Shown here piece after piece: positions 1 through 12,105 of a stretch of DNA of 12,105 nucleotides. The stretch spans positions 1 through 12,105 of IMG/VR virus record IMGVR_UViG_2609459833_000011. One strand, 5' to 3'. Position 1 is the first letter of the stretch. Each line of letters starts with the position of its first letter. The notes beneath the pieces were generated by a model that saw only the letters and a program-made list of their open reading frames with translations, ran no database searches and had not been told where the DNA came from. The stretch comes from a virus. Lineage: Duplodnaviria; Heunggongvirae; Uroviricota; Caudoviricetes. The position numbers and the translations under genes were made by a program.

Positions 1-375
1 TCGCCACGCATGACGGCGCAACTGGCCTGCGATGCCCTGCAGATGGCGCTGTGGCGGCGTAAGAGGCCCCGGAACGTTATCGTTCACACGGACCGTGGAG
101 GCCAGTACTGTTCAGCAGATTATCAGGCGCAACTGAAGCGGCATAATCTGCGTGGAAGTATGAGCGCAAAAGGTTGCTGCTACGATAATGCCTGCGTGGA
201 AAGCTTCTTTCATTCGCTGAAAGTGGAATGTATCCATGGAGAACACTTTATCAGCCGGGAAATAATGCGGGCAACGGTGTTTAATTATATCGAATGTGAT
301 TACAATCGGTGGCGGCGGCACAGTTGGTGTGGCGGCCTCAGTCCGGAACAATTTGAAAACAAGAACCTCGCTTAG
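1..375 (+). CDS. insF: IS3 transposase OrfB (InsF-like), 5'-partial, C-terminal about 124 codons
   Basis: Translation …[55 protein letters not shown]…[12 protein letters not shown] matches the IS3 InsF C-terminus from memory, including the DDE-region E in [11 protein letters not shown]. The frame is open from base 1, so the gene starts upstream of the window. Confidence 0.85.
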
Positions 376-405
376 GCCTGTGTCCATATTACGTGGGTAG
401 GATCA
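1..405 (+). mobile_element. IS3-family insertion sequence, 3' portion including right terminal inverted repeat; element continues left of the window
   Basis: Open frame from base 1 encodes the C-terminal end of an IS3 OrfB transposase. Bases about 367-405 (…aggcctgtgtccatattacgtgggtaggatca) are the reverse complement of the IS3 terminal repeat as I recall it (TGATCCTACCCACGTAATATGGACA…). Boundary at 405 placed from that recalled sequence. Confidence 0.85.
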
Positions 406-976
406 ATCCACCAATTTTTATGCTCTTGGCTGGTGCTTTCTCCATTTTTTTCATCGTTTCTTCGGATGGCTTATCTTGAAGCATTAACACAGATTCTTTT
501 TCATCTGTGAATGTATTAATTAGCCAATTCAAATGCGCCTCAAGCTCCCTTGCTCGAAGCGATGTGGATTGAACGATCATGACATGGTTGTTTAGTACAC
601 CAAAATATAAAATTGAATCTACAAACTCTCTTTTTTTGTCACTACGTTTATCTCCATCAATAATTATATCATTAGACGTGATGGAGTTAATGTCATAAAA
701 TTTAACATTATCACTAAGCTCTAATAGAGACTGGCTTTTGTCTTTTTCAAATAAAACCAGTTGCCCAAAAAGTATAGTTTTGTATGTGTCGCTTTTATTT
801 AAGAAACGATACCCCGAATTTTCATCTGAAGGTGTTATTTTTTCTTGTCTACTAAGTACTTTTTCTGCAACGCCGCCCTCACCTATAATACTAAGTAGTA
901 TGTTTTGTAATGATGATTTGCTGTGTGGGATTACTGCTTTTTTATAATGAACGACTTTTTGTCTGTTATCTTTCAT
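389..976 (-). CDS. Hypothetical protein (195 codons as read), AT-rich, in the rex-equivalent slot downstream of cI; 3' end fused to the IS3 terminal repeat, so probably truncated
   Basis: ATG at 976-974 and a long open frame. The last about 5 codons and the TAA stop (389-391) lie inside the IS3 inverted repeat (389-405), so the native C-terminus is missing. Markedly A/T-rich codon usage compared with cI. No family recognised by eye. Confidence 0.6.
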   Translation of the reverse strand: MKDNRQKVVHYKKAVIPHSKSSLQNILLSIIGEGGVAEKVLSRQEKITPSDENSGYRFLNKSDTYKTILFGQLVLFEKDKSQSLLELSDNVKFYDINSITSNDIIIDGDKRSDKKREFVDSILYFGVLNNHVMIVQSTSLRARELEAHLNWLINTFTDEKESVLMLQDKPSEETMKKMEKAPAKSIKIGGLILPT

Positions 977-1033
977 TGCTATAGTCCAACTAGTATTGAA
1001 TAAATAAACACAGTAAAGACATAAAAATTTCTT

Positions 1034-1063
1034 ATAGCTACCGATAACGTAATCGGTAGCTAT
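1034..1063 (-). terminator. Perfect 12-bp inverted repeat (ATAGCTACCGAT / ATCGGTAGCTAT, 6-nt loop) between cI and the downstream gene; candidate intrinsic terminator or protein-binding palindrome
   Basis: Arms at 1034-1045 and 1052-1063, loop aacgta. On the minus strand the hairpin is followed by AAGAAAUUUUUAU (reverse complement of 1021-1033). Lies 36 bp downstream of the cI stop. Confidence 0.35.
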
Positions 1064-1098
1064 TACAAATCAACCAAAGGTAATTCTTTACATACTAC

Positions 1099-1791
1099 CT
1101 ACCCATGCTTCCTGTAGGTCTGCGGCATGCTCCCAATAACTTTCCCGAAGATAAACACCCGGTTCATCTCGTCTTTCTCGATAGGGTCCCACGGTGAGTA
1201 GCTCTTGTTATCAGAGATAACCAGCAGTTTATCCTTCATCATTTGCAGGCGCTTTACATGGGCGGTGTCGTCGTACAGAAATGCATAGATACCATCACCG
1301 TCGAAAGATTTAACCGTGATATCAACGAACAGCAGATCACCTGGTTCGATCGTTCCTGACATGCTGTCACCACGCACGTTAATGATGCGGATATTTTCTG
1401 CCTTCCTGCCATCGAACATGTGACGAGCATCGTCAAACGAGTACTCAACCGAGCGTAGAACTTCTACAAACTCACGGTTGATGACTCCCGGCCCGGCACT
1501 GACTTCTATATCAAGAACGTCAATTTTGAAGTATTTGGAATGGCTGACAGCAGGCTTCCCTGATTGTTGACCGTCATTTCTCATCGGGCCTATGCCTGAT
1601 GAGAGCCATTCTGTTCGAACACCCAATGCATTAGCTATTTCAACAATTTTTGTTGAGCCGCGCGCGTTGCCGCTTGTCAGTCTCCAGATTGTGGGTTGAG
1701 CTACGCCAGACGCCTTTGCAAGAGCGCCTTGAGACATTCCAGATTGTTCCATCGCTAGGTTTAAGCGATCAGCAAGAGTTTCTTTTTTCAT
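1099..1791 (-). CDS. cI: CI-type prophage repressor: N-terminal HTH (XRE-like) plus C-terminal LexA/S24 peptidase-like autocleavage domain
   Basis: HTH segment MSQGALAKASGVAQPTIWRL. C-terminal domain has the S24 Ser motif (RGDSMSGTIEPGDLL) and a downstream Lys (AHVKRL). Start placed at ATG 1791-1789 (MKKETLADRL…); the ORF-track start at 1827 is a TTG 12 codons upstream and cannot be excluded. Confidence 0.85.
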   Translation of the reverse strand: MKKETLADRLNLAMEQSGMSQGALAKASGVAQPTIWRLTSGNARGSTKIVEIANALGVRTEWLSSGIGPMRNDGQQSGKPAVSHSKYFKIDVLDIEVSAGPGVINREFVEVLRSVEYSFDDARHMFDGRKAENIRIINVRGDSMSGTIEPGDLLFVDITVKSFDGDGIYAFLYDDTAHVKRLQMMKDKLLVISDNKSYSPWDPIEKDEMNRVFIFGKVIGSMPQTYRKHG

Positions 1792-1901
1792 AAGTTTTAA
1801 TTTATACGCTTGCGTATTGATGGTCAAAACACGTTTGGCTATTGCTTGGATTAATACGCATTGCTATTATTCATTCATTGCAATACCAATAGGAATTGAT
1901 A
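1792..1901. promoter_or_regulatory. Divergent cI/cro control region with candidate operator palindromes and a pR-like promoter
   Basis: 14-bp palindrome ATACGCttGCGTAT at 1804-1817; related half-site repeat ATACGCattGCtAT at 1854-1867. Candidate pR: -35 TTGCTT (1842-1847), 17-bp spacer, -10 TATTAT (1865-1870), overlapping the second operator-like site; cro SD AGGA at 1891-1894. Confidence 0.4.
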
Positions 1902-2129
1902 ATGACAAATCAAACCATTCAACTCGCAATCAGTATTACAGGTAGTCAAAAGCGACTGGCAGATCTATGCGGTGTAGCCCAGCCCACTGTTTGGCGTTGG
2001 CTACACGGTGGCGGAATTGATGCCCGCTATGTAATGAAAATTGTCTCAGCCACTGGTGGAAAGATTAAACCAGCAGATATTCGTCCCGACCTCGCACCAT
2101 TGTTTAACGCGAGTAATTCTGCCGCCTAA
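1902..2129 (+). CDS. cro: Cro-like small HTH repressor (Cro/CI family)
   Basis: 75-aa product with HTH (LADLCGVAQPTVWRWL), divergently oriented to cI across an operator region. ATG at 1902 with SD AGGA at spacing 7; the ORF-track start at 1896 is TTG. Confidence 0.8.
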   Translation: MTNQTIQLAISITGSQKRLADLCGVAQPTVWRWLHGGGIDARYVMKIVSATGGKIKPADIRPDLAPLFNASNSAA

Positions 2130-2153
2130 TCTGCGGCGTTAACTGATAAGGCA

Positions 2154-2699
2154 ATGACTATGCAACCACTTACATACCAACAGACTAGCGGATTTAGCCC
2201 GACTGCGGTGATAAATCGTTCTCAAACAAAACAAGCTCCAGGCCACGAAAAAATCCGTGATGCCGTCCGCGCCTGGTCGGCTGCAGATAATCAGGATGTT
2301 GTTGCCGCACTCATTGTGAATGAGTATCGGGAGCAGGGCGGCGGCACCATCGATTTCCCTGATGATGTCAGCCGTGCACGCCAGAAGCTGTTCCGCTTCC
2401 TCGATAACAAATTCGATTCTGAAAAATACCGAAATAACGTGCGTGAACTGACCCCGGCAATTCTGGCGGTACTACCGCTGGAATATCGCGGCCACCTGGT
2501 TGAGCAGGATAGCTTCATGGCTCGGCTGGCTGAAATGGAAAAGGAACTCAGTGAGGCAAAACAGGCTGTCATTCTCAACGCACCACGCCACCAGAAACTG
2601 AAGGAGATGAGTGAAGGCATTGTGTCGATGTTTCGTGTGGACCCGGATCTGGCTGGTCCACTGATGGCGATGGTCACCACCATGCTGGGGGCAATATGA
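2154..2699 (+). CDS. Hypothetical early protein in the cII position (181 aa); possible CII-like/YdaT-like regulator, family not verified
   Basis: Long ORF directly after cro on the same strand, stop overlapping the upstream ATG of the O frame. Far larger than lambda CII; assignment is by position only. Start could alternatively be ATG 2160. Confidence 0.65.
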   Translation: MTMQPLTYQQTSGFSPTAVINRSQTKQAPGHEKIRDAVRAWSAADNQDVVAALIVNEYREQGGGTIDFPDDVSRARQKLFRFLDNKFDSEKYRNNVRELTPAILAVLPLEYRGHLVEQDSFMARLAEMEKELSEAKQAVILNAPRHQKLKEMSEGIVSMFRVDPDLAGPLMAMVTTMLGAI

Positions 2700-2785
2700 C
2701 AGGTTCGGAAATGGCGAAAGCCGGTCTGCGCGAACAGAACCGACTTTCAGGTGCAAATCGTAACACACTCATTGCGGGAGGAATT

Positions 2786-3715
2786 ATGGCAAACACTGCT
2801 GAGATATTCAATTTTCCAGTGCCGGATGCGGCACAAAAGGAGCCGCGCGTGGCAGATCTCGATGATGGTTATACGCGCATTGCAAATGAGTTGCTGGAAG
2901 CTGTGATGCTGGCCGGATTAACACAGCACCAGCTTCTGGTCTTTCTGGCTGTCATGCGCAAAACATATGGCTTTAATAAAAAACTGGATTGGGTTAGCAA
3001 CGAGCAACTTTCCGAATTAACCGGGATATTGCCGCACAAGTGTTCTGCTGCAAAAAGTGTTCTGGTAAAGCGTGGGATTCTTATTCAGAGCGGGCGGAAT
3101 ATCGGCATCAATAATGTGGTCAGTGAATGGTCAACATTACCCGAATCAGGTAAGAAAAATAAAGTTTACCTGAAAGAGGTAAATTTACCTGAATCAGGTA
3201 AGAAAAGTTTACCCAAATCAGGTAAAGGCACTTACCCGAATCAGGTAAACACAAAAGACAAACTAACAAAAGACAATATAAAACCTTTTTCGTCCGAGAA
3301 TTCTGACGAATCCTCTGACCAGCCAGAAAATGCCCTTCCTGTGGTGAAACCGGATGCTGCGATTCAGAGCGGCAGCAAGTGGGGGACAGCAGAAGACCTG
3401 ACTGCCGCAGAGTGGATGTTTGACATGGTGAAGACCATCGCGCCATCAGCCAGAAAACCGAATTTTGCAGGGTGGGCTAACGATATCCGCCTGATGCGTG
3501 AACGTGACGGACGTAACCACCGCGACATGTGCGTGCTGTTCCGCTGGGCCTGCCAGGACAACTTCTGGTCCGGTAACGTGCTGAGTCCGGCCAAACTACG
3601 CGACAAGTGGACCCAGCTCGAAATCAACCGTAACAAGCAACAGGCTGGCGTGACAGCCGGAAAACCAAAACTCGACCTGACGAACACTGACTGGATTTAC
3701 GGGGTGGAGTTATGA
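2786..3715 (+). CDS. O: Replication initiator protein O (lambda O family)
   Basis: MANTAEIFNF…VADLDDGYTRIANELLEA…LLVFLAVMRKTYGFNK…SNEQLSELTG… parallels lambda O from memory. ATG 2786 has a strong SD GGGAGG (2776-2781) and aligns with the lambda O N-terminus. Iterons lie inside the gene; stop overlaps the P start (ATGA). Confidence 0.9.
   Translation: MANTAEIFNFPVPDAAQKEPRVADLDDGYTRIANELLEAVMLAGLTQHQLLVFLAVMRKTYGFNKKLDWVSNEQLSELTGILPHKCSAAKSVLVKRGILIQSGRNIGINNVVSEWSTLPESGKKNKVYLKEVNLPESGKKSLPKSGKGTYPNQVNTKDKLTKDNIKPFSSENSDESSDQPENALPVVKPDAAIQSGSKWGTAEDLTAAEWMFDMVKTIAPSARKPNFAGWANDIRLMRERDGRNHRDMCVLFRWACQDNFWSGNVLSPAKLRDKWTQLEINRNKQQAGVTAGKPKLDLTNTDWIYGVEL
3137..3251 (+). repeat. Origin-of-replication iterons inside O: four clear and one degenerate copy of about TTACCyrAATCAGGTAA at roughly 24-bp spacing, followed by an A-rich tract
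   Basis: Copies at about 3137-3154, 3165-3183 (degenerate), 3185-3203, 3209-3228 and 3232-3251, each with internal dyad symmetry (CTGAatCAGG). Followed by acacaaaagacaaactaacaaaagacaatataaaacc (to about 3292). Same architecture as lambda ori inside O. Confidence 0.75.
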
Positions 3716-4422
3716 AAAACATCGCCGCACAGATGGTTAATTTTGACCGTGAGCAGATGCGCCGGATCGCCAATAACATGCCGGAACAGTACGACGAAAA
3801 GCCGCAGGTACAGCAGGTAGCGCAGATTATCAATGGTGTGTTCAGCCAGTTACTGGCAACTTTCCCGGCGAGCCTGGCTAACCGGGACCAGAATGAACTG
3901 AACGAAATCCGCCGCCAGTGGGTTCTGGCTTTCCGGGAAAATGGGATCACCACGATGGAACAGGTTAACGCTGGAATGCGCGTAGCCCGTCGGCAGAATC
4001 GACCATTCCTGCCATCACCCGGGCAGTTTGTCGCCTGGTGCCGGGAAGAAGCATCCGTTAACGTCGGGCTGCCAAACGTCAGCGAGCTGGTTGATATGGT
4101 CTATGAGTATTGTCGGAAGCGTGGCCTGTATCCAGATGCAGAGTCTTATCCATGGAAATCAAACGCGCACTACTGGCTGGTTACCAACCTGTACCAGAAC
4201 ATGCGGGCCAATGCGTTGACTGACGCGGAATTACGGCGCATGGCTGCCGATGAACTGTCCTGTATGACCGCGCGAATTAACCGTGGTGAAGCGATCCCTG
4301 AACCGGTGAAACAACTTCCTGTCATGGGCGGCAGGCCGCTTAATCGTGTTCAGAGCTTGGAAAAAATTAAACAATTGCGTGCTAAACATGGATTATGTAG
4401 AGGGAAAAGGTTTAGTGGATGA
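3712..4422 (+). CDS. P: Replication protein P (DnaB helicase loader, lambda P family)
   Basis: MKNIAAQMVNFDREQMRRIANNMPEQYDEKPQVQQVAQIINGVFSQLLATFPASLANRDQNE… is near-identical to lambda P as I recall it over most of its length. The last about 20 codons differ and are AT-rich. Confidence 0.95.
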   Translation: MKNIAAQMVNFDREQMRRIANNMPEQYDEKPQVQQVAQIINGVFSQLLATFPASLANRDQNELNEIRRQWVLAFRENGITTMEQVNAGMRVARRQNRPFLPSPGQFVAWCREEASVNVGLPNVSELVDMVYEYCRKRGLYPDAESYPWKSNAHYWLVTNLYQNMRANALTDAELRRMAADELSCMTARINRGEAIPEPVKQLPVMGGRPLNRVQSLEKIKQLRAKHGLCRGKRFSG

Positions 4423-4454
4423 AAGTAATGAGGTGATTTCCTTCTCTCCCACAC

Positions 4455-4545
4455 TTCAAAAGATAGAGTTTATTATTTGAATTTACTATAATTTACTGAT
4501 AAAACAAAAGAATTGTAGAGCAATTTTCATTTGAGGATGAAGTAA
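4455..4545 (+). promoter_or_regulatory. Candidate promoter and RBS region for the cargo operon
   Basis: AT-rich leader with TATAAT at 4487-4492 (no convincing -35 at 17-bp spacing) and SD GAGGA at 4533-4537, 8 nt before ATG 4546. Sequence-only call. Confidence 0.25.
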
Positions 4546-6192
4546 ATGTGTGAAACCTATATTTTTAGGTTCCGTGACCTAGGAAAAAGTGAAGGATTTA
4601 CCATCGAGCAACACAATAACATTGCTCGCCAAGAAGGGAATGTTTGGTGGGGGTGGTGGGCTAAATCTGGTGAGCGTTTCCCATCACTGGAACTAAAAAA
4701 TGCGGCAGAAAAAAATAAACAAATATATTTTTTTGATTCAGGGCGGCTTAAATTTTATACCGCTGTATTAAAGGATACTTGCTCGTCAGCTTTAGGGGAT
4801 ATAAAAAAGCAATCTCCTAAGGATGGTTGCAGAACCCCAGCATATTATAATGAGAATGAGTTGCTGGGATGGTTAAATGTTTCTGAGATTATAGAAATTG
4901 ATGCTTGTGATATCCTCAAAAAATTCACATATATTCCATTGGATGCATTGTTTGCAGGTAATAAAGATTTAGATGAGCAACTTTTCAACAAAATTGTCTT
5001 TTCTTCAGCTGAATTAAAAAAACAAGATAGAACTATTTGGAAGATTAGACCTGCAAATGATAAAGATTTACAGCATGAGTCATTAGCATCTCATTATGTT
5101 CCTTATAATTTCAGTCGGAAGTATAGCCAAAAAAAAGGGGAGTTTATAATTTGGCTTTCGGATATTCATTTTGATGGCGGAAATGGGAAACATGCATTTC
5201 CGACACAAGATAATGATCAGCTAAAATGTTTATCCTCTCGAGTGGTGGAGTTGGCTGGAAAATATAATAATGGGAGTAAATGTGCTGGGTTGGCTATTTC
5301 AGGTGATTTGACGTGGCAGTCACAGAAAGAGGGATTCGAGCAAGCTTTGAATTTTATCAAAGATGTTAGTTCTTCTCTTAGTCTGACAACGGATGATATA
5401 ATTATTTGTCCTGGGAATCACGATGTAGGTCTGGTTTCTAAAGATGAGTACTTTAAAATCGTTGGTAAGCCTGTAACGGATAAACCATGGAAAATTCTGG
5501 CGGAAAACTACCATAGCGAAAGTAAACTTAATTATATAAAATTTTATCGAGATTTTTTTCAAAGGGAACCTGAAGAAAATTTATCACAAGGAAGGAAATT
5601 TTTACTAGGTGGCCATAAAGTTGTTGAAATAGCCGCATTGAACTCATGCGTATTACAACAAGTAAAAGATTCATTTTTGGGCATGGGATTTGTCGGTGAG
5701 CAACAACTCAGTGATGTTGCAAAATCTATGGGATGGATGAATGATAGCGGAGGAGATATACTCAAAAAGAAAGGTGTTATAAGAATTGCTATGCTTCACC
5801 ATCACCTAACTTCTATTAATGAAGTTGAAGATGCCTATCTTGATTCAAGATATAGTGTAACATTAGATGCAGAGCGATTATTACGTTGGGTAGTAAGGCA
5901 TAAAGTTGATTATATTCTGCATGGTCATATGCACAGAAGTAGTTTTATTACAATAACAAAAAAACTATCTCCGTTAGAACCAGTGACGGATTCAAATCCT
6001 GAACATACATTCCAAATTGTTTCTTTGGGAAGTTCAGGAGTTGTTAGTTCGGAATTGCCAAGTCAGGATTGTGCTAACTATGCATGCGTACTGGATTTTT
6101 CTGGCGAAAAGCTAACTTTTAATTTTTTCAAGCTTGATAAACAGAGCGGAGAAAAAGTGGCGGCTACTTATATTGTTGAAGGTTTATTATGA
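4546..6192 (+). CDS. Calcineurin-like metallophosphoesterase (548 aa) with an unassigned N-terminal domain of about 200 aa
   Basis: Complete metallophosphoesterase motif set in order: DxH (WLSDIHFDGGN), GD (LAISGDLT), GNHD (ICPGNHDVG), H (AMLHHH), GHxH (ILHGHMH). N-terminal third has no recognisable motifs except a Trp cluster (GNVWWGWW). Strongly AT-rich codon usage. Confidence 0.85.
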   Translation: MCETYIFRFRDLGKSEGFTIEQHNNIARQEGNVWWGWWAKSGERFPSLELKNAAEKNKQIYFFDSGRLKFYTAVLKDTCSSALGDIKKQSPKDGCRTPAYYNENELLGWLNVSEIIEIDACDILKKFTYIPLDALFAGNKDLDEQLFNKIVFSSAELKKQDRTIWKIRPANDKDLQHESLASHYVPYNFSRKYSQKKGEFIIWLSDIHFDGGNGKHAFPTQDNDQLKCLSSRVVELAGKYNNGSKCAGLAISGDLTWQSQKEGFEQALNFIKDVSSSLSLTTDDIIICPGNHDVGLVSKDEYFKIVGKPVTDKPWKILAENYHSESKLNYIKFYRDFFQREPEENLSQGRKFLLGGHKVVEIAALNSCVLQQVKDSFLGMGFVGEQQLSDVAKSMGWMNDSGGDILKKKGVIRIAMLHHHLTSINEVEDAYLDSRYSVTLDAERLLRWVVRHKVDYILHGHMHRSSFITITKKLSPLEPVTDSNPEHTFQIVSLGSSGVVSSELPSQDCANYACVLDFSGEKLTFNFFKLDKQSGEKVAATYIVEGLL

Positions 6193-7025
6193 AATTACTT
6201 ATTACTGATTTGGATAATACACTGTACGATTGGGTGAGTTTTTACTCCCAGTCATTTAGTGCCATGGCAGAGCAATTATCTAAGGATATTGATGTGCCTT
6301 TGGATACGCTCCTGTCAGAATATAAAACAATTCATCAGAAGTTTGGTAACTCAGAAAAACCATTTGCTACTTTAGAGCTACCATCTGTGATATCTTACTT
6401 TGGAACTAATGATAAAACGATTTTGCAGGAAAAACTTACTAATGTTTTTCAGGCGTTTAGCACAAAACGTAACCAGACATTAATGTTGTATCCTACTGTA
6501 AAAGAAACGCTGGAATTATTGAAGAAACGGGGGGTAAAAATTGTAGGGCATACTGAAGCTTTGGAGTTTAATTCTTTATATCGTCTGAATAAGCTTGGTA
6601 TAATTGATTTTTTTGATCATCTTTATACATTAGAAGATATTCATAATATCCACCCGAATCCCAAAAATGCAAAAAAAATACCTGTGAAGGATGACTTTGT
6701 AATTAGATTGTCCTGCGCTGAGTCAAAGCCAAACCCTAAATTGCTTGAGCACATATGTTCTTTTGAAGGAGTTAGTGTTGAAGATGCGGTATACATTGGC
6801 GATTCTATAACTAAAGATATGTCCATGGCTAAAGCTGTGGGGGTTACTGCTGTTTGGGCTAATTATGGGCGACAGTTTTCACCTGAATTGTGGAAAGTTT
6901 TAGTGAAAATCACACACTGGAAAGATGCAGATGTGGAGAGGGAGGAACAACTTAGAAAAGCATTCTCCAATGTTAGACCTGATTATGTTGTTAATAGTTT
7001 TTCAGAGCTGCTGAATTTGAAATGA
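6189..7025 (+). CDS. HAD-superfamily hydrolase (phosphatase-like), 278 aa
   Basis: HAD motif I at the N-terminus (LITDLDNTLYD), a candidate motif II Thr (VGHTEA), motif III Lys (ESKPNPK) and motif IV GDxxxD (YIGDSITKD). Cap-like insert between motifs I and II. ATG overlaps the upstream stop (ATGA at 6189-6192). Confidence 0.85.
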   Translation: MKLLITDLDNTLYDWVSFYSQSFSAMAEQLSKDIDVPLDTLLSEYKTIHQKFGNSEKPFATLELPSVISYFGTNDKTILQEKLTNVFQAFSTKRNQTLMLYPTVKETLELLKKRGVKIVGHTEALEFNSLYRLNKLGIIDFFDHLYTLEDIHNIHPNPKNAKKIPVKDDFVIRLSCAESKPNPKLLEHICSFEGVSVEDAVYIGDSITKDMSMAKAVGVTAVWANYGRQFSPELWKVLVKITHWKDADVEREEQLRKAFSNVRPDYVVNSFSELLNLK

Positions 7026-7169
7026 GCATGTGCAGGCTCCAAATTTTTAATGATTTGGAGTTCTTTATGGGGTTATTTTTTAATTTGGTGATTTTTCCCA
7101 ATATTGAGATGTTGTTGAACTCGTGAGTTATATTTAACGTATTTGATGTTAATGAAATAATAATATCAC

Positions 7170-7194
7170 AATGCAAGCTCCCTGCATTTTCTTG
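7170..7194 (+). terminator. Weak candidate intrinsic terminator downstream of the cargo operon
   Basis: Stem aatgca (7170-7175), loop agctccc, stem tgcatt (7183-7188), then ttcttg. Short AT-rich stem, so low confidence. Confidence 0.2.
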
Positions 7195-7518
7195 TAGGGG
7201 GCATGCTATTTAGAATAAGCTTATGGTCAAGATTAAATTATGAACTGCTATTTTGATGGGCTGTTTATTATATTGGGGTTGTTTTCTTTTTGAGTTTTTA
7301 TGGTTGAGATGAACGTTTGTTAAATGTTTTAACACCCTTTGTTACAACATTCATCATTTTTACTGTTTGCTAACATGATGTTAGACTGAAATTATTAATT
7401 TGTGAAACTAATCATCTAATTTAACAATACAAAATTGAGATCCAATAATCAAAATGCCATAATAATGTCATCGGAGCCTGAACAACTCCGGTGACTTCTG
7501 CGCTAAACGGGGACGTTT

Positions 7519-7620
7519 ATGCGCACATACAATCCAAACTCTCTTCTCCATTCACAGATGCAGAAATGCACCTGCGTTTTTTTGCATCCAGCGTCTGACC
7601 TCTGTGGAGGTGAAGCGTGA
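7519..7620 (+). CDS. ylcH: Small ORF (33 aa) immediately upstream of and overlapping the ybcN start; ylcH-like by position and size
   Basis: ATG 7519 preceded by GGGA (7510-7513); in-frame stop TAA at 7504 bounds it upstream. Its stop TGA 7618-7620 overlaps the ybcN GTG 7617 (GTGA). Product [33 protein letters not shown]. Synteny recalled from K-12 DLP12, not verified. Confidence 0.4.
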
Positions 7621-8072
7621 ACCTACCACAAGATGGCATCAAACTGCATCGCGGTAACTTCACCGCTATCGGTCAGCAGATCCAGCCTTATCTGGAGGAC
7701 GGCAAATGCTTTCGCATGGTGCTTAAACCGTGGCGTGAGAAACGCAGTCTTTCCCAGAATGCACTCAGCCACATGTGGTACAGCGAAATCAGTGAATACC
7801 TCATCAGCAGGGGGAAATCGTTCGCTACCGCAGCATGGGTAAAAGATGCTCTCAAACACACATACCTCGGTTATGAAACCAAGGACCTGGTTGATGTCGT
7901 AACCGGTGAAATCACCACTATTCAGTCGTTACGCCATACCTCCGATCTTGATACCGGAGAGATGTATGTCTTCCTGTGTAAGGTTGAAGCCTGGGCGATG
8001 AATATTGGCTGCCACCTGACTATTCCGCCGAGCTGCGAGTTCCAGCTGCTGCGCGACAAGCAGGAGGCGTAA
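7617..8072 (+). CDS. ybcN: YbcN-like protein (NinB-family recombination/base-flipping protein of DLP12-type prophages)
   Basis: GTG start with SD GGAGG (7606-7610). Product [15 protein letters not shown]…[16 protein letters not shown]… matches my memory of DLP12 YbcN and carries the NinB-like S-x-x-QN-x-x-x-W motif. First gene of a nin-type block. Confidence 0.8.
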
Positions 8073-8242
8073 TGGCTACACCGCTTATTCGTGTCATGAA
8101 CGGGCACATTTACAGAGTACCAAATCGTCGTAAGCGTAAACCTGAGCTGAAGCCTTCCGAAATACCAACACTGCTAGGGTATACCGCCAGCCTGGTTGAT
8201 AAAAAATGGTTGCGACTGGCAGCAAGGAGGAATCATGGCTGA
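8072..8242 (+). CDS. ninE: NinE-like small protein (56 aa)
   Basis: Below the ORF-track size cutoff; found by manual translation: [56 protein letters not shown]. The basic RKRKP and the YTA…W…WLR pattern resemble lambda NinE. Start overlaps the ybcN stop (TAATG). Confidence 0.6.
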   Translation: MATPLIRVMNGHIYRVPNRRKRKPELKPSEIPTLLGYTASLVDKKWLRLAARRNHG

Positions 8243-8525
8243 TTTGAGAAAAGCAGCGCGTGGTCGGGAATGCCAGGTAAGAATCCCTGGCATATGTAAT
8301 GGCAACCCTGAAACGTCTGTACTGGCACATATCCGGCTGGCTGGATTGTGTGGTACCGGTATCAAACCGCCAGACCTGATTGCCACCATTGCATGTTCTG
8401 CCTGCCACGACGAAATCGACCGCCGCACACATTTTGTCGATGCTGCATATGCAAAAGAATGCGCGCTGGAAGGTATGGCGAGAACACAGGTTATCTGGCT
8501 GAAAGAGGGGGTTATTAAGGCGTGA
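8235..8525 (+). CDS. ybcO: YbcO-like protein (DUF1364-type, putative nuclease of DLP12-type prophages)
   Basis: ATG 8235 with SD AAGGAGG (8224-8230), giving 96 aa: [32 protein letters not shown]… with Cys/His-rich content. The ORF-track start at 8196 lacks an RBS. Overlaps the ninE 3' end and the rusA start. Confidence 0.8.
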
Positions 8526-8884
8526 ATACCTACAGCATCACATTACCCTGGCCTCCGAGCAATAATCGCTATTACCGCCATAATCGCGGACGCACGCACA
8601 TCAGCGCAGAGGGGCAGGCATACCGCGATAACGTCGCCCGAATCATTAAAAACGCAATGCTGGATATCGGCCTGGCTATGCCTGTGAAAATCCGCATTGA
8701 GTGCCACATGCCGGATCGCCGTAGCCGTGACCTGGATAATCTGCAAAAAGCCGCTTTTGACGCACTCACTAAAGCAGGTTTCTGGCTGGATGATGAGCTG
8801 GTCGTTGATTACCGCGTTGTGAAGATGCCTGTTACCAAAGGTGGGAAGCTGGAACTGACCATCACTGAAATGGGGAATGAATGA
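8522..8884 (+). CDS. rusA: Holliday-junction resolvase RusA
   Basis: Product [67 protein letters not shown]… matches E. coli RusA (120 aa) from memory. GTG start overlapping the ybcO stop. Confidence 0.9.
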
Positions 8885-9021
8885 TGTTTGAGTTTAATAT
8901 GGCAGAACTTCTTCGCCACCGCTGGGGGCGTCTGCGCTTATATCGTTTCCCCGGTTCTGTTTTGACCGATTACCGAATACTGAAGAGTTACGCCAAAACC
9001 CTGACAGGAGCAGGAGTATGA
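8881..9021 (+). CDS. ylcG: YlcG-like small protein (46 aa)
   Basis: Below the ORF-track cutoff; manual translation [49 protein letters not shown] overlaps the rusA stop (ATGA). Matches DLP12 synteny rusA-ylcG-quuD as recalled. Confidence 0.55.
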
Positions 9022-9106
9022 AGTCAGAGATAACAATCAACTAATACTGTTTTGTTGATTTTTGCTTGTAATTGGCGTTTTGGTCTGATTTTTGTGGAGT
9101 AAGTTG

Positions 9107-9490
9107 ATGCGTGATATTCAGATGGTTCTTGAGCGTTGGGGAGCGTGGGCGGCTAATAATCATGAAGATGTGACCTGGTCGTCCATTGCCGCCGGTTTTA
9201 AGGGATTAATTCCTTCAAAAGTAAAATCTCGCCCGCAATGTTGTGACGATGACGCGATGATCATTTGCGGGTGCATGGCCCGTCTGAAAAAGAACAACAG
9301 CGATTTGCACGATTTATTAGTAGATTATTATATAGTCGGTATGACATTCATGTCACTGGCAGGTAAGCATTGCTGCTCTGATGGTTATATCGGGAAAAGG
9401 TTACAAAAGGCTGAGGGCATAATTGAAGGGATGTTAATGGCATTAGATATCCGGTTAGAGATGGATATCGTTGTTAATAACTCTAATTAA
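9107..9490 (+). CDS. quuD: Late-gene antiterminator Q (phage 82/DLP12 QuuD type)
   Basis: ATG 9107 with SD GGAG (9096-9099), 127 aa: [33 protein letters not shown]…[16 protein letters not shown]… with Cys-rich Zn-binding-like motifs. The ORF-track start at 9092 is TTG. Confidence 0.85.
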
Positions 9491-9523
9491 TACGCCAATT
9501 ATTTACTAAAAGTTATTAAAAAT

Positions 9524-9541
9524 GGGGCGTTGAAACGCCCC
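9524..9541 (-). terminator. GC-rich hairpin GGGGCG-ttgaaa-CGCCCC; T-tract follows on the minus strand (possible second or bidirectional terminator)
   Basis: Perfect 6-bp GC stem. The minus-strand reading gives hairpin followed by AUUUUUAAUAACUUUU. The plus strand has A-rich flanks only. Confidence 0.35.
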
Positions 9542-9632
9542 CAAAAATAAAGGGTAATATATAACAGAAGGTTTGTATAGTTAGAAGCAAGGTTGTGCTT
9601 CTAAAGGAAGTGGCTTGAGGGAGCCATTTATA

Positions 9633-9657
9633 TGTGGGGGAGGCAAAGCCCCCCACA
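9633..9657 (-). terminator. Candidate intrinsic terminator of the porin gene
   Basis: TGTGGGGG (9633-9640) pairs with CCCCCACA (9650-9657) across a 9-nt loop; sits 22 bp past the porin stop on the minus strand, followed by a U/A-rich stretch. Confidence 0.45.
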
Positions 9658-9678
9658 ACATATCTTTTAGTAATCAAA

Positions 9679-10761
9679 TTAGAACTGGTAAACCATACCT
9701 ACAGCAACGATATCATCGGTAGCAACGCCAGATGCTTTCGTGAAATCGCTCTTATCAATCAGGTTGATTTTGTAGTCAACAAAAGTGGACATATTTTTGT
9801 TGAAGTAATAGGTTGCACCTACATCAACATATTCAACCAGGTCCTGATCACCCCAAACACCCAAGTCTTTTCCTTTAGAATGCAGGTAAGCAACGGATGG
9901 ACGCAGGCCGAAGTCGAACTGATATTGTGCAACAGCTTCGAAGTTTTGTGCTTTGTTGGCAATATGGTTATTACCAAAAACAGTCATGTTCTGGGTTTCA
10001 GAATAGGTGGTGGCCAGATAGATGTTGTTCGCATCATATTTCAGACCAGCTGCCCATACTTCAGCATTTTGACCAGAAGCATTCAGACCGTTGTTACCGT
10101 AGATAACCTGATTATTAGTGCGATCAGATTTAGCATAGGTTGCACCCACGCCGAATCCTTCATACTCATAAGTAGTTGAGAAACCGAAACCATCGCCATT
10201 AGCTTCAGTTACTTCATTTCGGTCATTTTTGCCCTGATACTGAGCTGCAAAGTTCAGGCCATCAACCAGACCAAAGAAGTCGTTGTTACGATAAGTTGCA
10301 ACACCTGTGGTGCGACCAGTCATGAATACATCTGTTTGGGTCCAGGTATCGCCACCGAATTCTGGCAGAACGTCAGTCCACGCACCGATGTCGTATGCTA
10401 CACCGTAGTTACGGCCGTAATCGATTGAGCCGTAGTCACCGAATTTCAGGCCTGCAAATGCAAGACGGGTTTTGTCTTTGGAGGAACCTTGAGATTCAGC
10501 GCGGTTGCCTTTGAATTCATATTCCCACTGACCGAAACCAGTCAGTTGATCGTTGATTTGGGTTTCACCTTTGAAGCCAAGACGGGCATAAGTAGTATCA
10601 CCATCATCTGCATCATTAGAGGAGAAGTAGTGCTTAGCATTAACTTTCCCGTACAGATCCAGCTTGTTACTGTCTTTATTATAAATTTCAGCTGCCTGAG
10701 CAGACATCGCCATCAGTACTGATGCAGCTACAGCAGAAATTGCCACTGTTAATTTTTTCAT
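9679..10761 (-). CDS. nmpC: General diffusion porin of the OmpC/OmpF/PhoE/NmpC family, prophage-borne (moron)
   Basis: 360-aa product with signal peptide [23 protein letters not shown]|AEIYNKD and hallmark porin segments (…[10 protein letters not shown]…[14 protein letters not shown]…[23 protein letters not shown]…) ending in the C-terminal Phe (MVYQF). Opposite strand to flanking phage genes. Symbol assigned by DLP12 synteny, not exact identity. Confidence 0.85.
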
Positions 10762-11349
10762 CGTGAGCCCTTTTTTTTGAACTATTATTAAAAAATGATG
10801 TCACTGCGCGATAAATATTCATCTAATCAATGTGATTATTTCAAGATGTAAGTTTTAGTTTCTCATTTAATTTGTGAAGTAGATCTCTATTTTTATCTGA
10901 ACTTTTTCTATCGAAACCTATTTATGGCTCTTATTTGAACAAAAATAAACCTATTAGCTAATTTATATTAATGGCTGTTATTTATGGGGATTCTATAATT
11001 CGGCAGTTTAATTTAAATCAACTAAAAATAACGTCTGAAATTATTTATTGGTTATTTGTTGAGGTTTTCTTATGTATTTGTGGTGGTGTTTTGAACACTC
11101 GGTAGCATTCTCATAAATATCATTCAGTGGTTTACGTACGTAAAAAATTGGTTATGCTGTTAAGAGTGGTTACTTCGTCACACAGCTTAAACCCGCCGTC
11201 GAGCTGGTTTTTCCATTTTTTGAGTCTCGATATTAGCTGATAACCCAATACCTGAGTTATTCACTGACTCCGAGTCTGTTACGTTTCTGCTTTTTTGTGA
11301 TACGTTGTATTCCCTCAATTTACACCCGCTTTGTCTGCGAGGTGGGGTT

Positions 11350-11565
11350 ATGAAATCCATGGATAAGTTAACAACGGGTGTCGCCTATGGCACCTCAGCA
11401 GGTAGTGCCGGTTACTGGTTTTTACAGCTGCTCGATAAAGTCACGCCCTCACAGTGGGCAGCAATAGGTGTGCTGGGTAGCCTGGTATTTGGCCTGCTGA
11501 CGTACCTGACAAATCTTTATTTCAAGATTAAAGAAGATAAGCGCAAGGCTGCGAGAGGTGAATAA
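11350..11565 (+). CDS. essD: Class II holin (phage 21 S21 pinholin family) with dual-start motif
   Basis: [71 protein letters not shown] matches the S21 pinholin family from memory; Met1-Lys-Ser-Met4 gives the antiholin/holin dual start. SD GAGGTGG upstream. Stop overlaps the endolysin start (TAATG). Confidence 0.85.
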
Positions 11566-11741
11566 TGCCTCCATCATTACGAAAAGCCGTTGCTGCTGCT
11601 ATTGGTGGCGGAGCAATTGCTATAGCATCAGTGTTAATTACTGGCCCAAGTGGTAACGATGGTCTGGAAGGTGTCAGCTACATACCATACAAAGATATTG
11701 TTGGTGTATGGACTGTATGTCACGGGCATACAGGAAAAGAC
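11565..11741 (+). pseudogene. rrrD: SAR endolysin (phage 21 R21 / RrrD type), N-terminal 59 codons only, disrupted by IS2
   Basis: [59 protein letters not shown] then TAG, whose first base is the IS2 terminus. N-terminal SAR (signal-anchor-release) segment is present but the catalytic domain is cut off. Confidence 0.8.
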
Positions 11742-12105
11742 TAGACTGGCCCCCTGAATCTCCAGACAACCAGTATCACTTAAATAAGTGATAGTCTTAA
11801 TACTAGTTTTTAGACTAGTCATTGGAGAACAGATGATTGATGTCTTAGGGCCGGAGAAACGCAGACGGCGTACCACACAGGAAAAGATCGCAATTGTTCA
11901 GCAGAGCTTTGAACCGGGGATGACGGTCTCCCTCGTTGCCCGGCAACATGGTGTAGCAGCCAGCCAGTTATTTCTCTGGCGTAAGCAATACCAGGAAGGA
12001 AGTCTTACTGCTGTCGCCGCCGGAGAACAGGTTGTTCCTGCCTCTGAACTTGCTGCCGCCATGAAGCAGATTAAAGAACTCCAGCGCCTGCTCGGCAAGA
12101 AAACG
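11742..12105 (+). mobile_element. IS2 insertion sequence, left end; element continues right of the window
   Basis: Sequence from 11742 (TAGACTGGCCCCCTGAATCTCCAGACAACCAGTATCACTTAAATAAGTGATAGTC…) matches the IS2 left terminal region as I recall it, followed by the InsC reading frame. Confidence 0.9.
11833..12105 (+). CDS. insC: IS2 transposase OrfA (InsC), 3'-partial
   Basis: ATG 11833 with SD GGAG (11824-11827). Product [91 protein letters not shown]… matches IS2 InsC from memory. No stop before the window end. Confidence 0.85.

Follow-up and report, generated by a model that had tools for sequence, protein, structure and literature searches.

In bacteriophage λ the cI gene is followed by rexA, rexB, a terminator and then the OL/PL region. 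RexA has activity that is independent of RexB; it binds both DNA and CI, and it stabilizes the lytic state (PMC11077077). The globular domain of RexA is formed by residues 1–139 together with residues 248–279, the dimerization domain lying between them (PMC11077077). RexA-like proteins of 370–372 amino acids are encoded with 4-TM partners by mycobacteriophage Sbash (gp30/gp31) and by Gordonia phage CarolAnn (gp44/gp43), and in Sbash gp31 a central cytoplasmic loop is essential, with the R70A and D73A substitutions abolishing defense (PMC6426596). Mycobacteriophage Butters (gp30/gp31) likewise combines a RexA-like soluble protein with a membrane protein, as does the locus described here, and the prophage P1 of P. 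putida encodes RexABpp, the products of PP_5643/PP_5644 (Rosendahl et al. 2026, PMC12894663).

Here we analyze an AT-rich open reading frame that lies beside cI in a lambdoid prophage of Escherichia coli. A reading of the DNA made from its letters alone, which we refer to as the sequence-only reading, had placed this ORF in the slot that corresponds to rex and had raised the idea that it was the remnant of an exclusion or abortive-infection gene.

Results

IS3 truncates an AT-rich gene downstream of cI

The window, by which we mean the whole 12,105-nt stretch of DNA that was analyzed, is the complete contig JNRV01000104.1 of assembly GCA_000704865.1; it spans the immunity, replication, nin and lysis region of the prophage, and one of its ends is located inside IS3. 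The features between this end and the operators adjacent to cI are listed below.

1–405, plus strand: right end of IS3, comprising the C-terminus of transposase OrfB and the terminal inverted repeat (Pfam and repeat sequence)
10–375, plus strand: C-terminus of the IS3 transposase OrfB (Pfam rve, rve_2 and rve_3)
About 366–405: IS3 terminal inverted repeat, whose reverse complement is TGATCCTACCCACGTAATATGGACACAGGCCTAAGCGAGG
389–976, minus strand: chimeric ORF of 195 codons, made up of 190 native codons, a junction codon and four IS3 codons, followed by a stop
389–405, minus strand: IS3-derived tail of the ORF (codon-by-codon reading of the junction)
406–976, minus strand: native 5′ part (56%) of a gene for a 340-amino-acid RexA-like protein (100% identity to 41 complete E. 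coli genomes)
977–1098, minus strand: spacer between cI and the ORF, with a hairpin and a U-run (inverted repeat I1 and RNA fold)
1099–1827, minus strand: cI-type repressor with HTH and Peptidase_S24 domains (Pfam)
1828–1895: OR-type operator region between cI and cro, with ATTGCTATT repeats (repeat comparison with the related prophage L001)

Truncation of the gene by IS3 is certain. Both an OrfB (DDE, rve) transposase and the IS3 terminal inverted repeat (TGATCCTACCCACGTAATATGGACACAGG.../TGATCCTACCCACG..., ending at 405) are present, and in thousands of E. coli records the matching sequence is annotated as 'IS3-like element IS3 family transposase'. The sequence-only reading had attributed the final codons and the stop of the ORF to the IS3 repeat, and the junction bears this out. 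Codon 191 spans the junction (404–406) with its last two bases (404–405) contributed by IS3, and residues 192–195 (ILPT, 392–403) as well as the TAA stop (389–391) are read from the repeat, whereas residues 1–191 are identical to those of the 340-amino-acid protein encoded by the IS-free allele. The ORF had also been described as AT-rich and as lying beside cI on the same strand; indeed, the native part has a GC content of 33.8%, as compared to 47–53% for cI, cro, O and P, and 122 nt separate cI from the start of the ORF, which follows it in the same orientation.

The IS3 junction is shared by at least nine contigs from several samples, all of which break in IS3, and the same 195-amino-acid product is called on nine contigs; the junction is thus no assembly artifact of the window contig. 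We found no instance of it among 5,426 complete RefSeq E. coli genomes. Nor did we find the far side of the insertion, as the junction contigs all end in IS3 and look-ups with the partner protein described below returned intact alleles only. Because the window contig itself ends in IS3, any partner gene is out of view there.

Compared with positions 377–2159 of the window, two of the junction contigs (L044 and L046) carry the identical IS3 junction. The N-terminal part of cI, the operators and cro differ in these contigs, which have no match to window positions 1550–2159, indicating that one and the same dead allele is shared by two immunity types or more. Its distribution could reflect recombination after the insertion or a target hot spot for IS3.

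The intact allele is a two-gene cassette between cI and OL/PL

Megablast with positions 406–1100 identified an IS-free allele at 100% DNA identity in 41 complete E. coli genomes, all of them lacking the IS at this site, and the same allele is present in phage Perceval of E. coli strain LF82. These genomes supply the full-length allele and the neighbors that the sequence-only reading had proposed to find by homology search. They also substantiate its proposals that the native protein was longer and that a partner gene would lie beyond the insertion point: the intact gene (1,023 bp) encodes 340 amino acids (WP_000654525), and a second gene (507 bp), which encodes a protein of 168 amino acids with four TM segments, begins 21 nt after it.

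In L001, L002 and Perceval, which are IS-free, the gene order is cI, the 340-amino-acid gene, the 168-amino-acid gene, a terminator, OL/PL, kil, gam, bet and exo. In Perceval the two genes are PERCE_43-42 (OV696612, 33309–34859), and NZ_CP019455 has an intact cassette at 3829454–3831004. The cassette is closed by an intrinsic terminator (CCCGGCCGTCGTGCCGGG plus TTTTCTTTT). Beyond the terminator lies an OL block of 49 nt that is 71% identical to OR (direct repeats D1/D2 of L001, 6813–6861 versus 9415–9463) and that contains ATTGCTATTG units, together with a PL-like promoter (L001, 6847→6819). The intact E. coli cassette is therefore positioned downstream of cI, co-oriented with it and before an OL/PL region that repeats the OR operators, and this layout is the same as that of λ, in agreement with the assignment to the rex-equivalent slot. 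The repressor gene that precedes the cassette is annotated as such in L001 and in Perceval, in the latter as 'CI repressor', and its RefSeq product has 230 amino acids, starting from an internal ATG.

The 122-nt spacer that separates cI from the cassette contains a hairpin (1027–1070, minus strand) with a perfect 12-bp stem, UAGCUACCGAUU...AAUCGGUAGCUA, followed by AAAUUUUUAUG. The spacer as a whole has a predicted fold of −29.5 kcal/mol (z = −3.0), and the hairpin is 100% conserved in 41 of 41 genomes, among them those with a different cI allele. This hairpin may act as a partial or leaky terminator, or as a processing site, that sets the ratio of cI to cassette expression. Promoter-like matches inside the AT-rich gene are no more common than in shuffled sequence and so speak neither for nor against an internal PLIT-like promoter. 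On the far side of OL/PL, the stretch of approximately 270 nt between kil and OL/PL in intact relatives (L001, 6541–6810) contains no annotated N-type antiterminator gene; in the Perceval annotation a longer 'phi80 Kil homolog' occupies the interval between PL and kil.

The full-length protein is predicted to share the RexA fold

A word-index search returned 129 matches to the 340-amino-acid protein, and an exhaustive profile search enlarged the family to 781 clusters at 50% identity (E ≤ 1e-3), or 581 at E ≤ 1e-10. Members are 315–380 amino acids long and come mostly from Gammaproteobacteria, across which the reading frame is kept. Both a loss of frame in related genomes and the finding of structural or housekeeping homologs would have counted against an exclusion gene; the homologs are neither structural nor housekeeping proteins. 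The family alignment has 28 invariant positions and consists of two conserved blocks, with a variable linker starting at about residue 190.

An AlphaFold2 model of the 340-amino-acid protein, built on 46 sequences (mean pLDDT 72, pTM 0.70), begins with a well-folded N-terminal α/β domain (residues 1–190) and a low-confidence linker (residues 191–252); the C-terminal domain that follows combines four strands with several helices, the terminal one (residues 317–333) being long. The two-domain fold of RexA (PDB 8TWQ), in which a split α/β globular domain is combined with a dimerization domain of four strands and four helices, is reproduced in this predicted model. On this basis the full-length product of the truncated gene is predicted to share the RexA fold. 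This predicted structural homology to λ RexA itself lends weight to the idea of an exclusion-gene remnant. The IS3 break coincides with the start of the variable linker between the two domains, so that the window encodes the N-terminal globular domain only, and the copy there is without the putative dimerization domain and the C-terminal helix.

At the level of sequence the family does not connect to RexA. Neither the truncated ORF, nor the 340-amino-acid protein, nor any of 46 members matched the RexA models Pfam PF15969 or PADLOC PDLC02339 at permissive thresholds (E ≤ 1 to 10), whereas λ RexA, included as a positive control, scored 1e-97 and 9e-110, respectively. Profile–profile comparison with hhalign, using family alignments of 46 and of 253 sequences, gave a probability below 1% against the RexA profile, and a search of PDB sequences with the family profile found nothing. 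The relationship to RexA is thus one of fold only. A comparison of the 46 members with Pfam at E ≤ 1 revealed no recurrent family, DUF4747 included; a sub-threshold match to the Pfam 'LapA domain' in one Acinetobacter homolog did not recur in the family and was dropped. The 340- and 168-amino-acid proteins have no Pfam, PADLOC or NCBIfam assignment and belong to two PHROGs families of unknown function, phrog_3482 and phrog_16807. A literature search by accession returned no mention of the family proteins; the E. coli prophage-defense screen of Brenes & Laub (2025) lies outside that search.

The membrane partner has the topology of RexB

The adjacent, co-oriented gene in the intact allele encodes a small protein whose four hydrophobic helices are arranged as in RexB. 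In the AlphaFold2 model of this protein (pLDDT 86) the last of the four helices runs into a charged C-terminal helix. We surveyed 34 loci from Enterobacterales, Pseudomonas, Marinobacter, methanotrophs, Suttonella and others, and a partner of this type (161–225 amino acids, 3–4 TM) is adjacent in 31 of them, separated from the sensor gene by −41 to +31 nt. Partners taken from four very different contexts are 21–32% identical to one another. Conservation among the partners is highest at E72, R74 and R75, which lie in the cytoplasmic loop between TM2 and TM3, and at several positions of the C-terminal helix; within the E72-x-R74-R75 (ExRR) motif of this central loop, E72 and R75 are invariant.

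As with the soluble protein, the partner did not match the RexB models (Pfam PF15968, PADLOC PDLC02340), against λ proteins that match at 1e-97 to 1e-110, and hhalign returned a probability of about 1% against the RexB profile. What the partner and RexB share is topology and a charged TM2–TM3 loop. The second-best match of the partner model in BFVD is a 165-amino-acid protein of Sbash (probability 0.99, E 0.06). The top match, U5P455, is probably the truncated SfIV_48 discussed below.

The gene pair occurs in several accessory-gene slots

A location in the immunity region is not universal in the family. The pair adjoins a repressor gene in E. coli, in Pseudomonas sp. 273 and in Acinetobacter phages. 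A second site, with Q on one side and the lysis or stx genes on the other, is used in Stx2a-converting phages, in Shigella phage SfIV and in a prophage of Klebsiella, where the pair neighbors HicAB; in a satellite-like element with integrase, AlpA and D5-primase genes the pair separates the primase gene from the capsid block. The two genes travel together among accessory-gene slots, as is typical of accessory or defense cargo.

Three of these loci deserve description. In Acinetobacter phage phi1_092021 (PQ859669; L050, 2983–3984) a homolog that is 32% identical lies downstream of the repressor gene, carries the label 'DefenseFinder protein' and is followed by a partner of 167 amino acids; this homolog has no match among PADLOC models. 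In Stx2a_1447 (L052, 3492–5055) a two-gene module that is 34% identical is found on the strand opposite to the late genes, flanked by antiterminator Q and by the methylase/tRNA/stx2 region. In SfIV (KC814930; L053, 3501–4787), where the sensor is 52% identical, IS1 interrupts the partner gene, with residues 1–104 encoded at 3501–3812 and residues 100–170 at 4575–4787; the annotated SfIV_48 (108 amino acids) is the product of the truncated partner gene. The IS1 insertion in SfIV is a second, independent inactivation of the module by an IS, in addition to that of the sensor gene by IS3 in the window. Repeated hits of this kind are consistent with a module that is costly, and are equally consistent with a preference of IS elements for AT-rich targets.

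Other features of the prophage window

The genes of the window are arranged in the order cI, a YdaS-like cro, a YdaT-like cII equivalent, O, P, an AT-rich two-gene insert, ninB, ninE, ybcO, rusA, Q, a porin gene, holin and lysozyme. At the cro and cII positions (1896–2699, plus strand) YdaS-like (PF15943) and YdaT-like (PF06254) proteins replace the λ-type Cro and CII, as in CP-933P-type prophages. The insert between P and ninB (4546–7025, plus strand) is a second AT-rich segment (36% GC). Its first gene encodes a protein of 548 amino acids with PUA-like and metallophosphoesterase domains that matches NCBIfam NF053862, 'DS9_1_antiphage' (529 bits versus a cut-off of 420), and its second gene encodes a HAD phosphatase of 278 amino acids that matches PADLOC PDLC03008 (4e-57). 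The insert matches DS-9, a system with experimental validation in the DefensePredictor paper (PMC13092281). L002 and L044, prophages with the same backbone, have in this slot a pair of small unrelated genes that are read from the other strand. Downstream of Q is an intact gene for an OmpC/NmpC-type porin of 360 amino acids (9679–10761, minus strand), porins of this type being common accessory genes of lambdoid prophages, and an AT-rich (30% GC) intergenic stretch (approximately 10801–11200) lies between this gene and that for the holin.

Discussion

We consider it probable, by analogy with the Rex systems, that the truncated ORF is the dead remnant of a RexAB-type module for prophage exclusion (abortive infection), and that IS3 struck this module at a domain boundary. 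In support of this reading are the 4-TM partner, the position between cI and OL/PL, the mobility of the cassette, its low GC content, the DefenseFinder label of a homolog and the IS knock-outs. Counting against it is that sequence comparison provides no link to either RexA or RexB. The uncertain step is the anti-phage function. The copy in the window is a pseudogene because only residues 1–190 are encoded, the C-terminal domain is lost and any surviving partner gene is cut off from its promoter by at least 1.26 kb of IS3. If the analogy with RexA holds, IS3 has removed a dimerization-like domain and the terminal helix, so that the 195-amino-acid product should be inactive.

By further analogy with λ RexAB, Sbash gp30/31, CarolAnn and P. 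putida RexABpp, the intact module might work as follows. In a lysogen it would probably be co-transcribed with cI, in which case it would be expressed from PRM. The soluble protein may dimerize through its C-terminal domain, and the dimer would sense a cue of infection, either phage DNA or protein–DNA intermediates, or else a phage protein. The sensor would then engage the partner, by way of the cytoplasmic E72-x-R74-R75 loop or of the C-terminal helix of the partner, and the partner could open as a channel or pore, with collapse of membrane potential and ATP and abortion of the superinfection.

Three other explanations have to be weighed against an exclusion module. The RexA-fold protein might mainly modulate the switch between lysis and lysogeny, with the membrane protein tuning this activity. 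Speaking for such a role are the predicted fold itself, the documented second function of λ RexA (PMC11077077) and the fact that in prophages of E. coli, Pseudomonas and Acinetobacter the pair lies beside cI and the operators. The pair is, however, also found far from any repressor gene, in Stx2a phages, SfIV, Klebsiella and satellite-like elements, where there would be little reason to tune a switch that belongs to a single repressor, and the obligate 4-TM partner points instead to a membrane effector. We therefore regard a role mainly in the switch as unlikely, while noting that switch modulation and defense are not mutually exclusive. It is similarly improbable, in our estimation, that the pair is a membrane system of a non-Rex kind built on a RexA- or RdgC-like DNA-binding scaffold, be it a Kiwa-like superinfection-exclusion system that acts at the membrane on DNA as it enters, an RdgC-like modulator of recombination or an addiction (toxin–antitoxin) pair. 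RdgC (PDB 2OWL) does match the predicted structure, but much more weakly than RexA does, and it is without a membrane partner; the RdgC Pfam model has no match to the family, and neither do the models for KwaA and KwaB, the 4-TM and DUF4868 proteins of Kiwa.

Finally, the 195-amino-acid product could still be active by itself, perhaps as an N-terminal domain that binds DNA or as a dominant-negative protein, and this activity could be why it has persisted. IS3 interrupts the gene precisely at the linker and so leaves a complete N-terminal domain (pLDDT 81–94 for most of residues 1–180), and the identical allele occurs in several samples and in at least two immunity regions. The globular domain of RexA, however, is split and needs its C-terminal helix, and RexA function requires the dimerization domain (PMC11077077); in the model, helix 317–333 is lost together with the whole of the C-terminal domain. 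Moreover, the spread of the allele is explained equally well by clonal descent and recombination between prophages, and among 129 homologs there are no independent truncations at the same position. A functional fragment thus strikes us as highly improbable, and a dead remnant of an exclusion module is the reading that we prefer.

The family falls outside the sequence definitions of RexA, RexB, DUF4747 and Kiwa and has instead the structural and architectural features of the RexAB type. Compared with λ, RexA has 279 amino acids versus 340–360 in the family, which has a long, low-confidence interdomain linker, and RexB has 144 amino acids versus 161–190 in the partners, which have a long charged C-terminal helix; sequence similarity to both λ proteins is undetectable even profile against profile. 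Unlike λ rex, the cassette is not confined to the immunity region, and the family is far more diverse, with 781 clusters at 50% identity against 36 clusters at 90% identity recovered for RexA. The essential R70/D73 loop of Sbash gp31 is paralleled by the invariant ExRR of the partner in the equivalent loop. The Sbash and CarolAnn proteins, which are from actinobacteriophages, are said to carry DUF4747, whereas no Pfam family is present in the 46 members; in a tblastn search with RexA, Sbash was not among the matches listed. For Butters the logic is the reverse of that proposed here, with the soluble protein as effector and the membrane protein sequestering it.

RexABpp probably represents a different branch from the family, a comparison made through its primer-derived termini and mutated residues only. 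The termini (MHRTAT... and ...VYNKINHSTDV for RexApp; MLIGQLAKP... for RexBpp) had no match among 321 family and RexA sequences and 32 partners, the mutated residues of RexBpp did not align with residues of the partner, and exact-match scans of viral and metagenome collections with the RexABpp primers found nothing. HHpred links RexApp to RexA (98%), whereas hhalign gave no such link for the family.

We put forward, tentatively but as a serious possibility, the broader reading that the family is the largest and an unrecognized branch of Rex systems, in which a self-contained, horizontally mobile pair of RexA-fold sensor and 4-TM effector would respond to triggers of their own, at a cost high enough for IS elements to have knocked it out repeatedly. 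This reading would cover Perceval (LF82), Stx2a-converting phages, SfIV, prophages of Acinetobacter and Pseudomonas, and phage satellites, and no current sequence model covers the family. The consequence for the strain itself is smaller, as the Rex-like copy is dead and the DS-9 cassette in the same prophage looks intact. The locus in the window is itself a pseudogene, and its value lies in the recognition of the family. For annotation, a 'hypothetical protein' and a 'transmembrane protein' encoded beside cI in many enterobacterial prophages are probably a Rex analog, and clinically relevant hosts of the family include the AIEC strain LF82, Stx2a phages and the serotype-converting phage SfIV. 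The family would add a sixth and much more diverse branch, one that is undetectable by sequence models. If the broader reading is true, hundreds of diverged natural variants would be at hand for learning how RexA-type sensors recognize infection and gate their membrane partners, which bears on a question that has been open since Benzer's rII work.

Follow-up and report, generated by a model that had tools for sequence, protein, structure and literature searches.

Our analysis provides strong support for the view that the AT-rich two-gene cassette in the window (the whole stretch of 12,105 nucleotides analysed here) is very probably a copy of type I Metis (MisA/MisB; also PUA-Cal-HAD and DefensePredictor DS-9), carried as cargo of a DLP12-like lambdoid prophage. 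It is an already known system, functional-looking and not new. A 99.9%-identical copy is annotated as misA/misB in RefSeq, and the first protein scores 529 bits against the NCBIfam equivalog NF053862 (DS9_1_antiphage, "DS9_1 anti-phage phosphoesterase"), above its cut-off of 420 bits. A preliminary description of this DNA had considered the pair undescribed and unmatched by any named system, which these matches contradict. Its naming, its biochemical characterisation and its entry into annotation pipelines all date from 2025-2026, so that recognising Metis here is no discovery. The locus is a true positive for defence cargo in a prophage hotspot, and the same description had correctly proposed, from the sequence alone, the general logic of nucleotide-targeting phosphohydrolases. 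The features on which our analysis rests are the following.

3712-4422, plus strand: replication gene P (Pfam Phage_lambda_P, 3e-61)
4349-7455, no strand assigned: lineage-specific block comprising the Metis cassette with its leader and non-coding tail, 34.7% GC
4416-4545, plus strand: misA leader, with homology to the island-allele leader and with -10 and Shine-Dalgarno signals
4546-6192, plus strand: misA, an ORF of 548 aa
6189-7025, plus strand: misB, an ORF of 278 aa
7026-7455, no strand assigned: AT-rich non-coding tail, 29% GC
7456-7616, plus strand: conserved nin-region leader and ylcH-like ORF, part of the backbone and outside the cassette
7519-7620, plus strand: ylcH-like ORF, 33 aa

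Upstream of the cassette lie the Phage_rep_O and Phage_lambda_P genes, and downstream follow ylcH-like, NinB/YbcN, NinE, YbcO, RusA, YlcG and Q. The AT-rich stretch first reported between gene P and the nin block is borne out by its composition: positions 4423-7518 are 35.0% GC against flanks of about 51% (51.0% for 2154-4422 and 51.3% for 7617-8884), and the cassette is the lowest-GC 3.1-kb stretch of the window, where the GC fraction of stretches of that length ranges from 0.348 to 0.499. GC3 is 0.26 in misA and 0.32 in misB versus 0.52-0.61 for O, P and ninB. The gene arrangement was also as described, with the misA stop and misB start sharing an ATGA at 6189-6192 and a Shine-Dalgarno sequence, GAGGA (4533-4537), 8 nt ahead of the misA ATG. 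Although the AT-rich block is real, the module does not coincide with 4423-7518, since the swapped block runs from 4349 to ~7455. Similarity to the sister prophages L004 and L005 ends at 4348 on the left, the right junction with them falls at 7456/7499, and the right flank common to ~2,800 E. coli genomes begins at 7432-7459. The last 74 nt of P (4349-4422, 35% GC) already lie within the swapped AT-rich block, which encodes the 24 C-terminal amino acids of P that diverge from the L004/L005 protein. The sequence variant at 4330-4545 is confined to 12 Metis carriers among 5,426 complete E. coli genomes. The region at 7456-7616, by comparison, is common to the ~2,800 E. coli genomes and to lambdoid phages including phage 82, in which the homologous stretch is annotated with a regulator-binding site, a -10 and an RBS; in RefSeq copies the ylcH-like ORF is a hypothetical protein that directly precedes ybcN and overlaps it by 4 nt. 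No direct or inverted repeats were found flanking the block. We therefore rejected transposon-like boundaries, and the block was more likely acquired through recombination inside P and the nin leader.

Comparison of the P-to-nin interval, which the preliminary description had proposed together with profile HMM and PADLOC searches, revealed alternative cargo in sister prophages and supports its view of an accessory, horizontally acquired operon in a lambdoid hotspot. The P-to-ylcH slot of these prophages holds ren with IS2 and a DUF4041/T5orf172 gene, or DS-32, or ybcK-type cargo. Lambda carries ren in the slot and the window does not, while the prophage of strain CB6837 carries DS-32, an anti-phage pair of PRTase-CE and NADAR; in lambda, DLP12-type and CB6837 elements alike, the insertion slot and backbone are the same and the genes unrelated. 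The Metis pair is present in 36 of the 5,426 complete E. coli genomes and in two unrelated contexts, this prophage slot and a defence island; the window allele occurs in DLP12-like lambdoid prophages only (12 genomes). This sparse distribution, the two contexts and a GC content 16 points below that of the flanks argue against orthologs of housekeeping enzymes, and all housekeeping NCBIfam models scored far under their cut-offs. A nucleotide search of phage isolates found nothing matching the cassette, and the single protein match, at 30% identity, came from a faecal metagenome contig.

The window MisA is a predicted sensor-effector that combines a PUA-like m6dAMP-binding domain with a metallophosphoesterase. 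The metallophosphoesterase had been recognised at the outset (residues 201-464; Pfam Metallophos PF00149, 3e-12; calcineurin-like, Calcineurin-CE), whereas the N-terminal domain, then left unassigned, is assignable to PF24405 'Pua-like' (residues 5-178, E=7e-43). These limits compare with published ones of 6-179 and 202-465 for the two domains. All nine m6dAMP-pocket residues are present (R8, F9, R10, H23, W35, W38, K40, Y100 and Y101), as are motif II at residues 33-46 (VWWGWWAKSGERFP; published pattern VWWGWWxKxxExxP) and motif V at residues 97-101 (TPAYY; published pattern TPxYY). The metal and catalytic residues D206, H208, D254, N291, H292, N366, H419, H461 and H463 are all kept; in ECOR28/DS-9 numbering, which is that of the window MisA plus one, the corresponding published positions are D207, H209, D255, N292, N367, H420, H462 and H464. 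Every residue proven essential in that 80%-identical allele, in which D207A and N292A mutants of DS-9A lose defence, is kept in the window proteins. Generic resources were less informative. PHROGs returned only generic metallophosphoesterase and HAD families, and a sequence search of a PDB set lacking the PUA-Cal-HAD cryo-EM structures matched MisA solely to a remote metallophosphoesterase from Listeria (2xmo, E=2e-4) and MisB only to generic HAD hydrolases.

MisB is, as originally described, a HAD-superfamily hydrolase, with Pfam matches that span the ORF (HAD_2, 1e-19; Hydrolase, 3e-17). It is of the C1-cap phosphatase type and keeps all of motifs I-IV (D7, D9, T122, K180, G204, D205 and D210) and the cap residues W15 and E56. 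The ATGA overlap with misA suggests translational coupling. PADLOC v2 (2023) has no MisA model and recognises MisB only, through PDLC03008 'Hydrolase' (4e-57, full length), which models the hydrolase family of Rst_Hydrolase-Tm. This match arises because a homologous MisB occurs in type II Metis, and taken alone it would wrongly suggest a type II system. Type II was rejected for this locus: the partner of MisB is MisA, and no gene resembling the three-TM MisC was found among the ORFs flanking misB. The only ORF downstream is a 34-aa frame (7022-7126) that overlaps the misB stop by ATGA; nothing comparable follows the island allele, and the frame, being unconserved, was treated as chance.

The closest characterised match, in effect the same system, is the type I Metis of E. 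coli 402837, in which gene order, domains and overlap are as in the window. The MisB proteins are identical (278/278), the MisA proteins agree at 398 of the 399 residues compared (1-399), and misA agrees at 397 of its first 399 nt. The paper on the 402837 system (bioRxiv 10.1101/2025.11.05.686725) gives no genomic (prophage) context. The ECOR28 allele (PUA-Cal-HAD, DS-9 or Metis E308; WP_000665639.1 and WP_000770925.1) has the same architecture and essential residues, but is more distant (80% amino acid identity in MisA, where an indel of one residue lies near position 119, and 78% in MisB) and, unlike the prophage-borne window allele, has Hachiman and a restriction endonuclease as neighbours in a chromosomal island. 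The one substitution within the residues compared with 402837, R95C, raises the question of whether the window copy is inactive or altered in specificity. Cysteine replaces the arginine of both the tested 402837 protein and the AHB29 copy, five residues from Y100/Y101 and two before the ligand-binding motif V (TPAYY). However, position 95 lies outside the reported contact residues and varies among homologues (R, R, D, K, E, E), both ORFs are intact, and the C95 form is fixed in eight sequenced bovine isolates. We consider such a defect improbable.

Near-identity to 402837 allows anti-phage function to be transferred provisionally to the window copy. The cloned 402837 system blocks T2, T4, T5, T6 and T7, and its purified MisA converts NAD+ to NMN and AMP only with m6dAMP, leaving ATP uncleaved (Osterman et al., bioRxiv 10.1101/2025.11.05.686725). 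Published work on sister alleles describes Dam dependence and denA escape mutants (401675/ECOR28), m6dAMP toxicity and an m6dAMP-phosphatase activity of MisB, as well as cryo-EM pocket residues, a hexamer-to-filament switch and a dNTP cascade (Zhang et al.). By analogy with the 402837 and 401675/ECOR28 alleles, we predict Dam- and denA-dependent abortive defence by the window copy and, from 402837 MisA and the ECOR28 proteins, m6dAMP-triggered hydrolysis of NAD+, dNTPs or both. In the mechanism published for this and sister alleles, Dam methylates adenines in chromosomal GATC sites, and N6-methyl-dAMP is freed when a lytic phage (T-even, T5, T7) breaks the host chromosome down into mononucleotides. 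[quoted passage not shown] Phage replication halts in an already doomed cell and neighbouring cells are spared. MisB, the HAD phosphatase partner, is reported to clear basal m6dAMP as a guard against autoimmunity, to perform the first, gamma-phosphatase step on dNTPs, or both.

The nucleotide-targeting role suggested in the preliminary description agrees with this published output, the destruction of nucleotides or nucleotide cofactors. Its other suggestion, degradation of a cyclic-nucleotide immune signal, runs contrary to published experiments. An anti-defence or metabolic-takeover module of this kind, which would either degrade such a signal or remodel nucleotide pools for lytic growth of the prophage, could draw on the ability of metallophosphoesterases to cleave cyclic nucleotides, on weak PADLOC/NCBIfam similarity to DS-8 and a CBASS-type effector model, and on the position of the cassette, which follows P in the early right operon. 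Yet Metis genes placed in phage-free E. coli protect from phages and abort infection, the other allele belongs to a defence island of the chromosome that contains no phage genes, and the pair is absent from sequenced phage isolates. We regard this reading as very improbable and favor a defence system.

How Metis acts once triggered is a point on which the two mechanistic studies, both preprints, disagree, with respect to output (NAD+ versus dNTP) and to the need for MisB. In the account of Zhang, Nobrega and Patel, to which we give a little less than an even chance, a preassembled MisA hexamer carrying six MisB would polymerise into an m6dAMP-induced filament that serves as a dNTP sink, with MisB taking dNTP as far as dNDP and the calcineurin domain completing the path to dNMP. 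MisB would then be an essential co-effector and NAD+ cleavage a latent side activity. This account draws on cryo-EM, mutagenesis, metabolomics and an in vitro cascade for ECOR28, with native promoters, and the ATGA overlap in the window fits co-translated, stoichiometric partners. It was demonstrated, however, on the 80%-identical allele rather than that of the window. It also conflicts with the strong NAD+ depletion reported by Osterman et al., and with their finding that MisA alone defends yet is toxic, basal m6dAMP being cleared by MisB (10.1101/2025.11.05.686725). In addition, type II Metis retains MisB alongside a membrane effector with no requirement for a dNDP supply, and MisB catalysis is dispensable there, which argues for a ligand-clearing role of MisB.

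The account of Osterman and Sorek, which we hold tentatively plausible, makes MisA alone both sensor and effector, an NAD+ diphosphatase, and MisB a dispensable safety device that converts m6dAMP to m6dA. The in vitro data behind it, including m6dAMP-dependent cleavage of NAD+ but not ATP, come from 402837 MisA, which is essentially the window protein; defence by MisA without MisB speaks for it as well, and HAD-independent NAD+ cleavage in vitro was also seen by Zhang et al. Against this, Osterman et al. relied on arabinose-driven expression from pBAD, whereas at the native locus NAD+ is mostly unchanged, dNTPs collapse and HAD mutants or deletion abolish defence (Zhang et al.), and partial or full depletion of dNTPs and NTPs was seen by Osterman et al. 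too. The disagreement could in part be allele-specific, a proposal that we consider unlikely. The prophage-borne 402837-type allele would be genuinely NAD+-directed with MisB mainly an m6dAMP scavenger, and its place in the early pR operon, together with a leader and a 430-bp tail that are both its own, would lead to low expression in the lysogen and high expression on induction and could switch outputs. In a lesser variant of this proposal, R95C would shift ligand sensitivity.

The leader and tail bear on how the cassette might be expressed. The leader shares 73% nucleotide homology with that of the chromosomal-island allele and contains a perfect -10 hexamer, TATAAT (4487-4492), where the island allele has TATGAT, and a weak -35 candidate, TAGAGT (4464-4469), at a 17-nt spacer. 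A consensus promoter scan called none in the leader because the -35 matches at 3 of 6 positions only, and its counts overall were no better than those of shuffles. We infer a leader promoter at 4487-4492, and published clones of the sister allele are active from their native upstream region. Such a promoter would express the cassette in the lysogen, where it could shield lysogen and prophage from unrelated lytic phages. The tail (7026-7455) was found by sensitive blastn in only 12 of the 5,426 genomes, that is, with the prophage-borne allele only. It matched no Rfam family and contains short unconserved ORFs only, with no conserved small ORF; a GC-rich hairpin at 7177-7202 with a poor T-run is a possible terminator.

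These observations place an experimentally used Metis allele among the cargo of DLP12-like lambdoid prophages, where DS-32 or a DUF4041/T5orf172 gene can fill the slot instead. The native leader and the boundaries (4349 to ~7455) allow study at physiological expression, the variable on which the mechanistic papers disagree. The locus is also an example of how a sensor of host-genome degradation may be safe for a temperate phage to carry: a temperate lambdoid phage, which does not degrade host DNA, could harbour Metis untriggered.

Among related systems, type II Metis (Rst_Hydrolase-3Tm, MisB with MisC; Rousset 2022, Osterman 2025) shares a homologous MisB HAD phosphatase and the same reported m6dAMP trigger, but its effector is the three-TM membrane protein MisC, for which the window has no gene. 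DS-8, a single metallophosphatase-NACHT protein, has a homologous calcineurin-like phosphoesterase domain; the window lacks its NACHT domain, the phosphoesterase there being joined to a PUA-like sensor and paired with a HAD protein, and MisA matches the DS-8 NCBIfam model NF053861 (1.5e-14) far under its cut-off. More broadly, SIR2 and TIR NADases, dGTPase and dCTP deaminase are abortive-infection systems that, like Metis, deplete NAD+ or dNTPs. Metis differs from these in folds and chemistry, cleaving the pyrophosphate bond of NAD+ to yield NMN and AMP and dephosphorylating dNTPs sequentially, and it is set off by a modified mononucleotide of host origin, not by a phage protein or a cyclic second messenger.

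The AT-rich two-gene cassette between the replication gene P and the nin genes is an intact anti-phage system that has already been described and annotated: type I Metis, also known as PUA-Cal-HAD or DS-9. The preliminary description had correctly drawn two overlapping ORFs in an AT-rich block and a complete, intact feature whose limits (4423-7518) hold to within ~70 nt at either end. Its claim that the pair was undescribed and matched no named system gives way to an NCBIfam equivalog, the RefSeq names misA and misB and near-identity to a published system, Metis 402837.

Features of the cassette
4533-4537, + strand: Shine-Dalgarno sequence GAGGA, before misA
4546-6192, + strand: misA (ORF1), 548 aa; Pua-like domain at residues 5-178 (Pfam PF24405, E=7e-43) and calcineurin-like phosphoesterase at residues 201-464 (Pfam PF00149)
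6189-7025, + strand: misB (ORF2), 278 aa, HAD hydrolase (Pfam), its start sharing ATGA with the misA stop

The 4423-7518 block has a GC content of 35.0% compared with 51% in both flanks and is the most AT-rich ~3-kb stretch of the window; GC3 is 0.26 and 0.32 in the cassette genes versus 0.52-0.61 in O, P and ninB. The profile HMM searches that had been proposed assign the domains listed and place MisA in the NCBIfam equivalog NF053862, "DS9_1 anti-phage phosphoesterase" (529 bits; cut-off 420). PADLOC (2023), likewise proposed, recognized one half of the pair: its "Hydrolase" model, which is Rst_Hydrolase-Tm__Hydrolase according to the supplement of DefensePredictor (Science 2026, PMC13092281), covers MisB end to end (4e-57), but it holds no model for MisA. 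The cassette is present in RefSeq at 99.9-100% identity in twelve complete E. coli genomes, and in one of these, isolate AHB29, it is annotated as misA "anti-phage phosphoesterase" and misB.

The preliminary guess of nucleotide-targeting phosphohydrolases was right in general terms, as published Metis depletes NAD+ or dNTPs. DefensePredictor validated DS-9 as a metallophosphatase and HAD operon whose defence is abolished by D207A and N292A (PMC13092281). Osterman et al. (bioRxiv 10.1101/2025.11.05.686725), who coined the names Metis and MisA/MisB, report that the system blocks T2, T4, T5, T6 and T7 through abortive infection, that it needs Dam and is escaped by denA mutants, and that N6-methyl-dAMP (m6dAMP) is the specific activator of MisA. 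Zhang et al. (bioRxiv 10.64898/2026.01.15.699771) found the same trigger for PUA-Cal-HAD from ECOR28, and report cryo-EM structures and an m6dAMP-induced change from hexamer to filament. [quoted passage not shown] A temperate lambdoid phage would leave host DNA undegraded, so its induction would not trip the sensor and Metis would be safe prophage cargo.

Two parts of this model are contested. [quoted passage not shown] The latter authors explain the discrepancy by the inducible over-expression that Osterman et al. used; the two groups also worked with different alleles. The role of MisB divides along the same line. For Osterman et al. it is an m6dAMP phosphatase that prevents autotoxicity, a ligand-clearing safety device, and its retention in type II Metis, which has a membrane effector, favors that role. 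For Zhang et al. HAD is required for ECOR28 defence, and the ATGA coupling of the two genes fits a stoichiometric complex in which MisB would be an essential co-effector.

The element that carries the cassette is a DLP12-like lambdoid prophage, with a cI-like S24 repressor, YdaS/YdaT and replication genes O and P upstream, and a 33-aa ylcH-like ORF, NinB/YbcN, NinE, YbcO, RusA, YlcG, antiterminator Q, a porin gene and a holin downstream. Comparison of the P-to-ybcN interval across lambdoid prophages supports the suggestion of a moron or defence hotspot, since the cargo of the slot between P and ylcH varies on the same backbone. In E. coli CB6837 the slot (4713-6346 of that locus, equivalent to window 4349-7455) holds a PRTase-CE and NADAR pair that qualifies as "anti-phage protein" under the NCBIfam equivalogs DS32_1 and DS32_2; its occupants in DX6 are ren, IS2 and a DUF4041/T5orf172 protein, and E9 has ybcK-type cargo there.

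Against CB6837 and DX6, whose backbones are 96-98% identical to the window, homology ends on the left at 4348, 74 nt short of the end of P, and returns on the right at 7456-7499; the right flank starts at 7432-7459 and recurs in ~2,800 E. coli genomes as well as in phage 82 and lambda-like isolates. In P, the final 24 codons (4349-4422) are divergent (35% GC) and still P-like, with …VQSLEKIKQLRAKHGLCRGKRFSG replacing …AQALAKIAEIKAKFGLKGASV; this ending is confined to the 12 genomes that carry this Metis allele, and ren is absent. The alignment thus places a probable recombination joint inside P. Among 5,426 complete E. coli genomes, the P C-terminus, leader, both genes and AT-rich tail co-occur in these twelve only. 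A search for terminal repeats at the block ends found none; rather than transposing in, the block was probably exchanged between lambdoid genomes through recombination within P and the nin leader.

The leader shares ~130 nt at 73% identity, Shine-Dalgarno sequence included, with that of the chromosomal island allele (DS-9/ECOR28-type), with a -10-like box TATAAT versus TATGAT, and therefore the regulatory region moves together with the genes. Clones of the sister allele are active from native upstream DNA (Zhang et al.; DefensePredictor). Because a simple promoter scan called no promoter in the misA leader, we only infer expression in the lysogen. The tail (7026-7455; 430 bp, 29% GC) is non-coding and accompanies the window allele only. 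A GC-rich hairpin lies within it at 7177-7202, and searches of the tail yielded neither an Rfam match nor a conserved ORF. A 34-aa hydrophobic ORF (7022-7126), whose start overlaps the misB stop by ATGA, has no counterpart 3' of the island allele.

An IS3-family transposase fragment (window 1-404; ORF 10-375, rve/rve_2/rve_3) adjoins and truncates an AT-rich gene (389-976, - strand) left of the cI-like repressor, leaving a 195-aa ORF that covers only positions 3-199 of the 344-position phrog_3482. Sister-prophage homology begins at 405, and the intact gene there encodes 340 aa (WP_000654525.1) with a 168-aa partner; neither protein has a match in Pfam, NCBIfam or PADLOC. This pair is uncharacterised two-gene cargo at a rex-like position, disrupted in the window. 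DX6 instead carries a HipA-family kinase and DUF3037 pair left of cI (4467-6040 of its locus), domains newly validated in defence by DefensePredictor (PMC13092281). In this prophage lineage the site thus forms a second slot whose cargo varies. YdaS-like (PF15943) and YdaT-like (PF06254) proteins occupy the cro and cII positions (1896-2699), as in Rac-type immunity regions, beside a lambda-type O/P replication module, a mosaic arrangement. An OmpC/NmpC-like porin gene (9679-10761, - strand; Porin_1, 4e-152) lies on the opposite strand between Q and the holin, the classic DLP12-type nmpC moron position, and is followed by a 30-32% GC stretch (10800-11200).

By sensitive blastn, 36 of 5,426 complete E. 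coli genomes contain the operon: twelve have the window allele and about 24 the island allele. The GenBank phage collection yielded no isolate with the operon; the sole protein-level match is 30% identical, on a faecal metagenome contig. This distribution is accessory and mobile rather than that of housekeeping orthologues in fixed contexts, the alternative that the preliminary description had set against its reading. DS-9 itself (WP_000665639.1/WP_000770925.1, PMC13092281) is annotated under the same accessions in E. coli H15, and the island allele is also present in E308, a strain in the tests of Osterman et al. In H15 it lies within a chromosomal defence island (1912-15505 of that locus) beside a TIGR02391-family protein, a restriction endonuclease, a 1,040-aa hypothetical protein and Hachiman (HamA and a DEAD/DEAH helicase), with IS fragments at the borders and fimbrial operons on both sides.

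Identity between DS-9 and the window proteins is 80% for MisA, where the alignment has a one-residue indel, and 78% for MisB. All residues whose mutation abolished ECOR28 or DS-9 defence are kept: in the MisA pocket W35, W37/W38, Y100/Y101, R8/R10 and K40; in its catalytic site D207/H209, D255, N292, N367, H420 and H462/H464 (ECOR28/DS-9 numbering; window minus one); and in MisB D7/D9, W15, E56, K180 and G204/D205/D210. The 402837 system, one of three shown to defend by Osterman et al., is far closer. Compared with the "Metis 402837" sequences in their supplementary tables, MisB is identical at 278/278 residues, MisA at 398 of the 399 residues compared (of 548), and the synthesised misA at 397 of the first 399 nt. 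Over those 399 residues the single difference is R95C (codon 95, window 4828-4830), two residues N-terminal of motif V (TPAYY). AHB29 shares R95 with 402837 and differs from the window at a second residue as well, N143 for D143; eight bovine OkiPb genomes share the window cassette sequence, and C95 was confirmed directly in OkiPb01701, which is identical to the window. The substitution is expected to be neutral because residue 95 is absent from the reported ligand contacts (Zhang et al.) and differs among homologues (R, R, D, K, E, E). What remains useful here is where the 402837-type allele natively sits and where its boundaries lie: by sequence, the cassette is essentially the allele that has been tested experimentally before.

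What the first reader, a model, noticed from the sequence alone, without database searches (positions are those of the whole stretch)
4546..5160. Unassigned N-terminal domain (about 200 aa) with a Trp cluster fused to the metallophosphoesterase
Residues 1 to about 200 of the 548-aa protein precede the first catalytic motif (DIHFD) and carry no motif I recognise; they include the unusual aromatic cluster GNVWWGWWAKSGERF. Sensor or ligand-binding domains fused N-terminal to an effector hydrolase are typical of immune and signalling proteins, so this may be the specificity determinant.
Basis: partly seen in the sequence, partly recalled or inferred. Interest (0 to 1): 0.6.

Follow-up and report, generated by a model that had tools for sequence, protein, structure and literature searches.

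The report
Known m6dAMP sensor domain of MisA
The "unassigned" N-terminal domain is the PUA-like sensor of MisA, from the recently described Metis anti-phage system; published work indicates it binds the methylated nucleotide m6dAMP released when a phage shreds the host chromosome and switches on the attached NAD+-destroying enzyme, so the finding is real but already explained.

Summary
ORF 4546-6192 encodes a 548-aa protein. Residues 1-~200 precede the first metallophosphoesterase motif (D206-I-H), and residues 31-45 read GNVWWGWWAKSGERF.

The domain is not unassigned. It matches Pfam PF24405 "Pua-like" (E 7e-43). The whole protein matches NCBIfam NF053862 "anti-phage phosphoesterase" above its cut-off, and RefSeq annotates a 99.9%-identical locus as misA/misB.

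This is type I Metis (Osterman et al., bioRxiv 2025; also DS-9 of DefensePredictor, Science 2026). Over the 399 nt available for comparison, the window gene differs at 2 nt from the E. coli 402837 MisA. That protein was purified and cleaves NAD+ to NMN + AMP only when m6dAMP is present.

AlphaFold3 placed m6dAMP in the PUA-like pocket. Mutating an Arg of the RFRD motif, or the fourth Trp of WWGWW (window W38), abolished defence. The downstream HAD gene (MisB) dephosphorylates basal m6dAMP.

My own work agrees. WWGWW is nearly invariant in 119 homologues, the AF2 model (pLDDT 85) is closest to YTH m6A-reader domains, and 57 of 80 genomic loci carry the PUA-phosphoesterase fusion next to a HAD gene.

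Novelty: already known.

The parts
4533..4537 (+). Shine-Dalgarno-like GAGGA, 8 nt upstream of the misA ATG
   Evidence: Read directly from the sequence. An in-frame TAA at 4543-4545 closes the frame upstream.
4546..6192 (+). misA: 548-aa anti-phage phosphoesterase of type I Metis (DS-9A family)
   Evidence: NCBIfam NF053862 scores 529 bits against a cut-off of 420. RefSeq annotates the 99.9%-identical locus as misA. The protein differs from WP_148886286.1 at 2 of 548 residues.
4558..5079 (+). PUA-like sensor domain (residues 5-178), the subject of the finding; predicted m6dAMP-binding module
4567..4578 (+). R8-F9-R10-D11 motif; one of the two Arg residues corresponds to the 'R9E' pocket mutant that abolishes defence
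   Evidence: R8 is kept in 119 of 120 rows, R10 in 119 and D11 in 119. Mutant and primers are, mapped onto the window.
4645..4659 (+). W34-W35-G36-W37-W38 Trp cluster; W38 corresponds to the W39A loss-of-defence mutant of 401675 MisA
   Evidence: Near-invariant in 119 homologues and in alignments A1 and A2. W39A is; the alignment is.
5080..5145 (+). Poorly conserved, low-confidence linker (residues 179-200) between sensor and enzyme
   Evidence: Mean pLDDT is about 49-53 for residues 181-200. These columns are gap-rich in homologues.
5146..6189 (+). Calcineurin-like metallophosphoesterase domain (NAD+ diphosphatase effector). Motifs: D206-x-H208, G253-D254, G290-N291-H292-D293, G460-H461-x-H463
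   Evidence: Pfam PF00149 covers residues 201-464. D206 and N291 correspond to the DS-9A D207A and N292A loss-of-defence mutants.
6189..7025 (+). misB: 278-aa HAD phosphatase (m6dAMP to m6dA), overlapping misA by ATGA; catalytic D7 and D9
   Evidence: PADLOC PDLC03008 'Hydrolase' E 4e-57. Pfam HAD_2 and Hydrolase. Identical to RefSeq misB. Function.
7026..7616 (.). Low-GC (34.7%) non-coding tail of the inserted cassette, with a terminator-like hairpin at 7177-7202
   Evidence: The cassette is 36% GC; the flanking phage genes are 49-51% GC.

Best explanation
Residues ~5-178 of the 548-aa protein are the PUA-like ligand-sensing domain of MisA, the sensor-effector protein of the type I Metis abortive-infection system. 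Here the system is carried as a low-GC two-gene moron (misA-misB) between the replication gene P and ninB of a lambdoid prophage.

Proposed mechanism:
1. A lytic phage degrades the Dam-methylated host chromosome to mononucleotides, and N6-methyl-dAMP (m6dAMP) accumulates.
2. m6dAMP binds the pocket of the PUA-like domain. The pocket is lined by the RFRD motif and the WWGWW Trp cluster.
3. Binding activates the C-terminal calcineurin-like metallophosphatase, which cleaves NAD+ into NMN + AMP. NAD+ is depleted and phage replication stops.
4. MisB, the downstream HAD phosphatase, removes basal m6dAMP (m6dAMP to m6dA), so MisA stays off in uninfected cells.

Shown experimentally by others, on a near-identical protein: m6dAMP-specific activation, the NMN + AMP products, dependence on Dam and on phage denA, loss of defence in pocket and catalytic mutants, and MisB activity.

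Shown here: identity of the window genes with that system, domain assignment, start codon, conservation of the pocket residues, PUA/YTH-like fold, and the conserved misA-misB gene pair.

Inferred: that the ligand physically sits among the Trp residues (AF3 model plus mutants only), and the allosteric route from sensor to active site.
For: Domain and family:
- Pfam PF24405 'Pua-like', residues 5-178, E 7e-43, followed by Metallophos at 201-464.
- NCBIfam equivalog NF053862 'anti-phage phosphoesterase', 529 bits against a cut-off of 420.
- A RefSeq locus 99.9% identical is annotated misA/misB, in the same position between P and ybcN/ninB. The proteins differ at 2 of 548 (MisA) and 0 of 278 (MisB) residues.

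Link to the tested proteins:
- The first 399 nt differ at 2 positions (one synonymous, one R95C) from the synthesized E. coli 402837 Metis gene, which is the MisA that was purified.
- Metis preprint: PUA-like N-domain, Dam dependence, denA escapers, m6dAMP-only activation in vitro, NAD+ to NMN + AMP, AF3 ipTM 0.97 for m6dAMP in the PUA pocket, loss of defence in the R9E and W39A mutants, and MisB dephosphorylating m6dAMP.
- DefensePredictor DS-9 (the E308 allele) defends, and D207A and N292A abolish defence.

My own analyses:
- Residues R8, F9, R10, D11, H23, W34, W35, G36, W37, W38, E43, P98, Y100, Y101 and W109 are ≥90% conserved across 119 homologues.
- 57 of 80 species-representative loci have the PUA-MPE fusion with an adjacent MisB-like HAD gene.
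Against: - The mechanism rests on one preprint, and no peer-reviewed version is in the searched library.
- Ligand placement in the pocket is an AF3 prediction supported by two in-vivo mutants. There is no solved structure or direct binding assay, and no PDB relative by sequence.
- Only the first ~400 nt of the tested 402837 sequence could be read, so full-length identity to the purified protein is inferred through the RefSeq misA protein.
- The window allele carries C95 (R in 402837 and RefSeq) and D143 (N in RefSeq). Both columns are variable in the family, but neither substitution has been tested.
Confidence: 0.92

Rival explanations
1. The PUA-like domain reads a modified base within polymeric nucleic acid (phage or host DNA/RNA), as YTH, EVE, SRA and McrB-N domains do. 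It would target or activate the hydrolase on modified polynucleotides rather than sensing a free mononucleotide.
For: The closest structural relatives are polymer readers: YTH with m6A RNA, McrB-N and THYN1 with m5C DNA. The first lead in the Metis preprint was the known role of PUA domains in recognising modified DNA and RNA bases.
Against: Purified MisA is activated in vitro by free m6dAMP alone. Adding m6dAMP to the medium intoxicates Metis cells without phage. The free base, the nucleoside and the ribonucleotide are all inactive, so the 5'-phosphate and deoxyribose of a mononucleotide are required. MisB, a mononucleotide phosphatase, controls toxicity.
Confidence: 0.03
2. The window allele (C95, D143) is a decayed or re-specified copy. 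The domain is the MisA sensor by descent, but here it no longer responds to m6dAMP, or it responds to a different modified nucleotide.
For: There are two amino-acid differences from the RefSeq misA protein, one of which (R95C) also separates the window from the tested 402837 allele. The preprint anticipates Metis variants that sense other modifications.
Against: Both positions lie in variable columns of the family alignment. Every conserved pocket and catalytic residue is intact, and the ORF and the misB overlap are intact. The identical cassette is present in at least 8 further complete E. coli genomes.
Confidence: 0.04
3. The region is not a functional sensor: it is an untranslated leader with translation starting internally, or a housekeeping or structural domain unrelated to specificity.
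For: None found.
Against: There is a GAGGA 8 nt upstream of the ATG, and no Met before residue 380. Conservation starts at residue 4. The match to PF24405 is full-length. Pocket mutants in a homologue abolish defence.
Confidence: 0.01

Closest known systems
MisA of type I Metis (E. coli 402837, 401675 and E308; Osterman et al., bioRxiv 10.1101/2025.11.05.686725), the same system as DS-9A of DefensePredictor (PMC13092281)
   Same: Same architecture (PUA-like domain plus calcineurin-like metallophosphatase) and the same overlapping downstream HAD gene. The same pocket residues (RFRD, WWGWW) and catalytic residues are present. The window is near-identical to the 402837 allele (2 nt in 399) and roughly 79% identical in DNA to the E308/DS-9 allele.
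   Different: Only C95 (R in 402837 and RefSeq) and D143 (N in RefSeq). The window copy sits in a lambdoid prophage nin region; the papers expressed the operons from plasmids.
YTH domains (YTHDC1, YTHDC2, Mmi1, CPSF30-YTH), eukaryotic m6A RNA readers of the PUA-like superfamily
   Different: Sequence identity is only 10-14%, and there is no Pfam YTH hit. YTH domains bind m6A within RNA, whereas MisA responds to the free deoxy-mononucleotide and acts as an allosteric switch for a fused enzyme.
EVE, ASCH, SRA and McrB-N modified-base readers in type IV restriction and other defence proteins
   Different: Those domains flip a modified base out of phage DNA to direct a nuclease against non-self. 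MisA senses a self-derived breakdown product and destroys NAD+, not DNA.
MisC-MisB (type II Metis; the Rst Hydrolase-3TM system of Rousset et al.)
   Same: Shares the MisB HAD phosphatase: the window MisB matches the PADLOC 'Hydrolase' model at 4e-57. It also shares the m6dAMP trigger.
   Different: The sensor-effector is a three-helix membrane protein with no PUA-like domain and no NADase.
DS-8 (metallophosphatase plus NACHT) and SIR2/TIR/SEFIR NAD+-depleting effectors
   Same: DS-8 has a homologous metallophosphatase domain (NF053861 hit, E 1.5e-14). SIR2, TIR and SEFIR effectors share the outcome of NAD+ depletion.
   Different: DS-8 uses a NACHT sensor rather than a PUA-like one. SIR2 and TIR cleave the nicotinamide-ribose bond, whereas MisA cleaves the pyrophosphate bond to give NMN + AMP.

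Membership tests
MisA / type I Metis (NCBIfam NF053862 DS9_1_antiphage) | Full-length match to the curated equivalog model above its cut-off | tested here: met
   529 bits against a cut-off of 420, covering residues 8-508.
MisA / type I Metis | N-terminal PUA-like domain (Pfam PF24405) | tested here: met
   Residues 5-178 match profile positions 1-176 of 176, 146.9 bits against a cut-off of 27.
MisA / type I Metis | Pocket residues whose mutation abolishes defence (an Arg of RFRD; the fourth Trp of WWGWW) are present | tested here: met
   Window R8/R10 and W38 align to 401675 R9/R11 and W39. They are ≥97% conserved in the family.
MisA / type I Metis | C-terminal calcineurin-like metallophosphatase with intact catalytic motifs | tested here: met
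   PF00149 covers residues 201-464. D206/H208, D254, N291/H292 and H461/H463 are present. D206 and N291 correspond to the DS-9A mutants D207A and N292A.
MisA / type I Metis | Operon partner MisB (HAD phosphatase with the DxD catalytic motif) immediately downstream | tested here: met
   ORF 6189-7025 overlaps misA by ATGA. PADLOC 'Hydrolase' E 4e-57; N-terminus MKLLITDLDNT with D7 and D9. 57 of 80 related loci show the same pairing.
MisA / type I Metis | m6dAMP-dependent hydrolysis of NAD+ to NMN + AMP; defence dependent on Dam and on phage host-DNA degradation | not testable with these tools
   Published for the near-identical 402837 protein and for the 401675 system. Not measured for this allele.
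PUA-like superfamily (YTH, EVE, ASCH, SRA, PUA) | PUA-like beta-barrel fold detectable by structure comparison | tested here: met
YTH domain family (Pfam YTH) | Sequence-profile match to the YTH family | tested here: not met
   No YTH hit in the Pfam scan at E ≤ 1. No PDB relative with the family profile. It is a separate family within the same fold class.

The most novel reading that the evidence does not exclude
The domain in this window does what the Metis preprint says, but the PF24405 module may be a portable sensor of modified mononucleotides that is reused well beyond MisA.

I found it in several other contexts:
- A stand-alone ~170-aa protein in three-gene operons: a HemK/Eco57I-like methyltransferase, the PUA-like protein and a MisB-like HAD, with no recognisable effector (8 loci).
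- Fused to the methyltransferase (P0111).
- Fused directly to a HAD domain (P0115).
- Fused to an HTH_3 DNA-binding domain, next to a HAD gene (P0099 / L005).
- With a DUF4062 insert ahead of the phosphoesterase (P0009).

These could be further Metis types, with trans-acting or transcriptional outputs or other ligands. They could also be a non-immune pathway that sanitises methylated nucleotides. The preprint's putative 'type III' (a MisA homologue plus a methylase) may already cover part of this.
Probability: 0.3. Interest if true: 0.5.

Novelty: already known. Interest (0 to 1): 0.15.

Why it matters
Metis is notable biology. It detects infection through a self-derived breakdown product (m6dAMP, which can only arise when methylated DNA is degraded), not through a phage molecule, and it depletes NAD+ through an unusual pyrophosphate cleavage.

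For this scan, the value is in classification. The flagged domain is the ligand sensor of that system, and the window carries an intact prophage-borne copy nearly identical to the allele used for the biochemistry. Databases already name the genes misA and misB.

The finding shows that the first-stage reader can pick out a real sensor domain from raw sequence. It adds no new biology about the domain itself. The remaining open questions are structural: there is no experimental structure of the pocket or of the activation mechanism. The other open point is the set of non-MisA contexts of the PUA-like module noted in passing.

Tried and rejected
- Word-indexed homologue search with the 200-aa domain alone found only one partial Salmonella protein. 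The exhaustive HMMER search and a profile query were needed. The word-indexed tool returned only short proteins (350 aa or less), so architectures came from the HMMER representatives and the genome loci instead.
- PADLOC (2023) has no model for the N-domain or for MisA as such. It gives only weak metallophosphatase hits (PDC-S60, 'Effector') and the MisB 'Hydrolase' model. PHROGs gives only generic phosphoesterase and HAD hits.
- Sequence search of the PDB found only Lmo2642 for the phosphoesterase half (E 2e-4), and nothing for the N-domain, even with a 72-sequence profile.
- The DefensePredictor main text and the supplements held do not mention a PUA domain for DS-9. That paper alone would have left the domain unexplained.
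- tblastn of the domain against 50,697 phage records gave one weak partial hit. The domain is not a common annotated phage gene.
- The promoter and terminator scans gave no more sites than shuffled sequence, so I make no claim about the cassette's own promoter.
- I considered an internal start or leader, and rejected it.
- I did not use the second structure job on the full-length protein. The tool returns no coordinates, so pocket geometry and domain contacts could not have been inspected.

Full report
**What is in the window.** The window is part of a lambdoid prophage: an IS3 transposase fragment, a cI-like repressor, cro/cII-like genes, replication genes O and P, then NinB, NinE, RusA, a Q antiterminator, an OmpC-like porin, a holin and a lysozyme. 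Between P (ends 4422) and ninB (starts 7617) lies a two-gene insert of 36% GC; the flanking phage genes are 49-51% GC. The first gene is ORF 4546-6192 (548 aa). The second is ORF 6189-7025 (278 aa), and the two overlap by ATGA.

**The observation.**
- Residues 31-45 read GNVWWGWWAKSGERF.
- The first metallophosphoesterase motif begins at D206 (nt 5161), directly after the finding's end coordinate.
- The start codon is secure. GAGGA lies 8 nt upstream, an in-frame TAA abuts the ATG, and the next Met is residue 380. Family conservation starts at residue 4.

**Domain identity.** The region is not unassigned.
- Residues 5-178 are a full-length match to Pfam PF24405 'Pua-like' (E 7e-43, 146.9 bits against a cut-off of 27). 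PF00149 Metallophos follows at residues 201-464.
- The whole protein passes the curated cut-off of NCBIfam NF053862, 'DS9_1_antiphage, anti-phage phosphoesterase' (529 against 420 bits).
- The downstream protein is a HAD phosphatase. It matches the PADLOC 'Hydrolase' model over its full length (E 4e-57). DefensePredictor's table labels that model Rst_Hydrolase-Tm.

**Link to published systems.** DS-9 is a two-gene system validated in DefensePredictor (PMC13092281). D207A and N292A in the metallophosphatase abolish defence, but that paper leaves the target unknown and does not discuss the N-terminal domain.

A megablast against complete E. coli genomes found the cassette in 35 of 5,426 genomes: 12 records at 99% identity or more, and 25 at about 79%. 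One recent RefSeq record names the genes misA ('anti-phage phosphoesterase') and misB, in the same position between P and ybcN/ninB. The window proteins differ from those at 2 of 548 residues (C95R, D143N) and 0 of 278 residues.

- Metis protects against T2, T4, T5, T6 and T7 by abortive infection.
- NAD+ is depleted during infection.
- T4 and T6 escapers carry mutations in denA, the gene for the first step of host-DNA degradation.
- Defence requires host Dam.
- Purified MisA hydrolyses NAD+ to NMN + AMP only with m6dAMP. It does not respond to dAMP, m6AMP, m6-deoxyadenosine or m6-adenine.
- AlphaFold3 places m6dAMP in the PUA-like pocket (ipTM 0.97), and pocket mutations abolish defence.
- MisB dephosphorylates m6dAMP to m6dA, and removes basal ligand so that MisA is not toxic.

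**How close the window is to the tested proteins.** The preprint's supplementary table gives the start of each synthesized gene.
- The 399 nt shown for E. coli 402837 Metis differ from window 4546-4944 at two positions. One is synonymous; the other gives R95C. The 402837 MisA is the protein that was purified for the biochemistry.
- The E308 allele is the DS-9 sequence.
- The pocket mutants were made in the more distant 401675 allele.
- 'R9E' maps to the RFRD motif. By name it is window R8. The mutagenic primers, however, replace the codon corresponding to window R10.

**Independent checks made here.**
- Conservation: an exhaustive HMMER search with residues 1-200 found 406 clusters at E ≤ 0.001. 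In 119 homologues that cover the domain, the following are ≥90% conserved: R8, F9, R10, D11, L12, T19, H23, W34, W35, G36, W37, W38, E43, P98, Y100, Y101, W109 and T163. The Trp cluster is therefore the family signature and not a chance run.
- Fold: an AF2 model of residues 1-200, built with a 72-sequence alignment, has pLDDT 84.7 and pTM 0.82. The low-confidence part is the linker after about residue 180.
- Solved structures: no PDB sequence matches the family profile. The fold relationship is remote, and no experimental structure of this domain exists.

**Distribution and context.** The pattern WWGWWx[KR]xxE plus tblastn found 158 relatives among 185,579 species-representative genomes. They span many phyla. 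Among the 80 loci fetched:

| Arrangement | Loci |
|---|---|
| PUA-phosphoesterase fusion with an adjacent MisB-like HAD gene | 57 |
| Fusion with no HAD gene within 1.2 kb | 11 |
| Fusion with no HAD gene, contig ends within 900 nt downstream | 3 |
| Methyltransferase + stand-alone PUA + HAD triad | 5 |
| PUA and phosphoesterase as separate adjacent ORFs, plus HAD | 2 |
| Partial | 2 |

Other architectures also occur: PUA-HAD, methyltransferase-PUA, PUA-DUF4062-phosphoesterase and PUA-HTH.

**Verdict.** The domain is the already described PUA-like m6dAMP sensor of MisA (type I Metis, also called DS-9), and the window carries an intact allele nearly identical to the one characterised biochemically.

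Remaining uncertainty:
- The mechanism rests on a single preprint.
- Ligand placement rests on an AF3 model and two in-vivo mutants.
- The C95 and D143 substitutions are untested, although both lie in variable columns.

Novelty: already known. Interest: low for the finding itself. The non-MisA contexts of the PUA-like module are the only part that might go beyond the literature.

Noticed in passing
L002:3737-6364, L003:3591-6407, L004, L057, L067, L076, L081, L084 (also P0111): Three-gene operons: a ~425-450-aa HemK/Eco57I-like methyltransferase (also matching PADLOC 'mad2'), a stand-alone ~170-aa PF24405 PUA-like protein that keeps the invariant pocket residues, and a MisB-like HAD (PADLOC Hydrolase 3e-31). 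There is no metallophosphatase and no other recognisable effector. P0111 fuses the methyltransferase to the PUA-like domain. This may overlap the preprint's putative 'type III Metis', but no effector is evident.
   Followed up: partly
L005:1422-2363 (P0099), with a divergent HAD gene at L005:144-977; P0115; P0009: Other fusions of the PUA-like module. PUA plus HTH_3 (313 aa) lies next to a HAD gene and could be a ligand-responsive regulator. PUA plus a HAD domain occurs in one 422-aa protein. PUA plus DUF4062 plus metallophosphatase occurs in a 725-aa protein.
   Followed up: partly
L059, L060, L063, L065, L068, L070, L071, L078, L079, L082, L085: Eleven PUA-metallophosphatase genes, many from Myxococcota, have no MisB-like HAD gene within 1.2 kb. 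Several are longer than MisA (up to about 1,130 aa by my ORF calls), with N-terminal extensions. How they avoid self-toxicity without MisB is unclear.
   Followed up: no
window 389-976 (-) and 10-375 (+): A low-GC (about 33%) ORF of 195 aa downstream of the cI-like repressor matches only positions 4-199 of the 344-position phrog_3482 (unknown function). It abuts an IS3-family transposase fragment. It looks like a moron in the rexAB-equivalent position that an IS insertion has truncated. PADLOC gives no hit.
   Followed up: partly
window 7026-7616: About 590 bp of low-GC (34.7%) apparently non-coding DNA follows misB and belongs to the inserted cassette. It holds a terminator-like hairpin at 7177-7202. 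At the equivalent spot, RefSeq annotates only a 33-aa hypothetical protein.
   Followed up: partly
window 4537-4545: A two-codon mini-ORF (ATG AAG TAA) sits between the Shine-Dalgarno sequence and the misA ATG, and its stop codon abuts the start. It is probably incidental. It is also the in-frame stop that fixes the misA start.
   Followed up: no
Metis preprint, supplementary tables 2 and 3: The MisA pocket mutant is named R9E. Primers IO684 and IO685, however, replace the AGG codon at position 11 of the 401675 gene, which is the second Arg of RFRD (window R10). Either the residue number or the primer entry is off by two.
   Followed up: yes
window 9679-10761 (-): An OmpC-like porin gene (360 aa) lies between the Q antiterminator and the lysis genes. 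RefSeq annotates it as 'porin OmpC' in the equivalent prophage. It is a typical lambdoid cargo gene and is unrelated to the finding.
   Followed up: no
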